Part shown: positions 1 to 64,000 of the stretch, piece by piece
How positions within the stretch are numbered: position 1 is the first letter of the stretch
How the letters are laid out: every line of letters begins with the position of its first letter
The notes under the pieces: generated by a model
What the model was told of the DNA's origin: nothing
Databases searched by the model: none
What the model saw: the letters and a program-made list of their open reading frames with translations, nothing else
Position numbers and translations under genes: made by a program
Assembly (NCBI GenBank): GCA_963761305.1
Contig: CAVXGK010000002.1
Span: 1,824,001-1,888,000, forward strand
Direction: 5' to 3'
DNA length: 64,000 nucleotides
From: an uncultured Gemmatimonadaceae bacterium
GTDB taxonomy: Bacteria; Gemmatimonadota; Gemmatimonadetes; Gemmatimonadales; Gemmatimonadaceae

Positions 1-853
1 CGACGAATCGCACGGCGCGAAATCCGGCCGGCGTCTCGGACGTGAGCGTACGCGCCGGCAATGGCCCGTACGCGTTGTTGCCGAGTCGCGGCGGGCCGTT
101 GTGCGACACGCGCGCCCACCCCGGATCGCCCTCGACCGGCACGCCGACCGACGCGAGCACCTGATCGTCGCGGACGATCATCGTGACGTCGTATACGCCG
201 TACTCGCCGTACAGCTCGCCCGCCGGCTGCAGCGCGTTCGGCTCCCACCCGCCGCGGTCGTAGACCGCGACCTTGGGATACCACTGCGCGAAGTCGTACG
301 CGCGTCCGCGCCGCCCCTGTCGCCGTGCCACGGTCGACGGCCGCGCATCCCACGTGAAGTGCACGCGCACCGAATCGTGCGGCGCCAGCGGGCGTGGCAA
401 TCGAAAATGCGCGACCGTGCTGTCGGGCGCGCCCGGGTAGTCCACCATCACCGGCGTTCCGTCCACCGTCGGCGCCTGCGTGAGGCGCTCATAGCCATAG
501 TCGGGGTCGGCGAGATTCTGAAAGCGGACGCGATTCTCCTTCTCGTCGCGCGCGCTCCACTTGGAGCCCGGCCGAAACGCATTCAGATACTGGTGCACGA
601 ACATCTCGCGCAGCGTGTCGGGCGAGTTGTTGGTGTACGTCAGTATGGCTTCGGACTCGAGCTTGGCCTGCGCCTCGTCGAGCTTGGCCACGATCTCGTA
701 GTGGACCCGCTGCTGCCAGTAGCCGAGTGTGTCGCCGGAAGGCGGCGACGTCGCGCCACGAAAGGGCGCTGAGTGGGGTTGTTGTTGAAGGGACGCGGAC
801 GCGACTTGGAGGGGAGACGCCGCGAGCGACGCGGCAACGGCAAATGCGAGCAT
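1..853 (-). CDS. M1 family metallopeptidase, N-terminal part (truncated by window edge)
   Basis: Manual translation from ATG at 853: MLAFAVAASLAASPLQVASASLQQQPHSAPFRGATSPPSGDTLGYWQQRVHYEIVAKLD...YTNNSPDTLREMFVHQYLNAF; signal peptide plus YWQQ/YxNxSPDTL motifs shared with the M1 peptidase at 41135-43060. Not in ORF track because it has no stop in the window. Confidence 0.8.
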   Translation of the reverse strand, partial: MLAFAVAASLAASPLQVASASLQQQPHSAPFRGATSPPSGDTLGYWQQRVHYEIVAKLDEAQAKLESEAILTYTNNSPDTLREMFVHQYLNAFRPGSKWSARDEKENRVRFQNLADPDYGYERLTQAPTVDGTPVMVDYPGAPDSTVAHFRLPRPLAPHDSVRVHFTWDARPSTVARRQGRRGRAYDFAQWYPKVAVYDRGGWEPNALQPAGELYGEYGVYDVTMIVRDDQVLASVGVPVEGDPGWARVSHNGPPRLGNNAYGPLPARTLTSETPAGFRAVRFV

Positions 854-917
854 GTCCGATTGATTCGTGTTAGGCTACTTGCAAGGGCGGGGCTCCACGG
901 ATCACGTTCAACGCTCA

Positions 918-1964
918 ATGTACTCGACGTGCATCTTCTGCAACCATTCGCTCGGCGCCAATAGGCGCGTCGAGCACTTCCCCGTCGGCGGCCGGCTCGC
1001 CTTCGACGGCGCGAAGGGCAGGCTCTGGGCCGTGTGCCAGGTTTGCCAGCGATGGAACCTCTCACCGCTCGAGGAGCGCTGGGAGGCGATCGAAGAGTGC
1101 GAGCGACTATTCCGCGGCACGTTTGTTCGCGTCTCGACCGACAACATCGGCCTGGCTCGACTCGCCGACGGCCTCGAGCTGATTCGCATCGGCCAGCCGC
1201 TGCGACCGGAGTTCGCCGCGTGGCGATACGGGCGTCATTTCGGGGCGAGACGGCGCCGGCTCGCTTTGATGGGCGGAGCAGGCGTCGCCAGCGCGGCGGT
1301 TGCCGGCATCGCGCTCGGGCCCACGCTCGCGCCGGCGCTCGGACTCGGCGCCATCTCGATCGTCGCCATTCCGGGGATCACGACGATCATGGGCGTCGTG
1401 CCGATGGTCGGCATCCTCGCCGTGCGCGACTACATCCAATACGACCGCGTCGTGGCGCGATTCGCCCAGGGCAAGCGCGTCGTGACCGTGCGCGCGAAGC
1501 ACATTGGCGACGTCGAGCTCGACGTGGGCGCCGAATCGGGGCACGCGTCGCTCGTCGTCCATCACGACACGGGCTGGACGGAATTCAAGGACGCCGCGGC
1601 GATTCACGCGACGTCGGTCATCATCTCCGGCGCGAACCGCTACGGCGCGGACAACGCTCGCGTTCAGGATGCCGTGCGCGAGATCGAGCACGCCGGCGAC
1701 GCCGCGAGCTTCCTCTCCGCGGCGTCGAGACGCAACTCGTGGCGCGGCGGGCGCCTGATGTCGCTCGTCAACCGATACAGACAACTCGGCGCGATGAAGC
1801 TCTCGCCGATCGAGCGGCTCGCGCTCGAGATGTCGGTGCACGAGGAAAACGAACGGCGAGCCCTCGAGGGAGAGCTCGCCGTCCTCCACACTGCGTGGCG
1901 CGATGCGGAGCAGATCGCCGCCATCTGCGACGACGATCTGACCCCGCCGAAGCTGTATCAGTAG
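918..1964 (+). CDS. Hypothetical membrane protein with N-terminal Zn-ribbon-like CxxC pairs
   Basis: MYSTCIFC...WAVCQVCQRWNL, central hydrophobic segment, C-terminal ALEMSVHEENERRALEGEL; GC3-biased codons. Confidence 0.8.
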   Translation: MYSTCIFCNHSLGANRRVEHFPVGGRLAFDGAKGRLWAVCQVCQRWNLSPLEERWEAIEECERLFRGTFVRVSTDNIGLARLADGLELIRIGQPLRPEFAAWRYGRHFGARRRRLALMGGAGVASAAVAGIALGPTLAPALGLGAISIVAIPGITTIMGVVPMVGILAVRDYIQYDRVVARFAQGKRVVTVRAKHIGDVELDVGAESGHASLVVHHDTGWTEFKDAAAIHATSVIISGANRYGADNARVQDAVREIEHAGDAASFLSAASRRNSWRGGRLMSLVNRYRQLGAMKLSPIERLALEMSVHEENERRALEGELAVLHTAWRDAEQIAAICDDDLTPPKLYQ

Positions 1965-1973
1965 ACCTGCCGC

Positions 1974-4667
1974 TTAGGGCACGACCGCGGCGTTCACCGG
2001 CTCCTTCTTCTGCGGGCTCTTCACGTAGATGTCGAACCACGCGATCCAGCGCGCCCACTGATCGAGGTCCGACTCCCGCGTCGCTGGGCCGTGATCCTCG
2101 TACGGATACATGTAGAGCGCGGCCTGTTTTCCGAGCCCTTGAAGCGCCTGCATCATGCGCACTGAGCTCGTGAGATCCGTGCCGTTGTTCTGATCCTCGA
2201 GCGAGTGGTACATGAGGAGCGCGCCGCTCAATCGGTCGGCAGAGAGAAACGGCGACATGTCGAGGTACGTGTCCTTCCCCTCCCAGATCGTGCGCCGCTC
2301 GTTCTGGAACCCGTTGGGCGTGAGCGTGCGGTTGTACATGCCGTCGCCCGCGATGCCCGCCTTGAAGTACGGCGTGTGCACCATCGCGTTCACGGTGCTG
2401 AACGCGCCGTAGCTGTGACCCCAGAGACCGACGCGGTCGCGGTCCAGATAGCCGGCTTTCTCCACCGCCTCGAGCGTCAGATCGAGGTCCTCGCGCAACT
2501 CGTCGACGTAGTGGTCGTTCATCCGACCTTGCGGGCCTACAATCGGAATGTCCTGCGGCTGAATGACGACGTACCCTTGCGTCACCCAGATCTCCGGCCC
2601 GCGCGGGCCCACGTTCGGGAACGCCTCGACGTTCGTCGTCCGGCGGCGCTGATCGTATTCCGCTTGCGTCGTGAATTCCGTCGGATAGAACCAGATGATG
2701 CCGGGAAGGCGCGTGCCTTCACGGTAGTCCTTGGGCAGGGTCACGTCGATGTCGAACTTGTAGCCGTCGCGCGGCCGTGTGACCCACAGTCGCTTGCGAA
2801 TCGCGCCGGTCACCTCGGGCGCGAAGTCGACGTTCTTCGTCAGCTTGGTGTCCGCACCGCTCGCGACGTCGTGGAGATACGCGTCGGGAACGAGCTGCGG
2901 AGACTGTTTTGTGATGACGATCTTCTTATAGTCGTCGTCGATCGGACCGACGACCGTCTCGTCGATGTCGGCTTTGCTCTCGAACAGGCGCGTCTTGGCG
3001 CCCGACTCGATGTCCACGCGGTCGACGAAGTTGTGCGGGGCCGCGGTCGCCCAATCGCGGAAGTACTGCGTCCCCTCGAGATACACGCTCTTGCTGTCGG
3101 ACGAGAGGCGAACGACTGGCAGGCCGCCGGCGTTGCGCGTGGTCTGGAGCGCGCCGGGATTCGTGTAGAACGTCGAGTCCGCGCCGGCGCCACGGCCGCC
3201 CGCTCCGCCGCCGCCGAAACCGCGTCCGCCACGCCCGCTCGCGATCGAACCACCCTTCGCGATCTCGTAGTGCTTCGTCGGATTGTCGAGCTTCACGGCG
3301 TAGAGATCGTTGCCCTGGTTGACGAACAACATCTTGCCGTCCGGACTGAACTCGGCCGACGTGATCCGGCCGTCGGCCTCAAAGATCGGCTTTGCGTCGC
3401 TCGGCCCAAATGGCGGCGACCAGATGTAGACGCGATCCTTGGACAGCGCTCCGCCGCCGGCACCGCCTCCCGCCCGGCCACCGCGGCCGCCTCGGCCGCG
3501 ACCAGCCGCACCTTCCCCGGACCCGCCGCTCTCGCCTTCGAGATACACGAGGCCCGGACCCGTCGGATTCCACGCGAGATCACGCTTCCCCGTGTCCGCC
3601 GCCGCGCCGCCCCCCCCCCGACCCGCGCCGGCCGCGCGCGCCGAGTCCGACGTGTTGCGCTCGCCGTCGTTGAGGTCACGCTTGGCCAACTGCGTGATCA
3701 CCGCGCCGTTGGCGTCCCAGAGCTGCTCGACCGTGCCGAAGTTGGACACCGGCACGAGGTGCGAGTATGGCTTGCTCTGCAATGTCACGCGGAAGTGCGC
3801 GCCGTCCGGCGACGCGTCCAGCGCCGTGATGAGCGCCGGGACGCCGATCTTCTTGATCGTTTTCGTCTTGACGTCGATCACGGCCAGCTGGCCCGTCGTG
3901 TAGTAGTCCACGAGATCGAAGTCGTGCTGGTCCTCGAGCAAGCTCTGATAGTTGCGATTCACCTTCGGCTTGTTCGGATCGCTCGTGCGGATGAGCGGAC
4001 CGGTCGCGATGCCTTCCTGCGGTTCGGCGCCCCGATTGTCCGGAATCAGCACGGTGGCAATCGCCTTGCCGTTCGATGTCCAATCGACCGTCGTCACGCG
4101 AGTCGCGAGCAACGGCTTGGTCGTGATCTGGACGGATTTTCCGCTCGCCACGTCGGCGACGAAGATCTGCGTCGACGCGTCGAACGACGCGATGTAGGCG
4201 ATCGACTTGCCGTCGGGCGACCACGTCGCGCCGTTCACGATCGCGCCCTTTGGCGTCTCCAGCGTGCGGCTGGCGCCGGTGAGCGGATCGATGAGCGTCA
4301 GGCCGACGCTGCCGCGCGTCGTCAGCGCGCGCGCTCGGTTGGCCTTGAAATCCACCTCGAACCCGGTGCTCAACCGGTAATGCGGCTTGCCGAACGCCTC
4401 GATCGTGGGAAGTCCTTCGCTCTCAGCCTTGAGGAAATACTTATGATCGGGACTCGGGTTCGTGAACGCCACGGCGTTGCGCGGCGTGGTCACGATCCGT
4501 TCGACGATCTCCGGCGGTTTGACGTACGTCTCCTTCGCCAGGACCTCTTTCGGATTCCAACCCTGTTGAGTGACCGTCTGCGCCGAAAGCGGCGCGGCGA
4601 GGGCGAGACCGGCAATGCCGATCAGGGTGCGCGACGAGGCGCGAACAACTCCGGACAAGCGCGTCAT
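1974..4667 (-). CDS. S9 family (prolyl oligopeptidase-like) serine peptidase, secreted
   Basis: Signal peptide, WSPDG/FSPDG propeller repeats, GHSYG nucleophile motif, C-terminal YPYEDH. Confidence 0.9.
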   Translation of the reverse strand: MTRLSGVVRASSRTLIGIAGLALAAPLSAQTVTQQGWNPKEVLAKETYVKPPEIVERIVTTPRNAVAFTNPSPDHKYFLKAESEGLPTIEAFGKPHYRLSTGFEVDFKANRARALTTRGSVGLTLIDPLTGASRTLETPKGAIVNGATWSPDGKSIAYIASFDASTQIFVADVASGKSVQITTKPLLATRVTTVDWTSNGKAIATVLIPDNRGAEPQEGIATGPLIRTSDPNKPKVNRNYQSLLEDQHDFDLVDYYTTGQLAVIDVKTKTIKKIGVPALITALDASPDGAHFRVTLQSKPYSHLVPVSNFGTVEQLWDANGAVITQLAKRDLNDGERNTSDSARAAGAGRGGGGAAADTGKRDLAWNPTGPGLVYLEGESGGSGEGAAGRGRGGRGGRAGGGAGGGALSKDRVYIWSPPFGPSDAKPIFEADGRITSAEFSPDGKMLFVNQGNDLYAVKLDNPTKHYEIAKGGSIASGRGGRGFGGGGAGGRGAGADSTFYTNPGALQTTRNAGGLPVVRLSSDSKSVYLEGTQYFRDWATAAPHNFVDRVDIESGAKTRLFESKADIDETVVGPIDDDYKKIVITKQSPQLVPDAYLHDVASGADTKLTKNVDFAPEVTGAIRKRLWVTRPRDGYKFDIDVTLPKDYREGTRLPGIIWFYPTEFTTQAEYDQRRRTTNVEAFPNVGPRGPEIWVTQGYVVIQPQDIPIVGPQGRMNDHYVDELREDLDLTLEAVEKAGYLDRDRVGLWGHSYGAFSTVNAMVHTPYFKAGIAGDGMYNRTLTPNGFQNERRTIWEGKDTYLDMSPFLSADRLSGALLMYHSLEDQNNGTDLTSSVRMMQALQGLGKQAALYMYPYEDHGPATRESDLDQWARWIAWFDIYVKSPQKKEPVNAAVVP

Positions 4668-4796
4668 TTCTGACTCCAGCAGCGAAGGGGCCACGGGTGG
4701 GCGCGGGGAAGAGACAGGACGGATATCTCAGCCCCCATTATACGGAAGGCGCGCACCGTCTGCTGCCGGTGCGCGCCCTCGCCATTCCAGTCGTTC

Positions 4797-4838
4797 TCCG
4801 GTCCACCGGTCCACCGGTCCACCGGTCCACCGGTCCGC
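4797..4838. repeat. Tandem octamer REP-like repeat (GGTCCACC)n
   Basis: ccggtccaccggtccaccggtccaccggtccaccggtccgcc directly after the atpH stop. Confidence 0.85.
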
Positions 4839-5378
4839 CTACCTGCCCAGCATTCTTCCCCGTAGGATCGCCAATCGCCGTCTGACCGACCCGTCCAACA
4901 CCGTATCTCCGACCCGGACCACCACCCCACCGAGCACATCCGGATTCACGTGGAAATGCGGAACCACCGTCTTGCCGAGTGCGCGGGACAGGTGCGACGT
5001 GACGAGCTCCCGATCCCGCTCATCCGCTTCCCGGGCGACCGTCACCGAGGCGTGGACCCGGCCCTCGACCTCGTCCACGAGGTCATGGTACTGGTGGGCA
5101 ATCGCCGGGATGAGCATCTGCCGGCGGTGATCCACCAGCGCCATCAGGAACCGCACGAATGTCCGCGGCAGTGACGCGCCGTAGGCCTTCAGGATGATGT
5201 CGTTTTTCTGCCGGCTGCTCACCCGCGGCGACTCCAGGAAAATCCGTAGGCGGCGGTCGGTCTCCACGGCGTTCGAGACGCTGTCGAACATCTCGCCCCA
5301 GCCGCGCAGGTCCCCGGCGCGCTGGGCCAGCTCGAGCAGCGCTTCGGCGTAGTTCCGAGCGATCGTCGTTTCGCGCAT
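4839..5378 (-). CDS. atpH: ATP synthase F1 subunit delta
   Basis: MRETTIARNYAEALLELA...LGGVVVRVGDTVLDGSVRRRL, OSCP/delta signature; follows atpF. Confidence 0.95.
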   Translation of the reverse strand: MRETTIARNYAEALLELAQRAGDLRGWGEMFDSVSNAVETDRRLRIFLESPRVSSRQKNDIILKAYGASLPRTFVRFLMALVDHRRQMLIPAIAHQYHDLVDEVEGRVHASVTVAREADERDRELVTSHLSRALGKTVVPHFHVNPDVLGGVVVRVGDTVLDGSVRRRLAILRGRMLGR

Positions 5379-5983
5379 CAGTTGCCGACCTTGACGGTCC
5401 CGATGGACGACAGGTAGGACTCGACGAGCTGGCGGTTCTTCGCCGACTCGAGGTTCTGCTCGATGACCTTGCTCGCGCCGGCCAGCGCGAGATCGACGGC
5501 TTCACGACGCAGTTGGGCGATCGCGCGGTCCTTCTCGCTCTCGATCTCCCGCCGAGCACGTTCCAGCATTTCCTGCTGTTCGCGACGCGTTTGCTCGAGC
5601 AAGTCGGCGCGCATCTTCTCGGCCACCGACCGTCCGTCGGCGATCAGTTTCTGCGCCTCGCCGCGCGCCGCGTCGATCTGCGCCTGATGCTCGGCGAGCA
5701 GCTTGGCGGCGGCTTCGCGGTCTGCCTTCGCGGCGTCGAGCGCCGCTTCGAGCGCCTTCTCGCGTGCCTCGACCGCGGCGGTGATCGGACCGAACGCGAA
5801 CCGTCTGAGGATGAAGAACAGGATCCCGAAGATGGCCAGCGTCCAGAACATCAAGTTCAGCTGGAGATTGACCAGTCCACCGCCGGCCGCGTGTGCGGCG
5901 GGCGCGCCTTCCTGAGCGAAGGCGGCTGTCGCCGTCGCCGCGTTGGCGACGAACAGAGTCATCGACCAAAAACGCATGCGCAT
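5378..5983 (-). CDS. atpF: ATP synthase Fo subunit b
   Basis: LMFWTLAIFGILFFILRRFAFGPI TM segment then charged coiled coil (...REIESEKDRAIAQLRREAVDLALAGASKVI); start uncertain (5983/5977/5992). Confidence 0.93.
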   Translation of the reverse strand: MRMRFWSMTLFVANAATATAAFAQEGAPAAHAAGGGLVNLQLNLMFWTLAIFGILFFILRRFAFGPITAAVEAREKALEAALDAAKADREAAAKLLAEHQAQIDAARGEAQKLIADGRSVAEKMRADLLEQTRREQQEMLERARREIESEKDRAIAQLRREAVDLALAGASKVIEQNLESAKNRQLVESYLSSIGTVKVGN

Positions 5984-6051
5984 GAGATTCATCTCGACTC
6001 GAATTGGATGGACTCGGCCGCCGCCCCCGGGGGCGGCAGCCGGTCGAAGCA

Positions 6052-6336
6052 CTAGAAGTACGTCTTGAGCTGGATCAACAAGCACACGACGACGCTGAAC
6101 AACGCGACGCCTTCGATGAGCGCGGAGAGAATCAGCGCGCCCGTCTGAATGGTGCCGGCGATTTCGGGCTGTCGCGCCATGCCTTCGGTCGCGCCAGCGC
6201 CGATTCGCCCGATTCCGATGCCAGCGCCGATCGCGGCCAGACCAGCGCCGACCCCGGCACCCAACATCGCCCAGGCACCCGTGTACGCCGGATTGAAGCC
6301 TCCAACGGCGGCCTGAAGCAGCGGCAGAATTGCCAT
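6052..6336 (-). CDS. atpE: ATP synthase Fo subunit c
   Basis: GAGLAAIGAGIGIGRIG, RQPE loop, ALIEGVALF ion-binding Glu. Confidence 0.95.
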   Translation of the reverse strand: MAILPLLQAAVGGFNPAYTGAWAMLGAGVGAGLAAIGAGIGIGRIGAGATEGMARQPEIAGTIQTGALILSALIEGVALFSVVVCLLIQLKTYF

Positions 6337-6519
6337 ATCAGTTCTCCAATCGAAACAGCGGTTCACATCCGTTGCTCCGCACCAACCGGCGAGCGATTCC
6401 GCCGACAAGTGCCGCCCGTCAACGAGCCCCGGGGCTCAACGGGCATCGCCAAGCATTCGCCTGGCTACTTCTGCGGCGGGTGAAGCGGATCCGCCACAGT
6501 CCTGCGTCGTCTGTTGTCG

Positions 6520-6552
6520 CGGTCGACCGGTCCACCGGTCTACCGGTCTACC
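6520..6552. repeat. Octamer REP-like repeat between atpB and atpE
   Basis: ggtcgaccggtccaccggtctaccggtctacc. Confidence 0.75.
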
Positions 6553-7505
6553 TAGTGATGTGCCGCCCGAATCTGCCCGATGAACACAGCCGCGAGCAGC
6601 GAGAAGATGAAGGCCTGGATGAACGCGACCAGGATCTCCAGGACCATGATGAACAGCGCCATCAGGAGCGCGAGCGGAGCGAGCGCGAACACGATCCACC
6701 CGGCCATCATGAAGATCAGTCCGATGAGCGCGAGAATGATCACGTGCCCGGCGATCATGTTCGCGAAGAGACGGATCGTCAGCGCGAACGGCTTGGTGAA
6801 CTTTCCGACGATTTCCACCGGCGTCATGATGATGGTCATCGCCTTCATCGCCGGATGCCCTTTCGGCCAATAAAAGATCGTCCCGAGGTAGGCGGGGCCC
6901 AGCGCCTTCATTCCGGCCGCCTCGATCACGACGAACGTGATGATGGCGAGCGTCGCCGTCACGGCGATGTTGCCGGTCGGCGTCGATCCGTAGGGGATCA
7001 ACCCGAACAGGTTGCAGACGAGAATGAAGAAGAAGAGCGTGAGCACGAACGGGACGTAGCGCTCGCCGCCGTGGCCACCCAGCACCGGGATGTAGATCTC
7101 GTTGCGGAGGTAGAGAACGACGGCCTCGAGTCCGGCCGCGAAGCCTTTCGGTCGCCCCTCGCGCTCCGTGCTTCGGACGTGAGAGCGCGCCGTCCAGATC
7201 AGGACGACGCAGAGCAGGAACGCCGCGAAGAGCATGAAGAAGATGTGCTTCGTGAGCCCCATGTCGAACGTGTGGCCGGCGATCGTCACGTTGTGCGTGG
7301 CGAACGTGTACTCGCAGGCCCACTCGCGGAGGTTCTTCACGCACGGGAACTCGATCGTCTTCGAGTCCGTGATGTGCGGCATGATGATGTCGGCGGGTCC
7401 GAGCTGCTTGGCCAGCGGACCGCCCGGTTCCTGCGCGGAGACGACGGCCGGCAGGACCAATGCGCCTGCCGCCAGCCATCCCAGGAGTCGCGAACGAAGA
7501 GTCAT
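6552..7505 (-). CDS. atpB: ATP synthase Fo subunit a
   Basis: KPFALTIRLFANMIAGH and LEILVAFIQAFIFSLL motifs. Confidence 0.96.
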   Translation of the reverse strand: MTLRSRLLGWLAAGALVLPAVVSAQEPGGPLAKQLGPADIIMPHITDSKTIEFPCVKNLREWACEYTFATHNVTIAGHTFDMGLTKHIFFMLFAAFLLCVVLIWTARSHVRSTEREGRPKGFAAGLEAVVLYLRNEIYIPVLGGHGGERYVPFVLTLFFFILVCNLFGLIPYGSTPTGNIAVTATLAIITFVVIEAAGMKALGPAYLGTIFYWPKGHPAMKAMTIIMTPVEIVGKFTKPFALTIRLFANMIAGHVIILALIGLIFMMAGWIVFALAPLALLMALFIMVLEILVAFIQAFIFSLLAAVFIGQIRAAHH

Positions 7506-7852
7506 GATCGAATCAGCAGTGGATCGAGCAATGATGACGCGAACAGTAGAGCAGCCAGCGAGACGAGCGCGGCGACGGGCGGCAGCTTGAACGCCAGCGC
7601 CACCAGCAGCGCGTACCCAATGAGTCCGATGAACCGCACCAGCGCGCCGGCTCCCATCCGGGCCAGGAGGCCGGCGAAGCTCACCGCGCGTCCGACGGCA
7701 AACGCGACGAGCTGAAGGACCACCGTCACCGCGGCGCTGATCCAGACCGCCGACCGGTCGCCCGGTCCCCGAAAGGCCAGGCTGAGGATTCCGGCTCCGA
7801 TGACGGCCACCGCCACGACGACCAGCCCGTGCCGCGCAAGTGCTTTGGTCAC
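7502..7852 (-). CDS. atpI: ATP synthase protein I-like membrane protein
   Basis: 116 aa, four hydrophobic helices, overlaps atpB start (ATGA) and atpZ stop. Confidence 0.65.
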   Translation of the reverse strand: MTKALARHGLVVVAVAVIGAGILSLAFRGPGDRSAVWISAAVTVVLQLVAFAVGRAVSFAGLLARMGAGALVRFIGLIGYALLVALAFKLPPVAALVSLAALLFASSLLDPLLIRS

Positions 7853-8169
7853 CTACCCCGCCCGGTCCCGTCGCCAGATTGGTCCTGGGCGACGACGTCC
7901 TTTGACTTCCGTTGAGCCGCTGTAACGCGCCGATACATCGAGTAAAAGCCGCCAGCCGCGCCGACGAAAACGAAGACGATGAGGAGCCACGGAGACGTGC
8001 CTAACCTGCGGTCGAGCCAGACGCCGGCGAACGCGAAGATCAGGATCGTGAAGGCGAATTGGAGGCCGATTCCGGCAAATTCCGCCCCCGACACCGTCCC
8101 TGCCGCGCCCCGCCGTGTGGGGTTTCCACGCGTGCCGGAGCCCTCTGGCGTGTCCCGCTTGTGGTCCAT
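7849..8169 (-). CDS. atpZ: AtpZ/AtpI family small membrane protein
   Basis: GLQFAFTILIFAFAGVWLDRRLGTSPWLLIVFVFVGAAGGFYSMYR, typical of ATPase gene-1 family; first gene of atp operon. Confidence 0.85.
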   Translation of the reverse strand: MDHKRDTPEGSGTRGNPTRRGAAGTVSGAEFAGIGLQFAFTILIFAFAGVWLDRRLGTSPWLLIVFVFVGAAGGFYSMYRRVTAAQRKSKDVVAQDQSGDGTGRGR

Positions 8170-8190
8170 TCGCCAGGAGAATTTACGGGC

Positions 8191-8208
8191 TTGTGAAATT
8201 TTTCGCAA
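8191..8208. promoter_or_regulatory. Probable Rex operator upstream of atp operon
   Basis: TTGTGAA-ATTT-TTCGCAA, one mismatch from Rex consensus TTGTGAA-N4-TTCACAA, 21 bp upstream of the atpZ ATG. Confidence 0.7.
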
Positions 8209-8406
8209 GCAAACCTGGCGGTCTGCAAACCGCCTTGCCAATTACCGGACGACGGTTGGTAAGTCGATGCACGGCGGCATTTTCGACGGTTGCCACTCAT
8301 GTTGACTGTTCGTCCAGCCGTTGATAGGTTAGCGCACGCCCGACTTTTGAGCGCATCCCGCCATTTTCGCTCATCCGGGGAGCTACCTACGCTGCCACCG
8401 GGATTC

Positions 8407-8946
8407 ATGAACATTCGCTTGGCCATCGCGTTGGCTTTCGCAGGCGCACTCGCGTTCGCCTGTAGTCCGCGCTCGCGCTCCGCATCGCAATCAGGGCCGA
8501 CGGCACTTGCCACCGCGTTGCCGCTGAAGAGCGCCAGTGCCGCCAGCGCAACCACCGAAATCGCCGAACGACCGCATCGTCGCTCGACATCGTCGTCGAA
8601 GACCGAGCCGAAACTCGATTCCCGTTTCAACGTCACCGTTGCACCACGCGGAATCCAGTTCGCACTCGGCGTCACGAACGTCGGCAAGAAACACGTCGAG
8701 CTCACCTTCCGCAGCGGACAATCGTACGACTTCGTCGTCGTCGACTCGGTGGGCCGCGAAGTGTGGCGGTGGTCGAACGGCCGAATGTTCACGCAGGGCG
8801 TCCAGAACAAACAGCTGAGCACCGGCGACACGATGCACGCGCGGGAACTGTGGACGGCGCCGGTGCCGGGGCGCTATACGGCCATCGCCACGCTCAACAG
8901 CACCAACTTCCCCACCGAGCAGCGCGCCGACTTCGTCGTTCATTGA
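8407..8946 (+). CDS. BsuPI-like intracellular proteinase inhibitor domain lipoprotein
   Basis: Lipobox LAFAC; VELTFRSGQSYDFVVVDSVGREVWRWSNGRMFTQ resembles BsuPI domain. Confidence 0.75.
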   Translation: MNIRLAIALAFAGALAFACSPRSRSASQSGPTALATALPLKSASAASATTEIAERPHRRSTSSSKTEPKLDSRFNVTVAPRGIQFALGVTNVGKKHVELTFRSGQSYDFVVVDSVGREVWRWSNGRMFTQGVQNKQLSTGDTMHARELWTAPVPGRYTAIATLNSTNFPTEQRADFVVH

Positions 8947-9089
8947 GAAGACTCTAAACACTGGCCGCGTTGCGCCGGACAGCTCGGGCCGCCCCTGCAA
9001 GGCGGCCCGTCTCGTCTCCGGCATTGGACCGCCGCACCGCACCGGTTAGGTTGTCCCGGACACCTCAATCGCGACAGGAGCCCTTCGGC

Positions 9090-10100
9090 GTGGCCACGCG
9101 ACAGCTTTCGGTGGATGACTCGCGCGACGTCGCGCTGCTCGAGCAGCTCGCCATCGCCCGATCTCGGCTGATCGAACAGATCGGCCGACGGATCATTGGC
9201 CAGCAGAAGATCGTCGACGATCTCGTCGCCGCGCTCCTCGCCGGCGGACACGTGCTGCTCGTCGGCGTCCCGGGTCTCGCCAAGACGCTGCTCGTCCAAA
9301 CCGTGGCCCAGGCGCTCGACCTCACGTTCTCGCGCGTGCAGTTCACGCCGGACCTGATGCCGAGCGACATCACCGGCACCGAGTTGCTCGAGGAAGATCA
9401 TACGTCGGGCGGCTCGCGGCGGTTCTTCAAGTTCGCCAAGGGTCCGATCTTCGGAAACGTCGTGCTCGCCGACGAGATCAATCGCGCACCGCCGAAGACG
9501 CAGGCCGCGTTGCTCCAGGCGATGCAAGAGCACGCCGTGACCGCGGCCGGCCAGACTCACCGGTTACCGGAGCCGTTCTTCGTCCTCGCGACGCAGAACC
9601 CGATCGAGCAGGAAGGCACGTATCCGCTTCCCGAAGCGCAGCTCGACCGATTCATGATGCAGCTCACGATCGGATATCCGAGTCGCGAAGAAGAGGAAAG
9701 AATCGTCGCCGCGACGACCGGCGACCTCGACGTCGAGATTCGTCCGGTACTCGACGCCGCGCAATTGCTCCAGCTCCAGCACCTCGTGCGCCGACTGCCG
9801 GCGCCGCCGTCGGTGGTGAGCTACGCGGTGAAGCTCGCGCGCTCGACACGTCCCGCCGCCGACGAGGCGACGCCGATGGTGAAGAAGTACGTCAGCTGGG
9901 GCGCCGGGCCGCGCGCGTCGCAATACCTCATACTCGGCGCGAAAGCTCGCGCGGCGATGGACGGCCGCGCGGTGCCGGATCTCGAGGATGTGAACGCGAT
10001 GGCCGTGCCGGTGCTCACCCACCGCGTCGTCGTGAATTTCCAGGCGGAGGCCGAGGGGATGTCACCCGAACGACTCGTGACCATCCCCTCGAAACCGTAG
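9090..10100 (+). CDS. MoxR family AAA+ ATPase
   Basis: [74 protein letters not shown] start inferred. Confidence 0.93.
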
Positions 10101-10115
10101 CCGCCCGTCGGGGGA

Positions 10116-11108
10116 TTACTTCATCCCCATGTTTTTCTTGAAGAACGCGATCGACTGAGGCCAAGCCTCCTTGATCGCGGCCAGGTTCGCCTGCTCCTCG
10201 GCCTGGACGTCTGCCTCTGTCTCGTTGGCCCGGGGATTTGGTTGACGCGGATCGTCCTGCGCGCGTGCGAATCCGTGAATGGCGCCCGGGAAATTCTTCC
10301 CGTAGTACGACTTGTTCATCGCCTTCATCACCGAATCGACGCCGGGCATTCCGGCGCCCGTCCGCGCGTCTTTGGCGCCGTTGAACATCATTACGGGCAC
10401 CTTGATCTTCGCGAGCGAGTCGCCGTTCGGCACTGCGCCGTTCATGTACGGAAGGCCGTAAAAGGCGACGCCCCCCGACAGCCCGGGGACGCCGTTGTTG
10501 ATGACCTGATCCCAAACCGTTCCGCCGCCCCAGCAGAATCCGACGACGGAATATTTCGGAGCGGCGGACGGCTGAGACATCGCGTAGCGAGCGGCGGCAC
10601 CGATCCCGTCCATCCGCTCGGCGATCGGCACGCCGGCAATCAGCTTACGCGCCGAATCTCCGCTCAGCTCTACGGTGCTCGCGCCACCACGCACGCGCGA
10701 GATCAGATCCGGCGCGATCGCGATGAAGCCGTCCGCCGCCAACTGATCGGTGACCCCGCGCACCCACGTCTGGAGTCCGAAGATTTCGTGGATAACCACG
10801 ACGACCGGTGTGCGCGGATTCGACGTGCTCGGATAGACGATCCAGGCCATCAGCGAATCCGACGAACCGGGTCGCCAAGCGATCTTGACCCATTCGCCGT
10901 GTCGCGGACTCGCGGCCAGGCGTGCGGGCGCTTGGTTGGCGCTGGGCGGAAGGGAGGGATCGCCCTGCTGATTTGACGCGGCAACTGCCGTTGCCGACAA
11001 ATCGCCGGCGGCCATGTGCGCCATGTGCTCGTCCATCGGCGGCTGGCGGTGGCATGCAGCCAGTGCGAGTGCAGCGCAGGTGGCAACGAAAACGCGCGGA
11101 AAAGACAT
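10116..11108 (-). CDS. Dienelactone hydrolase family lipoprotein
   Basis: VIHEIFGL, APDL, GFCWGG nucleophile, HGF; lipobox ALAAC. Confidence 0.9.
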   Translation of the reverse strand: MSFPRVFVATCAALALAACHRQPPMDEHMAHMAAGDLSATAVAASNQQGDPSLPPSANQAPARLAASPRHGEWVKIAWRPGSSDSLMAWIVYPSTSNPRTPVVVVIHEIFGLQTWVRGVTDQLAADGFIAIAPDLISRVRGGASTVELSGDSARKLIAGVPIAERMDGIGAAARYAMSQPSAAPKYSVVGFCWGGGTVWDQVINNGVPGLSGGVAFYGLPYMNGAVPNGDSLAKIKVPVMMFNGAKDARTGAGMPGVDSVMKAMNKSYYGKNFPGAIHGFARAQDDPRQPNPRANETEADVQAEEQANLAAIKEAWPQSIAFFKKNMGMK

Positions 11109-11230
11109 GCTGAGCTCTCCGTTCCGAGTGAGGGCGACGTTTTTCTTCGCGAGACCGCAAATCAATACGCGGCCTGACAATAGATTCCCAGTCCACCGCG
11201 CGGAAGGGTCGCCACAGTCCCGGCCGGAAG

Positions 11231-11995
11231 TCAGAACAGCCAGGGAATCAGCGCGCGCGTCGTACGTCGATAGTCCGCATACGCGTCTCCGAACAACTCG
11301 GCCAGGTTTCGCTCCTCGAGGCGGATTTTTCGGACGTACGCCGCTGCCATCAGTGCAGCGCCGAGGAACGCGTGCACGTCGCCAGAGACGAGCGCCGTGC
11401 CGACGACCATTCCGAGCATCGCCGAATAGATCGGGTGACGCACGAAACGATATGGCCCGGAGCGGACGAGTTCGTGGTCGGCCTTCTGCGTGATCGCGCC
11501 ACTCCAGTTCCGCCCCAAAACGCGCCGCGCCGCGATGGCGAACCCGAACGACGCCACATGTAGGGCCAGGCCCGCCACCACCCAGCCGGCCCCAACGGGA
11601 AGAACCCGCCCGTCCAGCCACGGAATCGGCACGAACAACAGGAGTAGCGACAGCAACATCAGCTTCTGATGGAACGCGCGTGACGGCGACGACTCACTTC
11701 GCACCGACGGGGCGGAATTCGCCGCTGCAACATTCCAATAAACCACGAACCCGATCCAGAGCAGCGCCGAAATGGTGAGCGGGGTCGCGAGGACCCGGAC
11801 GCGATAGTAAACAAGGAGAGCGACGATTCCAGCAAACAGAACCAATGTCACGACTTGCGCGGATCGTCCCGTGAGCCGGAGAGGGCCGATTACGAGCGCG
11901 GATGCTGGCGCCGACCCCGCGGACGCACTCAAAGGAGACGGACGCACGTCCGCTTCAGCCTGATCACTCTTCATCTCTTGGCCTCGCTCATTCAT
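11231..11995 (-). CDS. Isoprenylcysteine carboxylmethyltransferase (ICMT/PEMT) family membrane protein
   Basis: LGRNWSGAI..HELVRSGPYRFVRHPIYS, EERNLAELFGDAYADY; true start may be TTG at 11932 since the longer N-terminus runs into the 21-bp array. Confidence 0.88.
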   Translation of the reverse strand: MNERGQEMKSDQAEADVRPSPLSASAGSAPASALVIGPLRLTGRSAQVVTLVLFAGIVALLVYYRVRVLATPLTISALLWIGFVVYWNVAAANSAPSVRSESSPSRAFHQKLMLLSLLLLFVPIPWLDGRVLPVGAGWVVAGLALHVASFGFAIAARRVLGRNWSGAITQKADHELVRSGPYRFVRHPIYSAMLGMVVGTALVSGDVHAFLGAALMAAAYVRKIRLEERNLAELFGDAYADYRRTTRALIPWLF

Positions 11996-12816
11996 TGCAC
12001 GTCGTTCGACGCTGGCCAGTTGCCGGCAAACGACCGTTGCCCGTCAGCGACCCTTCATTCTCACTCGCTTCGCCCCAATCGGTCGCCGACTCTCGTGCAT
12101 TGGCCGGCGTCTTCCCTTCATTCGGTCTTGTCGCGCCTTCATTCACAGCTGTCGCGCTCGCATGCGGAGGACGCACGGAGGCGCTGATCCTTGACCACAT
12201 CACACTCCACCCCGTCGAACGCGCACTACCGTGCGGCCAGCGAGCATTTAACCACGTAAACCGGACATTCGAGACTTGCGAACGTCCATTCACCGCGGTG
12301 AATCGTACGTCCATTAGTCGCCAGGGTTCATCTCCCGGTATGCACGGCGCGTCTCACGGCTGCGATGCGACGCCAACCAATGTTTCGACGACGTCAAGGA
12401 TCCGTCAGCGGGCGTGTAGGCAGTTGCAGCGTCCGCCTACCAAGCGCGAGACGACACTCGCGCTCGGTCAAATCACATCAACGGATCGCGAGGCGACGTC
12501 TCGGCGCGTTTACCACACAGCAACGACTTGCCGAGCGACGCCTCCGGCTCGTCCATCTGCGCCAACGGATTGGTCGGCGGCGTCTCCGATTTACTATGAC
12601 CCGCAAACAAACAGCAGGACCAGTCCAAACGGAGTGGAACGGACACCGATGAGTCGTCAGCCAACGCCTACCGATTGAGAGCAAGCGTCTACCGGTTCTC
12701 ACGGCAATCCAACGAATCGGAACCACGCGTCTCGCTTTCAATAACCTATTTCAACCCGTCGAGAACGCTCCTCAAGGCGTCGGGAACGCTTCCCAACAAA
12801 CCAAGAACCCGCTCTA
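11935..12816. repeat. Degenerate 21-bp-period tandem array (~42 units)
   Basis: CATT/CATC at 11972, 11993, 12056, 12098, 12119, 12140, 12245, 12266, 12287 all in 21-bp phase; C at unit position 17 in 36 of 42 units by manual count; no phase shift. Confidence 0.8.
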
Positions 12817-12894
12817 GCCGACCCTAGCCGTGCGGCGTGGCGTACCCCGTAGACCCAAGGTCACCCTTGCGGATCGGCGCCCCCCCCGCCGATT

Positions 12895-13365
12895 ATGTCC
12901 ATGTCTCGCGCGAACTTGCACATCGCGACGATCCGGCCTGAGGATCATTCAATGGGTCTCCAGCAGCGCGCAGGATCATCCGCAAGCTCGTCTCCAGCGC
13001 TTCCGCCCGGCGTCGCCGCCGCCGCAGGCGACTATCAGCGACTTCGCGAGATCGAGAAAGGACACCTCGCGCTGATGGCGCGACATAACCTGCTCGCCGA
13101 CTGGACGCCGGAGATTCGCGAAACGGTGATGGAGGCGCGCAAGCACATTCACGACGCGAATGTGGCGCGCGAGAAATTTCGCGCTCTCGTGCGCGACATC
13201 GTCACGACACTGCGTGCCGAGCGCATGTCGCTCTCGGGCGTGTTGCGCCACACGCGATCGCTACTGCAAATCCTCGAATCGTCCGGCGCGATTCAGAACG
13301 ACGGCGGCTGGCTCGAGGCGGACGTGCTCGAGTGGGCGATCGAGGACTACGAGTCGGTTGCGTGA
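12895..13365 (+). CDS. Hypothetical alpha-helical protein
   Basis: GC3-biased ORF, YQRLREIEKGHLALMARHNLLADW...WLEADVLEWAIEDYESVA; start may be 12952. Confidence 0.7.
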   Translation: MSMSRANLHIATIRPEDHSMGLQQRAGSSASSSPALPPGVAAAAGDYQRLREIEKGHLALMARHNLLADWTPEIRETVMEARKHIHDANVAREKFRALVRDIVTTLRAERMSLSGVLRHTRSLLQILESSGAIQNDGGWLEADVLEWAIEDYESVA

Positions 13366-13377
13366 AGTTGGTCGCGC

Positions 13378-13566
13378 TCAGACTCGCGCGCGCCACTCCG
13401 CGGTCGCTTCCGGGACGAGCCGGGCACCCCAATGACTGACTTCGAGGATGTAGTAGTCGCGCCGCTGCGGATCGCGGGGATCGACAACCTCGTAGTAGGT
13501 CGGCTGGGGCTCGACCCGAACGGTGAGCCCGTTGCATTCGCCGCCAACACACGTGACTTGAATCAT
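13378..13566 (-). CDS. Small hypothetical protein (62 aa)
   Basis: MIQVTCVGGECNGLTVRVEPQPTYYEVVDPRDP...; GGAGG 8 nt upstream of ATG. Confidence 0.6.
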   Translation of the reverse strand: MIQVTCVGGECNGLTVRVEPQPTYYEVVDPRDPQRRDYYILEVSHWGARLVPEATAEWRARV

Positions 13567-13587
13567 TCGCTCATCCTCCGGCGGTCG

Positions 13588-14088
13588 TCAGCTCGCCTGT
13601 TGCACGGCGGACCGCGAACCGCCGGTGAGAAACCGGGGACCGCTGGTGCACGCGCGTTCGACGGTGCGCGCGATGCTCTCGGGCAGTCGCACGGCGCCGC
13701 GCGCGTGCGCTTCGAGCACGAGCGTGAGGGCCCGCCGCTGCCGGTCGAACGCGGAAAGGAGTTGTGCCCCGCCGTCGGGGGTCGCGAACACGCCCTGCAC
13801 GAGCCCTTGCAACGAGCTCTGCTCGGCGGCGTCCGACGCGTCGTTCATGCAGAGTTCGAGATTCCAACTTTCACGATGTTGGTCGCACAAACCTGTCCTG
13901 CTGCTATCACCGGAGGCGTCCTGGGTGCACGCCGCGCACAGGGCGATCGCGCGCAGCAGGTCCGCACTCGGAACGAAGGACATCGGGTCTTCCTCGAGAA
14001 CTTGTCGTAGCTCCTTCGCCAAGTCGGGATCGCGAGTAGTCGCGTAGACGAGGTGAAGGCGGCGGCGGGCGTTCGGTTCGATGCTCAT
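13588..14088 (-). CDS. Hypothetical protein with CxxC...CxxH motif
   Basis: ALCAACTQDASGDSSRTGLCDQHRESW; protein-like composition; fits between neighbours. Confidence 0.6.
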   Translation of the reverse strand: MSIEPNARRRLHLVYATTRDPDLAKELRQVLEEDPMSFVPSADLLRAIALCAACTQDASGDSSRTGLCDQHRESWNLELCMNDASDAAEQSSLQGLVQGVFATPDGGAQLLSAFDRQRRALTLVLEAHARGAVRLPESIARTVERACTSGPRFLTGGSRSAVQQAS

Positions 14089-14207
14089 CGGTGGACTCGC
14101 CGCCGAGTTGGTCGCAAGCTGTTACCGGGAGTGGAAATGCTTGTCACAGGATTGAGCGAGGACGGGGTCATACTGCCCCCATCCTCGCCGCTCGCGGATC
14201 CGCCGAC

Positions 14208-15116
14208 ATGACTATGCCGTCGACTCCCGCTCTCTCGCCGAACGCGCTCGAGACTCTCGACCGCCATTGGGCTGTGAAAGTCGTCACGCCCCAGGACCGA
14301 GCGTCGTCGATCCAGTTCGCAATGGGCGTGCTCACGAGGCTCGGCTCCGGCGAGACTCCGGCGCCGGAGGCGCCGTTGCCCGAGTTCGTCGTGCCATTGG
14401 CCGGCGCGTACGTCATCGCCGCCAGCGAGTGGCTCGATTTCGAGGGGTCGGCTTCTCCGAGTGCGCTCCTCTCGGCCGAACAGGAAGCTCAACGCACGGC
14501 CCACGTCGAGGTGGGCGCCGATCGCGCGTTCATCCTGACCGCCGCGCTCCCCGTCGAGCCGCACGAACAGGTCGCCGCGCTCTACCGCACGCTGCTCCTG
14601 GCCGGTCTCGCTCAACTCGGAAACAAGCAGACGGAGTTTCGTCACTGGCTCCGCGCCTACGCGCCCGCGCTGCTTCCCCCCGAGCGGGGCGACGAGCGAT
14701 GGGACGTCGTGCTGCTGCGACGGGTCGTCGAGCTCTGGACGCACGTGCTCCGCGGCGCCGGCCCCTCGGGGCTCGGACACGCCATGGAGATCATCGCGTC
14801 GATTCGCGAAGAGCGGTCCGTTCGCGAGGGCTCGCTCCTCGCCGCGATCGACCCGGCCGACGAGTCGCGCACGCGATTCTACCTCTTCACGCTCTTCCAT
14901 CTCACCGAGGCCGCGACCGAGCTGCTGCTGTTCCGCATTCACGGCGAGCCGTCGCGCGTCGACGCGCGGCTCTACAGCCACTTCACGCTGGCGCGCGACG
15001 CCGCCGGCGGCGATCCCCGGCTCGACGCCAGCTTCGACTGGCTCTACGAGGCCGCCCGGCGCGTGGTCGAGTTGCGCACCGCGCAGCTCGAGTTGCTCCC
15101 CGAGGGCAGTCGTTGA
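14208..15116 (+). CDS. Hypothetical all-helical protein, possibly related to N-terminal domain of Ski2/HamB-type SF2 helicases; C-terminal QLELL
   Basis: Strong GC3 codon bias supports coding; family assignment from recalled motif similarity only (LDRHWAV, AYVIAASEWLD, RWDVVLLRRVVELW, LFHLTEAATELL). Confidence 0.75.
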   Translation: MTMPSTPALSPNALETLDRHWAVKVVTPQDRASSIQFAMGVLTRLGSGETPAPEAPLPEFVVPLAGAYVIAASEWLDFEGSASPSALLSAEQEAQRTAHVEVGADRAFILTAALPVEPHEQVAALYRTLLLAGLAQLGNKQTEFRHWLRAYAPALLPPERGDERWDVVLLRRVVELWTHVLRGAGPSGLGHAMEIIASIREERSVREGSLLAAIDPADESRTRFYLFTLFHLTEAATELLLFRIHGEPSRVDARLYSHFTLARDAAGGDPRLDASFDWLYEAARRVVELRTAQLELLPEGSR

Positions 15117-15127
15117 GCGTTTTTTAA

Positions 15128-15448
15128 TCATCGCGGAAAACGCCGAGCGCTCCCCACCAGCATGCGCCGGCCGTTTGGCGATCGCGCCACGACAACGGAC
15201 ACTCGCGATACCGATCGGCCCGTCGGCCGAAGGGCGAGCACCCGCGCGCCGGACGACGCCGGCGGTGCGACATCATCGGCCAGACGGAACCAAGCCACGT
15301 CGCCCGCATCCTTCGTACAACGGACGTAGTAGGCGTCGGCCGACCAGAAGCCGTCCCAACGCTCGCCTTCGGTGAGGTCGGCGAGCAGCGCCGTACGCGG
15401 CGCGTCCTCGAGGGGACCTGGTGGCGTAGCACAACTCACGAGTCGCAT
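15128..15448 (-). CDS. Hypothetical protein (106 aa)
   Basis: MRLVSCATPPGPLEDAPRTALLADLTEGERWDGFWSADAYYVRC...; convergent with 14208-15116. Confidence 0.55.
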   Translation of the reverse strand: MRLVSCATPPGPLEDAPRTALLADLTEGERWDGFWSADAYYVRCTKDAGDVAWFRLADDVAPPASSGARVLALRPTGRSVSRVSVVVARSPNGRRMLVGSARRFPR

Positions 15449-15562
15449 GGCGGAAAGCGCGATGTGTCGAGTGGCGGAAGGAGAAACCGTCGTGACGCCG
15501 TTGTTGCTTTTTAGGAAGGGAGCGGAACCTAGAAAACACTGATTCAAAGCGCAATAGTAAAG

Positions 15563-15916
15563 TTTTCCATAACTCGTTGTGTCTGCTGTGGATAGCCAAT
15601 GTGGAGAGCTGTCGACAATCCGCTAACTCTGCGTTCAGACTCGCGTAACGTGCGCTCGTCGTCTGTTGAAAACGACTGTGGACAGATGTGTACGAAATTC
15701 TGGAGCGGGGAACGGTGACGGTGTGCGGGGACCTGCGGACTTCGACGAAAAACAGGGCGCGTTTTGCTGCGCCTCGCCGCGAAAAATGGGCGCGCCGATA
15801 CTCACTGGGGCGTAACCAGTTTGCGTGGTCACCACGGACCCGCTCGTGTCGAGAAAACGAAACCTGTCCACACCCGCATGTGGACAGGCTGTTGATAGCA
15901 TCACAGTTGCGGATCA
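15563..15916. promoter_or_regulatory. Cluster of DnaA-box-like 9-mers (candidate oriC / DnaA-binding locus)
   Basis: TTTTCCATA 15563, TGTGGATAG 15587, TGTGGAGAG 15600, TGTCGACAA 15610, TGTTGAAAA 15664, TGTGGACAG 15677, TGTGTACGA 15687, CTGTCCACA 15864, TGTGGACAG 15879, TGTTGATAG 15890, TGCGGATCA 15908; AT-richer stretch at ~15500-15575. Confidence 0.65.
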
Positions 15917-16003
15917 CTCTGGCGGAACGACCGGCGGTGGCAATATTGCCAGATCTCAAATGCGTCCCGTCACGCGCGATGCCGCGCGATTCGGACGACT
16001 TCC

Positions 16004-16396
16004 ATGACTAGAGCCAATCCCGAGCGGCGATCGCCCGACGCGCTGATGACGAAGCTGGTCGCCTATTTGGGTGAGCTCGAGAGCGCGTATCTCTCGCGCA
16101 ACTCGCTGCGCGTCACGGCGCTGCTGCGCCGACGCATGGCGGCGCATCTTCCGCGCGAAGTGCGCGAAGAGCTGATGGTGTTGTCGCGAGCGCCGCGCGA
16201 GAGCCTTCGCGCGCCGGTGCAGTTCTACCGCTTCGAGCATCGCATGTCGCAGCTCTCGAACAGCGGCGAACGGCTACTCGGCGCTCAGATGGAGCTTCGG
16301 CTCGACGCGCGAACGGGCGGCGTGGCCAGGCGGCGCACGCGATCCGCGGCGGCACGCGAACCCGGCGAACCGGGCGAGCCGCAGCGGGACGACTGA
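16004..16396 (+). CDS. Hypothetical basic protein (130 aa) with QMELRL motif
   Basis: Protein-like ORF (LMTKLVAYLGELESAYLSRNSLRVTALLRRR...LRAPVQFYRFEHRMSQL), first gene right of DnaA-box cluster. Confidence 0.65.
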   Translation: MTRANPERRSPDALMTKLVAYLGELESAYLSRNSLRVTALLRRRMAAHLPREVREELMVLSRAPRESLRAPVQFYRFEHRMSQLSNSGERLLGAQMELRLDARTGGVARRRTRSAAAREPGEPGEPQRDD

Positions 16397-16406
16397 CGCC
16401 GCCGAG

Positions 16407-16616
16407 CTACGACTCCGACGATCCGGCGTCGAGCGACGCCTTGAGGCCCTCGGTGAGCGCGGCCTCGCCGGTGATGATCGAGCGCCAGGAGACCTCCGGG
16501 CCGTTGCGACGCCCCTTCTCGGTCACCTTGATGCCTTCCGGGCCGATCGCGATGGTGTAGACCTTTCCGTCGAGCTCCAACTCTCGCTTGATCGTCTTGT
16601 CGAGCTTTGCGGTCAT
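16407..16616 (-). CDS. Small conserved hypothetical protein (69 aa)
   Basis: MTAKLDKTIKRELELDGKVYTIAIGPEGIKVTEKGRRNGPEVSWRSII; GGAGG-type RBS upstream. Confidence 0.8.
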   Translation of the reverse strand: MTAKLDKTIKRELELDGKVYTIAIGPEGIKVTEKGRRNGPEVSWRSIITGEAALTEGLKASLDAGSSES

Positions 16617-16697
16617 CCCTTCCTCCGGTCTGTGGATCTGTGGATCGCCGTTCGAGTGCATTGGAGAATCGAGTAAGACAAAGTAGCACCCCCGGCC

Positions 16698-17138
16698 TCA
16701 CGGCGGCGGCAGCCGCCTTTCCATATATGTAGAGGTCGCCATCCGGGTGGAGAACCCAAACCGCTCGTACAGTGGCTGCGCATCGCGGGTCAGGAGAGCG
16801 ATCCGGCGCAGCCCCTGAAGATCCGGGTGGGCGAGAATCTCCTCGATCATCCACGAGCCGATGCCGCGATTGCGAGCGTCGTCGGCGACGATGACGTCCG
16901 TGAGGTAGGCGTACGTGGACAGGTCGGTGACGGCGCGCGCGAAGGCGAGCTGTCGATCGCCGTCGTAGACGCCGAGACACACGGAGTTGGCGATCGCGCG
17001 GTCCAAGATCTCGGCGGTGACGCCCGCGCCCCAGTGGGATCGGTGCAGCATGTCCAGCACGGTGCGCTGATCGATCCGTGCGCGATCGGTGGACAAGACC
17101 AGGCTGTCGCGGCGGCGTTCGACGATGCGGTCGTTCAT
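16698..17138 (-). CDS. GNAT family N-acetyltransferase
   Basis: AFARAVTDLSTYAYLTDVIVADDARNRGIGSW...LLTRDAQPLYERFGF. Confidence 0.92.
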   Translation of the reverse strand: MNDRIVERRRDSLVLSTDRARIDQRTVLDMLHRSHWGAGVTAEILDRAIANSVCLGVYDGDRQLAFARAVTDLSTYAYLTDVIVADDARNRGIGSWMIEEILAHPDLQGLRRIALLTRDAQPLYERFGFSTRMATSTYMERRLPPP

Positions 17139-17650
17139 CGGTGCTTGGGTTCGCGCAGTTCCATGACGAGCAGATCGCTCGGCGGCTCGAAGCCGGCACG
17201 CCGGTACAATGAGACGCTCCGCTGCGTCGGCCAGAGGAACACGGTGTCGACGCCGACCGATCGGCAGTGCTCGACGGCGGCGCGCAACAGTTGCGTTCCG
17301 GCGCCGCTGTTTCGCTCACGCGAGAGTACGAAGAAGTTGGACAAGTACGCGTGCAGCTCGGATTCAGGTCCGGGGTTCGGAAGTTTCTCGATGACCTGAA
17401 TCCAGACCTGACCGATGAGTCGATTCTCGCGCTCGGCCAGCCACGCGGTCCAGCGCGAATCGCCGCGAAGACGCGGACGCATCCAGTTGGAGCACCGCCG
17501 CGTGAACGCCTCTTCGCTTTCGGTCGCCGGCCGCCGCTCCAGGCGGAACGCGTGGCGAAGTTGGGCAAGCGCGTCGGCGTCGACGGGAAGCGCGCGGCGA
17601 ACGCGCAGCGTCGGAGGCGAATCCGGGACGGAGTCGGTCGGCTCAGGCAT
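17135..17650 (-). CDS. GNAT family N-acetyltransferase
   Basis: AYLSNFFVLSRERNSGAGTQLL...SVSLYRRAGF; ATGA overlap with downstream GNAT. Confidence 0.9.
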   Translation of the reverse strand: MPEPTDSVPDSPPTLRVRRALPVDADALAQLRHAFRLERRPATESEEAFTRRCSNWMRPRLRGDSRWTAWLAERENRLIGQVWIQVIEKLPNPGPESELHAYLSNFFVLSRERNSGAGTQLLRAAVEHCRSVGVDTVFLWPTQRSVSLYRRAGFEPPSDLLVMELREPKHR

Positions 17651-17833
17651 CGGTGATCCGGAGCACGATAATCGATCGCTGCTCGCCGACGACAGGCTCG
17701 ACGTCGTCGGCGGGCGAGGCAGAATGACCGAATCTCATCGACCCGGGATTCTCGCGAATCGCCACAGCGTTGCGGCAAACCGCATAGCTCGTCACGACTG
17801 AGAAGCGTACGAGGAGAGATAGTGTCGCACGCG

Positions 17834-18568
17834 ATGCAACTGACTTCAGTTTCGTGTCCCCATGAACTGCGCCCCGGCACGACGGTGTGTTTGCACTGTC
17901 GTTGGGAAGCGCGACGCGCGGTGCGCGCTCGCCGGCGCCGAGCGCTGTTGCGTGGAAGCACCGCGCTCGCGGTCGTCTCGACGCTTGGTACGGTGGGACT
18001 CGTGGGACGATTCGCGATGCAGGGCCGCTCGTTCGTGCCGCGACTTCGCGTCGCGGCGGCGGCGATAACCGACGCCGGCGGTGACGCGGCCGTGCCGAAG
18101 ACTGCGCCGGCTCCAACTTCTGCGCCGTCACAACAAGGTTCCGCGCTGGCGGCTGCGACAGTGAGCGCGGCGCCCGCCGCACCGGTCGCCACCGTGGTGG
18201 TTCCCGTGGCACCGGTCGTCCCGCAAGGCCAGACTCCGTTGGCGGACAGCCTGCTCGCGACGCGTGCGGACAGTGTCGTCACCGTCTGGTTCGACCGGAC
18301 CATGATCCGAACGCGGAATCCGGTGAAGTTCGAGCGCCTCGTGCGTTCGACGCTGCCCGCACTGTACGGTGCGGTCGCCGACTCGGCGCTCAAGCGCATC
18401 CCTGAAGGCGCGTTCGCTCAGCAGGGTGATCTGATCAACGAGTTGCCGACGCGCGGGTTACGCATCCCGCTGGCGCCCGGTTGGATGTTCGCGCTGTTCC
18501 CGATCACTCGGCCGGGACACGACGGACCGCTCGTCACCCAGTATCGGGTTTCGGTCATCCGCGGGTAG
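17834..18568 (+). CDS. Hypothetical single-TM protein with N-terminal CPH...CxxC
   Basis: SCPHELRPGTTVCLHCRW, Arg-rich stretch, TM helix, Pro/Ala linker, C-terminal globular domain. Confidence 0.75.
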   Translation: MQLTSVSCPHELRPGTTVCLHCRWEARRAVRARRRRALLRGSTALAVVSTLGTVGLVGRFAMQGRSFVPRLRVAAAAITDAGGDAAVPKTAPAPTSAPSQQGSALAAATVSAAPAAPVATVVVPVAPVVPQGQTPLADSLLATRADSVVTVWFDRTMIRTRNPVKFERLVRSTLPALYGAVADSALKRIPEGAFAQQGDLINELPTRGLRIPLAPGWMFALFPITRPGHDGPLVTQYRVSVIRG

Positions 18569-18684
18569 CGCCGCGCGGGTCCGCTCCAGCTCGATCCACA
18601 GGCGCGCCAACTATCGGCGCGCCTGTTCCGTATCAGGCGTATGGTCAATCGACGCGCGCTGGTCATCCGTCGAAATTGGGACGA

Positions 18685-21189
18685 ATGATGGCCAGACCCT
18701 CATTGCGACCCCAGCAGCCGGGTAGCCAGGCACTCTCGCTACCACCGACGCATCGATTCCTGCCCGCGCTCTTGATTCTGTTCGTCGGCAGCGGATGCGC
18801 GGCCCTGATCTACGAAATCGTCTGGTTCCAGCTCATCGAGCTGGTAATCGGATCGTCTGCCGTGTCGCTTGGCGTGCTATTGGGCACGTTCATGGGCGGC
18901 ATGTGCCTGGGCAGCCTGTTGCTGCCGCGCTACGTCTCGCCGGAACAGCATCCGCTGCGAGTCTACGCGTTACTCGAGGCGTCGATCGGCGCGCTCGGAC
19001 TCATCGTGCTCGTCGTGGTCCCGCTGATGGGAAGCATCTATACGGCGACGTCCGCGCAAGGATTGCCCGGCATTCTGTGGCGTGGCGTGCTGTGCGCCGT
19101 GTGTCTTCTGCCGCCCACGCTCATGATGGGCGCGACCCTTCCCGCGATCGCACGCTGGGTCGAGGCAACTCCGACCGGCGTGTCGTGGTTGGGCTTCTTC
19201 TACGGCAGCAACATCGCCGGCGCCGTACTCGGATGCGTGCTGGCGGGCTTCTATCTGCTGCGCGTCTTCGACATGACCGTGACGACGGCCGTTGCCGCCG
19301 CCATCAACTTCGGCGTCGCCGGCGTCGGACTCGCACTGTCGCGACGGGCACCGCATCGGCCCGCGGTTCCGCGAGCCGTCACGGATCCGGAACGAAGCTC
19401 GGCTGGAACGACAGCGATCTACATCGCGATCGGATTGTCGGGGCTGTCGGCGCTCGGCGCCGAAGTCGTGTGGACGCGCCTGCTGTCGCTCATGCTCGGC
19501 GCCTCGGTCTATACGTTCTCGATCATTCTCGCGGTTTTTCTCGTCGCGCTGGGCACGGGGAGCAGCATCGGGTCGTTCCTCGCTCGGTCGGTGAGGCCGA
19601 GGACCGCGCTGGCGTGGTGTCAGTTGCTGCTGACGTTCGGCGTCGCGTGGGCGGCGTTCATGATCGCGCGGTCGCTTCCCTTCTGGCCGATCAATCCGTC
19701 GTTGTCGCCGAGCCCGTGGATCACGTTCCAGCTCGACGTGGTGCGGGCGGCGGTGGCGATCTTCCCGCCGGCCGCACTCTGGGGTGCGAGTTTCCCGCTC
19801 GCGCTTGCCGCGGTGGTGGGTCCGGGTGACGACGCTGGGCGTTTGGTGGGCCGCGTCTACGCGGCCAACACGGTTGGCGCGATCCTCGGCTCGGCGCTGT
19901 TCAGCGTGGTGGTCGTTCCCCAGTGGGGCACGCAGCGCGGCGAACAGTTGCTGATCGCGATCGCGCTGTCGTCGGCGCTGGTGGCGTTCGGAGCGGCGCG
20001 TCGCGCGCGCGCGTCCGAGGGGCAGCAGGAGCGCGACGCTCAACGCACGAGTCTGACGCGCCCGTGGGCCACTCTGCTCGCTGCGGCGGGCGCCGCGGCG
20101 GCGATCGCACTCGTCGTCGTGGTGCCGAAAGTTCCCGACGGACTCGTCGCCTACGGACGATTTCTTCCGACGTACACGACGCAGCCGAAGTACCTGTACG
20201 TCGGCGAGGGAATCAATTCGTCGATCGCGGTGTCGGAGGAAGCGACCGGCGTTCGCAACTTCCACGTCGCCGGCAAGGTCGAGGCGTCGAGCCTCCCGCA
20301 GGACATGCGGCTGCAACGAATGCTCGGCCATCTGTCGGCGGTGCTGACGACGACGCCGAAGTCGGTGCTGGTCGTCGGATTCGGCGCGGGCGTGACGGCG
20401 GGATCGTTCGTGACGCAGCCGGGCGTGCAGCGGATCGTGATCTGCGAGATCGAGCCGCTGATTCCCAAGGTCGTGTCGACGTACTTCACGCAACAGAACT
20501 ACGACGTCACGCAGGATCCGCGCGTGCAGATCGTGTACGACGACGCGCGGCACTACATCCTGACGACGAAGGAAAAGTTCGACGTGATCACGTCCGATCC
20601 GATCCATCCGTGGGTAAAAGGAGCGGCGACGCTCTACACGAAGGAATATTTCGATCTGGTGAAAGAGCATCTGAACCCGGGCGGCGTCGTCACGCAGTGG
20701 GTTCCGTTGTACGAGAGCTCGCCCGAGGTCGTGAAGAGCGAGCTGGCGACGTTCTTCGACGCGTTCCCCGACGGAACGATGTGGGGGAACGACATCAACG
20801 GCAGCGGCTACGACGTCGTGCTGGCAGGTCACGCCACGCCGCAGCCGATCGACGTGGATTCGGTCAACGCGAAACTCACACTACCCGAGTACGCTCGCGC
20901 GGCGCGCTCGCTCGCCGACGTCGGGTTCACGTCGGGGCTGTCGCTCCTCTCGACGTACGCGGGTCAGGCGCGCGATCTGGCCCCGTGGCTCGTCGGCGCT
21001 CAATTGAACCGCGATTCGAATTTACGGTTGCAGTATCTCGCGGGCTTCGGGCTCAACATGTACGAGAGCTCGACGATCTATTCCGAGATGCTGCGCTACA
21101 GAAAGTTTCCAGACAACCTGTTCGTTGGAACGGGAACGGCGCGCGATCAGCTGCGAACCATGCTCGAGGCGCCTCGCGAAGAGCCGTGA
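18685..21189 (+). CDS. Fused MFS-like / spermidine synthase-like SAM-dependent protein
   Basis: LFVGSGCAALIYEIVW, FMGGMCLGS, many TMs; C-terminal VLVVGFGAGVTAG, EIEP, DDARHY, FDVITSDP. Confidence 0.9.
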   Translation: MMARPSLRPQQPGSQALSLPPTHRFLPALLILFVGSGCAALIYEIVWFQLIELVIGSSAVSLGVLLGTFMGGMCLGSLLLPRYVSPEQHPLRVYALLEASIGALGLIVLVVVPLMGSIYTATSAQGLPGILWRGVLCAVCLLPPTLMMGATLPAIARWVEATPTGVSWLGFFYGSNIAGAVLGCVLAGFYLLRVFDMTVTTAVAAAINFGVAGVGLALSRRAPHRPAVPRAVTDPERSSAGTTAIYIAIGLSGLSALGAEVVWTRLLSLMLGASVYTFSIILAVFLVALGTGSSIGSFLARSVRPRTALAWCQLLLTFGVAWAAFMIARSLPFWPINPSLSPSPWITFQLDVVRAAVAIFPPAALWGASFPLALAAVVGPGDDAGRLVGRVYAANTVGAILGSALFSVVVVPQWGTQRGEQLLIAIALSSALVAFGAARRARASEGQQERDAQRTSLTRPWATLLAAAGAAAAIALVVVVPKVPDGLVAYGRFLPTYTTQPKYLYVGEGINSSIAVSEEATGVRNFHVAGKVEASSLPQDMRLQRMLGHLSAVLTTTPKSVLVVGFGAGVTAGSFVTQPGVQRIVICEIEPLIPKVVSTYFTQQNYDVTQDPRVQIVYDDARHYILTTKEKFDVITSDPIHPWVKGAATLYTKEYFDLVKEHLNPGGVVTQWVPLYESSPEVVKSELATFFDAFPDGTMWGNDINGSGYDVVLAGHATPQPIDVDSVNAKLTLPEYARAARSLADVGFTSGLSLLSTYAGQARDLAPWLVGAQLNRDSNLRLQYLAGFGLNMYESSTIYSEMLRYRKFPDNLFVGTGTARDQLRTMLEAPREEP

Positions 21190-22034
21190 ACGAAACCGCT
21201 GGTGGACCGGTGGACCGGTTGACCGCTGGACCAGAAAAGCAAACAGCGGGACCGGGTACGCTTGTCGCGATCACTCGCGAGCCGTCGCCGCGCATGGAAG
21301 CCGGCGAGCGCACGTACGTCGACGACGACCAGGCCATCGACGGCGCGCTCGCGTTGGCTCAGCACGAGCAGTATCAGACGGCGCTTCGCCGCTGCGGCGC
21401 GCGCATCGTCGCGCTTCCCGGGAGCCGGGATCTGCCCGACTGCGTGTTCGTCGAGGACACGGCCATCGTGGTCGACGAGGTCGCGGTGATGATGTCGATG
21501 GGCGCGTCGTCGCGGCGCGACGAAGTGCCGGTCGTCGAAGCGGCGCTCTCCGAGTTTCGGACCCTCACACGCGTGCGGCTGCCGGCGAAGATCGACGGCG
21601 GAGACGTGGTGCAGAGCGGTCATGACCTCTTCGTCGGGCTGTCGCAGCGCACCAACGCCGCCGGCGTGGACGCGTTGCGCGGAATTCTTGCGCCGTTCGG
21701 CTATTCGGTCACCGGCGTTCCGGTCTTGCGCTGCCTGCACCTGAAATCGGCGTGCAGCGCGCTCCCGGACGGCCGTCTGTTGGTGAATACGCACCTCATC
21801 GTCACGTCGCCGCTGAAGGGACGCGAGCTGATCCAGGTGCCGGAGGCCGAGCCGCTCGCCAGCGACGTGCTGGTGATCGGCGAGCGGATCATCGTCTCGG
21901 ACGCGTTCCCGGAGACGAGCGCGCTGCTCTCGTCGCTCGGCTGGGAGGTCGTACCGGTTTCGGTGAGCGAGTTCGCGAAAGCGGAAGGCGGCGTGACGTG
22001 TATGAGCCTCGTCTTCAACGCCGCGCTCGACTGA
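21186..22034 (+). CDS. Dimethylarginine dimethylaminohydrolase (amidinotransferase fold)
   Basis: LPDCVFVEDTA, IDGGDV, LHLKSAC, EFAKAEGGVTCMSL; GTGA overlap with upstream gene. Confidence 0.9.
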   Translation: MNETAGGPVDRLTAGPEKQTAGPGTLVAITREPSPRMEAGERTYVDDDQAIDGALALAQHEQYQTALRRCGARIVALPGSRDLPDCVFVEDTAIVVDEVAVMMSMGASSRRDEVPVVEAALSEFRTLTRVRLPAKIDGGDVVQSGHDLFVGLSQRTNAAGVDALRGILAPFGYSVTGVPVLRCLHLKSACSALPDGRLLVNTHLIVTSPLKGRELIQVPEAEPLASDVLVIGERIIVSDAFPETSALLSSLGWEVVPVSVSEFAKAEGGVTCMSLVFNAALD

Positions 22035-22037
22035 GTA

Positions 22038-22081
22038 GCGGTGGACCGGTGGACCGGTGGACCGATGGACGGGTGGACAGG
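22038..22081. repeat. Octamer REP-like repeat (GGTGGACC)n
   Basis: gcggtggaccggtggaccggtggaccgatggacgggtggacagg. Confidence 0.8.
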
Positions 22082-22097
22082 CGAAAAACGAATTCGG

Positions 22098-22358
22098 CTA
22101 CTTGCCTTTGCCCGGTTTTGGGCGCGTCCACTTCTCGGCGAACAGCGCGAGCATGATGCCGAACGGGACGTTCAACGCCGCCATCAACGCGGCGATGACG
22201 ACCGATAGGACGTCATACGGCCGTTCGGTCCGTACCAGATTGATGGCGAGCGCGGCGATCGCGGCGAACACGCCGAGGATGAAGCCCGTTCGGCCGGCCG
22301 CGTTCTGACGCGCCTTGATGGCCGGATCGTCTTCCGGCTTTCGTCGAGGAACGTCCAT
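22098..22358 (-). CDS. Small two-TM hypothetical membrane protein
   Basis: MDVPRRKPEDDPAIKARQNAAGRTGFILGVFAAIAALAINLV...FGIMLALFAEKW. Confidence 0.65.
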   Translation of the reverse strand: MDVPRRKPEDDPAIKARQNAAGRTGFILGVFAAIAALAINLVRTERPYDVLSVVIAALMAALNVPFGIMLALFAEKWTRPKPGKGK

Positions 22359-22479
22359 CGATGGAAGATAACGCGGCCGGTTGGGGCGACATCGCGAACC
22401 GGAAAAGAAAGGGCGCACCCGCCGACGGACTTCGTCGACGGGTGCGCACAACCTCGAGAGCGGCCGTCAGGTCACGCGA

Positions 22480-25400
22480 TCAGCGCGCTTTGAACCACTT
22501 GTCTTCGAGAACTTCAAACGGCTTGGTGTAGGTGGTGCCATTCACGACGACCTTGGCCGTGTACGTGCCGGACTGAATCGCCGTCGCAGCGCCGCCGCGT
22601 CCGCCGCCCCCTCCACCCCCGCCGCCGCCACCGCCCGCGTTGCCGCAGCCAGGACCACCGGCGTCTTGGCCGAAGCCCGCGCCACCACCACCACCACCAC
22701 CACCACCGCCGCCGGCACCACGACCACCGAAGCCGCCGCCGAGCGCGGGAGCGATGAGCGTCCATTGCACGCGGTGCAGGCCGGCTGTTTTCGGCGCTTC
22801 CGTGGTGCACAGCGTTCTGCCCTGCGCGTCGACGACTGACACCTTCACGTCAGTCGCGTCGGATTTGAGGTAGTAGGCGATCGCCGTACCGCGCGGCGCG
22901 TTCTCGCCGACGAAGTTCTTCTGTCCGCCGATGTGCGGATTGTTGGTGAGATCGGTGATGTAGTCGATCGCCGGGCGCGGGTTGAAGACGTGCACGTCTT
23001 CGCCCATCACCGTCGAGCTCATGTCCTCGAGCGGCGTGATGTCATCGGCGATCCAGATGCTGCGGCCGTGCGTGGCGACGATGAGATCGCCGTCGCGCGG
23101 ATGAATCAGGATGTCATCGGTGCGCACCGTCGGGTAGTCGTTCATGAACTTCTCCCAATGCTTGCCGCCGTTGAGAGAGACGTAAAGTCCGAACTCGGTG
23201 CCGACGAACAACAGATCCTTGTTCTTCGGATCTTCGCGGATGACCTGCACGTTGCCGTAACTCGGCAGATCGCCGGTGACGTTGGTGAACGTGCGCCCGT
23301 AGTCGCGCGTGACGAAGACGTACGGATGCAGATCGTCGCTGCGGTGGCCGTCGATCGCGACGTACGCGGTGCCCGCGTCGAAATGCGACGCGTCGATGCG
23401 CGAGATCCAGAATGGATCGTCGCTCGTGAGCGCGCCGTGCGGCAGGCCGGTGATGTTGTGGCCCACTTCGGTGAACGTAAGGGCACCGTCACGGCTCACC
23501 TGCAGATTGCCGTCGTCGGTGCCGGCCCAGACGACGCCCGGCATCACCGGCGATTCGCTCACGGCGATGATCGTGCTGTAGGCCGAGAGACCGTCGTTCT
23601 TGGAGAGCTGGGACTTGTCGCCGGCGACGCCCATCACCGTCACCTTGCAGCGATCGACTTCCTTGGTGAGATCGGGGCTGGCGACCCACGACGTGCCGCG
23701 ATCGTACGACTTGAACAGCCGATTGCCGCCGAGGTAGATGATGTTCGGATTGTGCGGCGACAACTCGTACGGCGTGTTCCAGTTGAAGCGGTAGGTCTCG
23801 CCGCCCTCGGCGTTGATCACGTTCTTGCGGGCTGGGGCGCCGCCCCGGCCGCCGCCGCCACCGCCGCCACGTCCACCGCCCGGCGCGCGTCCGTCGACGC
23901 ACGACGCCGCGCTAGCGGCCGCGCCGCCGACGCCCGCCGACGACGCGGCAAGCGCTCGCGGACCGGCGTTCGGTTTGATGCTCATCGTCTGGCCCGTGTT
24001 CAAGTCGTAGCGCGACGTGTTGCCGTCCTGCGACTCGCAGAAGATGAAGTTCGGACTGTTGACGTTGACGCCCGTGTAGAACCCGTCGCCGCCGCAGATG
24101 CCGAACCAATCCATGTTCGTGATGCCGATGCGTCCGCGCTTGGAGCTCGGGCCGCCCCAACTGTTGTTGTCCTGAAGGCCGGTGTAGACGTTATAAGGAT
24201 GCTCATTGTCGGCCGTCACCACGTAGGCGAGCCCGGTGGCCATCGTGGCGACGAAATCCCAGGTGCGCCCCTGGTCGTAGCTGATGTCGAGGCCGCCGTC
24301 GTTGCCGATCATCAGATGCTTGCCGTTCCGCGGGTCGACCCAGATCGCGTGCTGGTCCACGTGCGCCGGTTCCTCGTTGCCGCCGGCGGCGTCGAGCGTG
24401 GCGAACGTCTTGCCGCCATCGAGCGACTTCGCGACGGGAAGTCCGGCGACGAAAATCGTGTTCGGGTTCTGCGGATCGACGCGGATCTGGCTGAAGTACA
24501 TCGGCCGCGAATCGCAGTTGCTGATGAACGCGAACGAGCGACCACGATTGTCGGAGCGGAACACGCCGCCGATCTTCGGGTCGGGCGCGGGAAGCGCCGG
24601 CGTCGTATCGCCCGGAACCGCGCCGCGTCCTCGGCCGCGGCCACCGGCGTTCACCGCCGTCGGCGCGCCGTTGTTGCAGTACGCGACGCTGGGATCGACA
24701 CCACGGCCGCCGCCTGCGCCACCTGCTCCGCCGGCCGGGGTCGCGGCTTCAGTCGCCGGACCGCCGCGACCGCGCAGCTCCGAGCCGCTTTCGCCGGCTT
24801 CGACCTGTGCGTACACGACGTTCGGGCTCGACGCGGCCACGGCGAGCGCGATGCGGCCGTACGTGCCGGGTGGAAGTCCGTTCGTCAGCTTCGTCCACGT
24901 CTTTCCGGCGTCGTCGGTCTTCCAGAGCGCGCTGCCGGGACCGCCGCCGTTGAAGCAGCAGCTCGTCCGACGCCGCTGGTAGCTCGACGCGTACAGGACG
25001 TTGCTGTTCGACGGGTCCATCGCGATGTCGTTGAACCCGGTGTTCTCGTCGATGTACTTGATTTTGTTCCACGTCTTGCCGCCGTCGGTCGTCTTGTAGA
25101 CTCCCCGCTCCGGGTTGGGCCCGAAGAGGTGGCCGGGCGACGCGACGTAGACGACTTCCGGATTGCGCGGATCGATCACGATGCGCCCGATCGACTGCGT
25201 CTCTCGCAGTCCGAGGTTGGTGAACGTCTTACCGCCATCCGTGGATTTGTAGATGCCGTCGCCGAACGACGACGTCTGCCGATTGTTCGGCTCACCCGTT
25301 CCGACATACACGATGTCGGGATTCGTCGGATGGATGGCGATGTCGCCGATCGACGCCGATCCGTACGTCTGAAAGACCGGCTTGAACGACACGCCGTTGT

Positions 25401-25656
25401 CTTCGGACTTGAAGACGCCGCCGACGGCGTATCCGATGTAGATGACGTTCGGATCGCTGAGCGAGACTTCGATGTCGTCGAGTCGTCCGCCCATGCTCGC
25501 CGGACCGATCGAGCGAAATTTGAAGCTCGAGAGCAGCGGATTCGCCGACGTGTTGAACGGTGCCTCACGATCTTGAGCGCCGCGTCCTTGTGCGGGCATC
25601 TGCGTGGCGACGAGCGACGCGGCGATCGGGAGGAGAAAACAGGAGCGCGCGCGCAT
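22480..25656 (-). CDS. VPS10/sortilin-like BNR-repeat (Asp-box) beta-propeller protein, putative secreted glycosyl hydrolase
   Basis: FRSIGPASMGGR, repeated SxDGGKTW/F Asp-boxes, HVDQHAIW, GNDGG, ATHGRSIWI; GGAGG RBS. Confidence 0.9.
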   Translation of the reverse strand: MRARSCFLLPIAASLVATQMPAQGRGAQDREAPFNTSANPLLSSFKFRSIGPASMGGRLDDIEVSLSDPNVIYIGYAVGGVFKSEDNGVSFKPVFQTYGSASIGDIAIHPTNPDIVYVGTGEPNNRQTSSFGDGIYKSTDGGKTFTNLGLRETQSIGRIVIDPRNPEVVYVASPGHLFGPNPERGVYKTTDGGKTWNKIKYIDENTGFNDIAMDPSNSNVLYASSYQRRRTSCCFNGGGPGSALWKTDDAGKTWTKLTNGLPPGTYGRIALAVAASSPNVVYAQVEAGESGSELRGRGGPATEAATPAGGAGGAGGGRGVDPSVAYCNNGAPTAVNAGGRGRGRGAVPGDTTPALPAPDPKIGGVFRSDNRGRSFAFISNCDSRPMYFSQIRVDPQNPNTIFVAGLPVAKSLDGGKTFATLDAAGGNEEPAHVDQHAIWVDPRNGKHLMIGNDGGLDISYDQGRTWDFVATMATGLAYVVTADNEHPYNVYTGLQDNNSWGGPSSKRGRIGITNMDWFGICGGDGFYTGVNVNSPNFIFCESQDGNTSRYDLNTGQTMSIKPNAGPRALAASSAGVGGAAASAASCVDGRAPGGGRGGGGGGGRGGAPARKNVINAEGGETYRFNWNTPYELSPHNPNIIYLGGNRLFKSYDRGTSWVASPDLTKEVDRCKVTVMGVAGDKSQLSKNDGLSAYSTIIAVSESPVMPGVVWAGTDDGNLQVSRDGALTFTEVGHNITGLPHGALTSDDPFWISRIDASHFDAGTAYVAIDGHRSDDLHPYVFVTRDYGRTFTNVTGDLPSYGNVQVIREDPKNKDLLFVGTEFGLYVSLNGGKHWEKFMNDYPTVRTDDILIHPRDGDLIVATHGRSIWIADDITPLEDMSSTVMGEDVHVFNPRPAIDYITDLTNNPHIGGQKNFVGENAPRGTAIAYYLKSDATDVKVSVVDAQGRTLCTTEAPKTAGLHRVQWTLIAPALGGGFGGRGAGGGGGGGGGGGAGFGQDAGGPGCGNAGGGGGGGGGGGGRGGAATAIQSGTYTAKVVVNGTTYTKPFEVLEDKWFKAR

Positions 25657-25735
25657 TGGCGGTTCCTCCATTCGTTGGGGTTTGCGCGCCTCGAAGATGC
25701 GACGCGAACCGCCCTCTGGCGAGGCTTTCCGGCGA

Positions 25736-26551
25736 CTACATTCGTCCAACGTTGTAGACGCCGCCCGCGTAGAGCGCATGCGGTTGCGGACCGGCGAGCG
25801 GCACGATCACGCCGGCGTCCACGGCGAGCCATTTCCGCACCAGAAACGTCGGTCCGCCGAGCAGCGCGACGATCGACGCTTGTCCGGCCGGCCCGGTCGT
25901 GGCGGGAAACCCGTAGCACTCGGCCGTCCACCCAAGCGACCCGGAGACCGGACCACCGAACGAGATCGTCCAGAGACTCGCGTTCCTCGGCGCGTTGGAT
26001 CCGTCGCCGCTCCGACGCGTGTAGCCGACGTTGATGTCCATCGAGACCGGGCCGAGCTCGTGGCTCGAGATGAGGAGGATCGAAGCGTCGGTCGTTCCGG
26101 TGCCGGTCCCCGCGGAGCCGGTCGGGAATTTCACGGCGGGAAGCAGCGCGAAATCGCCGACGACGGGCGCGTCGTCGAGAATCCGCCACTTGAGTCCCGC
26201 GGAGAGGTCCCCGAGGCCGGTAGCCGAGACGCCATGTACGACCGATCCGAACACGCTGAGCTGCATGTTGCCGGCGACGCCGAACTTGAAGACCGTGGGC
26301 GTGAACGCGGTCGTCACCGCGGGACTGAAGCGATCGTGCTCGACGCCAGTCTCGACCTCCAACCATCCCGGTGCGACCGTGCCCGCGTGCGTCGCCACGG
26401 TGGGGCGCTCTGGTTGAACGGCGTGAGGATCCTTCGCGTCCGTCGCATCCTGCGCGATGAGCGGAGACGCGACGGCGAGCGCACCGAGCACAAAGAGGCG
26501 CGCCATGAGGAACGGCGACAGCGAAAACGTCGCGCGACGCGCGACGCTCAA
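25736..26551 (-). CDS. Putative outer-membrane beta-barrel 'transporter' (MetA-pathway of phenol degradation-like family)
   Basis: QPERPTVATHAGTVAPGWLEVETG, GLGDLSAGLKWR, alternating beta strands; start may be downstream Met. Confidence 0.75.
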   Translation of the reverse strand: MSVARRATFSLSPFLMARLFVLGALAVASPLIAQDATDAKDPHAVQPERPTVATHAGTVAPGWLEVETGVEHDRFSPAVTTAFTPTVFKFGVAGNMQLSVFGSVVHGVSATGLGDLSAGLKWRILDDAPVVGDFALLPAVKFPTGSAGTGTGTTDASILLISSHELGPVSMDINVGYTRRSGDGSNAPRNASLWTISFGGPVSGSLGWTAECYGFPATTGPAGQASIVALLGGPTFLVRKWLAVDAGVIVPLAGPQPHALYAGGVYNVGRM

Positions 26552-27357
26552 CGACCCGCCGGGGCCGAGCCCCAGGCGATTCCTTTCGCCTCGAATGCCT
26601 CGACGTCTTCGTAGTAGTCGCGGACCATTCCACCCGAGCGCGGGCTCGTGTACACCTCGGCCACAGGATGCTCGATCACCTGCGCGAAGACGTCGGCGAC
26701 GTCCTCCACCGACTGCACGTACGGACCCGCGTAGACCTGAGTGCCCGGCGGCGAGTAGACGGCGTTCTTGCCGAACTCCGTCGCCACCATGCCCGGCATG
26801 ACGAGCGTGACGTGGACGTTCGGATGCGTCTGGCGGAGGTCCATGCGCAGGTTCGCGGTGAGCGCGTTGAGTCCGGCCTTGGCGGCGTTGTACGCCGCGC
26901 GGTGCGTGGCGAGCGGAACACGCGCGAGAAACGACGAGACGTTGATGATCTGCCCCGACGCATCGGGCCCGTTCGACATGAAGTAGCCGGCGGCGATCTG
27001 CATGCCGTGGAGCGCCGACTTGAGATTTACCGACATCATCTCGTCGACGTCGATGTCGGTGAGCTCGAGCACCGTGCGCGTCATGCCCTGGCCGGCGTTG
27101 TTGATCCAGACGTCGAAGCCGCCGAGGTTGTCGATCGCCGTCGTGGCCACGGACTGAAGATCGGTGCGGCTCGTCGCGTCGGCCACGACGGCGATGGCAC
27201 GGGCGCCGTTGTCATTGATCTCGTCGGCGAGGCGCTCGAGCTCCTTTTGGCGCCGAGCGGCCAGCACGAGTGTATGACCATCGGCGGCGAGTCGCCGCGC
27301 GATGCCCGCACCGATGCCGGCGCTCGCGCCGGTGATCACGATCGTCTTGTTTGGCAT
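26548..27357 (-). CDS. SDR family oxidoreductase
   Basis: VITGASAGIG, INNAG, YNAAK catalytic motif. Confidence 0.93.
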   Translation of the reverse strand: MPNKTIVITGASAGIGAGIARRLAADGHTLVLAARRQKELERLADEINDNGARAIAVVADATSRTDLQSVATTAIDNLGGFDVWINNAGQGMTRTVLELTDIDVDEMMSVNLKSALHGMQIAAGYFMSNGPDASGQIINVSSFLARVPLATHRAAYNAAKAGLNALTANLRMDLRQTHPNVHVTLVMPGMVATEFGKNAVYSPPGTQVYAGPYVQSVEDVADVFAQVIEHPVAEVYTSPRSGGMVRDYYEDVEAFEAKGIAWGSAPAGR

Positions 27358-27477
27358 TTGTCGGGATTCGTCAGATGGGGGCACGCTCGCGTGAACATAG
27401 CCATGCGGCCATCGACTTTCGACGGCGCACGCCCGAATTTATTCGAGTCAGGTTCGCACTCCATCAGAGGATTCGTC

Positions 27478-29640
27478 ATGATCGACACGTCCACGGTCCG
27501 GTCTGTCGCAAGGATCGGGCTCGCCGTTCTGCTCGGCGTTACCGCAACACGGGCCGCCCAGGCTCAGGATCGCCTGAAGACGATGCCCGGCTACGAGCAG
27601 TATCAGCGAATGGCGCCGCAGATCGCGCAGGTCGCGGCCACCGTGAGCAGCCGCTCGTTCGGGGGGGGCCAGTTCGGTCCGCCGATCGCGTGGACGCCGG
27701 ACGGCAAGTATGTGGTCTTTCAGAGCGGCGGTCAGACGCACACGTACGACGTGGCGGCGCACAAGGTGATCGATCAGCCGCCGTCGGCTGCGGCGCAGCC
27801 GGCGGGTCGCGGCGGCCGCGCGGGCGGCGGTCAGCCCGAGCGCGGACGACAGTTCAGCGCGGCCGTCGCACCGGCGGGGAACCATCGGGCGATCTACAAG
27901 GATCGCAACGTCTGGATCGGCGACTCGACGGGCGCCAACGCGGTCGCCATCACCACCGACGGAAGCGACAAAACGCGAGTGAAGTACGGCACGGCGAGCT
28001 GGGTATACGGCGAGGAGCTGGGCCAGCGCACGGCGATGTGGTGGTCGCCCGACGGCAAGAGGCTCGCGTTCTACCGGTTTGATGAGAGCAGGGTCCCGGA
28101 CTTTTATCTCGCCACGAACCTGACCAAGGTGCAGGACACGCTCGACGTCGAGGCGTACCCCAAGCCGGGCGTTCCCAATCCGGTCGTCGACCTCCTGGTC
28201 TACGACGTGGACACGAAGACGACGAGCAAGATCAACGTCCGCGACGGAAAGGATTTCGCCAACGACGTGTTGGGCTACTACGTCTTTCGCGTCGAGTGGT
28301 CGCCGAAGGGCGACGAGCTGACGTTTCTGCGCACGAACCGCCGCCAGAACGTGCTCGAGATGGTCGCCTGCACGTCGGGCGCGCCGACCTGCCGCGTGGT
28401 CATCCACGAAGAGTGGCCCACGGGCTGGATCGACGACGATCCGGCGCCGCAGGTACAGTGGCTGGCGGACGGCAACCGGTTCATCTGGGAATCGGATCGC
28501 AGTGGGTTCAAGAATTACTATTTGTATGACTTCAAAGCCGGCCGCCTGATCAATCCGGTCACCAAGCTCGGGGCCGAGGTGTCGAGCATCGTGCGGGTCG
28601 ACGAGCCGTCGAACATGCTCTACTACATGGCGCGCGACGGCGACAACTATATGAAGTTCCAATTCCATCGCGTGAAGCTCGACGGCACCGGCGACGTGCG
28701 GCTCACCGATCCGCATTTCATGCACACCGTGCAGCTCTCGCCCGACGCGAAGCACTTCGTCGACGTCGCGGAGACGCACGACACGCCCGCGGTGACCCGA
28801 ATGGTCGACATGAAGGGCACGGTCGAAGGCGAAATCACCCACACCGACATCTCGAAGTTCGATCAGCTCGGGCTCAAGAAGCTCGAGATGTACACGTACA
28901 CGACGTCCGATGGCCAAGCGACGCTGCACGGATTGATCAGCTATCCGTCGAACTTCGATCCCGGCAAGAAGTATCCGGTGCTGGTGAGCGTGTACGGCGG
29001 CCCGGGCGTCGGGAACAGCACCAACGAACGCTTCGGCATGCCGAGCGCGCTCTCGGAATACGGATTCATCGTCCTTCAAGTCGAGGCGCGAACGAATCCC
29101 GGCATGGGCCGGAAGTATCTCGACGCCGTGTATCTCAAGCTCGGGCAGGTCGAGATCGACGACATGGCGGACGGCGTGCGGGCGCTGTTCACGCGGCCGT
29201 ACATCGACCGCAATCGCGTCGGCATCTTCGGCACGTCGTACGGCGGCTACACGTCGGTGATGGAGCTGCTGCGGCATCCGGACGTCTTCGCCGCGGCGTC
29301 GGCGTCGTCGCCGCCGACCGACTGGCGCAACTACGACACGATCTACACCGAGCGGTACATGTGGATTCCGCAGGAGAATGCCGACGGCTACACCAAGGGC
29401 TCGGCGATGACCTACGTGAACGATCTGCACGGCCGGTTGATGCTCTACTTCGGCACGGCGGACAACAACGTGCATCCGTCCAACATGATGCAGCTCGTAT
29501 CGGCGCTCCAGCGCGCGGGCAAGAGCTTCGACCTGCAAGCGGGGCCCGACCAGGGCCACTCGGGTCTCAATCCTCAGCGCATGCTGGAGTTCTTCATCGA
29601 GAATCTGGTCATCTCGCCGCCGGCCCCGAAGGCGCACTAA
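27478..29640 (+). CDS. S9B dipeptidyl-peptidase IV family protein
   Basis: SWVYGEEL, WWSPDG, YPKPG, VYGGP, GTSYGG, YDTIYTERYM, DNNVH. Confidence 0.93.
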   Translation: MIDTSTVRSVARIGLAVLLGVTATRAAQAQDRLKTMPGYEQYQRMAPQIAQVAATVSSRSFGGGQFGPPIAWTPDGKYVVFQSGGQTHTYDVAAHKVIDQPPSAAAQPAGRGGRAGGGQPERGRQFSAAVAPAGNHRAIYKDRNVWIGDSTGANAVAITTDGSDKTRVKYGTASWVYGEELGQRTAMWWSPDGKRLAFYRFDESRVPDFYLATNLTKVQDTLDVEAYPKPGVPNPVVDLLVYDVDTKTTSKINVRDGKDFANDVLGYYVFRVEWSPKGDELTFLRTNRRQNVLEMVACTSGAPTCRVVIHEEWPTGWIDDDPAPQVQWLADGNRFIWESDRSGFKNYYLYDFKAGRLINPVTKLGAEVSSIVRVDEPSNMLYYMARDGDNYMKFQFHRVKLDGTGDVRLTDPHFMHTVQLSPDAKHFVDVAETHDTPAVTRMVDMKGTVEGEITHTDISKFDQLGLKKLEMYTYTTSDGQATLHGLISYPSNFDPGKKYPVLVSVYGGPGVGNSTNERFGMPSALSEYGFIVLQVEARTNPGMGRKYLDAVYLKLGQVEIDDMADGVRALFTRPYIDRNRVGIFGTSYGGYTSVMELLRHPDVFAAASASSPPTDWRNYDTIYTERYMWIPQENADGYTKGSAMTYVNDLHGRLMLYFGTADNNVHPSNMMQLVSALQRAGKSFDLQAGPDQGHSGLNPQRMLEFFIENLVISPPAPKAH

Positions 29641-29644
29641 CCAC

Positions 29645-30133
29645 ATGTTCTCGGGCGAAGAGATCGCGGCGCTGCTCGAGCGGCTCGGCGTCACGCACGT
29701 CGTGACCGTTCCGGATAGCACGATCGGGCCATGGCAAGCGGACATCGAACGCCGCGGCGCGACGCGCGTCGTGCGCGTGTGTCGAGAGGGCGAAGCGTGG
29801 CAGGTCGCCGCCGGACTGCACCTCGGCGGTGCCGTGCCGCTCGTGTTGATCCAATGCACGGGCCTCTTCGAGTCGGGCGACGCAATCCGCAACGCGCTGC
29901 ACGACTGGAAGCTTCCGATCCTCAGCATGATCGGGTATCGGAGCTATTTGAATCAGGACAACCTGCCGGGCGACACGTCGCTCGTGTTCACCGAGCCGAC
30001 GCTCGAGGCGTGGCGCATTCCGTATCGACTGATCACGCGTCCCGAGCAGATGACCGAAATCGAGGAGCACCTGCGCTCGAGTCTCAGCGCATGTGTCCCC
30101 GGCTCGATCGTGATTGCCGAGGGACGGGCATGA
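29645..30133 (+). CDS. comD: Sulfopyruvate/phosphonopyruvate decarboxylase alpha-subunit-like (ThDP Pyr domain)
   Basis: GVTHVVTVPDS, VCREGEAWQVAAGLHLGG, QCTGL; paired with PP-domain gene. Confidence 0.7.
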   Translation: MFSGEEIAALLERLGVTHVVTVPDSTIGPWQADIERRGATRVVRVCREGEAWQVAAGLHLGGAVPLVLIQCTGLFESGDAIRNALHDWKLPILSMIGYRSYLNQDNLPGDTSLVFTEPTLEAWRIPYRLITRPEQMTEIEEHLRSSLSACVPGSIVIAEGRA

Positions 30134-30720
30134 GCGCGCGGAGTTCAGACCGGATGCCGGCGCGCGAGGCGCTCGCCGCGATCCACGGCGCGCGGGCCGA
30201 CCGCGATGTCGTCGTCACGACGATGACGCCGGCGCGCGATTGGATGACCTTCACGCCGCACGCGCTCGACGTCGTGATGGTGCCGTCGGCGATGGGACAC
30301 GCGACGTCGATCGGACTCGGGCTGGCGCTCGCCCAACCGTCGCGACGCGTGATCGTATGCAACGGCGACGGGTCGATGCTGATGAACCTCGGTTCGCTCG
30401 TCTCCATCGCCGAGGCGAAGGCCGCCAACCTCGTCGTCGTGCTATTCGAGAACGGCGTGTACGAGGTCACGGGCGAGGAGCCGATTCCGGCCGCGGGCAA
30501 CGTCGACTTTGGAGCGATCGCGCGCGCCGCAGGATTCACGTCGACGTTCGAGTTCTCTGATCTCGCGGCGTGGGAAGCCGGCGCCGCCGGCGCAATCGCC
30601 GCGCCGGGGCCGACGTTCATCCGGCTTCACGTGTCGACGCAGCCGGGAACTCCCGCCCCCAAATCACCCGGCCCCGCATCCGAACGCGGCCGCCGACTGA
30701 TAGCGGCGCTGCGGGCCTAG
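30130..30720 (+). CDS. comE: Sulfopyruvate/phosphonopyruvate decarboxylase beta-subunit-like (ThDP PP domain)
   Basis: SAMGHATSIGLGLALA, GDGSMLMNLGSL...FENG ThDP-binding motif; ATGA overlap. Confidence 0.7.
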   Translation: MSARSSDRMPAREALAAIHGARADRDVVVTTMTPARDWMTFTPHALDVVMVPSAMGHATSIGLGLALAQPSRRVIVCNGDGSMLMNLGSLVSIAEAKAANLVVVLFENGVYEVTGEEPIPAAGNVDFGAIARAAGFTSTFEFSDLAAWEAGAAGAIAAPGPTFIRLHVSTQPGTPAPKSPGPASERGRRLIAALRA

Positions 30721-30749
30721 AAGTCCGAGCTTCGCCGTTCCAAAAAAAA

Positions 30750-30892
30750 CGTCTCCGTTTTTCTCCGTCCCATCCGTTTGTGTCCGTGTACCAATCGTTG
30801 ATCTCCGAGTGGGCGCTCATGGGCCGGTGCGCCAGATGAGCCATTACGATTTTTAAACGGACACAAACGGATTTGACTGCCACAAACGGATC
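30750..30892. repeat. Long imperfect palindromic element between convergent genes
   Basis: Arms ATCCGTTTGTGTCCGT (30772-30787) and ACGGACACAAACGGAT (30857-30872) with internal ~10-bp submotif. Confidence 0.75.
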
Positions 30893-30913
30893 AACTGTTT
30901 GGGGTTGCGACCG

Positions 30914-33418
30914 TTATTCCTCTCGCAGCGCGGCGTTTGGATCCAGAGCCGCGGCTCGGCGTGATGGTACCCAGCAGGCAAAGGCCGCGATGGCCGCGAA
31001 GACGACGGCGATCGCGACGTAGGTGACCGGGTCGGTCGGCGTGATCGAAACCAGCATGTTCGCGCGCTGCATGACACCGGTGAGCGCGAAGGCGGCAAAC
31101 AGTCCGCCGGCGATGCCGATGCCGCTCAGCACCATGCCCTGTCCGATCATCAGCCGGAAGATGCTCTGCGCGGTCGCGCCGAACGCCATGCGCACACCGA
31201 TTTCCGCCGTGCGTTGGCGAACCGCCGTCGACAGCACACCATACAGTCCGACGCCGGCGAGCGCGGCGGCGACCATCGCGAAGACGCCGATCAGGACCAG
31301 CGAGAAACGCGTCGGCGCCATCGCGCGGTTCACATAGTCCGACATCGGCTTCAGGTCGCCGATCGGAACGAGGCGATCGACGTCGGCGACGACGTGGCGA
31401 ATCTGGGGCTCCAGGCGAGCCGGGTCACCGGTCGTGCGAACGGCCCAGCGCCCCGCAGCCCCGAATCCAGCCGTGCCGTCGACGACGAAGACGTCTTCGC
31501 GCCCGGGCTCGGCGAGCGAGAGGTGGCGTTCGTGTCCCGCGACGCCGACGACCTGATACATCTGCGGCTCGGGCGTCACGATGCGACACAAAAGTTGCTT
31601 GCCGACGACTTGCGACAGCGGCATTCCCGGGAAGGCCTTCGCGGCGAGCAGGTCGTCGATGATGATGCCGGTCGCGTTGTTGGTGTTGTCGGCGTCGGTG
31701 AACGCGTGGCCGGCGAGCATGCGCGCGTGCATCGCGGCGAAGTAGCCGGGAAGCACGAAGAACACCGTCGCCTGGCGGAAGCGCGACGCGTCTTCGGCGG
31801 CATTCGGAAGACCCCACCGCATGGTGAAATCGTTTCCGTCGAGCGGCAGCGGCGTCGCGGCCGTCACCGCGGTGACGCCCGGAATCTCCTCGAGATGTTT
31901 CTTCAGGTTGCTGGCGAACGCTTGTCGCTGCTCGGGTCTGAAAAGGCCGTTTGGCGGAGCGGTGAAGGTCAGAACGCCGCTCGGGTCGTAGCCGGCATCG
32001 ACGCGCGACAGCGCCATGAAGCTTCGCAGCATCAGGCCGGAGCCGACGAGCAACACGAACGAGAGCGCCACTTCGGCGATGACGACTGCCTGTCGCACGA
32101 ATTTGCCCGACTGAAGCCCCGATGACCGTCCAGACGCGCGCAGCGTCTGCGCCAAATTCGGTCGCGACGCGCGGAGCGCCGGAAGAATTCCGAACACGAG
32201 CGCCGCGACGGCGGCGATTGCCGCCGTGAAGCCAAGTACCATCGGATCGATCGACACGTCGCCGATGCGCGGCAGGTTGGCTGGCGCGATGTCGAGCAAC
32301 AGCGTGATGCCCAGCTTGGCGAGTCCGAGGCCGACGACCGCGCCGCAACCGGCGAGCACCAGGCTCTCGGCGAGCATCTGCACGATCAACGCGCCGCGGG
32401 AACCACCGAGCGCGGATCGAACCGCCAGCTCACGCTCGCGCGCCGAGGCGCGGACGAGCAAGAGGTTGGCGACGTTGGCGCACGCAATGAGGAGCACGAA
32501 CATGACGGCGCCCATGAGCGCGAGGATCGCCGGCCGCACGCTCTTGACGATGCCTTCCGACATCGGCTCGGCGTACCACACCGTGTTCGAGGTCTTCTTG
32601 ATCGGAAAGCGCGACTGGAGATCGACGGTGAGACTGGCCAACTGCGCGTTCGCCATATCCAGCGTCGCGCCAGGCTTGAGACGTCCGACGGCGTGGTACT
32701 GCGCGTTGATCCGCGAGGCGGTGCTGTAGTCGATCCGATTCGCCTGATAGGCGTCGGGTTCGTCGGCCGTTCCGCCAAGGCCGGTGTTGAAGACCATCGT
32801 GAGGCTCGGCTCGGCGACGCCGACGATGGTCGAGCGCAGCCCGAAGATCTGCACCGTCCTGCCGATCACCGACGAGTCGCCTCCGAACGTTCGCTCCCAG
32901 AGTCCGTGGCTCAGAATGGTGGTCTGCGGCGGAAGCCTGGCTGGATCGAACGGCAGCGGCTTGCCATCGGGGCCGTTCGGCGGTGGCGGCGGCGCCGCGC
33001 CGTCGGCCTCGACGAAGTTGCGGCCAAACGCGATGCGCGCGCCGAGTACCGTAAAGAAGTTCGGCGTGACGCCGGCGACGACCACTTGCTCTGGTCTGCC
33101 GTCGTCCCCGACGAGGGGACCGGGAAACGCGGCGATTCCGGCGATCGACTCGAACGCGGTCGCCCGGTCGCGGAGATCGAGCCAGTCACCCGGCATGATC
33201 GGGAAGTCGATGACCTTGCGCGCCCGCATGTCGGACTTGACGAGAGCGAGGCGATTCGGCTGGGCGTACGGAAGCGGCCGCAGCAGGACGGCGTTCACCA
33301 CGCTGAAGATCGCGGTGGTTGCGCCGGTTCCCAGCGCGATCGTGACGACGGCCGTGAGGGTGAACGCCGGGTGCTTGCGGAGCGATCGGACGGCAAAGCC
33401 GAGGTCTTTGATGAACAT
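30914..33418 (-). CDS. ADOP-type duplicated ABC transporter permease (MacB/FtsX-like)
   Basis: TIALGTGATTAIFSVVNAVLLRPLPY, LLIACANVANLLL, GLYGVLS...RTAEIGVRMAFGA, ALREE. Confidence 0.93.
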   Translation of the reverse strand: MFIKDLGFAVRSLRKHPAFTLTAVVTIALGTGATTAIFSVVNAVLLRPLPYAQPNRLALVKSDMRARKVIDFPIMPGDWLDLRDRATAFESIAGIAAFPGPLVGDDGRPEQVVVAGVTPNFFTVLGARIAFGRNFVEADGAAPPPPPNGPDGKPLPFDPARLPPQTTILSHGLWERTFGGDSSVIGRTVQIFGLRSTIVGVAEPSLTMVFNTGLGGTADEPDAYQANRIDYSTASRINAQYHAVGRLKPGATLDMANAQLASLTVDLQSRFPIKKTSNTVWYAEPMSEGIVKSVRPAILALMGAVMFVLLIACANVANLLLVRASARERELAVRSALGGSRGALIVQMLAESLVLAGCGAVVGLGLAKLGITLLLDIAPANLPRIGDVSIDPMVLGFTAAIAAVAALVFGILPALRASRPNLAQTLRASGRSSGLQSGKFVRQAVVIAEVALSFVLLVGSGLMLRSFMALSRVDAGYDPSGVLTFTAPPNGLFRPEQRQAFASNLKKHLEEIPGVTAVTAATPLPLDGNDFTMRWGLPNAAEDASRFRQATVFFVLPGYFAAMHARMLAGHAFTDADNTNNATGIIIDDLLAAKAFPGMPLSQVVGKQLLCRIVTPEPQMYQVVGVAGHERHLSLAEPGREDVFVVDGTAGFGAAGRWAVRTTGDPARLEPQIRHVVADVDRLVPIGDLKPMSDYVNRAMAPTRFSLVLIGVFAMVAAALAGVGLYGVLSTAVRQRTAEIGVRMAFGATAQSIFRLMIGQGMVLSGIGIAGGLFAAFALTGVMQRANMLVSITPTDPVTYVAIAVVFAAIAAFACWVPSRRAAALDPNAALREE

Positions 33419-33434
33419 CGAGGTGGGCCGGTGC

Positions 33435-33473
33435 GGGGTGCGGAGACGGGGTGCGGAGACGGGGTGCGGAGAC
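33435..33473. repeat. 13-bp tandem repeat x3 (GGGGTGCGGAGAC)
   Basis: Three exact copies at 33435, 33448, 33461, immediately upstream of the permease start. Confidence 0.85.
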
Positions 33474-33760
33474 CTGGGACGCGTGCGGGGGCGGAGTGCG
33501 GTGGGTGGGTCGAACAGAACTCAGTCGCTCCGGGCACGGAGCGTTCCCCGTCGGCGGCGGGCCAAAGCGTTGAGGCATTGACGCTTAGAATTCCGCGGGC
33601 GATGTTCCGACGCTCGCCTGTGGGACGCACTGTTCGGATACGAACACGTGGTCGCCGGGAGCTCGCGCGATTTCGGGCACTCGCGCGTAGATCAACGGAC
33701 CCCACCGCTTGGAACCACCTGTAAAGACCCGCCCACTTTCAGTACAAACAAGGAGATCGG

Positions 33761-36700
33761 ATGTCGCGTTCGATTCGATCGATCCGCCGATGGAGCACGA
33801 TCGTCGTCGCCGCCGGGCTGTCCCTGCCCGTCGCCAGCGCGCTCGCGCAGTCGGCGCAGAAAATCGATCAGGAATACACGGCGCAGATCAAGAAGGAGTT
33901 GTCTGATCCGCGCATCTCGACTGAACTGGTCGACCATCTGCCGGCATCGAGCACGGTCCCGACGCCGCTCAAGTTCCTCGGCCACATCGTCGGCGCGCGT
34001 GGCGTGGTCGACCACGCCGAGGACATTCACCGCTATCTAGAGGCGGTGGCAAAGGCGTCGAACGGCCGCGCGAAGTTCTGGAAGATCGGCAAGACGGAGG
34101 AAGGGCGCGACATCGTGCTGATGGCGATCGCCGATCCCAAGACGATCGCGAATCTCGACCAGTACAAGGGCTATCTCCACGAGCTGACCGACCCGCGCAA
34201 GACGAGCGAGACGCGGGCGAAGCAGCTCATCCATACGGCGAAGCCGATCTACTGGGCCGTGAGCGGCATGCATTCACCGGAATCCGGCGGCCCCGAGATG
34301 CTGATGGAGCTCGCGTACCGGCTCGTGGTCGAAGAGACGCCGCTCGTTCAGAACATCCGCAACAACGTCATCACGTTGATCACACCGGTGATCGAAGTCG
34401 ACGGCCGCGACGCGTACGTCGACAACCACAACTTCAACGTGAAGTGGGCGAAGGATCATCCAAACCCGAACGCGCAACAGGGCGCCGGACGCGGTGGCGG
34501 GGGCGGTCCGTTGCCGCTCATGTACTGGGGCAAGTACGTGCAGCACGACAACAATCGTGACGGCATGGGGCAGTTCCTCGACCTGACCAAGGTCACGACG
34601 AAGACGTTTCTCGAGTGGACGCCGACTTTCCTCCACGACCTGCACGAGGCGCAGACGTATCTGTACGCGTCGACGGGCACGGGGCCATACAACGACGCGC
34701 TCGATCCGATCACGGTCGACGAGTGGTGGTACATGGCCAAGAACGACGTGATGGAGATGACGAAGCGCGGCGTGCCGGGCGTGTGGACCTACGGCTTCTA
34801 CGACGGCTGGGTCCCGAATTACATGTTCTTCATCGCGCACACGCACAACGCGACCGGCCGCTTCTATGAAGTGCAGAGCTACTGTTCGGGTGACTGCGAG
34901 TGGTATCCCGTGAAGCCGGGCGCGACGACGACGAGCAAGGAGTGGTTCCGTCCGAATCCACCGCTCGATTCGATCATGTGGAGCCCGCGCGCCAACACGA
35001 ACATCCAGGAGTCGGCGATCCTCTTCGCGCTGAATCGTGTCGCGAAGGACAAGGAGATGTTCCTCGAGAACTACTGGATCAAGAACAACGACGCGGTCAA
35101 CCGCGGCAAGAAAGGCCCGGTGTACGCGTGGGTGATTCCGGCGAACCAGCATGCGCGTGAGAACGCGGCGGAAGCCGTAAACGAGCTCGAGACGCAGGGC
35201 CTCGAGTTCCAGCGCGCGAATTCGTCGTTCACCGCGGGCAAGGTGCAGGTCAACGCGGGCGACTACATCATCCGCGGCGACCAGCCGTATCGCACGATCG
35301 CCGACATGTACTTCTCGCTCCAGAACTTCGCGCCGGGCAACCCGTCGCCGTACGACGACACGGGCTGGACGTTCCCGCTGATGCGCAACATCACGGTCAC
35401 GGAGATCACCGACCCCAGCGCCCTCAAGCAGCCGATGACGCCGGTGAAGGGTCTCGTCACCGCGCCGGGCGGCATCACGGGCAACGGCAGCACGGTCGTG
35501 GTCGAGAACAACAGCGACAACACGCTCGTCTCGTTCCGCTTCAAGAATCCAGGCGTGAAGATGTCGGCCGCCGAAGAGTCGTTCTCGGCCGACGGGCACA
35601 ACTTCGCGCCGGGCGCGATTATCATCGCCAACGCGAACACGGCGCAGCTCGAGCCGTCGCTCAAGTCGTTCGGCCTCACGGCCTACGCGGTGGCGTCGGC
35701 GCCGACGGTCAAGTCGCACGACCTCGACATCCCGCGCATCGGCTACATCCATAGCTGGACGCGCACGCAGGACGAGGGCTGGGTCCGCGCGGCGTTCGAC
35801 ACGTACGGCGTTCCGTACAAGTACTTCGGCGAGAACGTTGTCGCGAAGATGGGCGACCTGCGTTCGCAGTTCGACGTCATCATCTATCCGCACGGCGGCA
35901 GCGGCGTCGGTGGTGGACGCGGTGGCCGCGGCGGCGGTGCCGGGGGGGACGCGGTGGCGCGGCCGAAGATCTGCCGGTTCCCTACAAGAGCACGAAGGAA
36001 TTCCCCGCGCTCGGCTATCCGGATTCGACGGACGACGTGCGCGGCGCGCTCGGTGAAGAGGGCATGAAGGCGCTGTACGCGTTCGTGCAGCACGGCGGCA
36101 CGCTCATCACGGAAGGCGGCACGTCGCAGATCCTGCCGGAGATGAACCTCACGCCTGGCGTGAAGTACGAGGCGGCGACCGGCCTCTTCGCGCGCGGCAC
36201 GATCCTCCGCGCCGAGATCACGGACGCAAAGAGCCCGCTCGTCTACGGCTACAATCGTTCGGAGGTCCCGGTGTACTTCAGCTCCGGTCCGGTGCTGAAC
36301 ACCAACGCCGCGGCGGCAACGGTCGCGAGCGAGACGGCGACTCCGGCCGATGGTGGCGCCGGACGTGGCGGAGCGCGCGGCACGCAGACGCAGAACACGA
36401 CGCCGATGGCGACGCCGCTCAAGCTGTCGGCGTGGGATCCCGATCACACGGGCGTCGCGTACGGTCTGGCGACGAGCATCGGCAACGACTTCAACGTCGC
36501 GCAGGCGGGTCAGCAGGCGGGCGGTCGCGGTGGTCGTGGCGGCGCCGGCGGTGGCGGTGGCGCCGGTGGGTTTGGTGGATTCGGCGGCGGCGGCGGACCG
36601 GTCACGGTGCCGGGACTCACCGCCGACCCGAGCTCCTCGACACGCGTCGTGATGCAGTTCCCGGCGAAAGCCGAGGACATGCTGCTCTCCGGCACGTTGG

Positions 36701-36870
36701 AGAACGGCGCGCTCCTCTCGAACCGCGCGAATCTCGTGGACGAGAAGATCGGCAACGGTCACGTCGTGATGTTCGCCTTCCGTCCGTACTGGCGGTGGCA
36801 GACCCAGGGCACGTTCGCGATCGGCTTCAACGCGATCATGAACTGGAACGATCTCGACGCGGGCAAATAG
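33761..36870 (+). pseudogene. M14 family zinc carboxypeptidase, split by a frameshift at ~35942-35948
   Basis: HSPE, HDNNRD, LHDLHE motifs in 33761-36067; continuation EDLPVPYKSTKEFPALGYPDSTDDVRGALGEEG...RWQTQGT in a different frame; a G7 run marks the switch. Confidence 0.85.
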
Positions 36871-36895
36871 TTGGCGCGAGGTCCCACGAAAACAC

Positions 36896-36929
36896 GAACG
36901 GCCCGCTCTCGCGGGCCGTTCTGCTTTTT
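36896..36929 (+). terminator. Rho-independent terminator
   Basis: GAACGGCCCGC-TCTC-GCGGGCCGTTC followed by TGCTTTTT. Confidence 0.75.
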
Positions 36930-36979
36930 GGGATCTGTTGGCCGCCGGACGGCTGGGCCACCGGTCGGTTTAGAAAAAA

Positions 36980-37110
36980 TGAACGCAGATGCCACAGATT
37001 GGAACCGCAATGCCGCAGATGAACGGCAATGGGCTCGGACTTCTTAGTATCCGAGGCCTCTTGCAAATCGCCGTTGATCTGCGGGCATCTGCGGCATTGC
37101 CGTTCAATTT
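36980..37110. repeat. Long imperfect palindromic element between convergent genes
   Basis: Arms GCAATGCCGCAGATG (37007-37021) and CATCTGCGGCATTGC (37086-37100), repeated CGCAGAT/CACAGAT submotifs. Confidence 0.75.
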
Positions 37111-37150
37111 TGCTCAAGCGCCAACAGTGGCTCGCCTGGCGAACCGAGAG

Positions 37151-37933
37151 CTATTTCCCCACGCGCCGGCCGAGAATCATCTTGACGATCTTCTTGTCGC
37201 CGGCGGCGGTAAGTGTCGTGCCGTAACCGAAGTTGAATTCCCACTGCGGCCCGAAGTCGAGATTCGTCGCCAAGAAGATCTGGTGTTGCTGTTCGGACAA
37301 GGGGTCGAGTCGGTTGATCGGACCTGTCGCGCCGTAGTACTCCACGGAGAGATTCACTTTCTTGGTGACGTCGTACCCGACATCGACGTTCGGCGAGAAA
37401 ACAAACGGCACGTTCGCCGTCGGGCCGCGCAAAGATTTCTCGAGCGTGGGATTGATCGAGGCGTACCACGGTCCCATCTGCTTGTCGATGATCGGACGCA
37501 GCTCGTAGGTCCAGGTGTCGCCGGTGAACGACGCTTTCGTGTACCCGACTTCCTGCGAGATGCTCACGCCGACAGGCCACCCCCAGCTCTCGGGCACGCG
37601 AAAGCGCGGGCGGATGTGCGAGCCCACCCACTGCCACGACTGTCCGGACGGCACCGACGTGAACCAGTAGAACCCGATCTCGGACCAGTCGTTGAGCCCG
37701 TGGGTGATCTCGAGCGTCTCGTGGACGGCGTGGTTGGTCGGGCTCAATCCGTCGCTCGACCCCAGTTTGCTGCCGTCGATCGTGAAGTTCGAGTGCAGCT
37801 CGAACATCGTCACGCCGCGGGGCACCGTTTCCGCCCCGTACACCTGAATCTCGTAGTTGTCCTGCGCCGCCGACGACGTCGCGGTCACGGCGATCGAAAG
37901 CAGGGCGGCGATGACCAACGCACGCTGATTCAT
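37151..37933 (-). CDS. Conserved hypothetical secreted/outer-membrane beta-rich protein
   Basis: Signal peptide then QDNYEIQVYGAETV..ELHSNF..HETLEITHG..ELRPIIDKQ. Confidence 0.8.
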   Translation of the reverse strand: MNQRALVIAALLSIAVTATSSAAQDNYEIQVYGAETVPRGVTMFELHSNFTIDGSKLGSSDGLSPTNHAVHETLEITHGLNDWSEIGFYWFTSVPSGQSWQWVGSHIRPRFRVPESWGWPVGVSISQEVGYTKASFTGDTWTYELRPIIDKQMGPWYASINPTLEKSLRGPTANVPFVFSPNVDVGYDVTKKVNLSVEYYGATGPINRLDPLSEQQHQIFLATNLDFGPQWEFNFGYGTTLTAAGDKKIVKMILGRRVGK

Positions 37934-38075
37934 GGAAGCCATTCGAGGCGAGGGTGAGGGAAAAGAGGAGGCGTTGCAGGCGTCTCCAGTGCTTACGGCG
38001 ACCGGCCGAGCGGCGCTGGGCGTTGACGCCGAGTGCCGTCGCAAAGTATATCGCGACGTCTCGACGGGAGGATGC

Positions 38076-39422
38076 GTGGGTCGAACGTCATTCGTGCAAC
38101 AGAGTCCGTTCCTCGTGATTCTGACCGTGGCCGCCGCGTGCGCCAACGGGCCGGCGCAGTCGGCGGTCGACCCGGCGCTGGCGCGGTACATCAATGCCAT
38201 TCGCGCGATCGACGATCACGCCCACCCGATGCGCCCCGTGGCCCAGGGCGCGCCGGCGGACACCGACTTCGATGCGCTGCCGCTCGACGGCATTCCGCCG
38301 TTCGATTTGCCGGCGCGCCTCAAGCCCGACGATGCGATCTGGCGGCAGGCGCAGAGCGCGCTCTATCACATTCCGCCCACCCTGAGCGGCGCCCCGTATC
38401 ACTCGACGCTCAAAAACGACGTCGCTTCAGTGCAGCGGACGAATGGGCTGCGATTCCCGGAATGGGCGCTCGACCAGGCGAACATCGACGTGATGATCGC
38501 CAATCGCATCTCCGTCGGTCCTGGGCTCGCGCCGCCGCGCTTCCGCTGGCTGTCGTTCGTCGATCCGCTCATGCTGCCGCTCGACGTGAGCGCCGAAGCG
38601 ACGCTCACTCCCGACACGCGCCCGCTGTACCCGCGCGAAGCGAAGCTCCTCAAGCGCTACATGAACGACATCAACGTGGCGTCGTTGCCGGCGACGCTCG
38701 ACGAATACGTCCGCACCATCGTCGCGCCGACGATCGCGCGCATGCGTGCCAACGGCGCCGTCGGCGTCAAATTCGAGGCGGCGTATCTGCGTCCGCTCAA
38801 CTTCGACGATCCGGATTCGGCCGGCGCGGCGCGCATCTACGCCAAGTTCGCGCGCGGCGGCGTTCCGTCGCACGCCGAATACAAGACGGTCGAGGACTAT
38901 CTGTTTCGCGCCATCGCACGCGAGGCCGGCGCGCAGAAGCTGCCCGTGCAGATCCACGTGCTCGAGACGTTCGGCGGATTCTACGCGACGCACGGCAGCG
39001 CGCCGCACCTGCTCGAGCCGGCGTTCAACGATTCGACGCTGCGCGCCACGAAGTTCATCATCGTGCACGGCGGATGGCCGCTGGTCGGCGAAACGCAGGC
39101 GCTGCTCTCCAAGCCGAACGTCTACACCGACATCTCGATGATGGACGACATTCTTTCGCCGACAGTCCTCGCCGGCGTGCTGCGCCAATGGCTCGGCGAA
39201 TGGCCGGACAAGGTGCTCTTCGGCACCGACGCGTTCGATGGCGGCGTCGAGCAAGGGTGGGAGCAGATCGCGTGGGTCGGATCGACGACGGCGCGTCGCG
39301 CGCTCGCCATTTCGCTCACCGGCATGATGCGCGACGGCGACATCAACCGCGACCGCGCTGAAATGCTCGCGCGGATGGTGCTGCACGACAACGCGCAGTC
39401 CGTGTACGGACTGACGAAATAG
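38076..39422 (+). CDS. Amidohydrolase family protein (lipoprotein-like)
   Basis: AIDDHAHP, VQIHV, IVHGGWP, KVLFGTD; GTG start inferred. Confidence 0.85.
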   Translation: MGRTSFVQQSPFLVILTVAAACANGPAQSAVDPALARYINAIRAIDDHAHPMRPVAQGAPADTDFDALPLDGIPPFDLPARLKPDDAIWRQAQSALYHIPPTLSGAPYHSTLKNDVASVQRTNGLRFPEWALDQANIDVMIANRISVGPGLAPPRFRWLSFVDPLMLPLDVSAEATLTPDTRPLYPREAKLLKRYMNDINVASLPATLDEYVRTIVAPTIARMRANGAVGVKFEAAYLRPLNFDDPDSAGAARIYAKFARGGVPSHAEYKTVEDYLFRAIAREAGAQKLPVQIHVLETFGGFYATHGSAPHLLEPAFNDSTLRATKFIIVHGGWPLVGETQALLSKPNVYTDISMMDDILSPTVLAGVLRQWLGEWPDKVLFGTDAFDGGVEQGWEQIAWVGSTTARRALAISLTGMMRDGDINRDRAEMLARMVLHDNAQSVYGLTK

Positions 39423-39435
39423 TTGGGACGAGTGA

Positions 39436-41094
39436 TCAGCGCCGGCGCGAGGCGACGAACATCGACCACGCGAGGCCAGCGAGCAACACGATCGACACGG
39501 CGAACAGCGTGATCGAGATGACCTTCTGCCCGCGATCGAACGCCTGATACGCCAACACGCCGGCCGCGGTGCCGATCACGCAGTAGACGAGCTGCCGCGC
39601 GCCGGCGTAGACGAGGCGCGCCGCCACGGTGATCTCCGGAACGCGGATCTCCATTTCGCCGCGGTTCGCGCGGCCGAGCGTCTGGCGAACGTCTTCCGGC
39701 AAGACGGTGGCGCTCTTGGCCATTTCCTTGATCGCGGTGACGATCAGGTCGGTCCAACTGCGATCAGGTCCGGCCACAACGCCCTCCAGATAAGGACGGA
39801 TCACCGTCATCGGATTCCACTGCGGAGCGAGCTCGATGCACAGGCCGACCAACAGCAGCAGCGTCCGCTCGAGAAGCACCCAGTTCTTCGGTACCTGAAA
39901 TGTCGCGGCAAGCTTGCGGAACGACACGTCGAGACGCCGGAGATCGGCCATCTGCTCCAGCTTGGCGCGCATGTCCATCTGAAGGTCGCCCAGTCCCCAG
40001 GACTCGCCGGCGATCTGCTCGAATACCGTGCGCTGAAAGTAGTCGATGACTCTCTGTGCCACGTCGGTCGACCCGGGATCGCGCGCGATGAATCCCATCG
40101 TGCGCACCGCGTTCGTGATCTGGACGCCGTCGCGGCGAATCACGCCCTCGAAAAACTCGCGTACGCCGCGCCGCATCGTGTCCGACAGCTCGCCGACGGC
40201 GCCGAAGTCGACGAACACGATCGCGCCGTCTGGGGCGACGAACAGATTGCCCGGATGCGGGTCGGCGTGATACACGCCGTCGACGAAGATCATCCGGCAA
40301 TACGCGCTCACCACCCGCTCGGCCACCGTGCGCCGGTCGAGTCCGAGCAATTCGATCGCGCCGAAGTCGATGACCTTGGCGCCGTCCACGAACTCCGTCG
40401 TCAGCACGCGTTCGGTGGATCGCTCCGGCACCACGCGCGGCATGCGCACGAGCCGGTCGCCGGCGAAGCTGTTGGCGATCCGCGCGACATTCTCCGCCTC
40501 GCGACGGAAGTCGAGCTCTTCGCCGATCATCTGGCTGATTTCCGGGTGGTACGCCTCCATGCCTCGCACGCGCGTGAAGTACTGCACGATGGCGAGAATC
40601 CGGCGGATCGTTTCGAGGTCTTCGGCCGCGACGCGCTCGATGTCGGCGTGCTGCACCTTCACGGCCACGCGGCGGCCATCATCCAGCCGCGCCTCGTGCA
40701 CTTGGGCGAGCGACGCCGTCGCCAACGGCTTCCGGTCGAACGACGCAAAGACCGCGTCAGGATCGGCGCCGAATTCGGCGCGAATCCGCGCGACGATCTC
40801 GTCGAACGGTCGCGGCGGGAGACGATCCTGCAGCCCCTCGAGCTGCGCGCGGAATTCCGGCGGCAGCACGTTGGCCAAAACGCTGATCAGCTGCCCGACC
40901 TTGATGAACAGGCCGCCTGCTCGGATGATCGCGTCTCGAATCCGGCGCGCGTTGGCGCGATGCCTGGCCTCGAGCAGCTCGGCGTAGCGCGCCGGGGCCA
41001 CGAATGGGCGACGGGCTCGGAGCAACAGGTAGCTCGCGAGCACGCGCGTCGTGGTCCCGTAGATTCGAACCAGTCTGAAGCGAGCGCGAGCCAT
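39436..41094 (-). CDS. ABC1/AarF/UbiB family kinase
   Basis: FIKVGQ, LATASLAQVH, VAVKVQ, ELDF, HADPHPGN, VDFG. Confidence 0.93.
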   Translation of the reverse strand: MARARFRLVRIYGTTTRVLASYLLLRARRPFVAPARYAELLEARHRANARRIRDAIIRAGGLFIKVGQLISVLANVLPPEFRAQLEGLQDRLPPRPFDEIVARIRAEFGADPDAVFASFDRKPLATASLAQVHEARLDDGRRVAVKVQHADIERVAAEDLETIRRILAIVQYFTRVRGMEAYHPEISQMIGEELDFRREAENVARIANSFAGDRLVRMPRVVPERSTERVLTTEFVDGAKVIDFGAIELLGLDRRTVAERVVSAYCRMIFVDGVYHADPHPGNLFVAPDGAIVFVDFGAVGELSDTMRRGVREFFEGVIRRDGVQITNAVRTMGFIARDPGSTDVAQRVIDYFQRTVFEQIAGESWGLGDLQMDMRAKLEQMADLRRLDVSFRKLAATFQVPKNWVLLERTLLLLVGLCIELAPQWNPMTVIRPYLEGVVAGPDRSWTDLIVTAIKEMAKSATVLPEDVRQTLGRANRGEMEIRVPEITVAARLVYAGARQLVYCVIGTAAGVLAYQAFDRGQKVISITLFAVSIVLLAGLAWSMFVASRRR

Positions 41095-41134
41095 GCGGCT
41101 TAAGCTACAGCACTCTCCATGGAGGGTTCCCGAA

Positions 41135-43060
41135 ATGAACGTCGTCCGGCGCGGCGCATTGGCGTTTTCACTGTCGGTGACAATGGCGTCGCTGCTCGGC
41201 GCACAGACGCACGCATCGGTCGCCGATTCGTCCCACTTCCGCGCGCTCACGCTGCCGACACCGAACGAGTACCGCGCGGCGGACGGACGGCCGGGACCCA
41301 AATACTGGCAGCAGCAGGTGAACTATCGCATCGACGCGACGCTCGATCCGGTGAAGAACGAGATTCGCGGCGCCGAGACGATTCACTATGTGAATCGGTC
41401 GCCGATGACCCTGCCCTATCTATGGTTGTTCGTCGAGCAGAACCTGTGCGAGCCGAACAGCGTCACGAACGTGCTCAACCAACCGCCGCTCGTCTTCCTC
41501 GGCACGAGCTTCGACTTCTCGTGCCAGGGTTTCAACAGCGCCCCGCGACTGGAATCGATGACGATCCACGGCCGCGAGGTGAAGCGCACGCGCTACGGTA
41601 CGACGCTGCGCGTCGACCTGGATTCGGCGCTCGCGCCGGGCGCGTCGGTCGATATCGCCGCGCGATGGCACTTCAACGTGCCGCTCCAGGGCGGCGGCCG
41701 CATGGGACACGACGGACTGCTGTATGAGATCGCGCAATGGTATCCGCGGCTCGCCGTCTACGACGACGTGAAGGGCTGGAACCACGAGCCGTACATCGGC
41801 GCGGGAGAGTTCTATCTCGAGTACGGCGACTTCGACGTCACGCTCACCGTACCGAACGAAGACCTCGTCGCAGCGACGGGTGAGCTGCAGAACGGCGCGC
41901 AGGTACTCACGCCCACGCAACGGCAGCGACTCGATGTTGCACGCCACTCGGATACGGCGATCGCGATCATCACGGCCGCGGAGGCGGGCGACGCGGCAAA
42001 GACTCGCCCTGCTGCTGGACAGGCGGCGCCCAGAGCGTGGCACTACACGGCGCACAACGTTCGCGACTTCGCCTTCGCCGCGGGACCGGGCATGCGCTGG
42101 GATGCGAGTGGATACAACGGCATTCTGATCGAAGATCTCTATCGACCGAAAGCCGACAAATGGCCCGAAGTGAACCGTATTGGCCGCGAGGCGATCAAGT
42201 ACTACTCGGAGCAGTGGTTCCCGTATCCGTACTCACACGCCACGACCGTTGAAGGGCCGATCGAGGGCATGGAGTACCCGATGCTCACCTTCACGCCCAA
42301 CAGCCCGACGCGCGAAGACCAGCAGTGGGTCATCGCGCACGAATTCGGCCACGAGTGGTTCCCGATGGTCGTCGGGTCGAACGAGCGTCTGTATCCATGG
42401 ATGGACGAGGGCTTCAACACGTTCATCGACCTCGGCAACGCGGCGAAGTACTTCGCCGGCAAACCCTACGGCGATACGATCGAAGTGCATCCGCTGCATC
42501 TCTACGCCGAGCACGCGGTGCCGGGGAACGAGCAGCCCTTGATCGAGAAGCCGGTCGAGGTGCGCGACCTTTTCTGGGGCGGCTACCAGAAACCCGCGCT
42601 CATGATGCAGATGCTTCGCTACGAGGTCCTCGGCAAGGAGCGGTTCGACTCGGCGTTTCGCGCCTACATTCGCGCCTGGGCGTTCAAGCATCCCACGCCG
42701 TCGGACTTTTTCCGGATGATGCGCGACGAGTCGGGCATGGAGCTCGACTGGTTCTGGCGCGACTGGATCTTCACGACGGCGCGGCTCGACCAAGCGGTGG
42801 ATTCAGTCGCGCGCGCGGCCGACGGGACGACGAGCGTCTACCTCTCCAATCGCGGCACGATGGTCATGCCAGCGACGCTGGCAATCACGTTCACCGACGG
42901 ATCGACGCAAGAGGTGAAGCTGCCGATCGAGATGTGGAACTTGAGCGACCGATTCGCCTATCGCGTGCCGGGCACCAAAACCGTGCAACGCGTGGTCGTG
43001 GATCCACGCAGCGCGTTGCCCGACATCGATCGGGCGAACAACGCGTGGCCGAGGAAGTAG
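41135..43060 (+). CDS. M1 family metallopeptidase, secreted
   Basis: GMEYP, AHEFGHEWF (HEXXH), WMDEGFNTF. Confidence 0.93.
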   Translation: MNVVRRGALAFSLSVTMASLLGAQTHASVADSSHFRALTLPTPNEYRAADGRPGPKYWQQQVNYRIDATLDPVKNEIRGAETIHYVNRSPMTLPYLWLFVEQNLCEPNSVTNVLNQPPLVFLGTSFDFSCQGFNSAPRLESMTIHGREVKRTRYGTTLRVDLDSALAPGASVDIAARWHFNVPLQGGGRMGHDGLLYEIAQWYPRLAVYDDVKGWNHEPYIGAGEFYLEYGDFDVTLTVPNEDLVAATGELQNGAQVLTPTQRQRLDVARHSDTAIAIITAAEAGDAAKTRPAAGQAAPRAWHYTAHNVRDFAFAAGPGMRWDASGYNGILIEDLYRPKADKWPEVNRIGREAIKYYSEQWFPYPYSHATTVEGPIEGMEYPMLTFTPNSPTREDQQWVIAHEFGHEWFPMVVGSNERLYPWMDEGFNTFIDLGNAAKYFAGKPYGDTIEVHPLHLYAEHAVPGNEQPLIEKPVEVRDLFWGGYQKPALMMQMLRYEVLGKERFDSAFRAYIRAWAFKHPTPSDFFRMMRDESGMELDWFWRDWIFTTARLDQAVDSVARAADGTTSVYLSNRGTMVMPATLAITFTDGSTQEVKLPIEMWNLSDRFAYRVPGTKTVQRVVVDPRSALPDIDRANNAWPRK

Positions 43061-43062
43061 GC

Positions 43063-43120
43063 GGCGGTCTACCGGTCTACCGGTCTACCGGTCTACCGGT
43101 CTACCGGTCTACCGGTCCAC
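43063..43120. repeat. Tandem octamer REP-like repeat (ACCGGTCT)n
   Basis: About six tandem copies between convergent M1 peptidase and cutC. Confidence 0.88.
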
Positions 43121-43777
43121 CTATCCCCGAACGGCCGTCACGATGTCGCTGATGCGCGACGGATCCAGATCGCAGCGGGCGTGCACCTCGGTGACGCCAG
43201 TTTGGTCGACGAGTGTGCGAGCGTTCTCACCGCGAACTTTGCCGCCGGCCATGATCGTGATGCGGCCAAGGGATTCGTAGACGAGATCGCGCAGCATGTC
43301 GATGCCCTCGACGGCGGGGCCTGTGCCGCCGCCGGTGAGAACGCGATCCACGCCCGATTCGACGAGCGCTTCGAGCGCCGTCGCCGCGCTGCGCGCTTCG
43401 TCGAATGCGCGATGGAACGTGACGGGATGGAACGCCGACCGCGTGACCAGCTCGCGCGTGAGCGGGCGATTCACGTCCCCGTTCTGCTCCAGCGCGCCGA
43501 ACACGAAGCCGTCCACCCCGAGGGCGAGCGCGGCGTCGATCGACTTGCGCATCTGATCGGCTTCCGCCGGCGTGTACACGAACGATCCGCCGCGCGGGCG
43601 AATCATCACGAACAGCGGAATCTTCACCGCGCCCCTGACCGCGGTGATCAGCTCGGCGCTCGGCGTCGTGCCGCCGACGTCGAGCTGCGCGCACAATTCC
43701 AGACGTCCCGCGCCGCCTTTCGCTGCCGCGACGGCTGCTTCGAGGCTGTCGACACACGCCTCGACCAGCACGGTCAC
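43121..43777 (-). CDS. cutC: Copper homeostasis protein CutC
   Basis: VEACVDS, RLELCAQLDVGGTTPS, VMIRPRGGSFVY, TFHRAFD; GTGA overlap with upstream gene. Confidence 0.92.
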   Translation of the reverse strand: MTVLVEACVDSLEAAVAAAKGGAGRLELCAQLDVGGTTPSAELITAVRGAVKIPLFVMIRPRGGSFVYTPAEADQMRKSIDAALALGVDGFVFGALEQNGDVNRPLTRELVTRSAFHPVTFHRAFDEARSAATALEALVESGVDRVLTGGGTGPAVEGIDMLRDLVYESLGRITIMAGGKVRGENARTLVDQTGVTEVHARCDLDPSRISDIVTAVRG

Positions 43778-44298
43778 CGTGCTGGCGGCCGCTCGTGAAT
43801 CGGATTCGCGTTGTACTCCCGCGATTTGCCCTTCGGAATAGTGATCCATTGCCAGTCGCTCGAGAGGATGCGCGCCAGAATGATGATCTGCCCGCAGTGG
43901 TTGGCGATGTGCGAGAGGGAACGCGTGAGCGCCGAGTGTACCGTCATCGGCTGACCGCGCACCGTCACCGTCGCCGTGAGGTCGGCGTCGGTGAGCGGTG
44001 TGAGCTCGGCGTCCAACGTATCCCAACCCTTGCTCCAGAGTGCCTGTGCGTCGGCGCGAGCGAAGGGTCCCTCGGTGAACTCTCCGTCGCGGTCGCGCCA
44101 AGGCTTCTCGCCGTCGGCCACGAGGAAATCGCTGAAGCGCGATGAGAGGTTTCCGCCGACGTGACGCATCAGCATCGCGACCGAGTTGCCGTCCTTCGAC
44201 AGGACGCGATTGAGTTGATCGTGGGGCACCTGCTCGATCGCCTTCTCGGCGGCGAGGCGCCAGCGCCGATACTCGTCGATGAAGTCCGTGATGTACAT
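43774..44298 (-). CDS. DinB-like DUF1572 family protein
   Basis: NSVAMLMRHVGGNLSSRFSDFL..DGEKPWRDRDGEF, HIANHCGQI, WITIPKGKS. Confidence 0.85.
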   Translation of the reverse strand: MYITDFIDEYRRWRLAAEKAIEQVPHDQLNRVLSKDGNSVAMLMRHVGGNLSSRFSDFLVADGEKPWRDRDGEFTEGPFARADAQALWSKGWDTLDAELTPLTDADLTATVTVRGQPMTVHSALTRSLSHIANHCGQIIILARILSSDWQWITIPKGKSREYNANPIHERPPAR

Positions 44299-44350
44299 GG
44301 TATGTGTATCTTACGCGCTTCCCGTCCCCTGCTCCACGCCCGCCGTGCTA

Positions 44351-45523
44351 ATGAACTTTCACGACAAGCCGGTGTTTCCGCGCGGATTTCGATGCGCGAG
44401 CCGGAACTGCGGCCTCAAACCGTCCGCCAAGGATCTCGCGCTGTTCGTGAGCGAGGTGGATGCCGCTGCGGCCGCTGTGTTTACGCGCAACCAGTTCCCG
44501 GGCGCACCGGTTGTGCTCGGTAGAGAAACGATCCGCGGCGGCGTGCTCCGCGCGATCGTGGCGAACAGCAAATACAGCAACGTCGCCACCGGGGCGGAGG
44601 GGCTGGAATCGGCGCGACGGATGGCCACCGCCGCGGCGAACGAGATCGGCAGCGACGCGTCGCGAGTGCTCGTCAGCTCGACGGGCGTGATCGGCGTGCG
44701 GCTGCCGATCGAGACCGTCGAGCGCGGATTGGTCGGCATGTCGCAGGAGCTGGTCGCCGATCCGATCATCGGCGCGGAAGGGATCATGACGACCGACACG
44801 TACGCCAAGGCGCTGTCCGTGTCCGTGCCGGGAAGCAATGCGACGATCACCTGGATCGCCAAGGGCTCAGGGATGATCGAGCCGAACATGGCGACGATGC
44901 TCGCCTACATCTTCACCGACGCGGCCGTCGAGGCAGCGGCGCTCGACCGCGCGCTCCACGACGCGGTGCACGTCTCGTTCAACATGTTGTCGGTGGACAC
45001 CGACACGAGCACGTCGGACACGTGCGCGATTCTCGCCAACGGATTGGCGGGACCCGTCGACGCGCGCGCATTTGCCGACGCGCTCACGGCCGGGTGCATT
45101 CGCATGACCGAGATGCTGGCGCGCGACGGTGAGGGGGCCGAGCATCTCATTCGGGCCACGGTCCGCGGAGCGGAGAACGACGACGACGCGCGCCGCGTCG
45201 CGAAGTCGCTCGTCAATTCGCCGCTGGTGAAGACGATGGTGCACGGCGCCGATCCGAACGTCGGCCGGCTGTTGATGGCCGTAGGCAAATGCTTCGAGGT
45301 GATGCTCGATCCGAACGCGACGGACGCGTGGATCAACGGGCATCCGGTGGTTCGCGGCGGCCGGCGTCTCGACTTCGACGACGACGTTGTGCGCGCCACG
45401 CTCACCGCCGAAGAAGTCGAGCTCGTCGTGGCGCTCGGCGCGGGAGACGCGTCGGCGACCGCCTACGGGTGCGACTTGACCAAGGGCTACGTCGAGGAGA
45501 ACGCGGCGTACTACTCGAGCTGA
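44351..45523 (+). CDS. argJ: Ornithine acetyltransferase / N-acetylglutamate synthase
   Basis: SSTGVIG, IMTTDT, AKGSGMIEPNMATML, DTSTSD, ARDGEGA, YGCDLT. Confidence 0.95.
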   Translation: MNFHDKPVFPRGFRCASRNCGLKPSAKDLALFVSEVDAAAAAVFTRNQFPGAPVVLGRETIRGGVLRAIVANSKYSNVATGAEGLESARRMATAAANEIGSDASRVLVSSTGVIGVRLPIETVERGLVGMSQELVADPIIGAEGIMTTDTYAKALSVSVPGSNATITWIAKGSGMIEPNMATMLAYIFTDAAVEAAALDRALHDAVHVSFNMLSVDTDTSTSDTCAILANGLAGPVDARAFADALTAGCIRMTEMLARDGEGAEHLIRATVRGAENDDDARRVAKSLVNSPLVKTMVHGADPNVGRLLMAVGKCFEVMLDPNATDAWINGHPVVRGGRRLDFDDDVVRATLTAEEVELVVALGAGDASATAYGCDLTKGYVEENAAYYSS

Positions 45524-45563
45524 CTATTTCTCGCGGGTCCGGAGGCTGAGCGACCTCCCGCTG

Positions 45564-46001
45564 CTACGTCACCGCCATGCACTCGATCTCGACACGCGCG
45601 TTCAGCGCCAGCCCCGACGCCGCCATCGCGCTGCGCGCCGGCCGCCGCGCACGGAAGTACGAGAGATAGATCTCGTTGAAATCATTGTAGTCGCGAATGT
45701 CGGCCAGGAACACCGTGCACTTGACGACACGGTCCAGCCCCGAGCCGTTCTTCTCGAGCGTCGCCTTGATGTTGTTGAGCGCCTGCCGCGCCTCGGTTTG
45801 GAGGCCGCCTGGGACGAGTCGACCGCTCGTGTCCGTGCCGATCTGTCCGGCCAGATACAGCATCTCACCCACGCGAACGGCTTCCGAGAACGGAGCCGCG
45901 GGACGGGGAGACGGAATCCATTCCACCTCGAGCGCGTTCGGGTGAGCGCACGCGGTCGAGAGTGCGGAGGCTGCGAACACGATACCGATGAATCGTCGCA
46001 T
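45564..46001 (-). CDS. RidA (YjgF/YER057c/UK114) family protein with N-terminal lipoprotein-like signal
   Basis: PFSEAVRVGEMLYLAGQIG, VVKCTVFL, RPARSA, RVEIECMA. Confidence 0.9.
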   Translation of the reverse strand: MRRFIGIVFAASALSTACAHPNALEVEWIPSPRPAAPFSEAVRVGEMLYLAGQIGTDTSGRLVPGGLQTEARQALNNIKATLEKNGSGLDRVVKCTVFLADIRDYNDFNEIYLSYFRARRPARSAMAASGLALNARVEIECMAVT

Positions 46002-46100
46002 GGTGGGCGGGCTCGGTGAGAGTTGCGCCGATGATGCACGCACAGGTGTCGCGGGGCTAGTGGGTGCGAAATGCGCCGGTGTCGCTAGAATGGTCACGCA

Positions 46101-47297
46101 ATGGCTCCATCTCTCGACCGTCGAAAATGGCTGGCCGCCGCATCGGTCGCGTTCGTGCTCGCGGCCACGATGGTCCCCACGCACGCGCCCGACCAGCCGT
46201 TCTCGACGTGCATCCTGTGCGGCGAGCAGGGCGGCGCCGATGCGCTGGCCAACGTGCTCTTGTTTCTCCCGATTGGTCTCGCGTTCGGCGCGCTCACACG
46301 ACGCGTCTGGACCACCGTGCTCGCCGCCGCGCTCTTCTCGACCGCGATCGAGATCACGCAAACGCTGGCCATCCACGGCCGCGACGGCGCACTCGGGGAC
46401 ATCGTCTTCAACACGCTCGGCGCGTTCATCGGCGGCTGGATCATCACGCGACGCGCGTCGCGACTGAGTGCGGGATCCCTGATGCAGTGGCGCGCCCGCG
46501 CCGCGATCGGCGCTGCGGGGGCGGCGATCGGTGTCGTACTTCTCACAGGGTTCGTCGCGACGCCAGTCTTTCCTCGAACCAAGTGGTTCGGCCAGTGGAC
46601 GCCCCAGTTCGGCGGGATGGCGTACTACGACGGTCGCGTCCTCGACGCCCGCATCGGCGGCCGATTCGTTCCGTCGACAGCTCTCGTGGACTCGGACGCC
46701 GTCCGAGCCAGTTGGATCCGCGGTGAGCCGCTCGTCGTGACGGCGACGGCAAGTCCTCCGACCGCGGACTTGTCGACGGTTTTCAGCATCGCCGACGAAT
46801 ACGAGCGGTTCATGCTCCTCCTCGGCGTCGACGGTCCGGACCTGAGCTTCGTTCTCGGAAGGCGCGCCACGAACGCGCGGCTCGTCGAGCCGGTGATTCG
46901 GATTCCGAATGCACTGCGCGGAGTACCCCCCGGAGACACGCTGGTGCTCGAGGCGCGGCTCGACGGCCGCGGCGTGTGTTTGGGTCGACGACCGGATTTT
47001 CGATGCGATCTCGGTCTCACGCCGGGGACGGGCTGGCAATTCCTCGTTCGCGTCGACGCGGTGCGGCGACACACGGCGATTCTCGACGCCATCTGGATTG
47101 GCGCGTTGGTGCTGCCGGCGGCATTCTGGTTCGAGAGCACGTGGATGGCGCTCATCGTTGCCGTGGCGATCTGCGCGGCGGCGCCGGCGGCCGTCGGGCT
47201 TCGCCAGTCTCCGCCGAGCGAGTGGGCCGGCGCGCTCGCCGGCGTCGCCGCCGGCCGGATCCTCGAGGCCTGGACGAGGCGCACGCGGCACCCCTAG
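46101..47297 (+). CDS. VanZ family membrane protein
   Basis: DALANVLLFLPIG, AIEITQ..GRDGALGDIVFNTLG. Confidence 0.8.
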   Translation: MAPSLDRRKWLAAASVAFVLAATMVPTHAPDQPFSTCILCGEQGGADALANVLLFLPIGLAFGALTRRVWTTVLAAALFSTAIEITQTLAIHGRDGALGDIVFNTLGAFIGGWIITRRASRLSAGSLMQWRARAAIGAAGAAIGVVLLTGFVATPVFPRTKWFGQWTPQFGGMAYYDGRVLDARIGGRFVPSTALVDSDAVRASWIRGEPLVVTATASPPTADLSTVFSIADEYERFMLLLGVDGPDLSFVLGRRATNARLVEPVIRIPNALRGVPPGDTLVLEARLDGRGVCLGRRPDFRCDLGLTPGTGWQFLVRVDAVRRHTAILDAIWIGALVLPAAFWFESTWMALIVAVAICAAAPAAVGLRQSPPSEWAGALAGVAAGRILEAWTRRTRHP

Positions 47298-47340
47298 CGA
47301 CACCCAGGCAACGATTGTAGCCTCCCTGGTGTCACACAGG
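47293..47340. promoter_or_regulatory. Two imperfect palindromes, candidate PadR operators
   Basis: CCTAG-CGACAC-CCAGG (47293-47308) and CCTGG-TGTCAC-ACAGG (47325-47340) just upstream of padR. Confidence 0.45.
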
Positions 47341-47357
47341 GTAACCGGGAGCGCCCA

Positions 47358-47705
47358 ATGGCCGACGCGCAGTCAGACCTTCTCCGCAGCAGCCTCGATC
47401 TTCTCGTGCTGAAAGCCCTGTCGTGGGGACCGATGCACGGCTATTCGATCAGCGAGTGGATCGAGGGCGCGAGCGAATCCGTCCTCTTGCTCGAGGAAGG
47501 GACGCTCTACCCCGCCCTGCACCGTCTCGAACGGCGCGGATGGATCGCCGCCGAATGGGGCGTGTCGGACAACAATCGTCGCGCGAAGTTCTACAAGCTC
47601 ACGACTGCCGGGCGCGCTCGCTTCCGCGCCGAGTCGCCGGTGTGGCACAAGCACGCGAAGGCGATCGTCGCCGCGCTCGGACGGAAGACGCCGGAGCCGT
47701 CGTGA
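47358..47705 (+). CDS. PadR family transcriptional regulator (ADOP-associated type)
   Basis: LDLLVLKALSWGPMHGY, EEGTLYPALHRLE, EWGVSDNNRRAKFY. Confidence 0.95.
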   Translation: MADAQSDLLRSSLDLLVLKALSWGPMHGYSISEWIEGASESVLLLEEGTLYPALHRLERRGWIAAEWGVSDNNRRAKFYKLTTAGRARFRAESPVWHKHAKAIVAALGRKTPEPS

Positions 47706-50371
47706 GCGTCGGGAAGGGTTGGCGCCGGCTGCTGCGACTCTCGCGCGACGACGAGCATTCAGCCCGCCGCGACGTGGACGACGAGATCGCGTTTCATCTC
47801 GCGATGCGCGAAGAGAAGCTGCGCCGCCTGGGAGCCTCGCCCGGCGACGCGCAGTCCGAGGCTCGCGCCCGATTCGGCAACGCGGAGCAGGTGCGCGACG
47901 AGTGTGTCACCATCGACCAGCGGTACGCGCGCGAGGTGCGTCTCATGGAATGGCTCGAGTCCGTCTGGTCTGACCTTCGCTACACGTTTCGCACACTGCG
48001 CCGCGCGCCGGCGTTCACGCTCGTCGCCACGCTCACGCTGGCACTTGGCATCGGCGCGACGACGGCGATGTTCACGCTCGTCGACGAGATCCTGCTGCGA
48101 CCGCTGCCCTACCCCAAGGCGGATCGGATCGTCCGGCTCATTCAGTCGTACCCGGAGATTGGGCTCGACACGTGGGGCGTGTCGCAGGAAAACATCGCGA
48201 TGTACCGCGACCGCGCGACGGATTTCGAATCGTTCGCCGGGTATCGGTCGGCGGGAATGACGCTGACCGGCGACGGCCGCGCCGATCGCCTCGATGCTGT
48301 GTTGGTGACGGCGGACTTCTTCCACGTGCTGGGCGTCGATCCCGCGCGCGGTCGGCCGTTCACGCGTGCCGAAGACACCAAGGGAAACAACAACGTCGCC
48401 ATTCTAAGTGATGCATTCTGGCATTCGCGATTCGGTGGTCGCGCGGATGCGATCGGGTCGACGATCGACCTCGACGGCCGACCGGTTCGCGTGATCGGCG
48501 TGATGCCGTCGGGGTTCGGTTTTCCGCACGCCGAAACGCAGGTCTGGCTGCCCATGGGTCTCGACCCGTCGAGACGATTCGGCTGGATCAACAGCGGCAT
48601 CGCCCGTCTCGAGCCGGGTGTGTCCGTGACGCACGCGCGTCAGCAGACGACGGCGATCATGTGGGACTGGGCGCGACGAGCCCCGGACCTGGCCGGGCGA
48701 AAGTCGATCGACCCCGCACGCACGCACATGGCGACGATCGTCGCGCCGCTTCAAGAGGCGATGACGAAGCGGACCGCTCGCCCGCTCATGGTCCTCTTCG
48801 CGGCCGTCGGTCTCATTCTGCTGATCGCGATCGCGAACGTCGCCACGCTGCTCTCCGGCCGCGCGGCCATACGGCAGCGCGAGATCGGGCTTCGCGCGGC
48901 GCTCGGCGCGACCGGCGGCCGAGTGATGCGCCAGTTGCTCACCGAGAGCGTCACGCTCGCGATGCTCGGCGCGGCAGCGGGCGTCGGGCTGGCATTCGGC
49001 GCCGTGAGAGTCTTCACGCATTCGCGTCTCGTGGCGCTGCCGCGGCTGCAGGAGGTCCACGTCGACGGTCGCGTCCTCGCCGTGACGCTCGCGCTCTCCG
49101 TGCTGAGCGGAATCTTGTTCGGGCTACTCCCCGCGTTTCACAGCATGCGCGCGCGCACGACCGGCGAGCTCACGATGCGCGAGACGGCGCAGCGCTCCGT
49201 TCGCCGGTTGAACAGCGGTCTCGTCGTCGCGCAGCTCGCGTTGTCGGTCGTTCTATTGATCGCGGCCGGCCTCATGCTCGAGAGCTTCCAGCGCCTCACG
49301 TCGCTCGATCTCGGATTTCATCCCGAAGGCATCACGTCGGTCGCGCTACCGCTTCCACCCAAGTACAACAGCGCTTCGACGGCGAATCCGTTCTTTTCGA
49401 CGGTGCTCGAGCAGGTGCGGGCAACGCCCGGCGTGAAATCGGCGGCGCTCGCGTGGGGTCTGCCGTTCGAGGGCGAGTCGAACTACGACGGCTTTCTGGT
49501 CGCAGACCGTCCAGTTCCGCCGTCCGGCGCCGAGGGCCAGACGTACCAAGTTGGCGTGAGCCCCGGATACTTCTCGACGATGGGCATTCCGCTCCGGTTC
49601 GGACGAGACGTGATGGCGGCCGACGACACGACGGGAGTTCCGATCGCGCTGATCGACGAAGCGATTGCCAAGAAATACTGGAAAGGCACCGACGCGATCG
49701 GAAAACGAATTCGCGTCACCGGCGACACGACGTGGCTGACGATCGTCGGCGTCGTCGGCGCGATTCACGACGACGATGCGACGCGTTTGCCCGCGCCGCA
49801 TCTCTACGTCAGTCTCGCCCAGTTCGGCTCGCAGCGGGTGTCGCTGGCGATTCGCACCGGATCTGACGCCGGCGCCGCCCTCCGGTCGGCGCGGTCGACG
49901 CTCTCCAAACTCGACTCGTCCATTCCGCTCGACGGCGCGCGCACGTTGGCATCCGTCGTCGGAGACTCACTCGCCACGAAGCGGCTGACCGAAATCCTGC
50001 TCGCCGCGTTCGCCGCTGTCGCCGTGCTGCTGGCCGGCGTCGGCATCTACGGCGTGATGTCGCTCTCGGTCGCGAATCGCCGTCGTGAATTTGGCGTGCG
50101 ACTCGCCGTCGGCGCCGAACCGGGCGCGCTCGTCCGGCTCGTGTTGGGAGAGGGCGCCATCGTCGCGGCGACGGGCGTTGGAATCGGCGTGGTCGGCGCG
50201 CTCGTCGCGACCAGATGGATGGCATCGCTGCTGTACGACGTGAGTCCCACCGATCCGGTCATCTTCGTCTCGCTGTCGGTGCTGCTCGGCGCGATCGCGG
50301 TCGCGTCATGCTACGTGCCGGCGCGGCGCGCGTCGAAGAGCGACCCGCTCATCGCGCTGCGCGCGGACTGA
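47702..50371 (+). CDS. ADOP-type duplicated ABC transporter permease
   Basis: DVDDEIAFHL prefix domain, TLALGIGATTAMF, GIYGVMS...RRREFGVRLAVGA, ALRAD; GTGA overlap with padR. Confidence 0.93.
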   Translation: MSVGKGWRRLLRLSRDDEHSARRDVDDEIAFHLAMREEKLRRLGASPGDAQSEARARFGNAEQVRDECVTIDQRYAREVRLMEWLESVWSDLRYTFRTLRRAPAFTLVATLTLALGIGATTAMFTLVDEILLRPLPYPKADRIVRLIQSYPEIGLDTWGVSQENIAMYRDRATDFESFAGYRSAGMTLTGDGRADRLDAVLVTADFFHVLGVDPARGRPFTRAEDTKGNNNVAILSDAFWHSRFGGRADAIGSTIDLDGRPVRVIGVMPSGFGFPHAETQVWLPMGLDPSRRFGWINSGIARLEPGVSVTHARQQTTAIMWDWARRAPDLAGRKSIDPARTHMATIVAPLQEAMTKRTARPLMVLFAAVGLILLIAIANVATLLSGRAAIRQREIGLRAALGATGGRVMRQLLTESVTLAMLGAAAGVGLAFGAVRVFTHSRLVALPRLQEVHVDGRVLAVTLALSVLSGILFGLLPAFHSMRARTTGELTMRETAQRSVRRLNSGLVVAQLALSVVLLIAAGLMLESFQRLTSLDLGFHPEGITSVALPLPPKYNSASTANPFFSTVLEQVRATPGVKSAALAWGLPFEGESNYDGFLVADRPVPPSGAEGQTYQVGVSPGYFSTMGIPLRFGRDVMAADDTTGVPIALIDEAIAKKYWKGTDAIGKRIRVTGDTTWLTIVGVVGAIHDDDATRLPAPHLYVSLAQFGSQRVSLAIRTGSDAGAALRSARSTLSKLDSSIPLDGARTLASVVGDSLATKRLTEILLAAFAAVAVLLAGVGIYGVMSLSVANRRREFGVRLAVGAEPGALVRLVLGEGAIVAATGVGIGVVGALVATRWMASLLYDVSPTDPVIFVSLSVLLGAIAVASCYVPARRASKSDPLIALRAD

Positions 50372-50401
50372 TCGTTCCGCGCGCAACACGACCGACGAAT
50401 C

Positions 50402-51379
50402 TCAGAGCTTGTAGAGCGCCTTCGCGTTCTCGCCCATGATTTTCTTCCGCTCGGCGTCGGAGACATTGAGCGCGGCGAGGCTCGACTTCATCTTCGGAAT
50501 GCTGCCGATCTGGTGCGGGTAGTCACTGGCCGCGAGCACCTGCCCCGCGCCGGCGAAATCGACGCACAATCGCACGGCGCGCGGGTCGAAGTTCACACCG
50601 TCGTAATAGAAGTTTCGCAAATACTCGCTCGGCTTGATCGAGATGTCGGCACGACAGTCGGGGAACGCTTCCCATCCGCGGTCGAGACGCTCGACGAGAT
50701 ACGGAATCGCGCCGCCGAGGTGGCCGAGCACCCACTTGATGTTGGGGTAGCGCTCGGGGACGCCGGCGAAGACCAGCTTGGCAGCGGCGAGCGTGGTGTC
50801 CATGAGGAATCCGACAAGCGGCATCAGCCAGTAGTCCGTCATCGCCGCGACGCCGACCGGATCCGTCGGATGGATGTGGAGGATCGCGCCGAGGCGGTTG
50901 GCTTCGGCGTAGAGCGGCTCGAAGCGCCTGTCGGCGAGCGCGACGCCGTTCACGTTGCTGAACAGCATCGCGCCCGGCATGCCGAGTTGCGTCATCGCGC
51001 GCGTGAGCTCGGCGACCGACGCGGCGGGATCGCAGAGCGGGAGCGTGGCGAGCGCGGCGAAGCGCGGCGATCGCTCGCGCACGACGGTGGCGAACGCGTC
51101 GTTCACCAGACGCGCGAATCGAACGGCACGGTCGGGCGGTTCGACGTGCGTGCCGGGAGTGGTGAACGTGATGACTTGCGTGTCGACGCCCTCTTTGATC
51201 AGCACGTCCTGGCGATAGCCGATGTCGCGATGCCCGCGCACGGCGACGTTGTAGTCACCGGGATAGTGCAGGCACGGATTGCCTTCGGCGTCGATCGTGA
51301 GTTTGACCGCGCTGTCGCCGGCCTTGAGCGCGTCGAGGTATTCGGGTGGATAGAAGTGGTTGTGAACGTCGATCAGCAT
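50402..51379 (-). CDS. Amidohydrolase_2 family protein (ACMSD-like decarboxylase/hydrolase)
   Basis: IDVHNH, HIHP, GHLGGAIPYL, SDYPH. Confidence 0.9.
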   Translation of the reverse strand: MLIDVHNHFYPPEYLDALKAGDSAVKLTIDAEGNPCLHYPGDYNVAVRGHRDIGYRQDVLIKEGVDTQVITFTTPGTHVEPPDRAVRFARLVNDAFATVVRERSPRFAALATLPLCDPAASVAELTRAMTQLGMPGAMLFSNVNGVALADRRFEPLYAEANRLGAILHIHPTDPVGVAAMTDYWLMPLVGFLMDTTLAAAKLVFAGVPERYPNIKWVLGHLGGAIPYLVERLDRGWEAFPDCRADISIKPSEYLRNFYYDGVNFDPRAVRLCVDFAGAGQVLAASDYPHQIGSIPKMKSSLAALNVSDAERKKIMGENAKALYKL

Positions 51380-51665
51380 GTCGTGGGATCTCGGGGAGAA
51401 GGCGGACTCGAGGACCACAGAAGGTAGACGGACCACCCCGTGGCGACGAGGAGGCGATTGTTGGATTTCGAATGCGCGAATCGACGGGCACGGCTGTCCC
51501 GAACGTCGGACGCGAATCTGTCCCGACCTGCGGACGATAGGGTCGCTCGCGATGCGTCGCCGATCACACAGCGGCCGGCGAGGCGAGGGGCTTGTGAAGG
51601 CATAACTGGCCCATTGGCAGCCACTTACAACCGCCCAGCCCGAGTTCCGTCGATTCGGCCTTAGC

Positions 51666-51683
51666 CGGGCATAGGCGGTGCAA
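51666..51683 (+). promoter_or_regulatory. Possible sigma-54 (-24/-12) promoter
   Basis: CGGGCATAGGCGGTGCAA has GG-N10-GC spacing, ~57 bp upstream of the 51740 ATG. Confidence 0.4.
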
Positions 51684-51739
51684 ATCGCTGAGCTCAGATC
51701 GGCCGCAAACGAGCAGCGGATCTCAACAAGGAGCAAGCG

Positions 51740-52540
51740 ATGACAAGACACATGTGGATTCAGCGCTCGATTCCGTTGGCAGCCGCCGCACTCGTCGGCC
51801 TGGCGCCGGTGGTGATGGCGCAGGGTCAGCAGATGTTCGAGTGGAGCGGTCGAGTGGACCGCGAAGTTCAGATCGTGATGCGCGGCAGCCAGATCTCGAC
51901 GCGCAACATCGGCCCGACCGAGCCGGGGCGCGCGCGCGGCCGCATGCTCGCCGACATGCCGCGCATGGACGGACAGGTTCGCGTGCAGGTGCTGAACGGC
52001 CGAGGCAACGTGGACGTGATTCAACAGCCGAACTCGGGCAACGGGTTCACGACGATCGTCCGCGTTCAGGATCCGCGCAGCGGAGCGGACGACTATCGAC
52101 TCGTCGGCTATTGGCAGGGCTACTCCAACGGCGACTATGTCGGCTGGCCGGGACGCGGACGCAGTCGTGACTATCCGGACAACGGCGGGGCGAACGGCGG
52201 CTATCCAAACGCCGGCAACGGCGGCAACGGCCGCTACGGCGACCGCTCGATGTTGCACTGGAGCGGCAACGTCGACGACGAAGTCGAAATCAGAATTCAA
52301 AACGGACGCGTGGATTATCGAACTCTGCGCGGCAGAGAAGCCACGAACGTTCGCTCCGATGCGGGCGACATGAGCATGCCGCGACGCAACACGAGCGTGT
52401 CCGTAGTGCAGAACGCCGGTCGAGGCAGCGTGACGGTCGTACAGCAGCCCTCGGCGTGGAACAACTACACGACGGTGGTTCGAGTGCGCGATCCGCAGGG
52501 CGGCTATGGCTGGTACGACTTCAACCTGATGTGGCAGTAA
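51740..52540 (+). CDS. Secreted hypothetical protein with two homologous beta-rich domains
   Basis: Signal peptide; repeat 1 FEWSGRVDREVQI...GRGNVDVIQQP...VRVQDP; repeat 2 LHWSGNVDDEVEI...GRGSVTVVQQP...VRVRDP; AGGAG RBS. Confidence 0.85.
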   Translation: MTRHMWIQRSIPLAAAALVGLAPVVMAQGQQMFEWSGRVDREVQIVMRGSQISTRNIGPTEPGRARGRMLADMPRMDGQVRVQVLNGRGNVDVIQQPNSGNGFTTIVRVQDPRSGADDYRLVGYWQGYSNGDYVGWPGRGRSRDYPDNGGANGGYPNAGNGGNGRYGDRSMLHWSGNVDDEVEIRIQNGRVDYRTLRGREATNVRSDAGDMSMPRRNTSVSVVQNAGRGSVTVVQQPSAWNNYTTVVRVRDPQGGYGWYDFNLMWQ

Positions 52541-52599
52541 CGATCAACTGACGGGTTCGAGATCGCGCCGCTATTGCGATTCGCGATTCTCGAAAGACG

Positions 52600-52639
52600 G
52601 CGGCGTAGCGGCGAGTCCGCTACGCCGCTGTTTTCTTTT
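52600..52639 (+). terminator. Rho-independent terminator
   Basis: GCGGCGTAGCGG-CGAGT-CCGCTACGCCGC then TGTTTTCTTTT. Confidence 0.8.
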
Positions 52640-52705
52640 GTTGGCCTACCGCGCCTCGGTAGTCCCACACATTCTTCAACGAACCCTCGGAATCGGAAGT
52701 GCTTC

Positions 52706-53908
52706 ATGGCGGCCAGGACCGGCGTTCGCGATCGGCGTTCACTCATGCGGCGACAGATGTCGCGCGCCGCACTGACCTTCGCGAGTGCGGTGTTCGCGGC
52801 GACGACGACGCTCACGACGAACGTCGTCGCGCAAACGCTGGCCGGCGGCGTGGCGTCGACGATTCCGACGCGGCTCAGCGACACCGCGTTCTGGCGGCTC
52901 GTGACCGAGGTGTCGGAGCCGGGCGGGTATTTCCGCTCGGACAACTTCGTGTCGAACGAGACGAGCTATCAGTGGGTGATCCCCGATCTTCAGCGCACGA
53001 CGCGGGCGGGCGGGGTGTACCTCGGCGTGGGCCCGGACCAGAACTTCACGTATCTCGTCGCGCTGCGGCCCAGGATCGCGTTCATCTTCGACATCAGGCG
53101 TCAGAACATGCTGACGCACCTGATGTACAAGGCGCTGATCGAGCAGTCGAGCGATCGCGCCGATTTTCTCTCGCGGCTCTTCGCGCGCCCGCGGCCGGCG
53201 CATCTCGATAGTCTGACGCCGGCCGAGTCGCTGTTCGTGGCGTTTCAGCTGGTGCCGCCCGACAGCGCGTTCTACCGGAAGACGATGGCGTCGATCAACG
53301 AGCAGTTGTCGAAAAAGCACGGGTTCGCGCTGACGACGGACGACACGGCCTCGATCGCCTACGTCTATCGCTCGTTCGTCTCGTACGGACCGGACATCAC
53401 GTACAACTCGAATCAAGGACGCGCCGGCTACGGTCGCATGCCGAGTTTCGCGCAGCTGCAGATCGAGAGCGACAGCGCGGGGCTGCGGCGCGGGTACCTG
53501 GCCAGCGAAGTGAACTTTCGCGTGCTCAAGCAGCTCGAGGCCGACAACCTCGTGGTGCCGGTGGTCGGCGACTTCGCCGGCGCGCAGGCGATCCGCGCGG
53601 TGGGCACGTATCTCAGGGAGCACCACGCCGGCGTGACCGCGTTCTATCTGTCGAACGTCGAGCAGTATCTCTTCCAGCAGGGCGACGACTGGCGCCGCTT
53701 CTTCGAGAACGTGGGAACGCTGCCGCTCGATTCGTCGAGCACGTTCATCCGTTCGGTGTTCGACGGCGCGGTCTACTATCGCGGCGCGTCGTCGAGCGGC
53801 GGATACATGCGCGCGCGCCAGATGCTGGCGTCGATGCTCGAGCAGGTCACGGCGTTCAAGGCGGGAAAGTTGATGACATACGCCGACGTGATCGAGTCGT
53901 CGCGCTGA
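52706..53908 (+). CDS. Conserved hypothetical secreted protein
   Basis: SEPGGYFRSDNFVSNE, GVYLGVGPDQNFTY, VVGDFAG, FYLSNVEQYL; start uncertain. Confidence 0.85.
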   Translation: MAARTGVRDRRSLMRRQMSRAALTFASAVFAATTTLTTNVVAQTLAGGVASTIPTRLSDTAFWRLVTEVSEPGGYFRSDNFVSNETSYQWVIPDLQRTTRAGGVYLGVGPDQNFTYLVALRPRIAFIFDIRRQNMLTHLMYKALIEQSSDRADFLSRLFARPRPAHLDSLTPAESLFVAFQLVPPDSAFYRKTMASINEQLSKKHGFALTTDDTASIAYVYRSFVSYGPDITYNSNQGRAGYGRMPSFAQLQIESDSAGLRRGYLASEVNFRVLKQLEADNLVVPVVGDFAGAQAIRAVGTYLREHHAGVTAFYLSNVEQYLFQQGDDWRRFFENVGTLPLDSSSTFIRSVFDGAVYYRGASSSGGYMRARQMLASMLEQVTAFKAGKLMTYADVIESSR

Positions 53909-53984
53909 GGGTTCGCGGCTGAGGAAGGTCTCAAGACACGGTGGTTCGGGCGTTTTGGTTTCATGTGGCGCGAGCGGGATATCC

Positions 53985-54121
53985 AAGGGAACACTGAAAC
54001 AAACCGATTGAACGGGAACGAACGGATGAGTGTGGTGGAACTGCGCACAGAGGCCCTATCGCGGTTCCGAGAAATCCCTATCTGTTTTTGTCAGTTCAAT
54101 CCGTTGGCGTCAGTTTTCCCC
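53985..54121. repeat. Long imperfect palindromic element between convergent genes
   Basis: Left arm GGGAACACTGA..AACCGATTGAACGG..AACGGAT, right arm ATCTGTT..TCAGTTCAATCCGTT..TCAGTTTTCCC. Confidence 0.6.
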
Positions 54122-54190
54122 ACGGCTCTCGCCAAACGCGAGAAGGGTTCCCGTCGACCCTCCTCGCAAGCCGAGCGGTCATCATCGATT

Positions 54191-56506
54191 CTAGCGGCCA
54201 CCCGCGGCGACATGCTCGTTCAAGAATCGAGTGAGCAGGTTGAAGAGATGGACGCGTGTGCCCGGGCCTTCGAAGATCCCGTGTGTGCGGTTCGGATACT
54301 CCATCATCGTGAACGGCTTGTTCGCCGCGACGAGCGCGTTGATCAACTGTTCGGTGCTCTGATAGTGGACGTTGTCGTCGCCCGAGCCGTGGACGACCAG
54401 TAGGTCGCCGCGCAGGCCGGACGCGAAGTACAGCGGCGACGCGTCGTGATACGCCGCCTCGTCGGTGCTCGGCAGACCGACGTAGCGCTCCTGGTAGATC
54501 GTGTCGTAGTTGTGCACGTTCGCCACCGGCGCCACGGCCATGCCGGCGCGGTACACGTCGGGCGCGCGGAACATGAGGTGCAACGTCGACGAACCGCCGC
54601 CGCTCCAACCCCACACGGCGAGTCGCGTCGAATCGACGAACGGCATGCGTCCGACGATCTTCGCCGCCGCCGACTGCTCGCGGACGCGGAGCGATCCGAT
54701 CTGGTTGCGCACCACCTTGCGCCATTCGCGCCCGCGCGGACCGGGCGTACCGCGGTTGTCGACGCTCGCGACGATGTACCCTCGTTGCGTGAGCATGAGA
54801 TGCCACAGGTACGTGCTCCCGCCGTACGCGTCGAGCACGGTCTGCGCGGCCGGCTCGCCGTACACATAGAACAGCACCGGATACTTCTTCGTCGGATCGA
54901 AGTCGGCCGGCTTCATCATCCACGAGTCGAGCTTCACACCGTCGCCGATGTCGATCTGCGAGAACGTGACCGCCCCGCGCTTCAGCGCCGCGATGCGCGC
55001 CGCGACGTCCGCGTTCGACTCCAACGTGCGCACGACCTCGTGGCTCGGCAGCCGCACGAGATCGGTCACCGGCGGCGTGACGAACGTCGAGTACTCGTGA
55101 ATCGCCCAATGCGCGCCGGGCCCGATGTCGTAGTCGTGCGTGCCGTGAGCCGACGCGGGCGTGAGGCGCTCGGGCTGGCCCGAGCCGTCGAGCTTCGTCC
55201 GCCACAGAAACATTTGTGTCGCGTCGGTCGGCGAGGCGTAGTAGTAGAGCCACCCACCCTTCGTGTCGACGTAGGCGATTCGCACGACGTCGAAGGCGCC
55301 GGGCGTGATGAGTCGCAGCGATCCGGTCTTCGACACGAGGTACGCGTGCCGCCATCCGTCGCGCTCGGAGAGATGGATGAACCCCGAGTTGTCGGCGAGC
55401 CATTTGACCGACGCACCGGTCGGGTCGGAATAGACGTCGATCCACGCGCTGTCGCGATCCACGAACAGCGGCTTTGCCTCTCCGGTCGATCCGTTCGCGA
55501 CAAAGAACGTGTTTTGCGTTTGCCGGCGATTGAGCTGCTGGATGAGCAGTTCGTTCGAGCTCGGCTCCCAACCCATTCGCGCCAGATAGTTGTTGCGCGG
55601 ATCGCCGGGGATTTTCATCCACGTGGTCGGTCCGCCCGCGGCGCTCACCACGCCGATGCGCGCGGCCGAGTTGGTCGTGCCGGCCTTGGGGTACTGCACC
55701 GGCTTCACGAACGAGTAGAGCGAGTCGGTGTTGTCGATCAGGAGAAAATCGCGCACACCCTTGGCGTCGAGCTGCCAGTAGGCGACGGACTTGCCGTCCG
55801 GACTCCAGCGGAAGCCGTCGCGGTCGTCGAGCTCCTCCTCGTACACCCAGTCGAAGGTGCCGTTGATCGTCGTGACCGAACCGTCGTGCGTCAGCGGGGT
55901 GATGCGAGCTTCAGTCAGTGATTCGGTATATAAATTGTGCTCGCGCACGTACGCGACGCGCGAGCCGTCGGGCGAGAACTTGGCGAACATCAGCGTAGAC
56001 GGCTTCGCGTCCGGGCCGCCGAGCTTTCGCAAGCCCCCGGTGGGGCGCGAGAGATCGAGCACCCAATAGTCGCCGCGCGTGTTCTGTCGCCACACGCGCG
56101 CCGAATTCGTGTAGATGAGAAGCTTCGAGTGGTCCGGCGACCACGCGTAATCCTCGATATCGATCGGCGCGTTCGCGCCGGTGGGGACGAGCCGGGTCGC
56201 CGCCACCATCACCGTCGATCGTCCGGTCGCCGCGTCCACCCTCACGAGGTTGCTCCCCTTCCCGCCGTCGGCCGGCTCGATCGTCGTGTAGGTGCTGTCG
56301 TCGAGCCACCGTGACGGACCGAAGCCGCGCAGCGCGAACTCGTTCGGGTCGTAGATGCGCTCCACCGTGAGCAGCGACGGATCCCCGCCTCGCTGGGCCG
56401 GGAGCGGGCGCGCGAGCGCAAGCACGGTCAGCGCGGCCGTCGCGACGAGCATCGTCGAGTGTCGGCGCCGAACGTGCCGATCCGTCAGCGGATACGTCAA
56501 AGGCAT
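54191..56506 (-). CDS. S9B dipeptidyl-peptidase IV family protein
   Basis: DWVYEEEL, YPKAG, VYGEP, GWSGGG, YDTIYQERY, DDNVH. Confidence 0.93.
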   Translation of the reverse strand: MPLTYPLTDRHVRRRHSTMLVATAALTVLALARPLPAQRGGDPSLLTVERIYDPNEFALRGFGPSRWLDDSTYTTIEPADGGKGSNLVRVDAATGRSTVMVAATRLVPTGANAPIDIEDYAWSPDHSKLLIYTNSARVWRQNTRGDYWVLDLSRPTGGLRKLGGPDAKPSTLMFAKFSPDGSRVAYVREHNLYTESLTEARITPLTHDGSVTTINGTFDWVYEEELDDRDGFRWSPDGKSVAYWQLDAKGVRDFLLIDNTDSLYSFVKPVQYPKAGTTNSAARIGVVSAAGGPTTWMKIPGDPRNNYLARMGWEPSSNELLIQQLNRRQTQNTFFVANGSTGEAKPLFVDRDSAWIDVYSDPTGASVKWLADNSGFIHLSERDGWRHAYLVSKTGSLRLITPGAFDVVRIAYVDTKGGWLYYYASPTDATQMFLWRTKLDGSGQPERLTPASAHGTHDYDIGPGAHWAIHEYSTFVTPPVTDLVRLPSHEVVRTLESNADVAARIAALKRGAVTFSQIDIGDGVKLDSWMMKPADFDPTKKYPVLFYVYGEPAAQTVLDAYGGSTYLWHLMLTQRGYIVASVDNRGTPGPRGREWRKVVRNQIGSLRVREQSAAAKIVGRMPFVDSTRLAVWGWSGGGSSTLHLMFRAPDVYRAGMAVAPVANVHNYDTIYQERYVGLPSTDEAAYHDASPLYFASGLRGDLLVVHGSGDDNVHYQSTEQLINALVAANKPFTMMEYPNRTHGIFEGPGTRVHLFNLLTRFLNEHVAAGGR

Positions 56507-56596
56507 GGAGTCGGGTCCCGGAAAGGTCGTGATACGAGGCGAGTGAAGATATTCGCCGCAGGTTGCCAAGCGCATCCTCGCACCTAGAATCACGGA

Positions 56597-57769
56597 ATGC
56601 CCGAGATCGCTCCCGCCGCCGCCCCGGCCCCCCCGTACGACCTCGCAACCCTGCGCAAATCCATCCCGATCCTCGCCTCGATGATCCCGATGAACAACTG
56701 CTCGCAGGCGCCGCAGACGACCGCCACTCGCGCCGCCGCCGAGCGGTATCTGGAATCGTGGAGTACGCGTGGCATGGACTGGGACGCGTGGATGGCGGAG
56801 GTGGACGCGGCCAAGCGCGAGTTCGCCCGCCTGATCAACGCCTCCGCCGACGAGATCGCGGTGTTCAGCTCCGTGTCCGAAGCGACGAGCGCGGTGGCGA
56901 GCGCGCTCGATTTCACTGGCGCCCACGACAAGGTCGTCGTCACCGAAGCCGAATTTCCGACCGTTGGCCACGTGTGGCTCGCGCAGCAGCCGCGCGGGGC
57001 GCGCATCGAGTGGATTCCGGTCCGCGACGGCCGCATCGACGCCGGCGAATACGAGCGCGTCGTCGACGACCGTACGGCAATCGTTTCGGCCTGCCACGGC
57101 TACTATCTCAACGGGTTCAAGCAGGATCTTTCGCACCTCGTGTCGGCGGCGCACGACCGCGGCGCGCTGCTCTACATCGACGCTTACCAGACACTCGGCA
57201 CCGTGCCGGTGGATGTTCGCACGCTCGGTCTCGACTTCCTGGCCGCCGGCAATCTCAAGTTTCTGATGGGGATTCCAGGCATCGCATTCCTGTACGTGCG
57301 CCGTGATCTCGCCGAACGACTCGAACCGTCGGTGACGGGCTGGTTCGGCCGCGCGGATCCGTTCGCGTTCGACACGAAGCACCTCGACTGGTCGCCGACG
57401 GCGAGCCGTTTCGACACCGGCACGCCACCGATCATGAACGCCTACGTCGCGCGCGCCGGCATGCAGATGATCAACGATGTCGGCGTCGGCGCGATTCGGT
57501 CGTGGCTCGAGGTGCTCGGACGACGTTTGATCGACGGCGGTCGCGAGCGCGGGCTGAGGCTTCTCGGCACCGACGGCATGGCGCACAAGACGGCGACGAC
57601 CGCGTTCCTCGTCGACGACTCGCACGCCGTCGAAGAGACGATGCGCGAGCGCGGCGTGATCGCGTCGGCTCGTGGTCCGGTGATCCGTCTCTCGCCGCAC
57701 TTCTACAGCACCGTCGACGACGTCGACACGGCGCTCGACACCCTGGCCTCGGTCGTGACCGGCCGGTGA
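56597..57769 (+). CDS. Aminotransferase class V PLP-dependent enzyme (cysteine desulfurase/kynureninase-like)
   Basis: EFPT, IDAYQTLG, GNLKFLMG (PLP lysine), RFDTGTP, RLSPHFY. Confidence 0.9.
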   Translation: MPEIAPAAAPAPPYDLATLRKSIPILASMIPMNNCSQAPQTTATRAAAERYLESWSTRGMDWDAWMAEVDAAKREFARLINASADEIAVFSSVSEATSAVASALDFTGAHDKVVVTEAEFPTVGHVWLAQQPRGARIEWIPVRDGRIDAGEYERVVDDRTAIVSACHGYYLNGFKQDLSHLVSAAHDRGALLYIDAYQTLGTVPVDVRTLGLDFLAAGNLKFLMGIPGIAFLYVRRDLAERLEPSVTGWFGRADPFAFDTKHLDWSPTASRFDTGTPPIMNAYVARAGMQMINDVGVGAIRSWLEVLGRRLIDGGRERGLRLLGTDGMAHKTATTAFLVDDSHAVEETMRERGVIASARGPVIRLSPHFYSTVDDVDTALDTLASVVTGR

Positions 57770-57806
57770 CGGCAAGCGGGCCGCGCAGCGGTATATTCTC
57801 GCCGCA

Positions 57807-59426
57807 ATGACGAACCTGAGCGACCTCCAACGCCGGCTCAGCGGGCGCTACGACATCGAGCGCGAGCTCGGTCGCGGCGGCATGGGCGCCGTGTATCTCG
57901 CGCGCGACGTGAAGCTGGGGCGACCGGTCGCGCTCAAGGTTCTGCCGGCGGAATTCGCGACGGCGGCCGGTCTGCGCGACCGGTTTCTCCGCGAGACGCG
58001 GATGGCCGCGAGCTTCTCGCACCCCAACATCGTACCCGTGTACGCCGTCGAGGAGAGCGACGATCTCCTCGCGTACGTCATGGGCTACGTCGAAGGCGAG
58101 AGTCTCGCCGAGCGCGTGCGGCGCGCCGGACCGCTCGGCGTGCGTGAGGTCGTGCGGCTGCTGCAGGACGTGGGCTACGCGCTGGCGTACGCGCACGGGC
58201 GTGGCATCGTGCACCGCGACATCAAGCCGGACAACATCATGATCGAGCGCGCCACGAGCCGCGCGCTGGTCATGGATTTCGGCGTCTCGCGCGTGATCGC
58301 CGCGGCCGACGACAACGCCGACGCCGGCCTCACGCGCGTCGGTGAAGTCGTCGGCACGGCCGAGTACATGAGTCCCGAACAGGCGACGGGCGACCGGGTC
58401 GACGGCCGCAGCGATCTCTATTCGCTCGGGCTGACTGCCTACTTCGCGCTCACCGGAAGCGTCGCGATGGCGGCGGAGACGACGGGTAAGGCGCTCGTGA
58501 AACAGATCACCGAGACGCTCGCGCCAATGTCGAGTGTGCGTCCCGATCTGCCGCCCGCGTTGGCCTCGGCGATCGACCGCTGCCTGATGAAGGATCCGGC
58601 AGCGCGATTCGCGAGCGCCGAAGAGCTGGTCGAAGCGCTCGACGCGGCGCAGCTCACCGCGCAGGAGATCCCGACTCCGATCCGACTGTTCGCGCAGGAG
58701 GCTGGGACACTGTCGTTGCTCATCTTCCTGGGGACAGCGCTCGCCTACTTCATGGCTCGGGCGATTGGCGGATGGGAGCAAGGAAACCTGGACGTGCTGA
58801 TCCCGGTCGTGATGATGGCCGGCGTGCTCATCACGAGAATCGTACAAACATTCGGCGAGGCGCGACGACTGGCGGTGAGCGGGTTCACTGCCGATGCCGT
58901 TCATCGCGGCTTGGTCGCGGTACTGGCCGAACGCCAGGCACGGCGTGAACAGCTTCGCGCCGATCCGGCGACTCGGCGGATGCGCCGGCGGACACTCACC
59001 TTCCTTGGATTGGCGCCAGTCGCCGCCATTGGAATGGGATGGTTGGCATTCGCGAGCCGGCAACAGGTTGCTCCCCACACGTATCGGGTCGGCTACGGTG
59101 GTGCAGCCCTCTTGTTAGCCGCGATCATCCTGTTCGGTGTCTCACTCGGCCTGCTGCTCCGGAGTCCGTTCCGGATGTCGATCGGCGAGCGACTATTTCG
59201 CGTCGTGTGGCTCGGGCCAATCGGCAACGGGTTCGTTCGCCTCGCCGGGCGTGGACTCGCCGGCGACTCTGCAACGAGCGGTGTGTCGGCGGTCGTCACG
59301 CAACCGCGCCAGCAGTCGGCGTCGAACGTCGCGCGAGGTGAAGGCGGCGTGCGCGCCCCCGACCGGGTCGACGCGCTCGAGATGCGCATCGCGGAGTTGG
59401 AACGCTGGCGGCGAGACAATCGATGA
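57807..59426 (+). CDS. Hanks-type serine/threonine protein kinase with C-terminal TM domain
   Basis: LGRGGMGAVY, VALK, HRDIKPDN, DFG, GTAEYMSPEQ, SDLYSLG. Confidence 0.95.
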   Translation: MTNLSDLQRRLSGRYDIERELGRGGMGAVYLARDVKLGRPVALKVLPAEFATAAGLRDRFLRETRMAASFSHPNIVPVYAVEESDDLLAYVMGYVEGESLAERVRRAGPLGVREVVRLLQDVGYALAYAHGRGIVHRDIKPDNIMIERATSRALVMDFGVSRVIAAADDNADAGLTRVGEVVGTAEYMSPEQATGDRVDGRSDLYSLGLTAYFALTGSVAMAAETTGKALVKQITETLAPMSSVRPDLPPALASAIDRCLMKDPAARFASAEELVEALDAAQLTAQEIPTPIRLFAQEAGTLSLLIFLGTALAYFMARAIGGWEQGNLDVLIPVVMMAGVLITRIVQTFGEARRLAVSGFTADAVHRGLVAVLAERQARREQLRADPATRRMRRRTLTFLGLAPVAAIGMGWLAFASRQQVAPHTYRVGYGGAALLLAAIILFGVSLGLLLRSPFRMSIGERLFRVVWLGPIGNGFVRLAGRGLAGDSATSGVSAVVTQPRQQSASNVARGEGGVRAPDRVDALEMRIAELERWRRDNR

Positions 59427-60763
59427 CGACCAAGCCGCGCGAGACCTTCGCGTCACGGTTCGGCACGCTCGTCACCGTGATCGGGGTCGCGATCGGCCTC
59501 GGGAACGTGTGGCGGTATCCGTACCTCGTCGGAAAGTTTGGCGGCGCGGCGTTCGTGCTGTTCTACGTCTTCGTCGCTGTCGTGATCGGCGTGCCGGCGC
59601 TGATGGCGGAGTTCGCGCTCGGCCGATTCGCGCGGCGCGGACCCGTCGGGGCGTTCAAGGCGGCCGGATTTCCGTTTGGTACCGGCGTCGGCTGGTTTTT
59701 CTTCGTGATCGTGATCGCCGCGACGGGCTACTACACGTCGGTCGTCGGCTGGGTGCTCTATCACGCCGTGGCACAAATCGGAAACGGCGTCGGACTCCAC
59801 ATCGAGGCGGCGGCGATTCTTCCGCCGGAACACGGCTTCGACGTCACCTCGTTCGCGCTGCAACTCTGCTTCACCGCGATCGTCGCGCTCGCCTGCGCGG
59901 TCGTCGTGGCGCGCGGACTGCGAGCGGGGATCGAACGCGCGAGTGTGTGGGTCATGCCGGTGCTCCTCGTCGCGCTCGTGGCGCTGATGGTCCGATCGCT
60001 CACGCTGCCGGGCGCGATGGCCGGCGTGCGCTGGTACATCCTCAAGTTCCAATGGTCCGACCTCACGCCGACGGTGATGGTCGCGGCGATCGGCCACGCG
60101 ATCTTCTCGCTCTCGCTCGGCGGGACGTTCATGGTCGTGTACGGATCGTACATGACGTCGGACGAAAGCGTGGCGCGACCCGCGCTGTGGACCGTCATCG
60201 GCGACACAGGATCGTCGCTGCTCGCCGGATTCGCCGTGATTCCCGCCGTGTTCGCGTTCAACTTGGAGCCGACGTCGGGTCCGGGGCTCATCTTCGCGAC
60301 GTTGCCGAAAGTGTTCGCGGCGATGCCGGCCGGCGCGGTGTTCGGTGCCGTGTTCTTCATCGGGCTGTCGTGCGCGGGCTATTTGTCGGACGTCGGCGCG
60401 TTCGAGGTACTCGTCGCCGGTCTCACCGACAACACAAAGATCTCGCGCGAACGCGCAGTGGTGATCGTGACGGCGGCGATTTTCGTCGCGGCCATTCCGC
60501 CGTCGATCAATACGAGCATCTTCGTGCCGTGGGATCTGACGTTCGGGTCCGGGATGCAGACACTCGGCTCGCTCGTCGCGGTGCTCGCCGTCGGTTGGTG
60601 CATGAAACGCGGCGACGCGTTACGCCAGCTCGGCGAGCGCGGCGAGGTGCCGGTGCCGGTGTGGCTGTACTACTGGGTTCGATTCGGCATTCCCACAGCG
60701 ATTGGCGGCGTCGGCGTGTGGTGGCTGTTGTCGAGTGTGTTCAGTACAGTAAAGTCCGTCTGA
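59423..60763 (+). CDS. Sodium-dependent transporter (NSS/SNF family)
   Basis: VAIGLGNVWRYPY..GGAAF, FSLSLG, GPGLIFATLP. Confidence 0.93.
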   Translation: MTTKPRETFASRFGTLVTVIGVAIGLGNVWRYPYLVGKFGGAAFVLFYVFVAVVIGVPALMAEFALGRFARRGPVGAFKAAGFPFGTGVGWFFFVIVIAATGYYTSVVGWVLYHAVAQIGNGVGLHIEAAAILPPEHGFDVTSFALQLCFTAIVALACAVVVARGLRAGIERASVWVMPVLLVALVALMVRSLTLPGAMAGVRWYILKFQWSDLTPTVMVAAIGHAIFSLSLGGTFMVVYGSYMTSDESVARPALWTVIGDTGSSLLAGFAVIPAVFAFNLEPTSGPGLIFATLPKVFAAMPAGAVFGAVFFIGLSCAGYLSDVGAFEVLVAGLTDNTKISRERAVVIVTAAIFVAAIPPSINTSIFVPWDLTFGSGMQTLGSLVAVLAVGWCMKRGDALRQLGERGEVPVPVWLYYWVRFGIPTAIGGVGVWWLLSSVFSTVKSV

Positions 60764-60767
60764 TTGC

Positions 60768-60868
60768 GGGTCGACCGGTGGACCGGTGGACCGGGTCACC
60801 TCATGTTGCGCTTTCGTTAACACTCGTGCCGGTGTACCTGTCTACCCGTCCACCCGTCAGCCTGTCCA
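60768..60868. repeat. Inverted pair of octamer REP-like tracts
   Basis: gggtcgaccggtggaccggtggaccgg followed by ccggtgtacctgtctacccgtccacccgtcagcctgtcca. Confidence 0.65.
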
Positions 60869-60877
60869 TCCGAAATC

Positions 60878-61393
60878 ATGCCAGTTTCCGTTTCCAGCTC
60901 GAAGCTGATCTATCAATGCCTGCGCGACATCGGCGTGCGGATCGTGTCCGCGCTGCCGGAGACGTGGCTCGTGCATCTCATCCGGATGGCGGAAGAAGAT
61001 CCGGAGATGATGCTCGTGCGTCTCGCCAAAGAAGAAGAAGGCGTCGGCATCTCGGCCGGTGCGCATCTCGCCGGCGTGAAGTCGGCGATGCTGATGCAAA
61101 ACCACGGATTTCTCGCGTCCGTAAACGGGATCGTGTCGTGCGCGCAGCTCTATCGCATTCCGCTCCTGATGTTCATCAGCCACCGCGGCGAGTTCGGCGA
61201 GCGCGACCCGTGGCAGACGGAAGGCGGCGGCGTGACGACGCACGTGCTCGACGCGCTGCGCATTCCGCACACGCTGCTCGATTCGCCGGAGCACGTGCCG
61301 AAGCGAATTCAGAAGGCGCAGACGCTCGCCCATTCGGCGAGCCGCCCGGTGGCATTGCTGCTCGCCCGCGATCTGATGTGGGAGGACGCATGA
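60878..61393 (+). CDS. comD: Sulfopyruvate decarboxylase alpha-subunit-like
   Basis: VSALPETWL, LAKEEEGVGISAGAHLAG, LMQNHG, SHRGEFGERDPWQ. Confidence 0.8.
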   Translation: MPVSVSSSKLIYQCLRDIGVRIVSALPETWLVHLIRMAEEDPEMMLVRLAKEEEGVGISAGAHLAGVKSAMLMQNHGFLASVNGIVSCAQLYRIPLLMFISHRGEFGERDPWQTEGGGVTTHVLDALRIPHTLLDSPEHVPKRIQKAQTLAHSASRPVALLLARDLMWEDA

Positions 61394-61974
61394 AGCGCCG
61401 CGACGCTATCGAAGCGATCTACGGCGATCTCGATCGCTGCGTGGTCGTCACGATCATGGGCGCGGTGGCAGCCGAGCTGCAGTCGATCGGCCACAAGCCG
61501 AATTTCTTTTATCTCCAGCACGCGATGGGCCTGGCGTCGTCGATGGGACTGGGGATCGCGCTCAGCCGGCCCGAGCTCACCGTCGTCGTGTTCGACGGCG
61601 ACGGGTCGGTGCTGATGAACCTCGGCGGACTCACCACGCTCGCGCGGTACCGGCCGAAGAATCTCATCCACCTCGTGTTCGACAACGAGAGTCTGCTCTC
61701 GGTCGGCGGATTTCCGACGGCGACGTCGACCGGCAGCGACATCGCGGGCATCGCCGCTGCCGCCGGCATTCCACGCACGAGCACCGTGACCGACATTGAT
61801 GACTTCAAGACAGAGTTCGCTCAAGCCCTCGCCGCGCACGATCTGACGACGATCGTCGCCAAGGTCGAGGCGGTGGGACCGTCGGGCTACGTGACCGACC
61901 TCTCACTGCTCGAAAATCGATATCAGTTTCAGCGCCACCTTCGCAGCCTTCAGACCTCTCAACGATCTAGCTGA
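61390..61974 (+). CDS. comE: Sulfopyruvate decarboxylase beta-subunit-like
   Basis: MKRRDAIE, NFFYLQHAMGLASSMGLG, DGDGSVLMNLG...FDN; GGAGG RBS, ATGA overlap. Confidence 0.8.
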   Translation: MKRRDAIEAIYGDLDRCVVVTIMGAVAAELQSIGHKPNFFYLQHAMGLASSMGLGIALSRPELTVVVFDGDGSVLMNLGGLTTLARYRPKNLIHLVFDNESLLSVGGFPTATSTGSDIAGIAAAAGIPRTSTVTDIDDFKTEFAQALAAHDLTTIVAKVEAVGPSGYVTDLSLLENRYQFQRHLRSLQTSQRSS

Positions 61975-61976
61975 CC

Positions 61977-62768
61977 ATGACGACGATGACGATGACGGTC
62001 CTCTCTCAACTGGTGGACGAGCTCAACGGCGGCAAACTCAAGGTCGTCGACCTCACGCAGCCCCTCGGTCCCGACACGCCGGTGATCGGACTGCCGCCGA
62101 TGTTCGGGCAATCGCCCGGTCTCACGGTGGACGTGATCTCGCACTTCGACGACAAGGGACCGGCGTGGTACTGGAACGTGCTGCACCTGGGCGAACACAC
62201 AGGCACGCACTTCGACGCGCCGGTGCATTGGATCACGGGCAAGGATCTCGCGGACAACCGCTGTGACACGATCCCCGCGCGCCGATTCGTCGGCCCCGCA
62301 TGCGTGATCGACGTATCACGCGAGGTCGCGAAGAACGAGGATTTCCTCTTGATGCCGGATCACGTCGTGGCGTGGGAAAAGGAGCACGGCAAGATCCCCA
62401 AGAACGCGTGGCTGCTGCTGCGCACGGATTGGAGCAAGCGCTCGGATCCCGAAGCGTTCCTGAACGTGAAGGCCGACGGGCCGCACAGCCCCGGCTTTCA
62501 CAAGAGCACGTCCGAGCTGCTCGCCAAAGACCGCGAGGTGCTCGGCGTCGGCGTCGAGACGGTGGGAACGGACGCCGGTCAGGCCGGCACGTTCGATCCG
62601 CCCTTCCCGAATCACGCGACGATGCACGGCGCCGGGAAGTTCGGACTGGCGAGCCTCCGCAACCTCGATCAGCTTCCACCGACGGGAGCGATCGTGATCG
62701 CCGCGCCGCTCAAGATCGTGAACGGAAGCGGCAGTCCGCTGCGTGTGCTCGCGATCGCGCCCGCGTGA
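61977..62768 (+). CDS. Cyclase family metal-dependent hydrolase (kynurenine formamidase/isatin hydrolase-like)
   Basis: GEHTGTHFDAPVHW (HxGTHxDAPxH), GSGSPLRVLA. Confidence 0.92.
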   Translation: MTTMTMTVLSQLVDELNGGKLKVVDLTQPLGPDTPVIGLPPMFGQSPGLTVDVISHFDDKGPAWYWNVLHLGEHTGTHFDAPVHWITGKDLADNRCDTIPARRFVGPACVIDVSREVAKNEDFLLMPDHVVAWEKEHGKIPKNAWLLLRTDWSKRSDPEAFLNVKADGPHSPGFHKSTSELLAKDREVLGVGVETVGTDAGQAGTFDPPFPNHATMHGAGKFGLASLRNLDQLPPTGAIVIAAPLKIVNGSGSPLRVLAIAPA

Positions 62769-62826
62769 TTGGCCTTCGCCCCAACTTCACCGCTTCGTCG
62801 CCGTCACCCGCGGCGGGAGATCTTCA

Positions 62827-63360
62827 ATGAAGTCGTCGACGCGCGCCGCCCTGGCGGCGAGCACGCTTGCCACGATCGCGCTCGTCGCGAGCACCGGCCG
62901 GCTGGCCGCGCAACGGATCTCTCAGATATCCGGCGGCCAGCCGATCAACGGCATTTCGTGCGACGCGATGGAGGGACAGCGAATCCACATCCATCAGCAT
63001 TTGCTGATCCTCGATCATGGCACGCCGGTGCCGGTGCCGCCCGACGTCGGGCGGCCGACGAGCGGCGAATGCCTGTACTGGCTGCACACGCACACACCCG
63101 ACGGCGTGATCCACATCGAGTCGCCGATGGCCCGTACGTTCACCCTCGGCGATTTCTTCGCGATCTGGGGCCAGCCGCTCAGCACCACGCATGCGGCGAC
63201 CGCGGTGGCGAAGACGGGCAAGATCAAGACGTTCGTCGACGGCAAACCGTATGACGGTGATCCGAGCAAGATCCCGCTCAACGCACACACCGACATCGTG
63301 CTCGAGGTCGGGCCGCCCTTCCCCGCCCCACCGAAGTTCACCGACTGGGGTCAGCGCTAG
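62827..63360 (+). CDS. Secreted hypothetical protein with His-rich putative metal site
   Basis: Signal peptide; HIHQHL, CLYWLHTHTPDGVIHIESP, FTLGDFFAIWG. Confidence 0.8.
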   Translation: MKSSTRAALAASTLATIALVASTGRLAAQRISQISGGQPINGISCDAMEGQRIHIHQHLLILDHGTPVPVPPDVGRPTSGECLYWLHTHTPDGVIHIESPMARTFTLGDFFAIWGQPLSTTHAATAVAKTGKIKTFVDGKPYDGDPSKIPLNAHTDIVLEVGPPFPAPPKFTDWGQR

Positions 63361-63363
63361 CGC

Positions 63364-64000
63364 TCAGACCAGGGCTTTGTCGGCGGCAAGCACGGAACGC
63401 AGCAGCACGTTGGCGCCGTTCGATATATCCGCCGGCCGAGAGAATTCCTTCGGCGCGTGGCTGATGCCGCCGATGCTCGGAATGAAGATCATCCCGATCG
63501 GCCCGAGCGTCGCCATCGCCTGAGCGTCGTGCCCCGCGCCGCTCGGCAATTGACGCGTCGTCAGGCCAAGTGATACGGCGGCGTCGGTGATGATCTTTCG
63601 CATTCGCGGATCGGTCGGCGCGGCGGTGTTGACGTGCAGCTCCGAGTACGCGAACTGCGTTCCGTTCATCTTGCCGATCGCGTCGGCTTCCTTGCGGATC
63701 GTCGCGTACATCGAGTCGATTTTCGCGTCGTCCAGGTCCCGCAGCTCGAGCGTGCAGACGACCTTCCCCGGAATCACGTTCGGCGCGCCCGGGAACGCCT
63801 GAATCTTCCCGACGGTGCCGACCTGTCGCCCGGGAATTCCGCGCACGACACGATTCACCATCTCGACGAAGCGCGCCGCGGAGAGGAGCGCGTCGTGCCG
63901 CTGGTCCATCGCCGTCGTGCCGGCGTGGTTCTGAAACCCGGTAACGGTGACCTCCCACTGCTTGATGCCGACGATCCCCTCAACGACGCCGATGTTGACC
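63364..64000 (-). CDS. M20 family Zn-dependent hydrolase (N-carbamoyl-L-amino-acid/allantoate amidohydrolase-like), C-terminal part
   Basis: NHAGTTAMDQRHDAL, PGAPNVIPG, SGAGHDAQ, GGISHAPKE; runs off window edge. Confidence 0.9.
   Translation of the reverse strand, partial: VNIGVVEGIVGIKQWEVTVTGFQNHAGTTAMDQRHDALLSAARFVEMVNRVVRGIPGRQVGTVGKIQAFPGAPNVIPGKVVCTLELRDLDDAKIDSMYATIRKEADAIGKMNGTQFAYSELHVNTAAPTDPRMRKIITDAAVSLGLTTRQLPSGAGHDAQAMATLGPIGMIFIPSIGGISHAPKEFSRPADISNGANVLLRSVLAADKALV

Follow-up and report, generated by a model that had tools for sequence, protein, structure and literature searches.

MITE/REPIN-type elements are non-autonomous, dispersed, multi-copy, sharp-ended and gene-less derivatives. 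Minisatellites/VNTRs are likewise known from bacteria, as are heptameric intergenic repeats, which are unexplained (PMC4692102). Type III toxin–antitoxin systems have 31–62-nt repeats in 1.9–5.6 copies (the toxIN range), a terminator before the gene and an endoribonuclease toxin (PMC3401426). TIGR-Tas arrays have 36-nt units with edge and loop repeats, an 18-nt period and a Nop-domain protein (PMC12045711), and VIPR arrays have a 5-nt period, a fixed trinucleotide and Vipr proteins (bioRxiv 10.64898/2026.10.21.760802). The period bands given in section 2.3 of the latter preprint lie at 60–79, 18 and 5 nt, with outliers at 10, 8 and 7 and none at 21 (bioRxiv 10.64898/2026.10.21.760802).

Here we analysed a window of 64,000 nucleotides (the whole stretch of DNA examined) from an uncultured Gemmatimonadaceae bacterium, the 5.2-Mb genome of which is denoted G000; other G-numbers denote relatives. 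Between two genes in this window lies an array of 21-bp units that is real, non-coding, lineage-specific and gene-less and that belongs to an apparently undescribed class. Even as an apparent orphan, the array exposes a large unannotated class of elements, with around 50 arrays in G000 and a partner protein family. A sequence-only reading of the window had picked out this locus as its best candidate for an undescribed system, and no description of a 21-bp cassette was found in the literature searched, coverage of which was incomplete (few subscription papers and no preprint supplements). Searches for DUF6261, Gemmatimonad 21-bp repeats and 21-bp minisatellites returned nothing relevant.

The 21-bp tracts resemble minisatellites/VNTRs and heptameric repeats in having intergenic tandem units, whole-unit changes in copy number, presence or absence between close relatives and a period that is a multiple of 7 (PMC4692102). 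Unlike the minisatellites/VNTRs described there, the array has units that are about 40% alike yet remain in phase over 39 copies, and the tracts share one period across unrelated units and are tied to one gene family. The resemblance to ToxIN, CptIN and TenpIN (PMC3401426) lies in a patchy distribution and in tandem repeats, themselves non-coding, that precede a small gene of the same orientation, whereas the cassettes described below carry 20–40 or more divergent 21-mers and a predicted all-helical protein. A type III system was rejected because 39 units of 21 nt that are about 40% alike are not a few near-identical 31–62-nt repeats; neither the neighbouring gene nor the cassette protein has a Pfam or NCBIfam match to ToxN, CptN or TenpN.

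Similarities to TIGR-Tas and VIPR arrays are short fixed motifs with variable bases, an exact period and one adjoining protein family; the differences are periods of 18/36 and 5 with conserved boxes in those systems, compared with a period of 21, drifting motifs and a different predicted fold here. TIGR-Tas was rejected on the period of 21, as period 18 gives no tracts in G000, and a VIPR array was rejected because identity at lag 5 modulo 21 is below the shuffle level (z −2.4). The array is not CRISPR-like, as had been stated, with no conserved repeat beyond 3–4 columns and no Rfam match. A diversity-generating retroelement was rejected on the basis of a flat mutational spectrum, the lack of a second array copy and a single reverse transcriptase that lies elsewhere in another context. 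The cassettes are similar to MITE/REPIN-type elements in being multi-copy and sharp-ended, with gene-less forms and, in several cassettes, a 5′ inverted-repeat module; they differ in that no Y1 transposase was found in G000, no target duplication was seen and the array itself has no inverted module.

The array and its site

The array (positions 11998..12816, + strand) consists of 39 head-to-tail units of fixed length, as in a minisatellite or VNTR, and is C-rich on the + strand. Identity at lags of 21, 42 and 63 nt is 0.40, 0.42 and 0.40, compared with 0.26 ± 0.015 (maximum 0.32) in 500 letter shuffles, and the proposed 21-bp periodicity was thus borne out by autocorrelation. Cutting from 11935, as the sequence-only reading had done, gives 42 21-mers, all distinct; a recount agrees that column 17 is C in 36 of them, and 33 read C-R-Y at columns 17–19. 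The reported drift of the consensus is real: columns 17–19 are CAT in 11 of 21 left units compared with 1 of 21 right units and CGY in 6 and 11 of 21, respectively, and unit ends within 11998..12816 (+ strand) pass from ...CATTC-like motifs on the left to ...CGTCT-like motifs on the right. Pairwise identity is around 0.40 for neighbours and declines to around 0.29 for units more than 24 apart. In a leave-one-out local profile, 34 of the 42 units fit best at offset 0; the 8 that are off phase are all weak, and four of these sit at half-unit offsets. The same profile shows that the periodicity ends after 12816. The array also has a 10/11-nt sub-period (z 5–6), but just 10 of the 50 tracts in the genome have this as their strongest sub-period, and general 10.5-bp phasing is unsupported across tracts. 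A sigma-70 promoter scan gave no candidates, and there was one weak terminator-like match, at chance level.

The left neighbour is an ICMT/PEMT-family methyltransferase gene (11231..11995, − strand; PF04191, E = 2e-13; PF04140, E = 1e-12) with 68–72% nucleotide identity to five relatives. Its start codon aligns with that of these relatives, so the first three of the 42 proposed units (11935..11997, − strand) are the 5′ end of the gene, and the non-coding array has 39 units, not 42. The local profile gives these three units phase scores of 1.1, 2.0 and 11.0. The start codon itself (11993–11995) falls at array columns 17–19, in phase with the conserved motif of the array. A second ATG, 21 nt into the gene, also falls on conserved array columns and is missing in relatives.

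To the right lies a small conserved hypothetical gene (12952..13365, + strand), which is not a cassette gene (no match to the A3 profile described below) and occurs in 28 of 61 genomes, all within the genus. The ORF caller starts it at 12895; 12952 is the likelier start, given indels in relatives between these positions. Upstream of it is a conserved, non-periodic spacer block (12850..12894, + strand; phase scores of −5 to −12); homology with the five relatives resumes at 12864 by blastn, with a weaker match from 12850. Farther away, the regions 4839–7852 and 8970–10100 hold what we take, from the translations, to be ATP synthase subunit genes, and a gene for a MoxR-type AAA_3 ATPase; this is an ordinary housekeeping setting.

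The same gene pair is present in five genomes, all five of which have a spacer of around 100 bp and no array; the array-free spacer is also seen in 3 of 3 metagenome contigs, which may duplicate these genomes. For the 22 remaining genomes, the 1.5 kb around the right-hand gene gives periodicity scores of at most 0.10, compared with 0.18 here. As G000 branches between the five relatives and more distant genomes, one gain on the G000 branch is the simplest reading; loss of the array in the ancestor of the five is an alternative that is not the simplest. The left part of the array (12016..12095, no strand assigned) is alignable with the array-free spacer of the relatives: the local score against the G005 spacer is 48, whereas 500 column shuffles reach at most 43.5 and 500 random windows of the genome at most 48. 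Two contigs that match the first part of the right-hand gene (12885–13100) at around 99% continue upstream into a spacer resembling the array-free form, and may represent a near-identical strain without the array.

Pieces of the array are matched at 98–100% by contigs from two soil studies, none of which spans the whole array and the best-matching datasets of which may include the source sample; these matches rule out an assembly artefact. Over 628 positions of the array (region 12189–12816), one soil contig has 11 differences (1.75%); the same strain differs at 6 of 433 positions in ICMT and at 1 of 324 in the gene to the right. The array differences are of mixed type, and there is one 1-bp insertion at 12491; unit number is unchanged over 12189–12816 in this one sister strain. 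The description 'indel-free' therefore holds for the G000 copy but not for the sister strain, nor for related leaders, which have 1-bp indels, and 'hypervariable' is apt between units but not between strains, for which divergence is an ordinary 1.75% or so. The suggestion of directed hypermutation finds no support, given this ordinary divergence and the similar number of alleles at each consensus base across 27 tracts (0.98 for A, 0.82 for C, 0.89 for G and 0.88 for T); no base is preferentially mutable, which argues against adenine-directed mutagenesis. The strain comparison thus indicates that the array is neither an artefact nor hypermutating, nor a gene.

Related tracts and the leader-plus-gene cassette

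By the same statistic, G000 contains 50 tracts with a 21-bp period, a few of the weakest of which overlap genes, and the array, which ranks 33rd among them, is not unique. Periods of 17–20, 22, 23, 25, 27 and 30 each give no tracts. Period 16, by contrast, yields 18 tracts in G000 and period 24 yields 9, which may point to 8-bp repeats as a class of their own. Most of the 50 tracts belong to dispersed families and are 0.5–2 kb in length; seven, including the array, have no blastn partner in G000. No gene accompanies 36 of the 50, and the remaining 14 adjoin a gene, or a remnant, of a family that we call A3. Three other solo arrays occupy spacers for which relatives have only a short sequence (4 of 5, 4 of 4 and 5 of 5 relatives, by coordinates); for a fourth, L095, the orthologous junction was not found in relatives. 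One such spacer (L090; G000 C2:3200032-3200599) lies between a stop codon and a terminator and holds a different 21-bp array in G024 (L102, C6 around 11140-12027); G005 and G015 have short 8-bp repeats there, whereas the spacers of G017 and G019 contain little. This could reflect a hot spot or complete turnover of units. Across four related genomes, array density follows the number of A3 genes: G002, with 0 genes, has 0 arrays in the 800 kb sampled, and there are 1 in 400 kb of G005 (7 genes), 4 in 400 kb of G028 (28 genes; arrays counted irrespective of cassette genes) and 3.9 per 400 kb in G000 (17 genes).

We call the unit formed by a 21-bp leader and an A3 gene a cassette. Sixteen copies in G000 have the period upstream in 14 cases and downstream in none. 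At loci from other genomes, a 21-bp tract is found upstream in 23 of 26 and downstream in 0 of 27 (score of more than 0.09, with a random-window 95th percentile of 0.078; two own-genome loci and any loci with too short a flank were left out). In a phylum sample, the tract is upstream in 23 of 27 loci and downstream in 2 of 26, and when 12 periods were compared, 21 scored highest at 24 of 27 loci. The A3 gene occurs in 26 of 61 relatives, with 0–28 matches per genome, many of which are fragmentary, and in 51 of 301 genomes of the phylum; named records with close A3 homologues are uncultured Gemmatimonadaceae.

In cassette family A (13 aligned copies), the ends are sharp and the flanks differ, the 5′ module is bounded by inverted repeats and there is a 3′ hairpin. 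The leader core changes in length by 21 or 42 nt, that is, by whole units, and its degenerate flanks are conserved; units within leader cores are near-identical. Leader substitutions by codon position are 0.22/0.20/0.22, compared with 0.06/0.04/0.21 in the gene; the rates are inflated by 3 of the 13 copies, which have a different leader, and indels were counted against one reference. The one leader family tested evolves as non-coding DNA. Phase-breaking indels of 1 bp do occur in leaders, and the ratio of indels to substitutions in family A leaders is 0.03–0.06, in part owing to assembly error.

The motif TAAGTAGRG occurs 20 times in G000 (17 copies within 700 bp of a listed tract and 3 at cassette genes), often in outward-facing inverted pairs that are 150–440 bp apart, and might mark the end of an element, a site of recombination or a promoter that can invert. 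Examples of such pairs are C2:679480/679922, C2:1101338/1101520 and C1:1083405/1083573. Near-identical cassette genes can carry unrelated leaders (L178, L183 and L185, compared with L176-L186), which suggests modular exchange of leaders. A search for mobilising functions revealed neither a transposase nor a target duplication nor a dedicated recombinase, and no Y1 transposase was found in G000; the two tyrosine recombinases of this genome lie away from listed tracts. The one reverse transcriptase match (L146, C1:819586-823248) lies between two IS3-like transposase pieces and, from its sequence, resembles the enzyme of a group II intron that sits within an IS.

Clustered at 50% identity, the A3 family comprises 4,544 representatives (E ≤ 0.001). 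Neither Pfam nor NCBIfam gave the cassette protein a significant match of its kind, and the listed matches include no recognised nuclease or Nop fold, Pfam giving no match. The predicted structure is all-helical with three long helices (pLDDT 93), a putative three-helix bundle. Foldseek returned no match to the model at E ≤ 0.001, and the best VIA Z score of 9.6 (r.m.s.d. 4.2; 175 aligned) is within the range common for helical bundles. In feature space, DUF6261 (PF19775) lies weakly near the cassette protein (0.88; 32% of the cluster) but has no match in G000 at E ≤ 1, nor in 30 family members searched against Pfam. The core of the protein is basic, with a median pI of 10.2 and a pI above 9 in 99% of 200 sequences, compared with 29% of 890 genome proteins.

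The array shares with the leaders a non-coding 21-bp period and a C-rich sense strand. When the genome is scanned with a profile derived from the array, the highest ranks go to other tracts. A 4-mer model, for which 49 leaders of other genomes served as training set, shows the + strand of the array to be leader-sense, with a score of 0.013 compared with −0.058 for the other strand and an intergenic 95th percentile of 0.011; 13 of the 14 leaders of G000 itself score ≥0.011. Alignments of the array with leaders L045 and L046 (scores of 55 and 62.5) fall below 70, the 95th percentile of a best-of-54-leaders null built from column-preserving shuffles (median, 52.75). Specific homology to these two leaders, which had looked good against random windows, does not pass this stricter null. 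An A-rich 3′ end as a leader signature was rejected, as it is not seen in leaders. No A3-family gene or remnant lies within 700 bp of the array at E < 1, and the TAAGTAG inverted module was not found at the locus. Taken together, these results link the array to the leaders as a class and not to descent from any one copy. Neither the profile scan nor blastn found a second copy of the array in G000, and a DNA search of 300 genomes of the family returned short matches in 73 (E ≤ 0.05; best, 8.6e-5 over 39 nt), which we treated as chance; this tally takes in one unpublished genome, G198, that supports no claim made here.

Phase retention and the origin of the array

Simulations, albeit with simple models of growth and decay, agree with the earlier view that the units hold their register more closely than neutral decay from an identical starting sequence would permit. 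A growth model of unit duplication and substitution, at a neighbour identity of 0.40–0.42, gives a lag-84 identity of around 0.29 and no long-range phase, even without indels; the observed figures are 0.41 and 0.42, together with an excess of 0.10, and this long-range phase was reached in 0 of 60 runs per matching setting. A star model, in which a burst of copying is followed by decay, fits only with 0.75–0.85 replacements per site and an indel-to-substitution ratio of around 0.01 or less (P = 0.08 at 0.01 and 0.003 at 0.03), whereas family A leaders have 0.03–0.06 and the strain pair 1 in 13. Fourfold sites differ from those of the array-free relatives at 0.30–0.33, a partly saturated value. 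From this deep decay, set against shallow fourfold divergence, and from the low indel ratio, we infer that the array arrived already degenerate and that its phase is under constraint.

We see an even chance that the array is an orphan, gene-less cassette leader on which a basic helical protein would bind one site per 21 bases. This reading draws on the roughly 50 tracts, the leader-plus-gene layout, the non-coding evolution of leaders, the occurrence of copies in different flanks and the basic protein. Such an array would have been degenerate, and would have lost its gene, before it arrived in the ICMT spacer. New units would arise by in-register slippage in the core, older units would decay outward, giving a drifting consensus, and phase-breaking indels would be purged by a protein that reads spacing and a loose motif and not a sequence. 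Twenty-one base pairs amount to two helical turns, and a repeat of fixed length and free sequence is what a phase-reading protein would select for. If phase is read in this way, the arrays could be relevant to a puzzle of bacterial intergenic DNA, the excess of repeats with a length that is a multiple of seven. More tentatively, and with clearly less confidence, the arrays and the basic three-helix protein might form a phylum-wide nucleoprotein system, with putative polymerisation in 21-nt steps on DNA or RNA, in which phase and not sequence would be read and which would drive the spread of cassettes and gene-less arrays.

Counting against an orphan leader are the missing gene remnant and inverted module, the lack of a family member by blastn, the leader alignments that stay within the column-shuffle null, the 36 tracts without a gene, the 1-bp indels in leaders and in the sister strain, and a 10.5-nt sub-period that is not general. 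In addition, the left 100 nt of the array retain similarity to the ancestral spacer, and the start codon of ICMT falls in register, as fits growth in place. The array would then be a minisatellite born where it lies, a 21-mer of the ICMT spacer having been expanded by slippage, with in-phase copying, which would also have overwritten the spacer and the 5′ end of the ICMT gene, keeping the register without a protein reader. The three other solo arrays in spacers that are empty in relatives point the same way, as do the different 21-bp array of G024 and the 8-bp repeats of G005 and G015 at one such spacer, and the absence of any visible target duplication. We nonetheless regard birth in place as unlikely. 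Plain slippage and mutation fail to produce the flat identity from lag 21 to lag 84, and they leave unexplained why the period is only ever 21, why tracts lie upstream of one gene family and why 800 kb of the gene-free G002 contains none.

The position of the arrays 5′ of a co-oriented gene for a basic protein, their short fixed motif with a variable remainder and their strand-specific composition would also suit transcripts that are cut into RNAs of 21-nt multiples and bind the basic protein as antitoxins or guides, as in type III toxin–antitoxin, TIGR or VIPR systems, the array being an orphan of this kind. We consider this improbable: the array has no Rfam match, folding z scores of just −2.35 and −0.99, and no blastn match in phage or plasmid collections, core units are near-identical and not spacer-like, and the cassette protein has no recognised nuclease or Nop fold among its listed matches.

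That the array is a decayed coiled-coil heptad gene, or that it and the leaders are N-terminal extensions of one, is very improbable. As the sequence-only reading had observed, the array lacks the GC3 bias of its neighbours (0.57–0.63, compared with 0.74 and 0.77 in the flanking genes). The codon score is negative and there are 2–11 stops in each of the six frames, and only 2–5 of the 13 strain differences are silent in any frame, so the array shows no open frame with codon bias and purifying selection. Several leaders read by eye as a/d heptads in one frame, and one + frame of the array is open for 258 codons (11902..12678, + strand), a length with P = 0.005 against column shuffles but P = 0.19 against dinucleotide shuffles. 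With a codon score of −0.30, no Pfam match, and a frameshift and a gained stop in the sister strain, it is a chance ORF and no gene. The 108-codon minus-strand frame that had suggested heptads (11988..12314, − strand; codon score, −0.18; GC3, 0.60; no Pfam match) is likely a by-product of the 21-bp period. Lags 9 and 12 are depleted in the array, period 3 is strongest in just 2 of 48 tracts, which argues against a coding origin, and neither the leaders nor the 13 strain differences show codon-position bias. A simple pseudogene of a conserved coiled-coil gene is likewise disfavoured, as no orthologous locus holds a gene at this site. Database family members with heptad N-terminal extensions (P0108, P0117, P0141, P0166 and P0167), of which P0108, P0141 and P0167 have in-frame extensions that would favour a heptad gene, look like leader read-through in whichever frame is open. 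The leaders are also a source of spurious heptad ORFs and of protein database entries with spurious N-terminal extensions.

Error-prone templated writing by a reverse transcriptase or directed hypermutation, in which units would be noisy copies of a slowly changing template, would give the star-like identity profile without net indels that is expected of independent noisy copies, but it is scarcely credible given the ordinary strain divergence, the flat allele spectrum by base in 27 tracts, the intron-like setting of the single reverse transcriptase and the degenerate leader flanks, which are inherited intact between genomes.
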